Below are positions 1 to 64,000 of a stretch of 64,000 nt of DNA, piece after piece; the stretch's first letter is position 1, and each line of letters starts with the position of its first letter. Origin of the DNA: Mobula hypostoma (Eukaryota); assembly GCF_963921235.1 (NCBI RefSeq), contig NC_086107.1, positions 112,656,001 to 112,720,000 of the forward strand. Direction: 5' to 3'. A model generated the notes under the pieces. That model was not told the DNA's origin. It saw only the letters and a list, made by a program, of their open reading frames with translations, and ran no database searches. The position numbers and the translations under genes were made by a program.

Positions 1-505
1 CAAGATGGCATGCAACTTAGACAACATCCTCTTTTCAGACACCACCGCCGGAGAGTCCAGTTCCATCCCCACAACATCACTGGCCTTACGAATGAGTTTG
101 TTGATTCTGTTGGTGTCTGCTATCCTCAGCCTGCTGCCCCAGCACACAACAGCAAACATGATAGTACTGGCCACCACAGACTCGTAGAACATCCTCAGCA
201 TCGTCTGGCAGATGTTAAAGGACCTCAGTCTCCTCAGGAAATAGAGACGGCTCTGACCCTTCTTGTAGACAGCCTCAGTGTTCTTCAACCAGTCCAGTTT
301 ATTCGTATCCCCAGGTATTTGTAATCCTCCACCATGTCCACACTGACCCCCCGGATGGAAACAGGGGTCACCGGTGCCTTAGCTCTCCTCAGGTCTACCA
401 CCAGCTCCTTAGTCTTTTTCACATTAAGCTGCAGATAATTCTGTTCACACCATGTGACAAAGTTTCCTACCGTAGCCCTGTACTCAGCCTCATCTCCCTT
501 GCTGA
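1..505 (-). mobile_element. Rex1/Babar-like LINE RT C-terminal fragment (runs off window edge)
   Basis: LQLNVKKTKELVVDLRR, YKYLG; reverse complement of ~23462-23975. Confidence 0.85.
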
Positions 506-624
506 AGAAACTGATAAAGAAACAGACAAAGATTTTAGCAACAGCTGAGGTGAGGCTGCAGTGGAACCTCAAGCCTTGCTGATTCTGGTACTAATCTGCA
601 CCACAGGAAACAGATCTTGCTCAA

Positions 625-1525
625 TAACGTGGATGTGGAAGCTCTAGAGAGGGTACAGAGGAGACTTACCAGGATTGCTGCCTGGATTAGACACCAACAG
701 AATCAACAAACTCATTCGTAAGGCCAGTGATGTTGTGGGGATGGAACTGGACTCTCTGACGGTGGTGTCTGAAAAGAGGATGCTGTCCAAGTTGCATGCC
801 ATCTTGGACAATGTCTCCCATCCACTACATAATGTACTGGGTGGGCACAGGAGTACATTCAGCCAGAGACTCATTCCACCGAGATGCAACACTGAGCGTC
901 ATAGGAAGTCATTCCTGCTTGTGGCCATCAAACTTTACAACTCCTCCCTTGGAGGGTCAGACACCCTGAGCCAATAGGCTGGCCCTGGACTTATTTCCTG
1001 ACATAATTTACATATTACTATTTAACTATTTATGGTTTTATATTGCTATTTATACTCTATTCTTGGTTGGTGCAACTGTAACAAAACCCAATTTCCCTCA
1101 GGATTAATAAAGTATGTCTGTCTGTCTATCTATCAGAGAGCATGTCTTACAAGGATAGGTTGAAGAAGTTAGGGCTTCTCATTTCAGCAAGAGAGAATGA
1201 GAAATGACTTGAAAGATGTACATGATAAGATGCTCAGATAGGGTGGATAGCCAGGAGATTTGTTTTCCCCTAGGGCAGAAATTGCTAATACGAGGGGGCA
1301 TAGTTTTGAAGGTAATTGGAAGTATCGGAGAATGTCAGAGGCAAGTTCTTTACACAGAATGGTGAGTGCATGGACACCCTGCCAGGGGTAGTGGTAGAAG
1401 TAACATGGATGACTGAAAATGGAGGGTTATGTCAGAGCGAAGGGGTAGAGTGAACTTAGTAAGTTAAAGGGTTGGCACAACATCGTGTGCCAAAGGGTCT
1501 GTATTGTGCTGTAGTGTTGTTCTAA
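625..1525 (+). mobile_element. CR1 3' fragment interrupted by a Rex1-like 3' end (~691-1135)
   Basis: LERVQRR-like start and CR1 tail; insert matches ~23857-24270. Confidence 0.75.
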
Positions 1526-1615
1526 TGCTCCTACAGATCATGATTCACTATAGCAAAGTTGCCAAGTAAACACAATTATTCATTGTCCAACTTAATGTAA
1601 GAGGGCTCCACGTAC

Positions 1616-1760
1616 CTCTCCCCCAAAGATGGGCAGTGCACCAATGGCCTTCTGAAGGGCTTCGATCTCTTGCACAGGCCCAACAATGAGCGATGTTCCT
1701 GTGTCCACTATCGCCTGGCAGCCTCCCTTGCACAGGGTCAGCTGGCTGCCTACGGATACC
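1616..1760 (-). CDS. napsa: Aspartic protease exon 7 ([48 protein letters not shown]), second catalytic Asp
   Basis: 145 bp, AG/GT boundaries, AIVDTGTS motif; gene continues beyond the left edge (exons 8-9 not found). Confidence 0.93.
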
Positions 1761-1984
1761 CTGCATGGAAACAGCAAAAATAAAAGTACAGGAATGAGAG
1801 ATTTTCGTTCAACATGGCCAAAGAAATTTGCTTAAAATTTTCTCCAAGGCAACAAATTTTCCACTATCCAGCCATTTGGCAGTTTGGTCACAGGGAAGAC
1901 ATGCAAATTCCATGCAGCCAGCATCTGAAGTCAGGTTTGAACCCAAGTTGCCAGGGCAATGAGGCAGCAGCTGTATTACTTTAA

Positions 1985-2670
1985 GTCATAGGAGCAAGTT
2001 AGGCCATTTGGCCCATTGAGTCTGCTCTGGCATCCCATCATAGCTGATTCATTTTCCCACAGAACCCCATTCTCCCGCCTTCTCCCTACAAATCTTTGAT
2101 ACCTTTATCAAGAAACCTAACTTCCCTTTTTAAACGTACCCAATGGCTTGGCCTCCACAGCCATCTATGGCAATGAATTCCACAGCTTCACCACCCTGTC
2201 CCTAAAGATATTCTTCATCTCTTCTAAAGGGACATCATTCTTTTCTGAAGCTGTGCCCTCTGGACTTAGACTCCCCCACCATAGGAAATACCCTCTCAAC
2301 ATCCACGATCTAGACTTTTCAATACTCAATAGGTTTCAATGATAATTCCCCCCCCCCCCCAATTCCAATAAACTCTAGCAAGTTCAGGCCCAGGACCAGC
2401 AAAACCTTCTCATACATTAACCCTTTAATTCCCAGGATCATACTCAAGAACATCCTCTGAACCCTCTCAAATGCCAGCATATCCTTTCTCAGTCACAGGG
2501 CCTGAAACTGCTCAGAATACTCCAAGTCCAATCCAGCCTTATGAAGCCTTGGCATTACATCCTTGCTCTTTTATTCTAGTCCTCTCAAAATGAATGCCAA
2601 CATTGCATTTGCCTTCCTCACCACCGACTCGACCTGCAAACTTACCTTTAGGGAACCCCACAAGGTTCCC
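1985..2670 (-). mobile_element. CR1 3' fragment
   Basis: Similar to 10700-11360 including the 3' UTR hairpin region. Confidence 0.75.
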
Positions 2671-3673
2671 TCGAGGCTTACTTAAAATTTACCGCACATG
2701 ATTGCGTAACTCCTTTAAAAGTGTTGGCCGTATCAATTGGAACAATATCCAACAGTCTGGAGAGGGTCTGCCAATTCAGCTCCACAAAATTTCCTGGCGT
2801 TGGATTAATGGAGGTGTACTGTGTATGAACTCTGAACTCCAAGACGACTTTGGCTTCTGAAGTGCCCCCAACCCTCAAGGAATGCCAAGGTCAAGATCAA
2901 GGTCCCTGCTCTGGCGAGCATTACAAGTCCAGTAGAAGTTCTGAGCATGTTTCCTACAAAGGTTGTGGAAGCTCCCATGACTGAATAACTGGCTTCTGCT
3001 ATGAACGAACAAGATTTTAGGGGAGGCAGTGAGAGATAGTTCTGCCTTGGACAGTCCCAAGCTTGGCTGAGAAAGGAAGAGGGTTGGACATCAAGGCTAG
3101 CAACCCCATCCTTTAAAAACCCAAAGCTACAGAAACACCAAAAGCTGCAAGGACCTCACTCCTGGGACAGGAAAGATCTTAAGCTGAGCTACAGGGCCAA
3201 GCAAACCTTCTATTCGGCCGAAGGCAGAGGTCTCTGGTGAGCTGCCGTTGGTGCCCTATGCCCCAGTAGTGATGGGCCCCAAGCATTGAGAAGCACCTAC
3301 TACACCTGCACATTTGTGAAACAAGACACTTTGCAGATGCTGGAATTCCGCACACAGACAATGCTGGAGGAGCTCAGCAGGTCAGGCAGCATCCATGGAG
3401 GGAAACAGTCGATGTTTTGGGACAAGACTCTTCATCAGGACTGGAAAGGAAGGGGGACAGAAGCCAGAATAAAGGTGGTGCGGGGGCAAGGAGGGGGAGG
3501 AGCACAAGCTGGCAAGTGAGGGAGCAAGTGGGTAGGTGGGGGTGGTGATGGGCAAAGGCAACTTGCCGCCAAGTTCCTCCAGCATTCTGTGTGCGTTGCT
3601 CTGGATTTGTATCCAGGAGGCAAGAGCTCATGAAAAGAAGACCACACAAGAGCCAAAGCTGGCCTGAACTTAC

Positions 3674-3796
3674 TTGTCAGCCTTTATCTGCCAGTAGGCC
3701 TGGCGTGTGATATTCAAATAGTGGAAGCTTCCAGTATAGTACTTGGGGTCAGTCCCTCCCAGCAACAATTCACCTCCAGGCTGAGTAGTTGTGTTC
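3674..3796 (-). CDS. napsa: Aspartic protease exon 6 ([41 protein letters not shown])
   Basis: 123 bp, AG/GTAAGT boundaries, [10 protein letters not shown] and YWQI motifs; not in the ORF track. Confidence 0.93.
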
Positions 3797-3923
3797 CTGA
3801 AACCGAGAAACGGAAGGCAGCAGGAACGTTAGAAAATGGTAAAAGATTAACACAACAAGAAGATTCCGAGATTAGGGAAGGAGGAAAATGAACGGAGCAG
3901 GATACGCCACAGACAAAACCCAC

Positions 3924-4123
3924 CTGTTCAGGTAAAAGGAGAAGACATCTTTTTCCAACAGCTTTTGTTTTATCATGTTATCAAAGACAGGCAGGACACC
4001 ATCAACAGAAATTTTTGGGTAGGCCATGCCAAGGATCCCATCGAACTTTGCAGCGATGAACATCAATCCTGGCTGCTTAACTGCCTCAGCAAAGATCTGC
4101 GTCGGAATTTTCAAGTCACCAAT
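3924..4123 (-). CDS. napsa: Aspartic protease exon 5 ([19 protein letters not shown]...[10 protein letters not shown]...FSFYLNR)
   Basis: 200 bp, AG/GT boundaries, FDGILGM motif; overlaps ORF 3872..4114. Confidence 0.93.
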
Positions 4124-5046
4124 CTGGAAAATCAGAGTGAACCAACCATTATTACCCGATAACCATTAGGCTTTTGAACAAGCATGGATATCTTCACTCA
4201 CCACACTGAACACAACCCATGGACTCATTTCCAAGGACTCTCCAGCTCACGTTCTTGGATTGTTTACTTATTATTCGTTCTGTATTTGCACAGGTGGTCT
4301 TCTGTGGCACACTGTATGCTTGACAGTCTGTATCACAAACACAAGAAAATCTGCAGACCAACACACCAAAATGCTGGAGGAACTCAGGTCAGGTGGAAAT
4401 GATTAAACAGTCGACATGTCAGGCAGAGACCCTTCATCCTGATGAAAGGCCCAAAACACCGACTGTTTATTCAATTCCACAAATGCTGCCTGACCTGCTG
4501 AGTTCCTCCAGCATTTTGTATGCATTGCCATAGCCTCTGCGTGCAGTTTTTCCATCAATTCTGTTCCATTTGTTCTACTGTGAATGTCCACAAGAAAATG
4601 AATCTCAGGGTAACATGGTGACATAATATACAAGCTTTGATAACAGAGCTACTTTGAAGATCAGGGCTTCTCACTGGCCACCTAGGACAATTCGGCTCGT
4701 AACAGTAACTTCCTTTGTTCCACTCTTCTCCTCCGACACAACCTTTAAAAGTTTGTTTCAGCTTACAAAACCTTTTCACCCTCCCCAACTGTGCAGCTTT
4801 CTTTCCAAGGGAGTGCCCGTCCATTTCTGGACCTCCAACTTATTCAGTTCATCTGTGGTCATGTCATTATCCGCCATGACCCAGGTCTGGAAATCCTTCA
4901 GACCTTCCCCTCTTAAACCTCCCTCTTTGACCAAAAGTGGTTTCTTTTTTTGTTTACATAACATTTGGGTCAAATTTTGTTCAGCAGTCACTTGACTCCT
5001 TAGAAGAATTAGCTCCAAGGAAGGCACTGCACATTTGCAGCCCATT

Positions 5047-5592
5047 TCATAGAAACATAGAAAATAGGTGCAGGAGCAGGCCATTCGGCCCTTCGAGCCT
5101 GCACCGCCATTCAGTATGATCATCCAACTCAGAACCCTGTACCAGCCTTCCCCCCCCCCCATACCCCCGATCCCTTTAGCCACAAGGGCCATATCTAACT
5201 CCCTCTTAAATATAGCCAATGAACTGGCCTCAACTGTTTCCTGTGGCAGAGAATTCCACAGATTCACCACTCTCTGTGTGAAGAAGTTTTTCCTCATCTC
5301 GGTCCTAAAAGGCTTCCCCTTTATCCTCAAACTGTGACCCCTCGTTCTGGACTTCCCCAACATCGGGAACAATCTTCCTGCATCTAGCCTGTCCAATCCC
5401 TTTAGGATTTTATATGTTTCAATAAGATCCCCCCTCAAACTTCTAAATTCCAACGAGTATAAGCCTAGTCGATCCAGTCTTTCATCATATGAAAGTCCTG
5501 CCATCCCAGGAATCAATCTGGTGAACCCTCTTTGTACTCCCTCTATGATAAGGATGTCTTTCTTCAGATTAGGGGATCAAAACTGCACACAA
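5047..5592 (-). mobile_element. CR1 3' fragment (same family as 60568-63000)
   Basis: LGLYSLEFR..RGDLIETYK ORF end and CATAGAAA tail. Confidence 0.9.
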
Positions 5593-7131
5593 TAATACAT
5601 ACATCCACACCTATTCCAAGTTAGGAGAAAGTCACCTGTGCTTTGTCTAGAAAGCAGAAAACCAAAGAGAACCACCTTCCGGGACACTCAAGTATCCTAT
5701 ACAGTGAAAGGGCCCACTAACTCCCTCTCTCCCACGGCATAGTGGGCATCAGCAATGTCGCCCTTCCCCTCCGGGCTCGTGCCCTTCCAGTTTACTCTCC
5801 TGCAGCTACAGTGGAATGCATGAAGAGGGAGGGAAAACGTAGTGCATTCTCCCACCACTTTCTCAGCAGGCTGAAGAAATTCAGCATGCCTCTGTCAACC
5901 AAACAATTTTTAAATCAATGCACCACAGAAAGCATCCTATCTGGATGTATAACATTTCGCGTGCAAGAAACTAGAGAGTTGTGGACACAGCTCAGCACAT
6001 CAGAGCAACCAGCCTCCCGTCCGTGGACTCTGATTCTGCTGGCTACTTTACTGAGGCAGTGAAGTATCGATGAGAGCCCTACCCAGCCCAAACATCCTCT
6101 CGTCTCGCCTTGGGTGTTAAATACAAAAGCCTGAAAGCACACATCACCAGGCTTGAGGACAGCTTCGACCCACTGTTATTAGACTATGAACCACTTGTCT
6201 GATAAGATGGACTCCTGGCCTCACAATCTACCCAATATGATCTTATTTGTTTATGTGCACTGCACCTTTTCGGTAACCTTTACACTTTATTCTGCATTCT
6301 GTTATTGTTTTGCCTTATACTAGCTCAATGCATCATATAATGATTTGATCTGTATGAACAGTATGCAAGCTTTAATTTATTATTGAGATACAGTGCAGAA
6401 CAGACCCTCTAACCTACAGCACCCAGCAACTGCCAATTTAACCCACAGGACAATTTACAACAACCAATTAGCCTACTACCCAGTACGTCTTTGGACTGTG
6501 GGAGGAAACCAGAGTACCAAGAGAGAAACCCACACATTCAACAGGGAGAACGTACAGACTCCTTACAGAGGACATTGGAATTGAACTTTGACCCCAGCTG
6601 TAATGAGGGGTTAGAGTTCAAAGTTCAATTCCAATTCACTTCTTGAGATCGCCTTGAGGCTCTTAGGCTACCCAAATGTTTTCCCAATTGTTCAGATGGT
6701 CTGCATGTGGATCTTGGTGGCATGCTAGTCCACGATACACTTCTCACTCTACCTTGCCACGTGTGACAATAACTTAATACCAAGTGAATGCCAAAAGAAC
6801 ATTCAAGTCAGGGTACAGAGATCTTCTCATTGCCACTGGTTCATCTGCTAGTGTTTAGTCAGGGACTTCACCTCCTTTACTGGACCTACCTTGTGCTTAC
6901 AGCAAGTATAACATGCCCATTTCAACAAATTGACTACAATAGCTTCAAACACTCCTGGGATTAGAAGCAGCATCCATCAACAATCCTCCATTTCCCACCC
7001 CCCCACCCCACCACCACCACCCAGGGTATACCATCTTTGCTACAACCACTGGGAAGGTAGAGGAGCTTTAGCCCCGCACCACCAGGTTCAGGCCCAGTCA
7101 CTATCCGACCATTGGAACAGTTATTATTCTA

Positions 7132-7750
7132 CAAGGGGTGATTGATAAGTTTGTGGCCTAAGATAGGAGGAGTCAATTTTAGAAAACCTAGACCACTTAT
7201 TTTTCAACATAGTCCCCTCCTACATGTACACACTTAGTCCAGCGGTCATGGAGCATACGGATCCCTTCTTTGTAGAAGTGGTCCACAGCAGGGGTGATTG
7301 GTAAGTTTGTGGCCCAAGATAGAAGGAGATGAGTTACTAAACATCAAACTTTCTGCATTATCACTCAAAGAGTTGAACTGCACATGCATGTAACGAGAGC
7401 CTCTTGGACCTCCAGGTGGTCCACAGCAGGGGTGATTAAAAAGTTCGTGGCCTAGGGTAGAAGGAGATGAGTTACACAGCTCTCGTTACATGCACGTGCA
7501 GTTCAACTCTGAGTGAAAATGCAGAAGGTTTGATGTCAATAACTCACCTCCTTCTACCTTAGTCTACGAACTTATCACCCCTGGTGTGGACCACATTTTG
7601 GAGGTCCAAGACACTGACTTCTACCAAGAAGGGATCCATATGCTCCATGACTGCTGGACTAAGTGTGCAAATGTAGGAAAAATAAATGTGCTAGGTTTTC
7701 TAAAATTGACTTCTTCTACCTTAGGCCATGAACTTATCAATCACCCCTCA
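7132..7750. mobile_element. Mariner-derived MITE (two transposon right ends in inverted orientation)
   Basis: TA+CAAGGGGTGATTGATAAG...CTTATCAATCACCCCTCA termini; ~140-bp imperfect inverted arms; FYQEGIHMLHDCWTKC resembles a mariner transposase C-terminus. Confidence 0.8.
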
Positions 7751-8778
7751 TTCTTTTAGTCCCCTGAAGCAGTGTGGATAAAGCCAATGGCAAAGTAGAC
7801 TCGATGGTCTGAATGGCCTAATTCTGCTCCTACATCATGTTCTTATGGACTCTAGGCAGCATTCATGCAGATACAGGCATCTGAGGTCTCACTGCCCTGA
7901 GCTGCATTTTAAATCTAATCTGTGAACCACATTCAGATCTGAACATTGGTTGCTGATGAAATTAACATTTGCTAACTTCCAGTTAAGATGGCGCCACTAA
8001 GCTCATGCAACAGCTCTCTGGTAGTTCAAAAGGCAATAAATTCAACTAAAAACATCTTTTCTGAAGTAAATTGTGTTGTGTTAAATTATCAGAGAGTTCA
8101 GGGGACGAGCCATGCGGGTGTGTTGCAGAATTGAAGCCGATGAAACAAACCTTTCAAAGAGAAGTCAGAGCAGAGGAGCTCCAATGCCTTTACAACTGGC
8201 TTGGGTGCGAGGTCGGTCAGATTACTCAGGGCGCCAAGCTGATCTGAAGAGTTTGAGAGTGGCTTTGGGCCGGGTGATGTGGTCTGGGCCCCAAGCCCTT
8301 TACAACAGTGGCCCCAGGTCCTAATACGAGGTACAATCTGCTGTTTGGCCAATTTAAACACCAGCCCATATAGACTGGAAAGACAGGGCGTCAGGATCAG
8401 AGGTGAGAGCCGATTTCTGCCTCACTGCTCTGCGACGTTTACTCCGTTCTTCCCTGCATTGAGACTGAGGGCTGCTCCAGGCCTCATGACTACGGACTTG
8501 CTTTTGTTCCGAATGCTGTGTGCTTGCATGATTTGTATTCCTCTCTGTACATTTGCTGTTTTATTTATTTAAATTGGTTCTTTTGTGTTTGTTTTGTGGC
8601 TGCCTGTAAGGAGATGAATCTCAAGGTTGTATAATGTATACATACTTTGATAATAAATGTACTTTGAACCAAAAACAGCTGATATAAGAAATGAAACCAC
8701 ACTATAGTATTCTATGAAATATTATCCACAGCTTTGTTACAAAACTCTTAAATGCTAACCAAGGAATGACATAAATCA

Positions 8779-8937
<159 letters not shown>

Positions 8938-10299
8938 TCACTTAAAAAGAGCCAACTTAATCTTTATTCTTCTACTGACACTACCAAGTAATTTCAACAA
9001 CTGTGACTTGTAGCCTCTGGTGTTCAAACCTTAACAGTACCTTCTTCAAAGAATCTTCTTGCCCCCAACCGCGCCCCCCTCCCCTAGGGACCAAAACTGA
9101 CATGAGTAACTTCCACACCATCCTAAACCACCAGGTTCAGGAACAGTTGTTCTTCTAACTACCAAACTCCTGGACCGATGAGGACAGTTTCACTCACCTC
9201 GTCACCAAATTGATTCCACAACCTGTAAACTCACTTTCGGGGACTTTGCAGCACATGATCTCAGTATTATTTATTTTATTTTTAATCACTTGCACAATTT
9301 GTGTTCTTTTGCATGTTTTAAGTCCTCATGGATTCTATAATTTTTTTTAAAATTTGGGCATCTTGTAGGTGCCTGCAAGATAATGAATCCCAGGGTTGGA
9401 TATTATATGGGCAGCTGTCCGTCATAACTGACAATGATAGGAAATGTGTGTTGGAGAGGTTGTGTTTTAAAAAAGGTGAAAAAGATGTTGCAGCAGGGCA
9501 ATTCCACTCTCAACAAGTCCAGGTCCAGTGGAACAAGTAGCTGTCACAACTGGGGTCTTCTGTGGGTGCAGTGGATGACCAGTGTTGCCTCTAACACACA
9601 CATCTTTTGCTACTAGCCCACAAGGGAATTTAGACTGCACACGAAAGGTTGTCACCCTCTACCTTGTTGGCAAGTATTTCACGACTGTACACAATCACAT
9701 TTCCTTTTCGGCTTGTGATGTCGTTTTATTTCTCTTAATGAACAAACTTGACTTGGTAATTTATTGTCTTTAGAATAGCTTCAGGTTTATTTCTAATTAA
9801 AATTTCGGATCGCCCATGTTGTCGCCAGTGGGCAAAAAGTTGCACAGCACAAGACCTTTGCTCACACTGGTGATTACAAATCAGCTGGAACATTGTGGAT
9901 GACCACAACTTCTGCGCCTTGTCACACCCTTTGTTCTCTGAGAAGTGTTGCAAAACGGCCTTCCTGACTGTTGGATCTCACCCACCCGGTCCACCGGAGC
10001 TAACTTTGCATGTCAGGACAGCCATGTGCCAGTTGTGTTCTACAAACTTTGATAATAAATTTACTGGAATGCTCCCAGGACAGGGAAGATCCTGGGAGAT
10101 TTTGGGATGGTGTGGAAGGTAGACAAAGGTCCTTCTGCACTGCCCTGGAATCGACTCCCAGGGCAGGACAGCGTACTCTACCTTCCCCAGTGAGGCAGCA
10201 ATGATTCTAGTAGCTTCATGATGACTACGGAACAGACAATACCAACCTAGAACTATACCCAACCCAAAGATTTAAAACACCACAAGCACATTTGCTTCA

Positions 10300-10476
<177 letters not shown>

Positions 10477-10699
10477 TCAGAACAAGTTCTGAGGGAAAAA
10501 CAGCAAGAAGCAACCATTCCCCTGTCCCTTTATCCTACCAGCCCCTCCATCTGCCCATCACACACACACACTCCCACCCTTTATTCCATGGTCTGCTGCC
10601 CAATTAGATTTCACCTTCTTCAGACCCTTGTCACTTCCACCTATCACCTCCAAGCTTCTTACCTTTCCACTCTCCTTCCTTCCCATCAGTCCCCTCTCC

Positions 10700-12830
10700 A
10701 TAAGACTTAGGAGCAGAATCAGGCCATCTGGCCCATTGCGTCTGCTCTGCCATTCTGATCCTTTTTTCCCCCCTTCTCAACCCCAGTTCCCAGCCTTCTT
10801 TCCATAACCTTTGATGCCATATCCAATCAAGAAGCTATCAGTCTCTGCCTTAAATACAGCTGGCCTCCACAGCTGCATGTGGCAACAAATTCCACAAATT
10901 CACCACTCTCTGGCTGAAGAAATTTCTCCACATCTGTTATGAAAAGGTGCCCTTCTATCCTGAGGCTGTGCCCTCTTGTCCTAGACTCTCCCACCATGGG
11001 AAACATCCTTTTCACATCTACTGTCTAGGCCTTTCAACATTCAAGAGGTTTCAATGAGATTCCCCCCCCCCCCATCCTAAATTTCAGTGAGTACAGACCC
11101 AGAGTCATCCTTGTATGATAATCCTTTCATTCCTGGAATCATCCTTGTGAACCTCCTCTGGACCCTCTCCAATGCCAGCCCATCTTTTCTAAGATGAAGG
11201 GCACAAAACTGTTCACAATACTCAACTGAGGCCTTACCAGTGCCTTATGAAGCCTCAGCATCACATCCTTGCTCTTGTATTCTCGACCTCTTGAAATAAA
11301 TGCTAACATGGCATTTGCCTTCCTCACCAACTCAACCTGCAAGCTGACCTTTCTGTTCCGCACAAGGACTCCAAGTCCTTTTGCATCTCAGATTTTTGGA
11401 TTTTCTCCCAGTTTAGAAAATAGCTCACATTTTTACTACTAAAGTACATGACCATGCATTTTCCAACATTGTATTTCATTTGCCACTTTCTTGCCCATTC
11501 TCCTAATCTGTCCAATTCCTTCTGTACTCTACCTATTTCCTCAACACTGCCTGCCCCTCCACCAATCTTCATATCATCTGCAAACCTGGCAACAAAACCA
11601 TCTACTCCATCATCTAAAATCATTTAAATACAGCATAAAAAGTGGCCCCAACACCAACCCCTGCGGAACACTAGTCACTGGCAGCCAACCAGAAAAGGAT
11701 TCTTTGATTCCCACTCGCTGCCTCCCACCAATCGGCCAATGCTCTCTGTTAGTAACTGTCCTGTAATACCACAAGTAAGCAGCCTCAGAACACTACAGCA
11801 CAGAAAACAGGCCATTCGGCCCTTCTAGTCTGTGCCGAAACATTCCGCTAGTCCCATTGACCTGCATCCAGTCCATGATGTGTGGCACCTTGTCAAAGGC
11901 CTTCTAAAAGACCAAATATACAACATCCACCACATCGCCTTCACCTATCCTACTTGTAATCTCCTCAAAGAATTCCAACAGGATTCGTCAGGCAGGATTT
12001 TCCCTGCAGGAAACCATGCTGACTTGGTACCATCTTGTCCTGTGTCACCAAATACTCCATCACCTCATCATTAACAATTGACTAACATCTTCCAGCCACT
12101 GAGGTCAGACTAACTCATCTACAATTTCCTTTCTGCTGCCTTCCTCCTTTCTTAAAGGAGTGAAGTGATATTTGCAGTTTTCCAGTCCTCTGGCGCTATG
12201 CCAGAATCCAATGATTTTTTTTTTTGAAACGTCATTTCTAATGCCACCTCTTTCAGAACCCTAGGGTGCAGTTCATCTGGTCCGGGTGACTTGTGCACCT
12301 TTAAGTCTTTCAGCTTTTTGAGCACCTTCTCCCTTGTAATAGTAACTGCACCCACCTCTCTTCCTTCACACACTACAACATCAGGCTTACTGCTAGTGTC
12401 TTCCAGTGAAGACTGATGCAAAATACTTATTTAGTTCATCAGCCATCTCCTTGTCCCCTATTATTTCTCCTGCCTCAATTTATAGTGGTCCTATGTCCAC
12501 TCTCATTTCTCTTTTATTTTTTTTTTAAAACATACTTGGAAAAAAAAACTTACTATCCACTCTGATAGTATTTGCTAGTTTGTTTTCATCCTTTGCCTAA
12601 TGATTTATTTTTTTTATTTATTTTTTTTTAAGTTGCTCTCTGTAGATTTTTAAAACCTTCCCAATCCTCTATCTTCCCACTAATTTTTGCTTTGTTGCAT
12701 ACCATTTCTTTTGCTTTTACAAGAGCTTTGACTTCCCTCGTCAGTCACGGTTGTATTATACCATTTTACCATTTGAGTATTTCTTCATTTTTTAACACAT
12801 ATCCTACACCTTCCTCATTTTTCCCCAGAA
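10700..12830 (-). mobile_element. Older degenerate CR1 ORF2 fragment
   Basis: KSPGPDELHPRVLKE, FADD, LHKALVRP remnants in broken ORFs. Confidence 0.85.
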
Positions 12831-12944
12831 ACACCTGTTAGGTCTTGCTCCAGTGCTCCCCTAACCCCTTTAATACTGGCCCATCTCCTCTTCCCTTCCA
12901 GTCCTGATGAAGGCTCTGAAGATCAGCTGTTCACTTCTCTCCAT

Positions 12945-13240
12945 GGGGAAGGCACAGTAGCATAGCTGTTAGCACAGCACTTTACAGTATCAGTAACCCA
13001 GGTTCAATTCCCGCCACTGCTGTAAGGAGTTTATACACTCTCCCCGTGACCATGAGGATTTCCTCTGGGTGCTCCAGTTTCCTCCCACAGTCCAAAGACA
13101 TACTGGTTCGTAGGATAATTGGCCACTGTAAACTGTCCCATGAGTAGGCTAGGGATTTAAGTTAAAAAAAAACAGCATTGCTGGGCAGCATAGCTCGAAG
13201 GGCTGAGAGGGACAACTCCATGCAGTATTTCAATACTAAA
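12945..13240 (+). mobile_element. V-SINE-like (HE1-like) tRNA SINE
   Basis: A/B boxes and GGGTGCTCCAGTTTCCTCCCACAGTCCAAAGAC V-domain; other copies ~21030-21220, 24290-24510, 59395-59590 (+) and ~6370-6600, 21900-22070, 22200-22400 (-). Confidence 0.75.
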
Positions 13241-13693
13241 AAAATTCCCTGACCTGTTGACCGCCTCCATCTTTTTATGTTGCTCCGGATAAGAGAGCAA
13301 GGAGGGCGACATAAATCAGAAACAGCATAAAGTTAGGGAAGGAGTGTGTAGAAATGATAATCCAGAGACAGACCAAGACCACAAGATACAGGAGCAGAAC
13401 TAGGCCATTTGGCCCATCAAGTCTGCTCTACCATTACACCATGGTTGGTCAGGGCATGAAATGATATGGGGAGAGGAAAACTGAATCAAGATTCTATCAC
13501 CCTCCGCCTTAAATATACATAAAGGCTTTGCCTCCACATCTGCCCGTGGCAAGGAGCTCCACAGATTCACCACCCTGCTTATACGTGGGAGGGGGAGGCT
13601 TTGGGGTTCTAACATTTAACTGTCATTCATTCTCTGGGGCATTCCTATTTTTTGTGGATGTTTGCAAAGAAAAAGAATTTTAGGATGTATATT

Positions 13694-13926
13694 TAAAAGC
13701 AAACAACAGGAATTCTGCAGATGCTGGAAATTCAAGCAACATACATCAAAGTTGCTGGTGAACGCAGCAGGCCAAGCAGCATCTATAGGAAGAGGTGCAG
13801 TCGACGTTTCAGGCCGAGACCCTTCGTCAGGACTAACGAAGGGTCTCGGCCTGAAACGTCGACTGCACCTCTTCCTATAGATGCTGCTTGGCCTGCTGCG
13901 TTCACCAGCAACTTTGAAGTATGTTG
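13694..13926. mobile_element. Penelope-derived fold-back (palindromic) element
   Basis: ~91-bp arms 13737-13827/13836-13926 with one mismatch and an 8-nt loop; 14-bp TSD TTAGGATGTATATT. Confidence 0.88.
13799..13834 (-). ncRNA. Minimal type I hammerhead ribozyme motif
   Basis: AGUC-CUGACGA-AGGGUCUCGGCCU-GAAA-CG-UC-GACU: complete core, helix I AGUC/GACU, palindromic ACGU helix III. Confidence 0.72.
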
Positions 13927-14392
13927 TTAGGATGTATATTGTATACATTTGACATTAAATGTACCCATTGAAACCTTTGGATAAAGAAATTCCTCCATCT
14001 CCATTCTAAAGGGACACCCCTCTATTCTGAGTCTGTGTCCTCTGGTCTTAGCCTCTCCCACCATAGGAAACATCCTCTCCACAGCCACCCTATCTAGGCC
14101 TTTCAACATTTGATAGGTTTCTATGAGATCATCCCTTATTCTTCTGAATTCTAATGAATACAGGCCCAGAGCAATCAGACACTCTTCATATGACAAGTCA
14201 TTCAATCCTGGAATCATTTTTGTGAACCCCTTCTGAACACTCCAATTTCAGCACATCCTTTGGAAGATAAGGGGCCCCAAAGATGCTCACAATACTCCAT
14301 TTGAGGCCTCACCAATGCTTTATAAAGTCTCAACATTACATTCTGCACAGACTGCAGTGGACAATCCTTGCTTAGCAAGCACCTGTACTCAC

Positions 14393-14543
14393 ATCCAGGT
14401 AGTTTGTGAGGATTTCCGGAGTATCTCCCGAGGATTCAGTGTACTTCCCATTCCCAAGCTTTCCGGCAGCAACAAGATTCTCAACAGAGACTGCAACATC
14501 CGTCAGTGAGTGACGCATGGATTGGAATTTCGTCAGCGGAATT
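14393..14543 (-). CDS. napsa: Aspartic protease exon 2 (propeptide IPLTKFQSMRHSL...PEILTNYLD)
   Basis: AG acceptor, GTGAGT donor, 151 bp; A1-family propeptide RIPL.KF.S.R and L.NYLD motifs. Confidence 0.9.
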
Positions 14544-14839
14544 CTGTCAAACAGAGAAAGATGTTAAGTACTTTTCCCCTTAAGCACTGTCTTCACCCCC
14601 CTTCACGCACTCCCCAATTCTAGTCTTCAACCACCCCTCCATGTGTTCCCCAATCCTTTCCCTATAGTCTCTTGCCAAAAAAAACAACACAACTTTATTG
14701 TCATTTACTTATATACTGTCAAACAAGACAATGTTTCTCCAGACCAGGGTGCAAAGCACAGTAGTACACACAACTTAGGAAAGTAAAAATTAAATCTACA
14801 GATGAATTATGCACAAATTATTCTCAATCATTGAGAGCT

Positions 14840-17405
14840 GAGACAACGAGAAACTTCATTCAGGGGTGGTGTTACTAATCAGGGAAAATATCACAGCAGT
14901 GCTCTATCAGGACAGACTAGAGAACTCAACTAGTGAGGCTGCATGGGTGGAACTGAGGAATAAGAAAGGTATGACCACTTTAATGGGGCTATATTACAGA
15001 TCATCCAAAAGTCCGTGAGATTTAGAAAAACAAACTTAAAGGGATCAGACTATTGCAAGAAACACAAAGTATTACAGTAGGTGATTTTAACTTTCCACAT
15101 ATTGACTGGAAATCTTACTGTAAAAGTATTAAATAGGATAGAGTTTGTCAAATGTTTTCAGGAAATTTTCCTTCATCAGTGCATTCAAGTCCCAATGAGA
15201 GAGTGTGTGATACTTGATCTGCTATTAGAGAATGAGACAGGGCAGGTGACAGAAGTTTGTGTAGGGGATCACTTTGCAGCCAGTGACCACAATACCATTA
15301 GTTTCAAAGTAAGTACGTAAAAGGATAGGTCTGGACCATGGTTTAAGATTCTAAACTGGAGAAAGGCCAATTTTGATGGTATCAGAATTGATCTGGTAAA
15401 TATGGATTGGGACAGGCTGTTTTCTGGCAAAAGTGTACTTACAAAGTGGGAGGCCTTCCAAAAAAAAAGTACAAAGTTTGTCTGTGCCTGTCAGAATGAA
15501 AAGGTAAAGGTAACAGGTTTAGGGAGCCTTTGTTTTCAAGAGATATTGAGGCCCTGGATAAGAAAGAAAAAAAAGGAGACGCCTAGCAGGTATAGGCAAG
15601 GAGGAACAAATGAGGTACTTGTGGAGTACAAGAAATGCAAGAGTACACTTAAAGAAATCAGGAGAGCTAAAAGGTGGCATGAAGTTGCACTAGCGGACAA
15701 GGAGAATCCCAAGGGAATTCTCCTGGCATGTCAAGAGCAATAGGATTGCAAGGAGCAAAACCGGCCCTCTGGAAGACCAAAATGGTAATCCATGTGTGGA
15801 GCCAAAACAGATGGGAAAAGATCTTAAATGCGTTCTTTGCATTTTTATTTACTCGGGAGATGGATAGCGTCCATAGAATTGAGGCAAAAATCAGCATCAA
15901 CTTTGTGGACCCCGTATAGTTTGCTACCCTGAGGCAAATCAGGGTGGATAAATCCCCGGGGCCTGACAAGGTGTTCTCTCAGACGTTACAGGAGGCAAGT
16001 ACAGGAATTGCTGAGGCCCTAGCAACAGAAGAGGTACCATAGGATTGGATGATAACTAACGTGGTTCTATTGTTTGGGGAAAAAAGGCTCTAAACATAAA
16101 CCAGAAAATTATAGGCTGGACAGTCCGACATCAGTTGTGGGAAAGTTATTGGAAGATATTCCAAGGGACCCGATATACAAGTACTTTGACAGACATGGAC
16201 TGATTAAGGATAGTCAGCATGGCTTTGTGTGTGATAGATCATGTCTAACCAACTTAGAGTTTTGAAGAAGTTACCAGGAAAGTGGATGAAGGCAAGGCAG
16301 TAGCTGTTGTCTACATACACTTTGGAAGTTGGTCAAGAAGGAAGGTTCAGTCGCTTGGCATTCAGGATGAGGTAATAAATTGAATCAGACATTGGGTTTA
16401 TGGGAGAAGCTTGGGAGTTGCCTCTGACTGGAGACCTGTAACTAGTGGTGTGCTGCAGGGATCGATATGGTCCTTTGTTGTTAATCTATTATCATCCAGT
16501 TAGATGATCATGTGGTTAACTGGATCAGCAAATTTGCTGACGACACCAATATTGCGATTTAGTGGACAGCAAGGAAGGCCATCATGGCTTGCAGAGGGAT
16601 CTGCATCAGATGGGAAAATGGGCTGAAAAATGGCAGATGGAATTCAATACAGACAACTGGGAGGTGTTGCACCAACGAGTAGGTCTTACAGTGAATGGTA
16701 GGGGACTGAGGAGTGTGGTAGGACAGAGTGATCTGGGAATAATAGATCCTTAATTCATTGAAGGTGGCATCATAGGTAGATAAAGTCGTAAAGAAAACTT
16801 TTGGCACATTGCCATTTGTAAATGACAGTACTGAGTACAGAAAGTGGGATGTTACGTTGAAGTTGTATATGATGTATGCAGTTTTGGTTACCTACCTACA
16901 GGAAAGATGCAAATAAGATTGAAAGAGTATACAGAAAATTTACAAGGATGTTGCTGGGACTGAGGACCTAAGTGATATGGAAGGATTGAATAGGTTAGGA
17001 CCTTATTCCTTGGAACATAGAAGATCGAGGGGAGATTTGATAGAGGTATACAAAATTATAAAGGGTATAGATGGAGTAAGTGCAAGGAGGGTCCTCACCA
17101 ACTAAGGTTGGGTGGGACTACAATCAGAGGCCATGGGTCAAGGGTGAAAGGTGAAGTGTTTAAGGAGAACAAGGGAAACTTCTTCAGTCAAAGGGTGGTG
17201 AGAGTGTGGAACGAGCTGCCAGCACAAGCAGTGGATGAAATTTTGATTTCAACATTCAAGAGAAGTTTGGGTATGTACATGGAATGGCAAGAGTATGTAG
17301 GGCTAAGGACTGGGTGCAGGTTCTTGGAACAAGGCAATTTAAATAGTTCAGCGCAGACTGGATGGGCCAAAGTGCCCATTTCTGTGCTGTAGCTTTCCAT
17401 GACTA
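14840..17405 (+). mobile_element. Older degenerate CR1 ORF2 fragment (different subfamily)
   Basis: SDHN, SQHGF, SCLTNL, WQMEFN, FFSQRVVRVWN remnants with many stops. Confidence 0.85.
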
Positions 17406-17769
17406 TTACCCATTGGATACAAGTCCAAGTTGTTAAAACATTTAGGGATATGATAGACACAAGAGATTCTACAGAGCTAGAAATCTTGAGCAACACACAA
17501 AATGATAGAGGAACTCAGCAGGTCAAGAAGCATCCGAGGGAAATGGATAGTCAACCTTTCCTGATGAAGGGTCTGGGCCCAAAACAGTGACCATTACCCT
17601 CCACAGATGCTGCCTGGCCTGCCGAATTCCTCCAGTATTTTGAGGGTATTGTAGGAAGGAGATGAGATAGATTTATATACCATTGAAGATATGCAATTTC
17701 ATTGAAAGTTCAATATGGTTGATTTTTTTTTAAAAAATAACCATGATGGGTATGCATGTCTGAACAATC

Positions 17770-18360
17770 TCAAAGGGTTGAAGGTACAGATGAACCATCC
17801 CCCTCTGCTCATACATGGCTCCTCTGTAGAGTTAACAGCACCGAGCCCCTGGGAGTTACAAAAGACCGCACTTTTGTTCCTCAATATCACCTCCCTGATT
17901 AAGGCCTAGCAGCACTCCACTTCCTAAGAAAATTGAAGCAAGTGAGGCTGCCCACAACCACTCCCCCAGTCATCTTAACCGAATTTTACCGGAACACCAT
18001 TGACAGCATCCTGACAAGTTGCATCTCCATCTGTTACGGGAGCACTGGACGGAAGTCCCTACACAGGACTGAGAATGGCTGAGGGGATCACAGGGGTCGC
18101 CCCACCATCCATCGGGGACATTTATCAGGAGTGTTACATACTCAGGGCCCTTGGTGTTCAAGGGTCCCACCCATCCAGCCAGCATCCTCTGACTTTCTAC
18201 CATCAGGTAGGAGACCCCAATGCATAAAAGACAAGAATGGTCAGGATGGGAAACAATTTCTTTCCCCAGGCCAACAGGCTTCTGAACTCCCCACCGCATC
18301 CGAAATGTCACTAGTTAATCTGTACTATCCCCCTACAATATTTAATTACAGCCATTAACA
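17770..18360 (+). mobile_element. Rex1/L2-like LINE 3' fragment, degenerate
   Basis: Similar to the reverse complement of ~51540-52110. Confidence 0.65.
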
Positions 18361-20048
18361 TCAGGCCAAATACTGGGAGCACCATTTCATCCTAACCCAA
18401 AAAGCAAATATTCACCTCTCTTCTATCTGCACAGCAAGATCAGCGTTTGATTCCTGCAGCTGTCTCTAAGGAGGAAGTACATTCTCTTCATGACCATGTG
18501 GCTTTCCTGAGCGTTCTAGTTTCTTCTCACTGTCCTGTACAGGTTAGGGTTAGCATGTTGTGGGCAAGGTAAGCTGGTGCTAGTAGCATTGTGACATTGC
18601 TGATTCACTGAGTTCAGGACTTGGATTTCTTTAGGATTATCTGACCCTAGATCAAAATCCACCAAGAATATAGAATCAGAGTGGATGTTCTGGGAAGATT
18701 CAATCCTGTCCAAGCAGACCTGATCTTGGTATATTAGCTCAAGTTTAATTGTCATTCAACCATACACATTCACACAGCTAAATGAAACATCACTCCCCTG
18801 CGAGGGCCAAGGTGCAAAACACTACCACACAGCATATCTAGTCACAAAAATATGAGCACCAATCCCCAAGCCGAATGGCCTGAAGATTGGATATTGGCCT
18901 GGAGCCACTTTTCTGCAAGAACAAGAATGCAGCAGTTGCTCATCTTGCACTGATAAAGCAGATGGACATAAAGCAGCATGTCTCGTGCTGGGTCAACCTC
19001 AAGCATCCCAGCTTGTATTGCAGGCACCGAACATTAGAGGGCAGCATTGGCAAGGGGCCAGTCTCCAACCTGCTGTGACTCTGTTCTCTCCCACATGGCC
19101 TCCAGTACTTCCTCGCCTGGAAGGCTATAACAGCCACACCAGGGCACGAGGGTCTGGTCTGTACAACAACCCAGGACACACACACCTGCCCCACCATTTT
19201 CACCAATGAACCAGTAGCAGTATTTTACATTACCAACATCCAACCAGGTCTTTAATCAGAAGCATTTAAGACATATTATTGCCACAAGTAGCAATATGCA
19301 GTGAAAAATTTGTCTTCAATATTGCGCATATAGATCAATTTATTACACAGTGCATTGAGGTAGAACAAAGTAAAATAATAACAGAACGCAGAATAAAGTT
19401 TTAAAGCTCCTAAAAACAAAATGCAGTGCAATAAAGTAGAAGATCATAAACCAGACAGACTGAGGCCAAGAGTCTATCTTATCGTACAAGAGGTCCTCTT
19501 AAGTGTGATAACAGAAGCCCTGAGCTTGGTGACATCCTGTTAGGCTTTTATATCTTCAACCCAATTTTTTTTTTCAGGGGGTAGAAGAGAAGAAAACAGG
19601 GGAGAATGTGCAGGGTCTTTGATTGTGCTGGCTGCTTTACTGAGGCAGTAAGTAATGACAGAATCCTATAGAGGGAAGACTGGTTTCTGTGATGTGCTGG
19701 GCTGTGCTACAACTCAAAGATTCAACATGCATTATCAATGTATACAGTATACAACCAAGATTCATCTTCTCCACAGACAGCCATCAAACAAAGAAAACCA
19801 TGGAACCTAATTCAAAGGATAAACAAACACCTACCCACACACATGCAAAACAGCAACAAATGAGTGAAAAACAATCAAATAGAATCCAGGCATATTCAGT
19901 CCAGCTCAGTGTTCGTTATCGGTAGGCTACCCTGATTCAAAACAAATGCCCAGAATAGCAACAAAAAACACATCATAATGTGAACTATAAGTCCAATCCA
20001 CAAACTGCACCAATTAAACCTTGCCCTAGACCCAGGATTCCAGCATGA

Positions 20049-20331
20049 TCCTCAGTCAGCATCGAGCGGGACAGAAAAACCATCTGAACGCAGGGACCTT
20101 CCTCAGTCAGCATCGAGCGGGAGAGAGAGACCATCTGAACACAGGTATCTTCCTCAGTCAGCATCGAGCGGGAGAGAGAGACCATCTGAACGCAGGGACC
20201 CTCCTCAGTCAGCATCGAGCGGGAGAGAGAGAGACCATCTGAACGCAGGGACCCTCCTCAGTCAGCATCGAGCGGAAGAGAGAGACCATCTGAACACAGG
20301 GACCTTCCTCAGTCAGCATCGAGCGGGAGAC
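20049..20331. repeat. Minisatellite, ~51-bp unit, about 5.5 copies
   Basis: CCTCAGTCAGCATCGAGCGGGAGAGAGAGACCATCTGAACGCAGGGACC(T/C)T repeated. Confidence 0.92.
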
Positions 20332-23300
20332 TCTCCAGTTTGAGGTCTTGAGCAAAGCAGTTGCTGTACATTATGCATCCCGGTAGAATGCTTTCTATGG
20401 TGCATCAGTAAGAACTGGCAAGTGTCAACGGAGACGTGCTGAATTCCTTTAGCATCCTGACAAAGTAGAGATATTGACGTGCTTTCTCCGCTGTGACAGC
20501 AATGCCTCATTGGAATTTAGAGTGGTGATGCGGAAGAGTGATGAACACTCAATGTCCCCAGAAATTCCCCAAAGTAAAAACATTCCCGGGGACTGCCCCT
20601 CCCACACCGATTACATTTTTCATAGAACAAATATTTTTCATGGAGTGACTTCACGCTTCCTGGCTCTTTACTCAAAGTGCCAAAAGGCCAGGATCAGGGG
20701 TGTCAGGGAGAGGGATGGGCCAGTTCAGCTCACTGCTCCATGACGTTCACTCTGTTCTGCACTGAACTGAGGCTGCGGCTTCATATCTGTGGACAGACTT
20801 TTTCCATCAGCATCAGCTCCGAATGCAAATTTGTTTGTTTTTATTGTTTTCTCTGCATGTCGAATGTTTGTCAGACTTGTTGTTTTAAAAAAAAGTCATT
20901 CTGGGTTTCTTTGTTTTGCCTACAAGGAGACGAATTTCAAAGTTGTATACACTATACAACTTTGAACATTGAAGATTTTCCCCCCTTCAAGAATCCTATC
21001 AGATTCTCTTTTCAGTTATTTCCACCCCTGGGTGGCACAGGAGCATAGGGGTTAGAGTGACGGTAGTACAGGGCCAGTGACGCAGGCTCGATTCCACTGC
21101 TGTCCTAAAAAGGAGTTTCTACGTTCCCACGTGGGCTTCCTCCCACATTCCAGAGGAGTTGGTAGGTTAATTGGTCACGTGTGTAACTGGGAGGCACAGG
21201 CTTGATGGGCCAGAAGGCAAATAGCCCCCCATTTGTCACATGCACATGGTGAAAAAAAATGAAATGTATCATTTGTGTCAAATCACATCAGCAAGGACTG
21301 TGCACTGCTGGTGCCAACATAACATGCCTACAACTTACTAACCTTAACCATACATCTATGGGAGGAAACTGGAAAAATGTGAGAGAGCCTGGGGCATGTC
21401 AAAGTGCTGGGTTATGGACTGTAGTTTTTTTTAAATGGACTTAAATCATGGTGCATTTGAGGACTTTTGCTATTGTTTGCATGGAAGTTGGTGGGGGTGG
21501 TTGATGCTTCCTACTGAAACAAATGGAGGGAAGGTTGATGGTGTGCGCGTGTGGCTTTGAGGTTCCAGTGTTTTCCTGTCATTCAATCTTTGGAGGTTTT
21601 CTTCTGTTTCGTGGATGTCTGTGAAGAGCAAGAAATTCAGGTTGTATACGTTCTGAAATTAAATGGAACCATTCAATGTGGAAGGGTCTGTAAATGTGCA
21701 ATATTTACAAATAAATACCCTTCCCCAATCACTCTCCTGCTTATCATTGTCCTTCAAGGGAGCCAGCCAAGTGGGTCATCTCAGTGATATAAGATTTGAG
21801 TAGAAGAGGGATAAAGTGAATGAGAAAGTGTGTGAGTAGCCTGCCAGTGCTTGTGACCACAAGCAACTCCTACACTTAATTGCCTCAATTATTCACCCTG
21901 CGTGCCCTCCACTAGGTGCAATTTACAGCAGCCGGTTAACCCAGCAGGTCACCCAGTACCCAGAGGAAACCCCACACGGTCCCGGGGGAAAAAATGCAAA
22001 CGTCACACAGTTCCCAAAGTCAGGGTAGAACCCAGTTCACTTGACCCAAAGTGGTGAGCCACTGCCACCAATTGTAGGAAAGGGCATGGCTTTTTGTCAT
22101 CTGTAGTTCATAGCACAGCAAAATGCGTTCCTTGCGTCAACCAACACAGCCCGAAGATGTTCAGGAGCTGCTCACGGGAGTCTCCACACTTCCAGTGCCA
22201 ATATAGCATCCCCACAACTTAATAACTCTTAATCCTGTGTCTTTTAGAATGTTGGGGGGGGGGGGCAACCAGAGCACCCAGAGGAAACCCACAGTGGCAG
22301 GAAGAATGTACAAATTACTTACAGAGTGGCAGGAATTGAACCCCGGCCTGTTAGTTGGTGCTGTAAAGTGTTACAGTAACTGCTATGACACGGCATTTCC
22401 AAAAAGTACTGCACGATTTCAAGGTATTCACAAAAAAGACCCACAAGTGAACACCAGAAATTCAGAAGAATTATTATTTTTAAATAAAGAGCACCGGGAA
22501 AGTGGAACTCACTCACAGAAGTTGTTGGGGGGCAAACAGCATCAATGCATTTACGGGAAGAAAGTAAGGGGGAAGGGAGTTGAGCCCAGGCTCTTGTACT
22601 CCCTCCCATCCACAATTCTTACAAAAGGACAGTCAGTTCATCCAATCTACGTCAGCTCTGAGTAATCCTGCTCCTACCATCCACCTACACACTACAAGCA
22701 GATTACAGCAACCAACTGAATGGCCACTGGGACAAGAGGGGAAACTAGAGCACCCAGAGGGAGAAAGTGAAAACTCCACACAGACTGTACAGGTCAGGTT
22801 CAAAGTAAGGTCTAGAGAGATGACAACTCTACCATCTGTGACACCCACACACCAGAATCAGAATTAGTATTGTTAAAGCATATTCTGGACTTGGGAGTGT
22901 ATAGCAAAATATTAACTTCAGCAACCAATCTTTAGAGCTGAACATGGACAGTACATTAAATTTAAAATGCAGCTCTGGACAATAGGCTCCTAGAGCTGTG
23001 AAGAACAGTCAATTGAAAAACCAGACGGGTGATTAACATTGTTTGGAATGTGGATGCAATGAAGATGGTGTGAAAGTTGTATGCAATTCAAAAGGTATTG
23101 CAGATACACAGTAAATATAGAACTGTCCTTTGATCTTTGGCATATAAAATGTCATGTAATGTTGGGTTTGACAGACTTCTTCCTCCAAAAGGGTCTCAAT
23201 ACGACTCCTGCTGCTTGCTGTTGGATAAACCACTTGTATCCACTAACTTCAGTCTCCCTGATGACATTGTCCACACTACAACAATATCACTGACACGTCG

Positions 23301-23404
23301 CGAATCTGTTGTTACCAGAACTAGTAACTTGTTGTGGTAAACCAGTCACAACTCCATCAAATATCTACTGAAGACTATTACAACAAAATGTACCCTTCAT
23401 TTTA

Positions 23405-24288
23405 GTACAGAGTCTTGTCATCTTCATAAGTTTTCGGATGACTCTGGCATAGTTGGATGCATCAGCAAGGGAGATGAGGCTGAGTACAGGGCTACGGTAG
23501 GAAACTTTGTCACATGGTGTGAGCAGAATTATCTGCAGCTTAATGTGAAAAAGGCTAAGGAGCTGGTGGTAGACCTGAGGAGAGCTAAGGTACCAGTGAC
23601 CCCTGTTTCCACCCAGGGGGTCAGTGTGGACATAGTGGAGGATTACAAATACCTGGGGATACGAATTGACAATAAACTGGACTGGTCTAAGAACACTGAG
23701 GCTGTCTACAAGAAGGGTCAGAGCCGTCTCTATTTCCTGAGGAGACTGAGGTCCTTTAACATCTGCCAGTCGATGCTGAGGATGTTCTACGAGTCTGTGG
23801 TAGCCAGTGCTATCATATTTGCTGTTGTGTGCTGGGGCAGCAGGCTGAGGGTAGCAGACACCAACAGAATGAACAAACTCATTCGTAAGGCCAGTGATGT
23901 TGTGGGGATGGAACTGGACTCTCTGACGGTGGTGTCTGAAAAGAGGATTCTGTCCAAGTTGCATGCCACCTTGGACAATGTTTCCCATCCACTACATAAT
24001 GTACTGGTTGGGCACAGGAGTACATTCAGCCAGAGACTCATTCCACCGAGATGTAGCACAGAGCGTCATAGGAAGTCATTCCTGCCTGTGGCCATCAAAC
24101 TTTACAACTCCTCCCTTGGAGGGTCAGACACCCTGAGCCAATAGGCTGGTCCTGGACTTATTTCATAATTTACTGGCATAATTTACATATTACTATTTAA
24201 CTATTTATGGTTCTATTACTATTATTTATGGTGCAACTGTAACGAAAACCAATTTCCCCTGGGATCAATAAAGTATGACTATGACTAG
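23405..24288 (+). mobile_element. Rex1/Babar-like LINE, 5'-truncated
   Basis: ORF 23545..24144 (KKGQSRLYFLRRLRSFN), FSDD remnant, AATAAA and (ATGACT)n tail. Confidence 0.85.
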
Positions 24289-27200
24289 TAGGACAGTAGC
24301 ATAGTGGTTAGCACAACGCTTTCCAGTACTAGTGACCGGGGTTCCTGTAAAGACTTGCACTTTCTTCCTCCAGTTTCCTCCCACAGCCCAAAGACGCATC
24401 AGTTGGAAGGTTAATTGGTCATTGTAAATTGTCTTTGATTAAATGGGGGGGGGGGGTTGTGGGCAGTGCGATTTGAAAGGCCTATTCCATGCTGCTTTTT
24501 AATAAATATTGGCTCCAAACTCTCCACCTTAGCCCCCAGGTCAATATATCAACTGCAGTTCGATTAGTTTCAAATAAACCACTCCTGGTTATCCTTTATA
24601 TAAACCAAGGGGAATTCGATTAAATAACAATTCACACCTGGATGATTGTTATACACATCTGGACCACCAACCCTCCCTTCTGTTCTCCACCCCCCTCCCC
24701 CAACTGGGGTCCAACCAACTTTTGGGTATCTCATATTCCAAATAAAATCCTACCTTTCCTCCTCCCCTCCCTCAAGAACTCATTTTCCAGCTTATCATTC
24801 CTACTCAGTCATCTATGTATACTGAGTGGGGAATGTCACCACACCGCCAGGTTCAGGAACAGTTATCCTCCCTCAACCATCAAGTTCCTGAACCAGCAGT
24901 GATAACTTCACTCACCTCAGCACTGAACTGATTCTACAGCATGTGCATTCACTTTCAAGGACTCCACAACTCATTTATTATTTGTTTTAATTTTTTGTAT
25001 TTGCACAATTTTTTGGCTTTTGCACATTGGTTATTTGCCTGTATGTGCAGTTTTTCATTGAATCTTTTTATACTTACTATGTCCACAGGAAAATGAATCT
25101 TGGGGTCATATACAGTAACGCATACATAACTTCGATAACAAAACTTACTTCTGAACTTTGTCAATAAACTAACCAAGTGGGCAAAAAAGTAGATGAACTT
25201 CACTTCGGGGGTAAAAAATAAGATAAGTCACAGAATTAAAGTTATGATATTAAATCTTACAGCAGGGCCTCCCAACCTTTATGCCATGGAGGCTTACTAA
25301 AAACTGGGAGGTCTGTGGACCCTTGGCTTAGAGCAATTGTAACTGTATGCCCACGTACAGAGATGGTACTTGCACTACCAAATTTGTACTTGTGGATATG
25401 ATAAAGACACTAGCTGACCCATGGTTTTGGAATAGGAAAGCCATACCAGAACTGTACAAAATAGTGAGCCAGAACTAGAGTGTGCAGGCAGAGTTTTGGC
25501 AGGAAGGATATGACAACTCCAGAGGAAGTTGTAGAAGTGGTTTACAAGAGTACCATTAGAACCAACAGCTTTCTCATGATGAAAGGCAAGATAGAGGTGG
25601 TTTTCTTTTGAACAGAAACAGCCAATGAAGGGTTTGACCGACGTGCATCATTATTAGCGGGAGAACAAAGTGCAGCATTCCCTTAGTAGAGACATCAACT
25701 AAAGGGCTGGGATTAAGATCGACAGATCAGGAGGAAGTTAAAACAGATGCTCACCATCAGCATTACTCACTGGAACAAAATACATGAAAGACCAAAGGGA
25801 GGGAAGTACCTTCATTCTGAAGTACTGGATGTGATCTGTCATATTATAGAGAGCTGGTTTCATCTGAATACTTGGTTTTTGACTAGAATGGGTACAATGA
25901 GCAAAAAAATCCTCTATATTATAAATAGTAGATTCTGGTTAATTGGGATACATCAGGAATAGTACATTTTAAGCCTAATTTAGCAGCTACCCCAATTGGC
26001 CAAAGTTTCATGGTTAAATATATATATTTAAAAAAAAGACAAACTACCATTTAACCAAGTAACAAATTAGGTTTTTAAATGAAATACAGAACAAATTAGA
26101 ATGCTACCAATACTACTACAGTACTATAAAACTATATTAGTTCCTAATTATCAACAGGGGAATTCATCTAGTGCCATGTTATTATTGTAAATCAAAGTAA
26201 ATTTTATCAAACTACTTGCAAGTCACCATACACAAACCTGAAACCCATTTTCCTGTGGACATACCCAACAAATCTACAGAATAGTAACTGTAAAGAGGAT
26301 AAATGAAAAATCAAGAGCACAGAAAACTGTGCAAATGCAAATATAAATAGATAGCAATAACTAACGAGAACATGAGATAAGAGTCCTTAAAGTGAGATCA
26401 TTGGTTGTGCAAATATCTCAATAGATGGGCAAGTGAATGTGGTTATCCCTTTTGTCCAAGAACCATCAGGCTCTTACAGCAAGGACAAATTCTACTGATG
26501 AATCACATAAATAACTAAAGTACATTAATACTATTGTAAGGTACAGAACAGATAATCAAGGAGACAGATGCTCAAAGCTTGCTTTTCTAAATAACATTGC
26601 CTAATAAACAAAATCACTTTTCTCATTCAATATTTCAAATCAACATTTGCACTTTCAAAGAAACAAAAAGTACCAGGATAATTTACACTGAACTTTGAAC
26701 TCAGTCATTCATCAACTACTTTGCCAAGTTTGGTGACTATATAAAGCTGATTCAGTAGGCCGAACTTTTCACTGGCATCTTGATTTGCAGGAACTCAAGC
26801 CACAAGCTCCCCAGGAGCAGAATCCAATACATATAATGATTCTCTTATGTCACAGAAGATACTGAATATTAGGAATGGAGTTTTATTCATTAAATGCAAA
26901 CAGACCTTTGGGTACACAGGGTTCATCTGCTGTGGTTGGAGAAGGAAAACTCCGATCTCAAACATGTGCTGCCTTGCAGTTATACCCACTCATTGAAAAG
27001 GCCTCAGGAATAAGCCCCAAGGGGGGAAAAAAAAAATCTGGACCTGGAGTTCCATGTTGAGTTCAATGCTGACTGGCAACTCCTGTGACAAGACTGGTTC
27101 CAAGCTGCATTGGTCTCTGATGTTCCTTTGGATTCCTCAGCTGTGTGGAGAGGGGAAGCCTGCTTCATGGGTAACAACTTACTGTACATATCGTACTGCC

Positions 27201-28865
27201 CTGGCCTACATACTGACCTGCATATCACTAAGACAGCTGACACCCAAAATCCAAGGCTGACCATGACAATGGAAGGCCTCAACATACAGGCCATTCAGCC
27301 CATCACAACCATACTGACCATCAAATTTCAATCTACATAGCATGCCAATCAGTGCCAAGCCTATAATTTATAATACAGGCATAACATTTATCAATGCCAA
27401 GTCCAATATTAAGCAACCTTATGTATTTATCATCATGGTGTGTGGCTCGGTCAAGTCATTCTCAGATCTCAGCAATTTACTCCTGAGCATTTTGTCACCA
27501 TGTGAAGAGACACTGTCAGGGCACTGGTGATTGTGGTGTGTCCTCCGAATGCTTGGCCTTTATATACTTTTCAATCAGCAGATTGTACATCATTTCAGAA
27601 ACATAATTGTGACGTGGGGGAGGAAATCTTGTCGCCGATTGGCTGTGGGTCAGGAATGTTGTCCACATCAACTCATAGTAGGATAGAGATCCAAGTGGTT
27701 ACAGAAAACCACCCTTTATGAATTCTCATGCATGACGCACATTTGCTTGCATTATCACTTCCACCGATGCCCAGTCAAACTTGTTCCCTCTCGATCTCCA
27801 TGGGTAGAGACCATGGAGAGTTGGTTGTGCCACTTTACAGCCAGTTGATGTTCATGGATCCTCGTGGACAGACTGGCCAACATTTACTGCAGTCCCCACA
27901 TTGGATTTCGTAGACCACATTGGTCTTGTCCAATAGCTTGGCTCATTCTTTTGTGAAGTAGTCACCTCAATGTTGCTGCTGGCTTGTGAGTGACTGAAAT
28001 TCTATATTCTTAGAGCAGTCAGGCTGTCATCTGAGATATTTCAAAATGTATGGAAAGACAACCCATTTGGTCACTCCTTGGATGGTGCATTGTTGACCTC
28101 GCATGAAGTTCTGTGGGTATCTGTTTCCTGCAAGTACTTTAAAATAGACGTCTCTCCTCTATTCTTTAGCTCCACCATGCTGCAGCGTGTCTTTGCAAAG
28201 TTTTGATACAGCTCCTCTTGTGTGCATTTGGGCGGTTGCTGTAGCATGCTTTTTTAATTACTCTGTTCTTATGGTTTTTTCCAGATACTAAGATCCAGAG
28301 TAACAATTATTTCATTCTCCTTAGTTGTGTACAGGAAATGACATTAAACAATCTTGAAAACAAGCTTTTTTATGCCTTGGTGATTCAAGTACCAATCTAG
28401 ATACTTAATGTTAAAACCACAAGACGATCAAGTCTGTTTCACCAATTCACCCTTGCTGATTTATTATACCTCTTAACCCCATTCTCCAGACTTCTCCCAG
28501 TATCCTTTGACACTGACTAATCAAGAACCCATCAACCTATCCCAATGAGTTGGCCTCCACAGCCATCTATCACAATTTCCACAGATTTCTCACTCGCTAG
28601 CTACAGAAATTCCTCATCTCTGTTCACTCCTTTCTGGCAGTGGTTTCCAGATCCCAATGCATGCCCTGGGTGAGAAGATTCGTCCTTACACCTACTCTAC
28701 GCTCAACACTTCCATACTCTCTCAGGTGCCCCACCCTCCAACTTCAGTCTCTTGCATAACAGGGAGGAAAAGGCTTCCTCCAATGCAAATAAGTCCTTCC
28801 TGCAAGGCAGTGACCAAAACTACACTGTGCTCCAGCTGTGTCCAAACCGGTGTTTTATAGTGTGG

Positions 28866-29711
28866 TGTGACGAGAATACACATAGATAAGATGTTAGCTG
28901 TCCTGTGTGATCAGCAGTTGGTCTGCCACCTGTCTTCAAGAGAGAGATAAGGAACACAATGAAACAGCATCTGGAGATGTGTAATGAAGGGATGGGAGAG
29001 AGAGAGAGCTGTCTAGAGCGGCTCCCCCTTTGAACCCTGAACTGTTTGAAGTGATGGACAGGCGATACCCCAGCAGGGGGATAAAAAGGGACAGGTTCGC
29101 TAAGGCAGGACACACACGACACCCGAGGTAACAAAACCCTGGAAGCGGTGCGCCTCTCACGAGTCGGTGGGAAGTACCGGACAACGCACAGGGTGGAAAG
29201 GTACGATCAGCGGGAACCCAGTGTGTGTCCACCCTCGCTTGGGTGCCAGGTTCACTGCAGAGGATCGACCGCATCTGGAGGAGGGGTCACAGTCGGTGAC
29301 CTCAGGTGACATCACCAAGGACCTGCCCAAAAGCTGCTTGTGAGCAATTATCGCTGGTCTGTGAGTGGAAGCCGTTTCTGAATGATCAGTCGTTCCCGTT
29401 CTCTCTCTCTCTCCCCCACGTTGTCCATCACCATGGCAACGATTACTGCAAACTGAACTACTAAATTGGATTGAACTTTGTGTCACTTTGAAATTGGTCA
29501 TTTATCCCTAGACAACGATAGAGCTTGATGGATGCTGTTATCTTAATTATGTGCACATGTGTTTATCATTGCCAAACTGTTGCATTTATTATCCTTTCCA
29601 TTACTGTGTTGCTTGTTTCTTTAATAAAACTTTCTTAGTTCTAGTAATCCAGACTCCAACTGAGTGATCCATTTCTGCTGGTTTGGCAACCCAGTTACGG
29701 GGTACGTAACA
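28866..29711 (+). repeat. 5' LTR
   Basis: TGTGACGAG...CGTAACA, highly similar to 32953-33782; AATAAA ~29623. Confidence 0.93.
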
Positions 29712-29810
29712 TAAGTGGGGTTCTCGTTCGCGATTTTGAACGCTAAATTTGGGACGGAGTAAATTGATTGGGTTAAAATTCCCGAAAGAAAGAAAAGACA
29801 AACAGCAGAA

Positions 29811-32696
29811 ATGGAGGCTGAGGAATTTATAAAGGCGCCGACCTTGGAGGCATTAGAGGATGCCAGGAAATCGGAATTGGTAGCTGTGGCCAAACGGTTG
29901 AATCTTGCTAAGGTGAAGTCGACAATGAGGAGAGAGGAGATACACAGAGCTATCGTAGAGCACAATGTATCTAAGGGTGTGTTTCCCCAAGGCGAGCTGG
30001 GGGTGGTGTCTATTGAAAAACCTGCTAGAGACACGGTACAGGTACAGCTTGAAAAACAGACTCGAGCATGAGTTCTGGGTACGGCAGTTAGAACACGAAG
30101 AGAAGCAGTTAGAAAGGCGGGAGAAGGAGAGAGAGTTAGAAAGGCAGGAGAAAGAGAAAGAGGTAGAAAGGCGAGAGAGAGAGACAGTTGTAGAGAGAAG
30201 AGAAAGAGAGACAGAGACAGTTGGAGAGAGAGGAGAAAGAGAGGCAATGGGAGCGAGAAGAGAGAGGGAGACAGAGGGAAAGGGAATTTGAGCTGGAGAA
30301 GTTAAAGATAAGGGCCGAGCAGAGGCTCGTGCCGAACCAAGATGGAGGGTTCCGGGCAACCCAGGAGGTTAGGCTGGTTCCCCCATTTGACGATACCGAC
30401 GTGGATCGGTACTTTCTCCACTTCGAAAAAGTGGCTATAAGTCAGGACTGGCCGAGGGATAAGTGGGTTGTCTTAATTCAGAGTGTACTGAAAGGGAAAG
30501 CCCAAGAAGCTTACTCCGCTTTGTCCGCGGAAGATGCCCAGAGGTATGAGGTGGTAAAAGAGGCCATCCTCAGGATTTATGAGTTGGTCCCGGAGGCATA
30601 CCGGCAGAGGTTCCGGAATGCGAGGAAGCAGTGGGACTGCACGTATTTGGAGTTTGCTCGTGAGATGCAAACATATTGTGAGCGTTGGTGCGCCTCAAAG
30701 GGGGTAGAGGGGGATTATGACAGACTGCTACAGCTGATCCTGATTGAGCAGTTTAAAGGTTGTGTCCCTGAGGGTCTGAGACCCTACCTCGATGAGCAAG
30801 GGGCAGCCACGTTAGCCGCACCTGCTAAGTTAGCGGATGAGTATGCGTTGACGCATAAAATGAAGTTTGCCCCGAGTAAAGGCTACCAGAAGGGTAGTCA
30901 GGACGGAGGGGAGAGTCCGCCGGAAAAGTCAGAAAGTAAGCCGGGGACGAGTGAAAAGGATAAGGTAGACCGGGAGCAGTCTGGTAGGAAGTCTCCTGGG
31001 GTCGTCTGTTATAATTGTGGGAAAGCCGGACACTTTGCGTCCAGGTGCTTTGCCCCAAAGAAGGAGACAGGAAAAGGAAAAACAGCGATTTTGAATGGCT
31101 GTATCAAGCTGTTAAGCGAACCGCTAGGGAAGGACAGGTCTGAAAAAGTCCAGGAAGGGCGCGAGAGGTTTATCTTGGCCGGATTGGTGTCAGTGAAGGA
31201 GGGGTTAAAACCAGTTCCAGTGCGGATCTGGAGAGACACGGGAGCGTGTCAGTCACCAATACTGAAGAGTGTATTAGAGTTTAGCTCAGAGACCCAGACT
31301 GGGGAGGTAGAGGTCAAAGGTGTTGGGGGAAGGGACAGAGTCAGTCCCTTTGCACCAGATACACTTACAAAGCAACCTGGTCTCTGGACTAGTCACGATC
31401 GGGGTGAAGTCTGAATTACCGATGAAAGGCGTGGAAGTCTTGCTCGGTAATGACATCGCTGGGGGAATCGTGTTCCCAGTCGTGAGATTGACAGGTCAGC
31501 CTGCCAGCATTGACGCCCCGCCCATGGACTCACAGGTTCATCATGGGGCTGCGGTAGTGAATTTAGCTGCAGTGGTAAATTTAGCTGAGACGTTTCTGCC
31601 AGTCTTGTACGAGACGGGGTTAGAAAGTGAAAAGAAGGAGTGTAGTGAGACAAGAGGCAGTGAGGGAGCTGGGACAGACGTAGCAGTAGCCAGGAAAGAA
31701 TTTGTGCAGACGCAGGAGCGAGACGAGGGGCTGATGGTTTCGGCAGAGACAGCTCTCTCTGACACAGCTTTAACAAGGGAACGAGTAGGCTATTGTGTGG
31801 AGGACGAAGTGCTAAGGAAAAAAGGGAAACCAAGTACCGTACCCGCAGATGAGGAGTGGGGGGTGTTGCAAAAGAGTTATGGGGATGAGGTTTTTAACAT
31901 GGCCCACAAGGTACCCCCTGGTGGACATTTTGCGGTGCTGGAGGAAACAGTTGGTGGAATCGTGGAAGAGATTTACCGGCTGCCCAGGGGGAAGAATGTT
32001 ATTGATCATGACCGACGCGAACTGAGACGGTCACCGGCTTTTGATATACTAACAAACCTAGTCGGTGTTAGCGTGGAAATCAATGAAGCTAGGGTCCCCC
32101 TGATAAGAGGAAAAAACCATTTTGAAAAGATTAGTATGGGATCGATCAGATGGGAGAAGGCTATTGTTTTGGCCAGGTCTACTGATAAGGTCTCTCCCTT
32201 AATCCCCGAACAAAGAGAATCTTTAGCAGAAGTAATTAAACGACTCGCACCCGTGTGCTTGATTGTCCCGAGGCGATGCAAAGAACTGGGACGTTGGGTG
32301 ATGTCTGTTATAATAGGTCAGCCTAGTAATTCAGTGACTAAAGGGCTAATGAACACAGAGGTGTGTATTAGCAATTTAATATGGCTGTCTGAAGCCAGCT
32401 TGATAGTGAACCTTGAAAAAAATAAGTGCGGCCACGTGAAGGTCACTTACCTGGGAATTGTGGTGACACAGGGGCAGCTGGCAGCGATGCAAGCTACAGT
32501 GCAGGCTATCGCTAACCTCCCAACCCCGACAACAAGAGGGCCCTCAGAAGGCTCTTGGAGATGGTGGGGTACTGTAGGAAGTTTTGCAATAACTCTGCGG
32601 TCAATACCCCTCCCCCTCCTACTAAGCCCTTGCGAGAGAAAACTGAGTCGGAATGGGATGACCCTTGTTATTGTGGTCCGGGACAAAACCAAATGA
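29811..32696 (+). pseudogene. Frameshifted gag-protease and pol remnants of the LTR element
   Basis: ORFs 29811.., 30221..31414 and 31320..32696: E/R coiled coil, SCAN-like capsid (EAYRQRFR...LIEQFK), CYNCGKAGHFASRC knuckle, IWRDTGA protease, integrase-like AHKVPPGGHF remnant then RT C-terminal remnant VTYLG; no YxDD seen. Confidence 0.8.
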
Positions 32697-32952
32697 GAGG
32701 TTACATTGATTGAAATTCATCAGTGTTTTTGGCCACTATGAAGTTTGCCGAGTTGGAGCCTGGTCTAAGGGATTATTAATAACACATATAAAAGGAACAG
32801 AAAATGTGATGACTGTCTGTCAAGGTGTTGACAACTTCAAACTCGCTGTGTTAGCCAAATAGCTGATAAAGATGTATATTTGTGCGTGTATCAAATAATG
32901 TATTCATGTTTGTAATTTTTACCTCCCGGTAAAAATCCTTAAAAGGGGGAAG

Positions 32953-33782
32953 TGTGACGAGAATACACATAGATAAGATGTTAGCTGTCCTGTGTGATCA
33001 GCAGTTGGTCTGCCACCTGTCTTCAAGAGAGAGATAAGGGACACAATGAAACAGCACCTGGAGATGTGTAGAGAGCTGTCTGGAGCGGCTCCCCCTTTGA
33101 ACCCTGAACTGTTTGAAGTGATGGACAGGCGATACCCCAGCAGGGGGATAAAAAGGGACAGGTTCACTAAGGCAGGACACACACGACACCCGAGGTAATG
33201 AGACCCTGGAAGCGGTGCGCCTCTCACGAGTCGGTGGGAAGTACCGGACAACGCACAGGGTGGAAAGGTACGATCAGCGGGAACCCGGTGTGTGTCCGCC
33301 CTTGCCTGGGTGCCGGGTTCACTGCAGAGGATCGACCGCATCTGGAGGAGGGGTCACAGTCGGTGACCTCAGGTGACATCACCAAGGACCTGCTCAAAAG
33401 CTGCTTGTGAGCAATTATCGCCGGTCTGTGAGTGGAAGCCGTTTCTGAATGATCAGTCGTTCCCGTTCTCTCTCGCCCCCCTCCACGTTGTCCATCGCCA
33501 TGGCAACGATTACTGCAAACTGAACTACTAAGTTGGACTGAACTTTGGGTCACTTTGAAATTGGTCATTTATCCCTAGACAACGATAGAGCTTGATGGAT
33601 GCTGTTATCTTAATTATGTGCACATGTGTGTTTATCATTGCCAAACTGTTGCATTTTTATTATCCTTTCCATTACTGTGTTGCTTGTTTCTTTAATAAAA
33701 CTTTCTTAGTTCTAGTAATCCAGACTCCAACTGAGTGATCCATTTCTGCTGGTTTGGCAACCCAGTTACAGGGTACGTAACA
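32953..33782 (+). repeat. 3' LTR
   Basis: Preceded by PPT; differs from the 5' LTR by scattered substitutions and a ~19-bp deletion. Confidence 0.93.
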
Positions 33783-33941
33783 GTGGAGACAAAAAATATG
33801 TAGAAGCTGGAAACTGGAGCAACAAAAAAATAAAACCTTGCAGAAACTCAAGGGTCATCTGGCAACATCTCTAGAGCAAAATGGGCAGTGAAGACCAGAT
33901 GTAAGGTCTCAACTGAAAACATGTACCGGTCATTTCAATGC

Positions 33942-33974
<33 letters not shown>

Positions 33975-34705
33975 GAGGAACTCAGCAGGCGCCTCCAACA
34001 TTTTGTATGTGCTGCTCAGATTTCCAGCATCTGCAGATTTTCTCTTGTTTGCTACTGGTCATTTTCCTCCATGGATGATGCCTGGACCAGAGTTTCTCCA
34101 GCTTTCAGAGTCTTATTTTAATATAAAACTGTACTGAAAAATTCTCTACTGTCTCTTTATTCCCCACTCTGGCATCTTGCCTCTTCTCAACTGCTAGCAA
34201 CCTCTTCCTGATGCCCCTCCCTCCCTCCCTCCCCCCAGAGTTGTACATTGCATACATACTTTTCTGCCAGTCCACTCTACTCTCCTATCAGATTCTTTCT
34301 TCTCCAGCCCTTTATCTTTCCCACCCACTTATCACCTCCTAGCCAGTCCTCCCTTACCACCACCCCACCCTTTTATTCTGGTCTCTTCCCCCCTTCCTTC
34401 TCATTGAAGAGCCTCAGCCAAACCGTCAACAATTTATGCCCTGTCATAGATGCTGCCTGACCAGCTGAGTTCCTCCAACAGAGTGTCTGTCTGTGGAATA
34501 CCAGCAACTGCAGAATTTCTTGGGTCACAGTAATTTCTTGTGGACGTGCAGCTGTGAATGAACTATTAAGAAGGCCATAAATGAAAGAATTAAATGAAAA
34601 GGGACACGAGTTTAAAAAATAAACTAAAAGCTTAGAACCTGTTGCCCAAGAGGCACGGGAAACAACACCTGGATCAGCAATTGAACTGGACTACCTAATT
34701 CTCCT

Positions 34706-34862
34706 CAAAGAACAGGAATTCTGCAGATGCTGGAAATTCAAGCAACACACATCAAAGTCACTGGTGAGTCCTGACGAAGGGTCTAGGCCTGAAACGTCGA
34801 CTGTACCTCTTCCTAGAGATGCTGCCTGGCCTGCTGCGTTCACCAGCAACTTTTATGTGTGT
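34706..34862. mobile_element. Penelope-derived partially inverted short element
   Basis: Same family as 13694-13926; 14-bp TSD TACCTAATTCTCCT (34692-34705, 34863-34876). Confidence 0.85.
34767..34802 (+). ncRNA. Minimal type I hammerhead ribozyme motif
   Basis: AGUC-CUGACGA-AGGGUCUAGGCCU-GAAA-CG-UC-GACU. Confidence 0.72.
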
Positions 34863-35271
34863 TACCTAATTCTCCTTCACGTTTGTATTTGCATAGTGTT
34901 TACTTACATAACGTACTGGAAATGATTAAACAATCTTGAACAGGCTTAAACAGAAAGCAAGCTCCATTTCAAAGACCACAGTAGGCCAAGAGGTCTTTTG
35001 CTCCTTACACTTCAGTGAGTTTAGCAATGTTAGAATTTTACATGTCGAACCCTGTCATGGAGCTCAAAGGTGTTAACCCCTCCCAGCACTGACCAACCGT
35101 GCCAAGAATTAAACATTTTACTGGAAGCCCATAAACCCCGTGACTCCTCCACCCTCAAGCCCCAACACAAAGCACCACCTTACAAAAAAAGAGTGCCTCA
35201 AAGTCACTTGCAACACCTTAAGGTGCCGAAATTAATAACAAAAGGCCGGAATAAACGGTCTGGATGCTCAC

Positions 35272-35333
35272 CTGACAATGGCATCAGCAGTTAGCCATAA
35301 TTTGCAAAGTAACAGCAGCTGAGCCCAGTTCAT
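35272..35333 (-). CDS. napsa: Napsin-A/cathepsin D-like aspartic protease, coding exon 1 (signal peptide MNWAQLLLLCKLWLTADAIVR)
   Basis: ATG at 35333, hydrophobic signal peptide ending A-D-A, GTGAG donor; 62 bp, phase 2 joins exon 2 (AG+A = Arg of IVRIPL); adjacent to CpG-rich promoter. Confidence 0.8.
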
Positions 35334-35399
35334 AGCTACTACACCTTATTTTGCAAAGCTCCACCCGGGCTCCTTCCTTCCCTCTGCACCTCCCGCCAG

Positions 35400-35660
35400 G
35401 ACACGAACCACGACCGGAGCGACTCGACTCGACTCGACTCTGCCAGATTCTACTAGCCGCCGCCCCCAGACCCCGCTCCGCAACGCCGATTGGCCCGTTC
35501 CAGCTGCCAATCATCCCGGGTCACATGACACCGCCCGTCTACCGCGGTCATGTGGCGGATCAGGCGACCGCGCTGAAGGTCGTCCCGAGCCGGGCGGTGA
35601 ATTCTGATGAGCGCAGACCGCGTCTGTCACTCTGCCGATGTGCTGACACGGCGTGTTTCC
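35400..35660 (-). promoter_or_regulatory. CpG-rich napsa promoter with GC boxes, two CCAAT boxes and CLEAR/M-box motifs
   Basis: Local CpG enrichment; GATTGG ~35488, CCAATCA ~35507, GTCACATGAC 35520-35529, GTCATGTG 35547-35554. Confidence 0.75.
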
Positions 35661-35805
35661 ACCAGTGTCCTGAAAAGCCTCTCTGGAAGGAGTTGTCTTC
35701 TTTCTAACTTCCTGGGTCACTGGTGCAGGGCGGAGGTTTAAAATGAGAAAAATATAGGCTAGGGCGTTATGGAATGCACGCAGTCTTTTATAGTGAGCTC
35801 CCGCT

Positions 35806-36490
35806 AGGAATCAGAATTATATATATATTATAAATAATATATAATAGTTATGTACCTACGACAAAAATAGAAATAAGAAAAGTAGTGAGTTAGTGTTCAT
35901 GTCCATTCCGGAAATCTGATGTCAGCGGGGAAGAAGCTATTCCTGATTGTTGAGTGTGTGCCTTCAGGCTTCTATACCTTTTTCTGATGGTAGCAATGAA
36001 AACAAGGCATGGGTGATGGGGGTTCCTTAATAATGGACGCCGCCTTTTGGAGTCATCGCTCCTTAAGATGTCCTACTGTGGAGGCTAGTGCCCATGGTGG
36101 AGCTGACTGAGTTTACCAGTCTCTGCAGTTTACTTCAATCCTGTGCAGTAGACCGCATCCCCCCCCCCAACACACACACACACACACACACAGAGTTAGA
36201 ATGCTCTCCGTGGAACATCTGTAGAAATTTGCGCGTGTCATTGGTGATAAAACAAATCTCCTTAAACTCCTAATGCAATATTGCTGCTGTCGTGCCTTCT
36301 TTGTAACTGCATCCATACGTTACGTCCAGGTTAGATCCTCAGAGATATTGACACCAAGGAACTTGAAATTGCACACTCTCTCCACTTCTTGATCCCTCTA
36401 TGAGGACTGGTGTGACTTCCGTCGACTTACACTTCCTGAAGTCCACAATCAGTTCTTTGGTCTTACTGACATTGAGTGTAAAGTTGTTAA
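35806..36490 (-). mobile_element. Rex1/L2-like LINE 3' fragment upstream of the napsa promoter
   Basis: LNVSKTKELIVDFRK, KKARQQ..., FYRCSTESILT; sister copy at ~57700-58460. Confidence 0.75.
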
Positions 36491-37569
36491 ATTTCATGAC
36501 ACATTTTGTTTCGACCAATGTGTTTAAAAGCGTCTTTGGAAGGAGCCGTCTTGCTTCTAATTCCTGGGTCACCGGTGCAGGGCAGAGGTTCAAAATGGGG
36601 AAAAAAATATACAGGCTAGAGCGTTATGATATGCACGCAGTCTTTGTTACTGGGAGTTCCCGCCCCGTTTTCAGTTGTGAGACATCGCGTGGCAAAGGTT
36701 TCAAAGATCACTAGAGATGTTCTTTTTCCCCCAGTGACCCTTCTGGTGGTGGTGGTTGTCCGAAACCCGTGCCGGAGAGAGGAAAAGCTGTTGTACTGGG
36801 GCAGTTCCGCTCTCTCGACCTCTGAAGTCCGGGTCCAGTGGTACAACTGGGGTCTTCCTTGGTTGCAATGGATGACCATGACTACTTCTGTACATCGTCA
36901 TGCTCTTGGTCGTTGTAAATTGTCCTGTGCTTAGGCTAGGGTTAAATCGGGGGGTTGCTGGGAGGCACGGCCAATCAATCAATCAATAAATAAGTTGGTC
37001 ACGTGGGTATAATTGGACAGCACGGGCTCGTTGGGCCAGAAGGGCCTGTTGCCACGCTGTATCTCTAAATAGTAAAATTAATAAAATCAGGCAGCCTGTT
37101 TAACACGTGGGTCCCCCAGCTTCTGTCTACTCTTTGTCTTCCTCGTCCGCTGGGACAACACAAAGTCCAGCACCACCAATGGTAGCTGCAGCGGCCAAAG
37201 ATTTTCTTCTGATCCTAACTTTGGGAAGAGTGCAGTGTCCGTGTCATCTGCCGAAGTGCCACACAGTGAAAGCGCACTGAAAGTGTTTGAACTAGTGATA
37301 ATATTTACTGCGGGCCGGCACAGCAGCATCGCCGCTGAACACCTACTCGCCTCCCGCTCTTGTCCTCCCTGATTTCTGTCTGTCTGTATCTTGTTTTACG
37401 GCGGTTGGCATCCAGCTTAATGGTGCATTACTGCCACCCTCTGCTCCAGAATGTGCACTAGACATATATTCTAAATCCCTTCACCCAATCACACACACAC
37501 ACACACACACAAACCTACACTTCACCCTCCCATCTTTGACCATCCTAGTATCCTATTCCTGTTTATTCG

Positions 37570-40500
37570 TCATATTCTATAAAAAACCCCTGTACCCCTT
37601 AAAAACGCTAAAAATACCCGGACTTGTGCTCTCTCACCCATGCCCAGCAACCCTTTTAATGTGAATTCCTGCACCCCCAACTCCCTTAATTTATTTCTCA
37701 TCATCTCTCTCTGTATCCCATACTTCCTGCAACTCAGAACTACATGTTCTACTGACTCCTCTTCCTGACATTCCTCACACAATCCTGTCTGGTGTTTCCC
37801 TATCATTTTCAATGTTTTGTTTAATGCACAGTGTCCCAGCCTTAACCTAGTCCACACAGTCTCCTCTCTTCTGTTTCCATTACTTACCCTAGTAACTGCA
37901 ACACTCTTTTGTATTTGATATAGATGCCTCCCTTTCCCCTCCCTGTCCCATCTTTCTTGCCACATTCCGTTGACTTTTTCCCAGATTACACACTTAACCT
38001 CTGCTTTACTGATACTAATGTGCATTTCCACATTTTCTTTCTTTAACGCCCTCTTTGCCAACTCATCCACCCTCTCATTCCCCTTCACCCCTACATGTGC
38101 TGGAACCCATAGAGATTTTACCTGACCTCCCTGATTTGCAATTCTTGTAACTAACTGAAGGACTTCATAAAGTACATCTTGCCGACTGTTTGTGTGAAAA
38201 GACCTTAAACTTGCTAGAACTGAGGATGAATCTGAACATATCAATGCTTTGGATGGTCTGGCTTTCTGCACCCATTGCAACGCAACCAACACTGCCAGCA
38301 TCTCCACTGTAAACACCCCTAACTTATTAGATGTTCTTCTGCTGATTCCAATTTCTTTTGCTGGTATTACCACCCCAAACCCTGTCACTCCTGTTTCAGG
38401 TTCCTTCGCACCATCTGTATAACTGTGAGTATAATCACTATACTTTTCCATCACATGACAGTTAAATGCATTTACCAAATCTGTTTTATATCTTTCTTTC
38501 CTTTTTACCTCTAACAAATGCCAGTCTATGTCAGGCCATACAAGTTTCCATGGAGCTACAACCGGATAAACTACTGAAGGACTTATCCTCAGATCAAACA
38601 CTCCACATTCTTTCGCGATATCATTCCCTACCCGACTAAAGGTATCCCTCTGAAACCTCCCATTTTCCCAGCACTCCTGCAACACTCCTTTAGTAGGGTG
38701 AGAATCATTGTGCCCCTGCAAGTTAGCCCATAGTAGTTTGCCATCAGTTGCATCCTTCTTAGTTCCAAAGGCATTATTCCCATTTCTACCTGTAGAGCTG
38801 ACACTGGTGACGTTTTAAAAGCCCCACTGCACACTCTCAAGGCCTGAGCCTGAATCACATCCAGTTTCCTTATAAGAGACCTAGCTGCTGATCCATATGC
38901 TATATTTCCATAATCCAATACAGATCTTACTAAAGCCACATACATTCTCTTCAAAGCTGAACAACTTGCTCCCCATTCCCTACCAGTCAAACATCTCATC
39001 ACATTTATTACTTTTTTACATTTCTCCTCAACTTTCCTGATATGGTCTGCCCATGTTAATCGTGAATCAAATATAACTCCCAGAAATTTAAATGATGCAA
39101 CCCTTTCTAATTCAACCCCATACATCCTTAACTTCTTCCCTACCTCAACCCTTTTCCTGGTAAAAAATACAGTTTGAGTTTTATCTACTGAAAATCTACA
39201 TCCCCAATCATAACCCCACTCCACCACTTCATCAATTGCTTCTTGTAGTTTCCTGATTATATAGTCCATGTTCCTGCCTCTTTTCCACAAGGCCCCATCA
39301 TCCGCAAACAGTGACCTACCTATATCCACTGGTACCTTTGTGAAGACATCATTGATCATAATCATGAAAAGTAATGGGCTAATCACACTACCTTGAGGTG
39401 TGCCATTTTCCACTATGTACTGTTTTGATAATTCTTATCCAATCCGAACTTGAATTTTTCTACCAAACAAAAAATCTTTAATCCAATTAAAAACTCTCCC
39501 ACCAACCCCCATCTTGTGCAATTTAATTAATAATCCTTCCTTCCACATCATATCATAGGCTTTTTCAATGTCAAAGAACACTGCCACTACTGACTCTCTA
39601 TTTGCCTGGGCCTTCCTTATTTCAGTCTCTAACATTATCACTGAGTCCATGGAATTCCTTCCCTTTCTAAAACCACTCTGATAACTTGCCAGCATTCCCC
39701 TTTTCTCAAGCTCATATGATAACCTTTCTGTTATCATCCTTTCCATTATCTTACATATACTTGATGTTAATTCAATTGGTCTGTAGCTAGTGGGTTTTGA
39801 CAGATCCTTGCCAGGCTTCCTTACTGGAACTACTGCTGCTTCTTTCCATGCACTTGGTAATCTTCCCTCCTCCCACACTCTGTTATAAAAATGCAGCAAC
39901 TTCAAGAGCGCTCCTTCTCCTAGATTTTTTAGCATCACAGAGCATATCAGATCTTTCCCTGGGGAGGTTGGTCTCGATCTCTTTATTGCTCTCACCATTT
40001 CTGCTAATGTAAATGGATCATCAATTATATCATCTGTTCCTTCCCTCCTGCTTAACACACCTAGGTGTTGGCTCATTATTCTTTCCCTTCTTCTTCTCCC
40101 TTCTTCAGACAAATTTTCTGAACTGTGTATCAGTACAAATGACTTGGCCATGACCTCAGCCTTATCCCTACTGGAGACTGCAGTTTCCTCCTCAGATATC
40201 ATTACTGGATATTCCCATTCCCTTCTATCTCCTCCCATCCTCTTAATCATGCCCCATATCTCTCCCACAGGTGTTGTTCTTCCTACCTTGTCGCAAAAAC
40301 TCCTCCAACTTGCCCTTTTAGCTTGACGTATAGTTCTTCTCACCACTGCCTGTGCTTTCTTATATTGAACCAAATGCTGCATATTATGGGTTCTTTTAAC
40401 TAGCCTGAATGCTCTATTTCTGTTTTTTACAGCCTGACAACATTCCTCTGTCCACCATGGTACCAGTTTTCTATTCATCCTATTTTTACTCCTAGGTATA

Positions 40501-41327
40501 GACCCTTCTGCTGCCATAATAATTGCTGAAGTCACCTGACTGTTTAATTCATCTACATTTCCAGAAATATCAATCTTTGTCAACCCTTCTTCACTCAACT
40601 TCTGGAACTTACCCCAATCTGCTTTTCCAAACACCCACTTTGGGATTCCGCCACCTGGTCTTACTTCAACTCTTTCACCCACTGAACACAAAACTGGGTA
40701 GTGATCACTGCCTACTGTTGAAGCAGTCCAAACTCCCCAGTTACTAATGCCAGCCAAGGTATTAGACACTAATATAATATCTAACACTGACTCAGCTCCT
40801 GTTGTTATATCTATCCTTGTGCCGCTACCATCATTCATACACACCAAATCCCTTTCTTCCATCAAATCTTCAATTACCTTTCCATTTGGATCTGTAATCT
40901 GATCCCCCCATATTGTGCTATGAGCATTGAAATCTGCACACCACACTACTTTATGTCTGTTTTGTCCTTGTATCTTTAATAGGCTGTCCAAATCCAACCT
41001 TTTACATGGATTGTAGTAGTTAATTATAACCACTCCCTCCCCTCTCTCCCACACTTCCACCACTATGTATTCCTGATCATCTCCTTTCTCCAGCACCCTA
41101 TATGGTATACCTTGCTTGATTAACATAGCACAACCCCCTCCTCCCCCTAGATTTCTATCTTTCCTTATCATTGTATACCCATATACCACAAAGTCTAAAG
41201 TTGGTTTCAACCAAGTTTCCTGAATACACACTACATCCGGTTTTACAACCATTTCTTTAATAAAGTGCTTGAATTCCTGGCTATTGGCCAGTAAGCTCCT
41301 TGCATTCCATTGTAAAAGAATCACCAT
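37570..41327 (-). pseudogene. LINE ORF2 (APE endonuclease - RT - RNase H - C-terminal Zn finger) with one nonsense codon and one frameshift
   Basis: LQWNARSL, CIQETW, GSDH; PQGSVISP, FADD; YTDG, SDS, WVPAHVGVKGNERVD; in-frame TAA at 39435-39437 and frameshift near 38730. Confidence 0.88.
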
Positions 41328-41335
41328 AATTAGTA

Positions 41336-42568
41336 TTAACCAACACATGACACTTCCTGGCTTGACTGATTTCTGAGGTTCTCCCTCACTTCCTCCCATG
41401 TCAGTCCTACTAACCCTAAATGGTTTACTGCTGCTTTTACCACCAGCTGAATTTTGTCACTTTTTGACTTTACCTCAGCAGTACTATTAATCACTTCTGC
41501 AATGAACGTTACTAGAGCCTTTTTGTCTACATAAATCCTGTCATTTGTTCTTTGTTGCATCTCTCGTATCCCTATTGCTCCCTGTTCATTAGGAGCATTA
41601 TTCTGTTCTCTTGACATTCTTACAGCTTCTGCATAAGTGATCTTTCTTTTCACTCTTATTTCTTGAATTTTAGTCTCCCGTCTCACAACCTCACACCCAC
41701 TATATGCAACATTATGAGCTCCTCCACAATTGCAGCATTTTGGTTGAACTCCTGTTCCGCACTTTCCATATTCATGATCACCCCCACATCTGGCACATCT
41801 CCTCTGCCTTTTACAGTTTTTAGCCACGTGTCCAAACCTTTGACAATTATAGCACCTCAATGGCTTTGGCACATACACCCTTACTGGGTAACTCATGAAA
41901 CCCAGGAACACCTTCCTTGGCACTCTTTCTTCTTCAAATTCAACCAATACTGATTCACTTTCCTTTTTCACTCCCTCCTTTGTTGTTTTCAGTCTTTGAA
42001 CATTCATTACTTTCCCTCCTTTGATATTCCTCTTTATCTCCTCCATATTTATACTCATTGGTATCCCCGTGATCACTCCTTTACAACCACTGTTTTGTGC
42101 TCCCACCCTCCCAGTGTATTCCACCTTGCATTTTCCTATCTCTTTTAGCTTGAGTGCTTTCTCAAGTTGTTCCTCATTCACACATCTTACCAATAAGTTG
42201 CCATCATTAAGGACTTTCGCAAATACTATTTCCCCTATCTTATTTGTCAGAGTTGTTGTTAGCACAAACGGGTTAATTTTCTTCATATGTCCCTGAGCCT
42301 TCTCATTAAACCTAATTATGACAACACCTCCTCTCTGAGCTTGTTCATCTTCCTCACTTTCAGAGCTTTCTCCACCATCATTTCTTATTCTTTTATTCCC
42401 TTTGTCTTGGTTTTTATTCATCCGACCCCTCACTACCACCTCATTCCCTTTATTTCTCCCTTCACAATAATCCACCTCTCCCCAGCTACCTACCTCTGGT
42501 CCCAAGTCTCTATCCCTCTCCTTCTCCACTTTCTTTCCCTCAACCCCGCCTCTTATCTTGTCCGCCAT
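41336..42568 (-). CDS. LINE ORF1 nucleic-acid-binding protein with three CCHC knuckles (intact frame)
   Basis: CYNCQRFGHVAKNC, CARCGGDHEYGKC, CCNCGGAHNVAYSGC; likely start MADKIRGG at 42568. Confidence 0.82.
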   Translation of the reverse strand: MADKIRGGVEGKKVEKERDRDLGPEVGSWGEVDYCEGRNKGNEVVVRGRMNKNQDKGNKRIRNDGGESSESEEDEQAQRGGVVIIRFNEKAQGHMKKINPFVLTTTLTNKIGEIVFAKVLNDGNLLVRCVNEEQLEKALKLKEIGKCKVEYTGRVGAQNSGCKGVITGIPMSINMEEIKRNIKGGKVMNVQRLKTTKEGVKKESESVLVEFEEERVPRKVFLGFMSYPVRVYVPKPLRCYNCQRFGHVAKNCKRQRRCARCGGDHEYGKCGTGVQPKCCNCGGAHNVAYSGCEVVRRETKIQEIRVKRKITYAEAVRMSREQNNAPNEQGAIGIREMQQRTNDRIYVDKKALVTFIAEVINSTAEVKSKSDKIQLVVKAAVNHLGLVGLTWEEVRENLRNQSSQEVSCVG

Positions 42569-43143
42569 TACCGGACCCACACGACCCCCTCCCAGCAATT
42601 TCCGTTCCTTCCCCACTCTCTTTCCCTTAACAGGTTCCAAAACACACTCACGCATCAAGCAAAACACAGCCAGCTTCCAGCAGCAGCCCACACTCCGTCC
42701 TCGTGGGCCCACCCTCCCTGATTTCAATCTTGCTCGACACTTTAATCGGGTGGGAAATGAAGTCAATCACGGGCTCGCGGTCCGTCTCCAGGCTGCACAC
42801 TCCAATCCAAACCTCACCTAACTACGCGTGCATGTGACAAATAAATCTAACTGTTCTTTCTTTAAATAGCTAATGTGGGCATAAACAGTTCTGAATCAGT
42901 TCCCGTTTTCCACCTCTCAGGTCACTGTTGCTTCAGTCAAAGATGCACTGAAGCTTTTGCCTGATTCCAGATAGATGACTTTGTTCTGGACATATATTTT
43001 ACGGTAAAGACATTTTAAAACTTTAATTATATCTGAGTCTATTGAATAATGGATGTTGAATTGGTGGAAAAAAGTAGCAATCAAGTGGATCATATCCTTT
43101 GGACACCAGTCATAGTACCTTACTCTCAGTGGCCACTTTATTA

Positions 43144-43683
43144 GGTACAGTTTTGGTCCCCTAATCTGAGGAAAGACATTCTTGCCATAGAGGGAGTACA
43201 AAGAAGGTTCACCAGCTTGATTCCCAGGATGGCAGGACTTTCATATGATGAAAGACTGGATCGACTAGGCTTATACTCACTAGAATTTAGAAGATTGAGG
43301 GGGGATCTGATTGAAATGTACAAAATCCTAAAGGGATTGGACAGGCTAGGTGCAGAAAGATTGTTCCCGATGTTGGGGAAGTCCAGAACGAGGGGTCACA
43401 GTTTGAGGATAAAGTTTAGGACCGAGATGAGGAAAAACTTCTTCACACAGAGAGTGGTGAATCTGTAGAATTCTCTGCCACAGGAAACAGTTGAGGCCAG
43501 TTCATTGGCTATATTTAAGAGGGAGTTAGATATGGCCCTTGTGGCTAAAGGGATCAGGGGGTATGGAGGGAAGGCTGGTACAGGGTTCTGAGTTGGATGA
43601 TCAGCCGTGATCATACTGAATGGCGGTGCAGGCTCGAAGGGCCAAATGGCCTACTCCTGCACCTATTTTCTATGTTTCTATGT
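43144..43683 (+). mobile_element. CR1 3' fragment (same family)
   Basis: Near-identical to ~62455-63000. Confidence 0.9.
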
Positions 43684-45909
43684 ACCTTCTGTATCCAATA
43701 AAGCGACCACTAAGTGCATGTTCATGGTCTTCTGCTGCTGTAGCCTTCAAGGTGCGATGTGTTGTGCATTCAGAGATTCTCTTCTGCACACCACTGTTGT
43801 AACATGTGGTTATTTGACTTGCAGTCGCCTTACTGTCAGCTTGAACCAGTCCGAGCATTCTCCTCTGACCTCCCTCATTAACAAGTAACACATACAAAAT
43901 GCTGGAGGAACTCAGCAGGCCTGGCAGCATCTCTGAAAAAGAGTCGACATTTTGGGCCAAGTTCCTACAGCAGGACTCCAGCAACTTGTGTGTGTGTTAC
44001 TTGGATTTCCAGCATCTGCAGATTGTCTCATGTTTTTCTCTCATTAACCAGGCATTTTTGTCTACAGAGCTACTGCTCACTGGATAAGTTATTTTTTTTT
44101 ATGTGTTGCACCATTCTCTGTAAACTCTAGGGACTGTTGTGCATGAAAATCCCAAGTGATCAGCAGTTTCTGAGATACTCAAACCACCCTGTCTGGCACC
44201 AAGAATCATTCCACGGTCAAAGTCACTTCGATCACATTTCTTCCCCATTCTGATGTCTGGTCTTCACAACAACTGAACCTCTTGACCATGTCTGCATGCT
44301 TTTATGCATCGAGATGCTGCCACATGATTGGTTGATTAGATATTTGTATTAATGAGCACCTAATAAGTGTATATTTCTGGAACTGTGGGCAGTGATCAAG
44401 TTGCTGAACCCATTGAGGTCCAGATCTTTAGGTTTGTTGCATGACTTGCTGACAAATGGTTAACATGATGAAAGCATCCTGGCTTATTGAAACCTCTGAT
44501 GACTAACAGACTGTGCTTCTCAAATCCCAACGTGTCTGAGGCAACAGAAACTGACTTTTCATTGCTTACTACCAACTGCAGCTTGGCCTTTGGCCCGGTA
44601 AGTTTTAACTCAGAAATTTCTACAGATATACCATGGAGAGTACTCTGACCAGCTGTATCGCTGTCTGGTATGGGGAGGGGCTACTACACGGGTTTGAAGT
44701 CAGCTGCAGAGAGCTGAAAAATTAGTCAGCTCCATCATAGCCACTAGCCTCTGCAGATTCCAGGACACCTTCAAGGAGGAGCAGTGCCTCAGAAAAGCAG
44801 CGTCCATCATTAAGGACCCACCATCACCCAATACATGCCCTCTTCTCATTGTTACCATTAGGGAGGAGGTGCAGAAGCCTGAAGGAACCCACACAATGAT
44901 TCAGGAACAGTTTCTTTCCCCTGTCATCCGGTTTCTGAATGGACTTTGAACCCACGGACACTTTCTCACTACCTAATATTTATGTTTTCTGTGAAGGGTG
45001 AGGATGTCCAGTTGTATACTCTGTACAATCTCTGATACTTTATACTTTATTGTCACCAAACAATTGATACTAGAGCGTACACAGCGATATTTGATTCTGC
45101 GCTTCGCGCTCCCTGGAGTACAAATCGATTAAAAATTTAAATTATAAATCACAAATAGAAAATAGAAAAGGGAAAGTAAGGTAGTGCAAAAAAACCGAGA
45201 GGCAGGTCCATATATTTGGAGGGTACAGCCCAGATCCGGGTCAGGACCCGTTCAGCAGTCTTATCACAGTTGGAAAGAAGCTGTTCCCAAATCTGGCCAT
45301 ACGAGTCTTCAAGCTCCTGAGCCTTCTCCCAGAGGGAAAAGGGACGAAAAGTGTGTTGGCTGACATTAATCTGACCACTGATTAAGCTTTCTTAGTTGTT
45401 TACTACTGTAATTCATTACGGGTTATATGTAAAATGGTATACATCATTACGCCTGCATGTCAGGAGTGTGCACCTCACTAAAGTATAAACTACAAATAAA
45501 CGATGTACACGAGCTATCTGTGTTTTCCTTTCAATTAGCTTTATGTTTTGGGATTACAAAATGTAACTCAGACTTCCGAGATCGAGAGAGTGGAACTGCC
45601 CCAGAACAACGGCTTTTCCACTTTAAAAACTCTCCTCCACACACCTCTTGCCCTGGGCACAAGAGACAGAGAGACTTGTAGAAGAATGGCATTTTCATTT
45701 ACATCCAAGTTATAACCGTAGGGTTACAGCACTGAACTGGGTCCACGTCAAGTCAAGTCAAATCAAGTTATGTTGGCTGCCACATGCACAAGTACAGTGA
45801 GATGCAGGTAGAATGAAATAGCTGTTTGCAACTGCATTACAATTCTGCAGGAGATTCTGCAGATGCTGGAAATCCAGAGCAGTACACACAAAATGCTGGA
45901 GGAGCCAGC

Positions 45910-46579
45910 TGTAACAGGCTGGGTTGATCAGACCCAAAAGACTCAAACTGCTTCGAGTGTGCAGGGAAATGTGGTAATAAGCAACAAGCACAACAAAGTA
46001 ACTTAAACATAACTTAATATCAGAAAACAGAAAGCTCAAATAAACCACACTGAATACTACGTAGTCAGTTACAGAGATTCCTGGGCTCACGATTTTTGGT
46101 CTCCACTTAATTGTTGCCATCGTCAGGGGACTTGATTGTCTCTGTTGTTGGGGGAGCTCTGAATTCTGATTTGTGAAATCACCCTTGGTCCGTCCTAGGC
46201 ACCAGTTGATCGTGATTCCTCAATCTAGATGAGGTCCCAAGAACTGAGCGAAAGGTGCCTCAATAAATAAGGGTTCAATCCACAAGCATAGCGAGACACA
46301 CAGAGGCAGGCAAACTATGTGATGTTTTGTTCTCATGCCACTAACCCAGCATGGTTTCTTTCGTTCAAACAACTCATGCATTCATTGACAGACATCCTGA
46401 TGCCATTGTGCCTGAGGCCAAGGAAGACTCCAGCCGCTATCAGCAAACATTTAATAAACCTACAGTATTTAACTTGTATAGACACCTTACATGCTGCGAG
46501 CCCACAAAGGGTTAAAGTGTCACTTGAAACTGTTCAGATTTTCATCTAATATTTTTACAAAATTTAATACACCACAACA
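45910..46579. mobile_element. Possible old solo LTR splitting a Penelope-derived repeat
   Basis: TGTAAC...ACAACA ends; flanks ..GGAGCCAGC / ACAGCATCTATGG rejoin the repeat; TSD imperfect. Confidence 0.35.
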
Positions 46580-46589
46580 ACAGCATCTA

Positions 46590-47415
46590 TGGTTCACTAG
46601 GTACATTCAATGTCAGAGAAATGTATACAATATACATCCGGAAATTCTTTTTCTTTGCAAATATCCACGAAAACAGAGGAGTGCCCCAAAGAATGAATGA
46701 CAGTTAAATGTTAGAACCCCGAAGCCGCCCCCAGCTCCCCCCCACGCACAAGCAGCAGCAAAGCAACGACCCCCCCCAACTCCACCAGCAAAAAAGCATT
46801 GGCGTTCTCCATCGAGCACTCAAGCGTGCAGCAAAGTATCAATAAAGACACAGACTTGCAGTACCCCAAAGACTACTGGTTCACCCAGTAATTCGACATA
46901 CCACAGGCTCTCTCTCTCCCCAATAAGGGAAAAAGGGGAGTCACTGTTTCACAGCGAGAGGGGAGACATAACAAACAACTCGGTGACTTATGATATTAAG
47001 AGTCTGTTGCGTCACTTTTTCCAAGCTCTGCACCCAGAGAGTCGGCCCCGGAAAGGCTCAGGTCTCTGTGCCCAATCAGCAGCTAACCCGCTGCTCTCGA
47101 TGTTCCGCGTTCTCCCGTGATGCCTCGGTCGGGAGCACCAGCCTTGAATCAGCTTGTCTCCAGAGCCACGAAAATCCGGCATCCTGAAGACACACTGGTC
47201 TTCCAGGTCACGCCCTTTGGATATCACAAAGCAGCCGGTCACGAGCCCCCGAGAGTGGGTCCCATTCCCACAAAGAACTGAAGTCAGAATGCAACTCCAT
47301 GTCAGGGTCTTCAAAAGAACCTTGAAACGGAAAAAAAGAGATATCAAAGATGGAAATAGAGCAGTTTCCGAAGATGCAAGCAGAGGAGTTGCCGTTTAGC
47401 GCCATCTTGACTTTG
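46590..47415 (-). mobile_element. Non-coding ~0.8-kb retroelement (AAGATGGCG 5' end, LINE-like 3' tail)
   Basis: Related copies at ~56640-57420, 59745-60480, 7980-8670, 13580-13980, 50530-50860. Confidence 0.65.
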
Positions 47416-48412
47416 CTTTGCCCCGCACCAGGAAAGGAATAAACCAGTCAATGTTTTAGGCCAACATCAACTGCATATTCCCCTCCATAGATGCTGCCTG
47501 ACCTGCTGAGTTCCTCAGAATTTTGTGTGTGTTGCAGCAGCATTATGTGCACGTTGAATCAGACAACACACAGGAAATAAATTAAGATTCAAGATTCAGA
47601 ATACAACCTTATTTATCACAGTTACATCAAAACATACAGAGAGATGCGTCATTTGTGTTAGTAGCCCACACACCTGAGGGCGTGCTGGAGGCAGTCTGCA
47701 AGTCATAGAACATAGCGTCAAAGAAAAGTACAGCACAGAAACAGGTCCTTTGGCCCATCTAGTCCATGCTGAACTATTTAAGCTGCCTACTCCCATCAAC
47801 CTGCACTGGGACCACAGCCCTCCATACTCCTACCATCCATGTAGCCATCCAACCTTCTCTTAAACATTGAAATTGAGCTTGCATGCACCACTTGTGCTGG
47901 CAGTTCATTCCACACTTACAGGACCCTCTGAAGAACGAGAACAGCAGATACCTGGGAACACCACCACTTGGAAATCCCCCTCCAAGACACACACTGTCCT
48001 GACTTGGAAACATATCACCGTTCCTTCATTGTTGCTGGGTCCAAGTCATGGAATTCCCTCCCTAACAGCACTGTGGGTGTATCCACACCTCAGGGACTGC
48101 AGTGGTTCAAGTAGACAGCTCATCTCCACCTTCTCAAGGGATATGCAATAAATGGGTTTCAAAATGGGCTATCAACATTGAAATGTTCCCACAACCAAGC
48201 ACCATCCATTATTAATGACCCCCACCACCCAGGATATGCCCTCTTCTTATTTTTACCATCAGAAAGGAGGTACAAGAGCCTGAAGGCACACACTCAATGA
48301 TTCAGGAACAGCTATGTCTGCTCTGCCATTGGAATTCCAAATGGAATTTTTAATTTAACTATTTTTATTTATTTATTTATTTATTGTGATTGATTTATTT
48401 TTCTATATTTAT

Positions 48413-49274
48413 TGTCACGTGATTGGCAACAATGAATATATCGATTCAGGATTTATAAATAAACAAGCATTTATTAAACCCTGATAAACAATGAAGAAAA
48501 AACAAACGAAACCCCTAAACGGAAGTAAACTGCTATGCGGCCATTCAGTAAACCGCTACTCAATACTAGCTCTTAAAGTGATAAATGTGAAACCAGTTCT
48601 TAAAGCAATAAATTCAAACACAGTTCTTCGAATGATAAATTTTATAGTCCAAGAGATTTATATAGTCAATTGGGAGAGACTTTCATGAAGTAACGAATTC
48701 CTCGAAGACTTGACGTCACTGCCACTCCCAGTCGGATCCTGCCTCGTCCGCAGGATTCACGATGACGGAAATAAAACGGTTTTAAAGGCACTGACCTTCC
48801 TTCTCCATAGACTAGATCCTGCACAGCCTTTTCTGCTTCCTTTTAGCAGAGGCTATCTCATGCAGATCACTCTTTCTTGAACGAATTCAATAATGGTCGA
48901 TCCTTTCCAAACCCATCGAACGTCTCCTTCAGGCTCCTGCCTTCACTCTCCAATGTTACTGAAAAGATACATTAACAAACCTGGCAGTGATTGGTCAAAC
49001 TGCCAGCCCAGACTTCTGTACCTTACAATAGAACATAAAACTTAGTTTAAAATCAAAACTGCGTCATAATGCAAATATGCAGCGGTGTGGAGTATCGCGT
49101 TGACGTTCTAATTGGAAAACTAACTGCGTCACCAGGGGTCTTCCCTTTTATACCCGTGGTGAACATGTCATCACGTGACCTCACATTGACGGGAAAATTA
49201 CATCAAGTGACCGCCAAAAGACCATTACATCATTCTCACAACAAAGTCACAAGATCTCCATGAGTTATGTAACA
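48413..49274 (-). mobile_element. Solo LTR of a different LTR family
   Basis: TGTCAC...GTAACA termini, TTAT 4-bp TSD, TATAAAA and AATAAA in order on the minus strand; flanks rejoin as a LINE tail. Confidence 0.8.
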
Positions 49275-49369
49275 TTATCATGTATTGCATTGTACTGCTG
49301 TTGCTAAGTTAACACATTTCACAACATGATTTGATTTGTGTGCTTTGACCTTTACTCTACTTGCTTTAT

Positions 49370-49825
49370 ACCCATGACTGTGAGGCTCCAATGCCACCCT
49401 TACATTTGCTGAAGACACCACTGGTGTTGGCCCAATCAAAGGCAGTGACAAATCAGCATTTAGGAGGGAGATTGAAAGTCTGGTTGAATGAAGTCAAAAC
49501 AACAAACTCTCACTCAACGTCAGCAAAACCGAAGAGATAGATGACTGTCGACTACAGGAGGAAGAAACCAGAGGTCCATGAGTCATTTCTCTTGAAGGGA
49601 TCATAGGTGGAGAGGGTTGGAATCTTTCATATCAGGGGGTTTGTCCTGGTACCAGCAAGTAAGTGCCATCACAAAGAAGGCTTGACAGCACCTCTGCTTT
49701 TTCAGAGGTTTGCGTAGGTTCTGCAGGACATCTGTAACTTTGACAGACTTCTATAGATGCTCTGTGGAGAGCATCTGACTGGTTGTATCACTTCCTGGTA
49801 CGGAAACATAAATGACCAGGAATGG
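49370..49825 (+). mobile_element. Rex1/L2-like RT fragment
   Basis: FAEDTT, LNVSKT, LTGCITSWYG remnants. Confidence 0.6.
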
Positions 49826-50102
49826 AAAACTCTGTCTTTCATTCTTTCTCTCTCTTTCATTCTTTCTCTCTCTCACTTTCCTTCTCTCTCTTTTCCTCTC
49901 CCTCTCTCTTTCTTCCTATCTTCCTTCCTTTCTCTCTTTCTTTCTTTCCCTCTCTCTTACTTTCTCCCTCTTTCTTTCTCCTTTTCTCTCTCTCCCTCTT
50001 TCCGACCATCTGCCCTTCTTTCTTTCTCTCTCTCTCTCTTTATTTATATATTTTTTCTTTCTTTCCTTTTTCCTTCCTTCCTTCTATTTTTCTCCCCTTC
50101 CT
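49826..50102. repeat. CT-rich low-complexity tract
   Basis: Nearly pure polypyrimidine for ~280 bp. Confidence 0.9.
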
Positions 50103-51339
50103 ATATAAATATAAACTGTTAGTTTATTGGAGTTTTTCTGGCCAATACACCACGATCAGTTAAACAGATAATCTGCAAGATGAAAATCAGATTTATACAG
50201 GTTCAGTCAATGTTATGTGATCCCCTGTGTCACTCTATGTGTGACAGAGCAGGTTGGGGAGTAAATGGAAGAGGGATTTAGGTGTAATTCATTTCCGGTT
50301 TTATGAATCCACAGTCCCTCAGGATCTCTTCATTATAATTCATAATTTGTATATTCAGAGTTCAAAAGGCATTGTCTGTGAAGTATAGAATTTAAGTACC
50401 GGCAGGTTATACTGGAACTACATTCATAAAACATAACTTAAGCTTGAATAACTTACATAATTCATACACCACTTTAAAAAAGAGATATGATTGTCTGGGG
50501 AAATCTCCATTATGTCATCAGCACCTGAAATCTAGATGAACTGATGTGGTTTTTGTTAGATTTTTTTTTGTTTGAAGAGGGAGGTGGGGTTTGGGGACTG
50601 AAGGTCTTGTTGTCTTTCATGTGGGGGGAAGGGGCTTTGGGGGTCGATGTTCTTGTGTTCATGTGGGGGAGCGGGGGGGGTGTGGTTTGAAGATTGTGAT
50701 ACCATTCTTTTTTTTTCCATGGAGGGGGTGGGTTTGCTGTTTCTCTTTGAACTGACTTCCATGGTTTTCTTTGTTTCATGGCTATCTGGAGAAGAATAAT
50801 CTCAGAGTTGTAAATTGCATACATACTTTGATAAAGAGTAAATAAATGAACCTTTGAAGCAGAGGAGGCCGAAGGGAGCGTGGATACACGTATATCAGAT
50901 TATGGAGGGTTTATATAAAATAAATAGCCCTAGTAGAGGGGTTAAAATACAGAGTGATTGCATTAAAAATAACTTAACTCAAGGTATTAAAGGAATTATT
51001 TTCTGCTAGGTGTTATTGGGAGTCTCCCTGAAAAAGGAGTGGAGGCAGAGAAGTTCACATCATATTTAAACGTACTTGGATGTGCACAAGGAGTCATAGA
51101 GCAGGCCCTTCAACCCATCTAGTCCATGCTGGACTGTTATTCTGCCTAGTCCCATCGACCCGCAGCTGGGCATAATAAACTGTGACATGCCTCCCAGTGA
51201 CTGAAGATTGGAACTTGACCAACATAGACATCTAGGCCAAATAGCCTCCTGCCTGTATAGTTTCCACTATTCTGTTCCACCTGCAAGTAATAACAACACA
51301 GTGCTCTTATGAGGCACAATTAAGTGTAACATCTTTATA

Positions 51340-52110
51340 TCAAGTCAAGTTTATTATTAACTATATACATGTCTACCATCAATCGAGACATTTCTCTGGA
51401 CCAGGGTGTAAAGTACAGAAGTATATATAACACACAATAACTTGGTAAAGTAAGAATTAAATCTACAAATGAATTACAGTACACATAAAAAACAAAGTAA
51501 AGTGCATAAATTAAATATTATAGGGTGAAGTACAATTTATTCTGTGACACATTGAATGCGATACAGCAGGGAGTTCAGAAGCCTCCTGGCCTGAGGGAAG
51601 AAGCTGTTTCCCATCCTGACCATTCTTGTCTTTATGCATCGGAGTCTCCTGCCTGATGTTAGAAAGTCATAGAGGATGCTGGATGGATGGGTGGGATCCT
51701 TGATAATACTCAGGGCCCTGTGTACACAGTGCTCCTGATAAAAGTCCCTAATGAATGGTAGAGAGACCCCTATGATCCTCTTGGCCATTCTCACAGTCTT
51801 TTGTAGGGACTTCCAGTCCGATGCTTGACTGCTCCCATACCAGATGGAGAGGCAGCTTGTCAGGAAGCTCTCAATGGTGCTCCTGTAAAACTCGGTTAAG
51901 ATGGGGGGAGGCAGGCGCTGGGCAGAACTGCTTGCCTCAGTCTCTTCAGGGAGTGGAGGCGCTGCTGGGCTTTCTTAGTCAGGAAGGTGATATTAAGAGA
52001 CCAGGTAAGCTTGTCCATGATGTGAACTCCCAGGACCCTGGTGCACTTAACTCTCTCTATGGAGGAGCCATGTATGTGCAGAGGGGGATGATTCATCTGC
52101 ACCTTCCTAA
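51340..52110 (-). mobile_element. Rex1/L2-like LINE 3' fragment
   Basis: KKAQQRLHSLKRLR and SFFPQA remnants. Confidence 0.7.
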
Positions 52111-52220
52111 AGCATGCAGAGTTATTATTTCACTCTTTCATATTAAGGACTCCAACCATTTGGGCCATGCCCTCTTCTTGTTGCTGCCACTTGGCAGAAG
52201 GTACAGGAGCCTGAAGACCT

Positions 52221-52890
52221 GGTGGTGGCATCCGTTAGTCTCGCGAGACCATGGATCTGCGCCTGGAAAGTCTAGCTTCAGTCTGTGTTAGAGCAGCGTC
52301 TGTTGTGGCTGTAGAGGTCCACACGGGAATGACAGTCTCGGCTGCAGCGACTGCACTTGAAGGCGCTGTCCTCCAGTGTTGTCTTAGTGCTGTTTTTCCA
52401 ACAAGTGTGCATTTCTTCAGCAGCAAGCCTCAGCTTCTCTTCTCCTCTTTTTATACCTCTGCGTAGTTCCAGCCTCCAGTGAGAGTGATCACTTGAGATG
52501 TCCTCCCACCTCTCGACGTTCATGTTCAGTGAATTCATGTCTCTCTTGTAGACATCTTTGAAACGAAGATGGGGCCGCCCTTGTGCTCTCTTGCCAAAGG
52601 CCAGTTCCCCGTACAGCAGGTCTTTTGGGAACCTCCCATCTGACATGCGGTGTACGTGGCCCAGCGTTGTTGAAGCGGGGTGAAGAGGCTGGGTATCTGG
52701 GCGCGGGCCAGGATCTCATTGTTGGTGGCTCGGTCAGCCCACTTGATGTCCAGGATGTGTCTCAGGCTGCGAAGGTGGAAGGCGTTGAGACGCAGCTCTC
52801 GTCTGGAGTAGAGGCTCCAGGTCTCGCTGCCGTAAAGCAGTGTGCTGAGGACGCAGGCCCTATAGACTGCAACCTTGGTGTGCGTCATCA
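52221..52890 (-). mobile_element. RTE-clade LINE 3' fragment
   Basis: TKVAVYRACVLSTLLYGSETW, PKDLLYGEL, C-terminal CxxC..H, short 3' UTR and (CCA)n tail. Confidence 0.88.
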
Positions 52891-53659
52891 GCTTTCAGAA
52901 GACCTACACCTAGGCATTCGACAACAGCTTCTTCCCCCATTGCCATTTTTAAACTCGATAAAAAGATCACGAAAGACTGTGGATCCATAAAATGAAGAGG
53001 GAATTATACCAGAAGCCCTTCCATCTTGAACAGCCCTGAAAAAGCTCGAATTGACCTTGAACTGTATTTGCCCTCATGTCATTATGTTTATATGTGTTTT
53101 GTTGTGAAAAATTAAGTTAATTAAATTTTGTGCAAATTATGTTTGTCCTGTGGTAAGGTTAAGGTTAGGGTAAAAAGCTAGTTTTCATGACATTGATATG
53201 GATATGTATGCTTGACAATAAGCTTGAATTTTCATTTAAATGTTAAAGTTAACAAGAACATAACAGCAAGGTTTTTAATGTATTATTTCCCATCATACTT
53301 TTATTGATTTACTAACCAAAGAATCACTTTAATTGATTTCAAAGCACTGGCCAAACTTTGAATTCACGACCTTTCATCTGAAATTTCACTCTTAATATTC
53401 AATCAAATCTATATTGCTGGCGATTGTTTTAATAACTTGTTCAATTTTCTAACTTTCTAAAACCTTTGTTGTCAAATTGATAGAATATTTGCTCGAAGGA
53501 GTTTACATTTATTACCTTTAACTTTCTTCCATGCACGCTCAGGGAGAAAACTTCAAATAACATTATGCTTTCGTTTCAGTTTGTTTTGTTCATCAGTTGA
53601 AGTTTATTATTTGTGCATCCTTGAAAACAAAAGTAGGGGCAATTCCATTAATTTGAGCC

Positions 53660-53860
53660 TGGATCGATCTCGTGGCAATCGAACTTGACCGCACAGGAGA
53701 TTCCATTTTGCACAACTACGCGTGCGCGGGGAGTTGTCAGGCGGCCCCGGCGGTTGCCGGGGCAATCGGGTGACGCCGGTTGCCGGGCGACGTTCGGTTT
53801 GATTTCCCGGCTTGCACCGGGAAAGGGAAGGCGGCATTGGTCGAACAAGATGGCGGGTGG
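53660..53860 (+). promoter_or_regulatory. CpG-island promoter of fuz with RFX X-box-like sites, CCAAT and YY1 motif
   Basis: GTTGCCGGGGCAAT 53753-53766, GTTGCCGGGCGAC 53779-53791, ATTGG 53836, AAGATGGCGG 53847. Confidence 0.75.
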
Positions 53861-53933
53861 TGTCCAGTTACTTTGCTTGGCAACCAGCAGTGGCGTGCCT
53901 CTGTACTGCAGGAGCAAGGGGGAGAGCAGGCAG
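53850..53933 (+). CDS. fuz: Fuzzy planar cell polarity protein, coding exon 1 (MAGGVQLLCLATSSGVPLYCRSKGESRQ)
   Basis: Matches the recalled vertebrate FUZ N-terminus (VHLLCLAASSGVPLFCRS); strong Kozak AAGATGG; CAG|GTACAG phase-0 donor; within a CpG island. Exon 2 (LPFSVIGSLNGVHMF-like) not found in the window. Confidence 0.88.
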
Positions 53934-54025
53934 GTACAGTAACTCACTCAAGTTTCACAAAGCCTGTCTGTTTAAAATGATCTTTTACTTACAATTCTGT
54001 TGATCATTAAATACTGCACAGCTAA

Positions 54026-54639
54026 ATTGCACGCTCTGTCCGCCAGAGAAAGCAGGATCTCCCAGTGGCCACACATTTTAATTCCACATCCCATTCCCAT
54101 TCTGACATGTCTATCCACGGCCTCCTCTATTGTAAAGATGAAGCCACACTCAGCTTGGAAGAACAACACCTTATATTCCCTCTGGGTAGCCTCCAACCTG
54201 ATGGCATGAACATCGACTTCTCTAACTTCCGCTAATGCCCCACCTCCCCCTCGTACCCCATCTGTTACTCATTTTTATACACACATTCTGTCTCTTTCTC
54301 TCCTTTTTCTCCCTCTGTCCCTCTGTATATACCCCTTGCCCATCCTTCCTTTTCCCTGGGCCCCCTGTCCCATGATCCTCTCATATCCCTTTTGCCAATC
54401 ACCTGTCCAGCTCTTGGCTCCATCCCTCCCCCTCCTGTCTTCTCCTATCATTTTGGATCTCCCCCTCCCCCTCCCCCTCCCCCTCCCACTTTCAAATCTC
54501 TTACTAGCTCTTCCTTCAGTTAGTCCTGACGAAGGGTCACGGCCCGAAACGTCGACTGTACCTCTTCCTACAGATGCTGCCTGGTGAACAACTTTGATGT
54601 GTGTTTCTTGAATTTCCAGCGTCTGCAGAATTCCTCGTG
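54026..54639 (+). mobile_element. Penelope-like element, 5'-truncated (endonuclease C-terminus, pyrimidine-rich UTR, hammerhead-containing terminal repeat)
   Basis: PVATHFNS..HSHSD..LEEQHLIF.LGSLQPDGMN.DF frame; TSD TGCACAGCTAA (54015-54025, 54640-54650). Confidence 0.85.
54522..54557 (+). ncRNA. Minimal type I hammerhead ribozyme motif
   Basis: AGUC-CUGACGA-AGGGUCACGGCCC-GAAA-CG-UC-GACU. Confidence 0.72.
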
Positions 54640-55001
54640 TGCACAGCTAACTTTGTTTGTAATGATGGCCAGTGTAGTTTATCAGTTATGTAGACGTTTA
54701 TAATCACGCAGGACGATAAGTGAGAGTCCTCTACATAGTTAGAATGAAAATAGAAGATATGATATCTACTGGAATTACCATGTCTGATTCTCTTGGTCTG
54801 GCTAATCACTCAATTATGATTATGTGGACACGCAGTCCCCTTTTATTGTCATTTAGTAATGTATGCATTAAGAAATGATAAAAATGTTTTTCCAGAATGA
54901 TATCACGAAAATACATGACAAATCGACTTAAAAACTAACAAAAACCACATAATTATAATGGATAGTTACAACAGTGCAAAGCAATACCGTAATTTGATAA
55001 T

Positions 55002-55272
55002 GCAGTGGGCACGTGGCCAAGTGGTTAAGGCATTGGACTAGCGACCTGAAGGTCGTGAGTTCGAGCCCCAGCCAAGGGAACGTGTTGTGTCCTTGAGCAA
55101 GGCACTTAATCACACATTGCTCTGCGACGACACTGATGCCAAGTTGTATGCCCTTCCCTTGGACAACACTGGTATCGTGCAGTATGGGCAACTGCTGGTC
55201 TTCCATACAACCTTTCCATACAACTTTCCAGGCACAGATCCGTGGTCTCACAAGACTAACGGATGCCTTTAT
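55002..55272 (+). mobile_element. tRNA-derived SINE with CORE-like body and RTE-derived tail
   Basis: A box TGGCCAAGTGG, B box GAGTTCGAGCC, GTGTCCTTGAGCAAGGCACTTAA core, tail matching ~52226-52272 (minus); TTTGATAAT direct repeats. Confidence 0.85.
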
Positions 55273-57699
55273 TTTGATAATTGAATCAAATCAGTAATTG
55301 AATCAAAAATAGTCTTATTTAAAAAAAGAAGCTATTTCATCTACGGTTGACATGATAGAAAGACTGGTGTTAATTACTGAACCCAAACTACCCTGGGGGG
55401 AAAAAGTGGTCATGAGTTGTCCCCTCAGGTACTTGTGAAGGTCCTCCAAAAGTGTGTAGGAAGTTATAGGATTTAGATCCAGTGGTGAATAAGAGAACAG
55501 GGATATGCTTCTACATCAAGTTGGTTTGTGACTTGGAGTGGGACCTGAAGATGATGGTTATACAGACTTCTCCGTGGCACATGAATTGGATTCAGAGAGG
55601 CAAGATTGAGTAGCCTCTGTCAGTTGTCTATTGCATCTTGTATATGTTACAACCAATATTCATTCTAATTTGTAATGACCAGTGTGCACAAAAATATTTT
55701 TGCCCAGTGACAACATGTGTGCACTGAATAATTTCTCCAGTAAAAAGAGTATAAATAAGCCAGTTCTAAAATCTTCAGACAAATCATCGCAAACTCCACC
55801 TTCCGCATCAGAAACCAGAAATGGAAATGTGATGTGTACAATAGTGAAATATGCTTAACTTGCCAATGAGGTAGAGGGTGACAACCTTTTGTGTGCAGTT
55901 TAAATTCCTCTGTGTGCCAATAGTAAATGATGCGTGAACGCACACACGCCTTAGAGGGAGCATTGGTTACAACCATTGTCTGCTGATAGGGAGGGATGTG
56001 GGTGTCAAGGTTATGGTTCAATTGCTGATTGAGCTGGATTGGTATATAAGTTGTGAGTCATCCAGTCTCAATGTAGCTACCTGTGCATTGATGAGATGGC
56101 CAAGCACAGAAGGCCTTGCCAAACACCTGTGCTCTCTGTCTGTCATAGCCATCTGGAGTTCCTGGTTGCAAGCCATGTTAATTTGCCCCTGCGTTCTCAC
56201 AATATCTGTTCTCAACCTCCTCCACTCAGTGAAGCCAAATGCAAACTAGATATTCTCTGCCTGGGTAGTCTTTATAACCTGATTGTATGAGCATTGAATT
56301 CTCCAATTTCAGGTAACCTGATCCCTCTTCTGTCACTTTCCCTCTTTTTCTGATCCACCCAGGTCCCCATCAACCAATTTCTTTCCATTTCCACCAACTG
56401 CTCCATCTGCTCATCTTCCATTGTTCTCACCTGCCCACCCTACCTCCTCTATTTGGGTCCACACTCCTCCTTCCTTTCTTATCAGTTTTCACCTCCAGCT
56501 TGTTTCCTCCGTCTCTTAATATCTCCACCTCCCAAGGTCTTGTTGATATTCCCACTCTTTCCTTCCCCCACCTGATCCGATCTGCAAATCGGCCCTCTTC
56601 ACTTGGATCTAACCGTCCTTTGGCACCTTTCACTTCGATGGTTCAATTTAATTCCAGAGAATGTGTACAGTATACAACCTGAAATTTGTACTCTTCACAG
56701 ACATCCATGAAACGGAGAGAAAAAACTCAAAGAAAGAATGACAGAAAACCATTAGAACCCCGAAGTCCCCCTCCCCCTCCCATACACAAGCAGCAACAAA
56801 GCATCAACCCTCCACACTCTCCCTCCCCCCACTCGTTGCAGCAAAAAGCATCAACCCCTCCCACCACCCACCATTAAAAGCTATTGTCCATCCCAACACT
56901 TTGACATTTGAGCAGGCCCACTCTCTCTTGCCACAGCGAGTGGGGAGGCCATCAGCTCGCTGTCTTGATGTGACAGTTTGCAGCGTTGCTTATTTTGAGC
57001 TCCCTGACTTGAGAATCAGCAAACTCTCTCACTGTCGAGAGAGCGAGCAAAAGCGGTTGCTGGAGTGCAGAGCCCCCGACAGCCATACCCACTGACTTGA
57101 AATTTTGATCTCCTGTGATGCTTGAATGGGCAACATCGGCGAGGAATTGTGTCGTCCAAGGTCACATCCAAAGACACATGTCTTCCAAGCTACTCCTGGA
57201 GATTCCGAAGTGCCAGTTGCCCGGCAAGTTCCGAAGAGCGAGAACCCACTGTTCATGAAGAACGCAATTTGAGTGCAGCTGTAGATCACGGACTCTGACA
57301 GGACCCCAGCCACCTTGAAAAAGGAAAAAGAAACATGAGAATGGAAGATGTAAACAGCTTCGTGGATGAACTGGAGGAAGTAACCCAGGTCCGCAAAAAC
57401 CTCCGGCGCCCTCTTTAGCCCCTCCCACTCTAAAATTTACTATCTCAATCCAGAGTAAAGATTAGCATCATCTGTCACCTGAATATCCAAACATCAAAAC
57501 GTACAGTGAAGTGCATGTGCTGCTTCAACGACCAACACGTTCTGAGGAGTTGCTGGGAGCAGCCAGCAAGTGTTGCCGTGCCTCTGAAGCAACGTAGTGT
57601 GCCCAGTACTCACTGACCCTAACCAGGATGTCTTTGGAATGTGGGAGGGATCCCATGGGCAGAATATACAAACTCCTCACAGACAGTGGATTTCAGAAT

Positions 57700-58460
57700 T
57701 CAGGATCAGGTTTAGTATCAGGGGCATATGTCATAAAGTTTGCAGCAGTAGCACAATGCAGTACATAATAGTAGAGAGAAAAGCTGTGTATAGTTTGTAT
57801 ATATTTAATTTAAGTAATGCAGAAATATAGAATAAAGAAAGTAGTGAGGTAGTGTTCATGGGTTCAATATCCATTCAGAAATCTGAGAGGGGAAAGAAAC
57901 TGTTCCTAAATTGTTGAGTGTGCATCTTCAGGCTTTTGTACCTCCTTCCTGATGGTAAGAATGAGAAGAGGGCATGCCCTGGGTGATGGGGTCCTTAGTG
58001 ATGGCCACCACCCTTTAGAGGCATCACTGCTTGAAGATGGCTAGCACCCATGATAGAGCTGCCAAAGTTTACAGCTCTCTGCAGCTGATTTCAATCCTGT
58101 GCAGTAGCCCCCCCCCCACCCCGCCCGTACCAGCAGGAGGTGCAGCCAGTCAGAATGCTCTCCACAGTACATCTGTAGAAATTTGCTAGTGCCTTTGGTG
58201 ACATAGCAAATCTGAAACTCCTGATGAAATATAGCCATTGTCGTACCTCCTTTGCAACTATATCAATATGCTGGGCCCAGGATCCTCAGAGATGTTGACA
58301 CCCAGAAACTTGAAATTCTTCATTCTTTCCATTTCTGATCCCTCTATGAGGACTGGTACGTGTCCCTTGTCTTGCCCCTTCTGAAGTCCACAATCAGTTC
58401 TTTGGTCTTACTGAGTTTGTTGCTGCAACACCACTCAACTATCTGATATATCTGAACGTG
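57700..58460 (-). mobile_element. Rex1/L2-like LINE 3' fragment
   Basis: Similar to 35806-36490. Confidence 0.7.
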
Positions 58461-58526
58461 AATCTATTTATACTGGCGGTGTGAAGCGTTACACTAACCA
58501 CAACACTACCATGATGCCCTAGATGA

Positions 58527-58772
58527 AGAAACATAGAAATATAGAAAATAGGTGCAGGAGTAGGCCATTCGGCCCTTCAAGCCTGCACCGCCATTTATTA
58601 TGATCATGGCTGATCATCCAACTCAGAACCCCGCCCCAGCCTTCCCTCCATACCCCCTGATCCCCGTAGCCACAAGGGCCATATCTAACTCCCTCTTAAA
58701 TATAGCCAATGAACTGGCCTCAACTGTTTCCTGTGGCAGAGAATTCCACAGATTCACCACTCTCTGTGTGAA
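58527..58772 (-). mobile_element. CR1 3' end fragment (same family)
   Basis: Reverse complement of ~62760-63000. Confidence 0.88.
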
Positions 58773-60567
58773 GAGTCTCTACCCAAAACATCAACTGCCC
58801 ATTTCCCTCTACAGATGGTGCCTAACCCACTGAGTTCCTTTCTTGCTCATTCTAACACTGCTTGCTAATAACAGGAGTAGTCCATCCAGTTAGATTGTCA
58901 CTGATCTTTGTCTTAAATCTATAAGTCTTGGCTTTTGTCTCTAAAAAGATTGTCAGTTTTAAAAATTTGCCCTTTGTCCCAAGTTTTTTATATATGGAGG
59001 GAGAGATTCCTATATTTTCTCTGCTCTGTGTATGAAGAAGAGTTTCCCAATGGTTTACATCTTGAAGTGACTCCTATAGCTGTCCCTGTCCCTCCCCCCA
59101 CCTTAATTTGGATTCTCCCTCCAGAAGAAAATCCCCCAGTGCTGCAACTCCTCTGAAAATGAAGCAATCCATGCCCACATCGAACATGACCTTGGCCATA
59201 TTTGTGCATGGGCTGGAAGTGCAAACACTGCTGTTGGCATGCAGTCAGCAGGCATTAACTTCCAGCAAGTGATCTCACCTGGACATTCAACAGCATTTCA
59301 CTGAATCCCACACCATCAACATCCTGAGGGTCACCACTGAATAGTGGCTAAAGTGGACTTAACAAATGCTTTTGCTACAGGAGATTAGATCTGGGCCGGT
59401 ACTGTAACGTTTAGCATAATGCTGTACCATGCCAAATGACCCTGGATCAATTCCTGCCGCTGTCAGTAAGGAGTTTGTACATTCTCCCCGTGACCGCATG
59501 GGTTTCCTCCCATATTCCAAAGATGTATGTGTTAGTAGGACTAATGGGTGTTATCGGATGGTGTGGCAGAAGGGCCTGCTACTGTGTTGTATAGAAACAT
59601 AGAAAACCTACAGCACCATACAGGCCCTTCAGCCCACAAAGCTGTGCTGAACATGTCCTTACCTCAGAAATTACCTAGGGTTACCCATAGCCCTCTATTT
59701 TACTAAGCTCCAATTAAATTAAAATAGACAGCATCTGTGAGGGATTCAAAGATTCAAAGTACATTTATTTTCAACGTATGTATGTAGTTTACAACCCTGA
59801 GATTTGTCTTCCCAGAGACAGCCATGAAACAAAGAAACACCATGGGACCTGCTCAAAGAAAAACAACAAACACCAAATGCACAAAAAAAGAACAAATGTA
59901 ACAAGTGACAAAAAAAATGAGTGAAAAACACACAGAAGATAAAACATCAAACCACAGAGTCCTTGAACCAGTTTAGGAGTTCAGCTCAGTTCAGTCTCGC
60001 ACTGTGTCATTCGTTAACTGCCGGCCACAGAGCCAGTCCACTCTGATCAAAATCTCACAAAATAGCTTTTAAAAAAAGAGTAACCAGACACACATAATAC
60101 ATGAACAATAGAGTCCAACCCACAAACCGTGTTGATTAAACCTTGCCCAAGACTCAAGACTCCGCGAGAGAGAGAGAGACACGGTTAAATGTAGGCAGGC
60201 GATGCTGAACACCCACTCACCTTCTGCTCTCATCCTCATTGATTTCAATCTTGCTTGATGCTTTAATCAGCGAGATCAGAGAGAAGCAATGGAGTCCACC
60301 ACGGGCTCGCACCTCGTCCCCCAAGTTTCTTGGCCTCCAGGCTGCACACTCTACTTCAAACCTCACCAAACTCCCTTGGAGACAGAAAAGCACCAGATTG
60401 CATAGCTGACCCCAAATGAAAATCACACGTTCCAATCGCACGTGGCTCGGTAGTGGAATCATACTTGAAAGTAGGAAGTAAAAGTAGTAGTTTTGTGAAT
60501 GGCCTGCAGGATGTCGCGATTGGTCATGTTGTGTGCTGGCATCATCGTTTTCAGTATGAGGGGAATA

Positions 60568-63000
60568 ATGGATTTCTTGGAATGTATGCGGGATGGTTTT
60601 TTGAACCAACATGTCGAGGAACCAACTAGAGAGCAGGCTATTCTGGACTGGGTTTTGAGCAATGAGGAAGGGTTAATTAGCGATCTTGTCGTGAGAGGCC
60701 CTTTGGGTAAGAGTGACCATAATATGGTGGAATTCTTCATTAAGATGGAGAGTGACATAGTTAATTCAGAAACAAAGGTTCTGAACTTAAAGAGGGGTAA
60801 CTTTGAAGGTATGAGACGTGAATTAGCTAAGATAGACTGGCAAATGACACTTAAAGGATTGACGGTGGATATGCAATGGCAAGCATTTAAAGATTGCATG
60901 GATGAACTACAACAATTGTTCATCCCAGTTTGGCAAAAGAATAAATCAAGAAAGGTAGTGCACCCGTGGCTGACAAGAGAAATTAGGGATAGTATCAATT
61001 CCAAAGAAGAAGCATACAAATTAGCCAGAGAAAGTGGCTCACCTGAGGACTGGGAGAAATTCAGAGTTCAGCAGAGGAGGACAAAGGGCTTAATTAGGAA
61101 GGGGAAAAAAGATTATGAGAGAAAACTGGCAGGGAACATAAAAACTGACTGTAAAAGCTTTTATAGATATGTAAAAAGGAAAAGACTGGTAAAGACAAAT
61201 GTAGGTCCCCTACAGACAGAAACAGGTGAATTGATTATGGGGAGCAAGGACATGGCAGACCAATTGAATAATTACTTTGGTTCTGTCTTCACTAAGGAGG
61301 ACATAAATAATCTTCCAGAAATAGTAGGGGACAGAGGGTCCAGTGAGATGGAGGAACTGAGCGAAATACATGTTAGTAGGGAAGTGGTGTTAGGTAAATT
61401 GAAGGGATTGAAGGCAGATAAATCCCCAGGGCCAGATGGTCTGCATCCCAGAGTGCTTAAGGAAATAGCCCAAGAAATAGTGGATGCATTAGTGATAATT
61501 TTTCAAAACTCGTTAGATTCTGGACTAGTTCCTGAGGATTGGAGGGTGGCTAATGTAACCCCACTTTTTAAAAAAGGAGGGAGAGAGAAACTGGGGAATT
61601 ATAGACCGGTTAGCCTAACGTCGGTGGTGGGGAAACTGCTGGAGTCAGTTATCAAAGATGTGATAACAGCACATTTGGAAAGCGGTGAAATCATCGGACA
61701 AAGTCAGCATGGATTTGTGAAAGGAAAATCATGTCTGATGAATCTCATAGAATTTTTTGAGGATGTAACTAGTAGAGTGGATAGGGGAGAACCAGTGGAT
61801 GTGGTATATTTGGATTTTCAAAAGGCTTTTGACAAGGTCCCACACAGGAGATTAGTGTGCAAACTTAAAGCACACGGTATTGGGGTAAGGTATTGATGTG
61901 GATAGAGAATTGGTTAGCAGACAGGAAGCAAAGAGTGGGAATAAACGGGACCTTTTCAGAATGGCAGGCGGTGACTAGTGGGGTACCGCAAGGCTCAGTG
62001 CGGGACCCCAGTTGTTTACAATATCTATTAATGACTTGGATGAGGGAATTAAATGCAGCATCTCCAAGTTTGCGGATGACACGAAGCTGGGTGGCAGTGT
62101 TAGCAGTGAGGAGGATGCTAAGAGGATGCAGAGTGACTTGGATAGGTTGGGTGAGTGGGCAAATTCATGGCAGATGCAATTTAATGTGGATAAATGTGAA
62201 GTTATCCACTTTGGTGGCAAAAATAGGAAAACAGATTATTATCTGAATGGTGGCCGATTAGGAAAAGGGGAGGTGCAACGAGACCTGGGTGTCATTATAC
62301 ACCAGTCATTGAAAGTGGGCATGCAGGTACAGCAGGCGGTGAAAAAGGCGAATGGTATGCTGGCATTTATAGCGAGAGGATTCGAGTACAGGAGCAGGGA
62401 GGTACTACTGCAGTTGTACAAGGCCTTGGTGAGACCACACCTGGAGTATTGTGTGCAGTTTTGGTCCCCTAATCTGAGGAAAGACATCCTTGCCATAGAG
62501 GGAGTACAAAGAAGGTTCACCAGATTGATTCCTGGGATGGCAGGACTTTCATATGAAGAAAGACTGGATGAACTGGGCTTGTACTCGTTGGAATTTAGAA
62601 GATTGAGGGGGGATCTGATTGAAACGTATAAAATCCTAAAGGGATTGGACAGGCTAGATGCAGGAAGATTGTTCCCGATGTTGGGGAAGTCCAGAACGAG
62701 GGGTCACAGTTTGAGGATAAAGGGGAAGCCTTTTAGGACCGAGATTAGGAAAAACTTCTTCACACAGAGAGTGGTGAATCTGTGGAATTCTCTGCCACAG
62801 TAAACAGTTGAGGCCAGTTCATTGGCTATATTTAAGAGGGAGTTAGATATGGCCCTTGTGGCTACGGGGATCAGGGGGTATGGAGGGAAGGCTGGGGCGG
62901 GGTTCTGAGTTGGATGATCAGCCATGATCATAATAAATGGCGGTGCAGGCTCAAAGGGCCGAATGGCCTACTCCTGCACCTATTTTCTATGTTTCTATGT
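60568..63000 (+). mobile_element. CR1 LINE, 5'-truncated, young; ORF2 with two frameshifts and a stop
   Basis: SDHN, KSPGPDG, QHGF, LDFQKAFD, FADD, YKALVRPHLEY; frameshifts ~61890 and ~62000, TAA 62801; (TTCTATGT)n tail. Confidence 0.93.
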
Positions 63001-63019
63001 TAACTCTTAAAGTTGGTCA

Positions 63020-64000
63020 TCTCCTCCCTCACCTCCATTCGGGTCCCCAGGTGAGGCAACACTTCACCATGAATCTGCTGGGGTCATCTATTGTGTCCGC
63101 TGCTCCTGATGCAGCCTCCTCTACATTCGGAGACCTGTTGTAAATTGGGGGTCTGCTTCGTTGAGCACCTCTGCACAATCCACCACAAGTGGGCTGTCCC
63201 GGTGGCCAAACATTTTAATTCCGATTCCCATCTCCATTCCGAAGCGTCAGTCCATGGCCTCCTCTTGTGCCAAGATGAGGCCACCCTCAGGGTGGAGCAA
63301 CGTCTTATATTCTGTCTGGGTAGCCTCCAACTCGATGGCATGAATATAGATTTCTCCTTCCGGTCAGCAAATTCTCCCCCACCCTCCTCTAATTTCCCCC
63401 CCGACCTTTTACCTCTCCTCACCTGCCTATTACTTCCCCCTGGATCCCCTCCTCCTCCTCCTTTCTCCTACAGTCCACTATCCTTTCCTATCAGATCCTT
63501 CCTTCTCCAGCCCTTGACTCTCCTGTCTTCAGCTATCACCTTCCAGCTGGCCTCCTTCCTCTACCATCTGCTCTCAGGATGAGGCTTTTCATTCTAGGAC
63601 GAGGGAGATGTCTTCCTTTTTTAAAGAAAGGGGCTTCCCTTCCTCCACTATCAACTCTGCTCTTAAACGCATCTCCCCCATTTCACGTACATCTGCTCTC
63701 ACTCCATCCTCCCGCCACCCCACTAGGGATAGGGTTTGCCTGGAATAGGGTTTGCCTGGTCCTCACCTACCACCCCACCAGCCTCCGGGTCCAACATATT
63801 ATTCTCCGTAACTTCCGCCACCTCCAACGGGATCCCACCACTAAGCACATCTTTCCCTCCCCCCCCCGCATTCCGCAGGGATCGCTCCCTATGCAACTCC
63901 CTTGTCCATTCGTCCCCCCCATCCCTCCCCACTGATCTTCCTCCTGGCACTTATCCGTGTAAGCGGAACAATTGCTACACATGCCCTTACACTTCCTCCC
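63020..64000 (+). mobile_element. Two Penelope-like ORF fragments (GIY-YIG region 63020-63560; upstream linker region 63560-end)
   Basis: PVAKHFNS, LIFCLGSLQLDGMNIDFS; ICSQDEAFHSR and LVLTYHPTS..ILRNFRHLQRDPTTKHIFP. Confidence 0.82.

Follow-up and report, generated by a model that had tools for sequence, protein, structure and literature searches.

The question raised by this locus is whether a short non-coding insert that folds back on itself, with a minimal hammerhead ribozyme at its apex, belongs to a mobile family of its own or is a by-product of another element. The original prediction left two readings side by side, a non-autonomous retrozyme- or MITE-like family and recurrent inversion products of Penelope-like elements (PLEs). 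The reading that we favour, with a probability of roughly 0.8, is that the insert is a dead PLE by-product, a "twin" mini-insertion made anew by reverse transcription primed from both strands of its target.

The insert, its target-site duplication and its fold

A repeat search of the locus identified a 14-bp target-site duplication (TSD), TTAGGATGTATATT, in two exact copies (100% identical) at 13680-13693 and 13927-13940 of the window, by which we mean the whole 64-kb stretch of DNA that was analysed. This pair delimits an insert of 233 bp, 13694-13926, and the features of the locus are as follows.

13680..13693, no strand: left TSD copy, TTAGGATGTATATT, identical to 13927-13940
13694..13736, minus strand: tail of 43 nt, the 3' end of the element's sense strand, present on one arm only and without a hairpin partner
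13737..13837, minus strand: arm 1, a short but complete copy in minus-strand sense orientation, bounded by a point 3 nt upstream of the hammerhead and by the inner reverse-transcription start site (parent context ...CCCTTCGTCAGGACTAACTGAAG)
13838..13926, plus strand: arm 2, an inverted copy of the arm 1 unit whose sense strand is the plus strand, without a tail and ending at the inner reverse-transcription start site
13927..13940, no strand: right TSD copy, from the repeat search

The raw search placed the inverted arms at 13730-13830 and 13833-13933 (101 nt, 95% complementary); the actual hairpin is a 94-bp pairing of 13737-13830 with 13833-13926, mismatched only at 13745/13918 and 13828/13835. 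Folding of the minus-strand RNA of 13680-13940 gave a minimum free energy (MFE) of -199.3 kcal/mol, compared with a mean of -66.8 (sd 4.2) for shuffled sequences (z = -31.7), and none of 200 shuffles reached the native energy. Both the 233-bp insert with its 14-bp TSD, an exact duplication on either side of 13694-13926, and the near-perfect hairpin, originally put at ~91 bp, are borne out by these measurements. Besides the TSD, no direct repeats were found in 13400-14200.

Arm 1 is colinear with the parent PLE through 13837 (…GGACTAAC), after which the parent reads TGAAGGAAGAG, and loose ends with TGAAGGAAGAG... follow 13837 in contigs of the sequencing runs X1, X3 and X20; the contigs examined came from four runs and cover mostly the repeat. 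Since the left arm follows the parent as far as 13837, the true junction is 13837|13838 and not the centre of the palindrome, and the switch from arm 1 to arm 2 appears to have used a 2-nt AC/GT microhomology at that point. The parent sequence shows …GGACTAAC to be templated, for which reason a join at the centre of the palindrome through an untemplated A was rejected. Separately, contigs of runs X3 and X20 join 13693 to 13950/13952, skipping 256-258 nt, and could represent an empty site in related organisms, the sequence on the two sides of the join amounting to only 24-25 nt.

The hammerhead motif at the hairpin apex

The motif was read from the sequence and its pairings were checked by folding.

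13799..13834, minus strand: minimal hammerhead motif at the hairpin apex, AGUC-CUGACGA-A-GGGUCUCGGCCU-GAAA-CG-UC|GACU, read from 13834 down to 13799

Helix I is AGUC/GACU (4 bp), the core is CUGACGA and helix III is a single A-U pair around a palindromic CG, with the predicted cleavage site between 13803 (C17) and 13802 (G1.1). The conserved core (C3-A9, G12-A14, A15.1-U16.1 and C17) is all present, as are helices I and II. The intact minus-strand hammerhead that had been proposed therefore stands as regards motif and core; its helix II, originally given as AGG/CCU, is better read as a bulged (unpaired) A followed by GGG/CCU with a G10.1-U11.1 wobble, and the Rfam model was not matched. The hammerhead covariance-model search suggested as a check came out negative: at the gathering score there were no Rfam matches in the whole 64-kb window, and the 11 matches obtained at E<=10 on 13600-14020 included no hammerhead family, reflecting a generic hairpin likeness to microRNA families, far below gathering scores.

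The mirror copy on the plus strand had been described as broken (CUAACGA). Its letters are as described, and they do not represent a mutated core: CUAACGA is the end of arm 1 (…CTAAC) joined to arm 2, which, on a sequence reading, is without the first 7-9 nt of its own hammerhead. As arm 1 switches to arm 2 at AC/GT, CUAACGA is a chimera of the two arms.

The suggestion that the hairpin could mask the ribozyme agrees with the modelled energies. The hairpin had an MFE of -198.6 kcal/mol, compared with -145.0 kcal/mol when hammerhead helices I and II were forced, a predicted cost of ~54 kcal/mol. The isolated 36-mer of the hammerhead also favoured pairing of the core GACG with CGUC (-10.0 vs -4.6). 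On these models the hammerhead rides as a passenger: in the host pre-mRNA the 94-bp duplex encloses it, and folding or cleavage is unlikely. The four subfamily-level polymorphisms described below all lie outside the motif, for which the chance expectation is about 1 in 4; copies that are 96-98% identical differ too little for conservation of the core to be weighed against that of the flanks.

The host gene

The insert lies in a minus-strand gene for an A1 aspartic protease, whose exons are distributed across 1595-14563 and which runs off the low end of the window.

14375..14563, minus strand: propeptide exon frame, PF07966 A1_Propeptide, E 1.4e-5, 25.3 bits (cut-off 20.5), …RIPLTKFQSMRH…EILTNYLD
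10300..10476, minus strand: DTGSS exon frame with the first catalytic aspartate, PF00026 Asp, E 1.1e-16, profile positions 1-39, AQYYG… (12 protein letters not shown)
8779-8937, 3875-4165 and 3673-3828, minus strand: further Asp-domain exons, from the profile search
1595-1831, minus strand: Asp-domain exon with DTGTS, the second catalytic motif, from the profile search

The insert is located in the intron between the propeptide and DTGSS exons, with the hammerhead on the strand of the gene, which confirms the predicted placement of the ribozyme in an intron on the transcribed strand; it would be intron 2 given a signal-peptide exon further upstream. Two open frames on the minus strand, 1-378 and 11327-11623, matched ALKBH8_N (E 1.5e-12) and, weakly, RVT_1 (E 0.002); they are probably pieces of other retroelements within or close to the protease gene.

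A long intronic duplex of this kind might meet ADAR or Dicer. That the host makes use of the hammerhead or the hairpin in the protease pre-mRNA, be it for regulated self-cleavage, as a supply of small RNAs or as an editing site, is a reading to which we give almost no credence. It would account for core nucleotides kept intact on the transcribed strand, for the position within an intron of a minus-strand gene and for a long near-perfect duplex. The insertion is young, however, with one arm-to-arm difference outside the join, and is one among tens of thousands of similar insertions; the hammerhead is predicted to be disfavoured within the hairpin by the energy given above (~54 kcal/mol), the microRNA matches are generic and well below gathering scores, and single minimal hammerheads gave no cleavage in vitro (PMC4209133).

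The parent family

In order to place the insert among its relatives, the 233 bp were compared by BLAST with the 3.48-Gb genome, which returned 1,608 first-look candidates, and the best 40 were scored. All 40 were full-length copies, 96-98% identical and scattered over many contigs. A search for the 33-nt tail/arm boundary, allowing one mismatch, found it at least 56,459 times in the genome (control 0); counts from the genome searches are lower bounds, and sampled copies were drawn from parts of contigs C1, C2 and C5. Long copies, whose ends align with the unit at 98-99%, continue upstream of the hammerhead. One of these (L102) contains an ORF of 547 aa with a reverse transcriptase domain (RVT_1, residues 86-200, E 1.7e-5) and a GIY-YIG endonuclease domain (residues 450-524, E 4.3e-4), whose Pfam scores are just below the curated cut-offs (25.1 vs 29.6 bits and 21.0 vs 22.6 bits, respectively); the frame stops ~300 bp before the hammerhead. 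Kilobase-long copies are head-to-head inverted dimers with copy-specific junctions. Given the continuity of the unit with copies that encode RT and GIY-YIG, the 233-bp insert is the hammerhead-to-start-site end of an endonuclease-bearing PLE.

An exact TSD of 12-16 bp of its own, at an unrelated target, flanks 38 of the 40 full-length copies (12 bp in 2, 13 in 12, 14 in 17, 15 in 5 and 16 in 2; the remaining 2 have only 7 bp), from which it follows that the boundary of the insert at the window locus is not due to chance. The targets were AT-rich by eye and the length of the TSD was variable, as in PLEs.

A random sample was made of 99 of the first 100 matches listed for the tail/arm boundary, one that lay inside another locus being left out. 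An adjacent inverted arm was present in 52 of these members, with many different junctions, 31 were simple truncated copies and 16 extended off the sampled DNA. The combination of inverted copy and one-ended tail that characterizes PLEs is thus found here, none of the copies being tailed at both ends. Together with the continuity to RT and GIY-YIG, these inverted arms with their varied junctions support the second of the two original readings, that of recurrent Penelope inversion products.

Further relatives were observed in the window. At 34693-34866 there is a second twin insertion of the same PLE family, with a 13-bp TSD (ACCTAATTCTCCT) and a different junction: the tail-bearing arm breaks off near unit position 68, and a full arm beginning AGTCCTGACGA follows it directly. 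A simple, non-inverted copy at 54524-54640 (plus strand) is 83% identical to the unit and keeps a C at 11.1 (GGCCCGAAAC); its upstream continuation is C-rich pseudo-LTR sequence. An older, diverged relative at 4300-4560 (minus strand) is inverted head to head and has the core CUGAUGA on one arm, keeping the AUG that starts the ORF in other PLEs.

The hairpin is rebuilt at each insertion

The original prediction asked for a comparison of copies that would tell whether the loop junction is shared, as in a replicating family. It is shared: the 28-nt apex junction has at least 661 genomic occurrences within one mismatch (control 0), which is ~1% of the family (at least 661 of at least 56,459). An A or G variant of the junction was found 399 times exactly, with a split of 48 to 52 among the first 100 matches listed, and a variant with an extra T 63 times exactly. 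Sharing through descent, on the other hand, is contradicted by the copies themselves.

For this we took the first 45 matches listed for the 28-nt junction and oriented them by the junction, which is asymmetric. The tail was on the left arm in 24 copies and on the right arm in 20, one copy being unresolved, and each of the 44 resolved copies had exactly one tail, never one on both arms or on neither. Copying of the whole unit cannot shift the tail from one arm to the other, and the split of 24 vs 20 therefore argues against descent from a master fold-back. An exact TSD of 8-17 bp was present in 42 of the 45 copies.

The second line of evidence comes from four sites that are polymorphic in the family, 13742 (C/T), 13775 (A/G), 13785 (A/C/G) and 13796 (C/T). 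Paired-arm states among the 40 best copies were TA in 25 vs CG in 11, AT in 31 vs GC in 8, AT in 35 vs GC in 5, and CG in 22 vs TA in 14, and the four sites formed at least 8 combinations in these copies, all of which also occur in the general pool. In the junction sample there were at least 8 haplotypes at the four sites in each tail-side class, and the two arms of a copy agreed in 147 of 157 comparisons at these sites; in the random fold-backs they agreed at 78 of 84. The number of differences between the arms ranged from 0 to 14 per copy in the junction sample, indicating insertions of many ages.

With junctions that vary, a tail that switches sides, arms that are concordant, and ages that differ while junctions recur, the hairpin is rebuilt de novo at each insertion from a one-armed template and is not copied as a unit. 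The reproducibility of the 661-copy junction counts against this account, a single lineage being its simplest explanation. Likewise, a few variants confined to one arm are common to several of the 40 best copies (A at 13826 in 5, A at 13918 in 5, and A vs G at 13835 in 30 vs 9), as would be expected if fold-backs were inherited, but 13835 and 13826 coincide with the join or adjoin it, and 13826 is in a CpG.

An independent non-autonomous fold-back family (MITE-, SINE- or retrozyme-like), with the 233-nt hairpin RNA as its own template, is on this evidence very improbable. It would readily explain the 40 full-length copies at 96-98% identity on many contigs, the 28-nt junction common to at least 661 copies and the shared single-arm variants, and its free 3' tail would still be accessible to a reverse transcriptase. 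It is largely refuted, however, by the side of the tail relative to the asymmetric junction (24 to 20) and by the parental haplotypes, at least 8 in each class, with arms changing together; in addition, the junction accounts for only ~1% of the family, other junctions being as common or independently recurrent, TSD length varies between 8 and 17 bp and the units are not arranged in tandem. The same observations leave the first of the two original readings, the retrozyme- or MITE-like family, unsupported.

Three specific candidates were rejected. A MITE or fold-back DNA transposon does not fit an element with an unpaired 43-nt tail at one end and a TSD of 8-17 bp that is not fixed; a non-LTR retrozyme does not fit a locus whose two copies are inverted, with no tandem direct repeats of the hammerhead unit in 13400-14200; and a self-replicating fold-back family does not fit the distribution of tail sides, the haplotypes per class and the joint changes of the arms.

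Arm ends at the edge of the ribozyme

We next consider where the arms stop. Among 135 inner ends of arms, 49 lie 25-37 nt upstream of G1.1, 22 of them at +30 to +32, where helix I begins. Simple copies (L087, L095, L149, L175 and L177 among them) also end at the 5' edge of the hammerhead, where they directly abut their own TSD. The hot spot points either to a genuine 5' end of the RNA or to a strong stop there. A spike of arm ends at the cleavage site was, by comparison, unconvincing: only 3 of the 135 ends (L069, L089 and L094, whose inverted arms begin GACUG) are exactly at G1.1, a faint hint that cleaved RNA sometimes serves as template and too few to count as evidence. As a separate observation, the fold-backs L151 and L171 are joined at the palindromic GTCGAC in the hammerhead, a recurrent junction with self-complementary microhomology.

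The parent sequence at the hot spot is TTAGTCC, which would agree with the initiator consensus YYANWYY. Tentatively, both cDNAs of an insertion may derive from one RNA molecule, the first from the inner start and the second from the outer start, displacing it, with PLE transcripts that start at the ribozyme's initiator-like TTAGTCC. One tail per twin insertion, arms of the same haplotype and the pile-up of ends at the hammerhead edge point in this direction, and we regard the combined proposal as possible, though with the odds against it. If transcripts start at TTAGTCC, reverse transcription from whichever start site is closest to the mRNA 5' end would give just such cDNAs, of 100-140 nt. From starts close to that end, dead mini-insertions would then arise in great numbers and become the seeds of long double-stranded RNA hairpins in introns, and the genome would be a natural record of PLE integration, tens of thousands of insertions deep.

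A proposed mechanism: twin insertion from two start sites

The biochemistry of PLEs offers the elements of a mechanism. One PLE protein, studied in purified form, cuts its DNA target, preferably AT-rich, on both strands and extends both; reverse transcription begins at two adjacent internal sites of the RNA, in an AC-rich region, and the genomic tail corresponds to the stretch between the two sites (PMC11167929). Mutation of the hammerhead leaves insertion unaffected, and the ribozyme cleaves only with the protein present (PMC11167929). PLE insertions often have an inverted 5'-truncated copy and a tail of 30-40 bp, at one end only (PMC8557442).

In the window, the PLE enzyme would have cut both strands of an AT-rich intron site ~14 bp apart, the cut being deduced from the 14-bp duplication that is observed. 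Each free 3' end would then have primed reverse transcription of one shared short RNA, reaching from the first bases of the hammerhead to the internal reverse-transcription start region of the PLE. One cDNA would have begun at the outer start site, and so carry the tail, and the other at the inner start site, without it; both would have run to or near the RNA 5' end at the 5' edge of the hammerhead and been joined head to head via the 2-nt microhomology, so that the hammerhead ends up at the apex of the hairpin.

The two start sites are visible in the copies. Tail-bearing arms start at unit positions 1-17, in AAACAACAGG, and tail-less arms for the most part at unit positions 37-53, in CAACAYACATC, which lies 35-43 nt inward. 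The outer end of the inverted arm was at reference positions 35-51 in 38 of the 52 fold-backs of the random sample and never in the tail, and all fold-backs examined (L041-L100 and L145-L183) have one arm from the outer start and the other from the inner one, with none of the 52 tailed at both ends. This rule of exactly one tail is not predicted by independent priming of the two strands and counts against our main explanation; no difference between the strands in start site was reported in vitro (PMC11167929).

A different route to the same product is that a cDNA primed on a single strand reached the edge of the hammerhead, snapped back and copied itself as the second arm, the hairpin again arising de novo. 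We consider it unlikely, if clearly less so than the fold-back family. The parent has a small natural inverted repeat at the join, CCTTCAG…CTGACGAAGG, the junction predicted from this repeat was found 63 times exactly, the join requires just 2 nt of self-complementarity and, as snap-back would entail, the arms of one copy are nearly always of one haplotype. Against it, nothing in copying back would make an arm halt at the inner start, where 38 of 52 end (35-51); a hairpin-capped end would need extra steps to reach the other end of the target; a tail-bearing arm that is much shorter than its partner, as in L058, L075 and L089, is awkward to explain; and extension of both strands has been demonstrated in vitro (PMC11167929). 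We thus infer two primed cDNAs rather than one snap-back, together with the details of the join, for the twin insertion at this locus.

Meaning

Taken singly, the locus is nothing unusual, a PLE fragment that is young and dead and sits in an intron, and its twin inverted arms are a described habit of PLEs, not a new kind of mobile element. The pattern of the family is of wider use as in vivo genomic support for the extension of both strands and the two internal start sites found in vitro. PLE membership, recurrent de novo formation of the hairpin, one tail per insertion, one haplotype per copy and the hot spot at the hammerhead edge are read directly from the copies. Three regularities may be of specialist interest: each insertion has a single tail, its two arms come from one template, and arm ends cluster at the ribozyme edge; neither the exactly-one-tail rule nor the ribozyme-edge hot spot is stated in PMC11167929 or in the available portions of PMC8557442 and PMC4209133. 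Among the papers listed in a literature search none was specific to PLE hairpins, twin priming or template switching, though one may be in print. The results also call for caution, in that a junction common to hundreds of copies need not mean a replicating family.

Comparison with known systems

In LINE-1 twin priming, which produces 5' inversions, the second target strand primes a second cDNA that gives an inverted 5' part. The two parts of such an insertion are different, adjacent segments of the element, whereas here both arms are the same segment, which results in a hairpin.

Animal non-LTR retrozymes (PMC7229834; bioRxiv 10.64898/2026.07.22.740005) are likewise short, non-coding, hammerhead-bearing and derived from PLE pseudo-LTRs. 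They are tandem direct repeats that yield circular RNAs, in contrast to the window insert, which is a single inverted pair with no direct repeat.

With the minimal hammerheads of PLE pseudo-LTRs (Cervera and de la Pena 2014, PMC4209133), the window motif shares the CUGANGA…GAAA…UC core, the 4-bp helix I, the unpaired base before helix II and the one-pair helix III with a palindromic CG, for which activity would be expected only as a dimer. Pairs of minimal hammerheads close together on opposite strands are also noted there. The window motif differs from that description in having G10.1-U11.1 in place of a conserved G-C, in having C as N7, with loss of the AUG inside the core, and in its predicted ground state, which pairs the core GACG with CGUC.

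The closest known systems are the PLE insertions of Craig et al. 2021 (PMC8557442) and Frangieh et al. 2024 (PMC11167929). Common to these and to our family are a parent with RT and C-terminal GIY-YIG, a hammerhead beside the reverse-transcription start, AT-rich targets with variable TSDs, a head-to-head inverted copy, a one-ended tail (35-43 nt here) and two AC-rich start sites. The window insert differs in being only 233 bp long, with both arms stopping at the 5' edge of the hammerhead, and its family in repeating the same join hundreds of times. Finally, the one-sided tail, present "often" in those PLEs as far as these sources describe them, is here present exactly once in 44 of 44 resolved copies.
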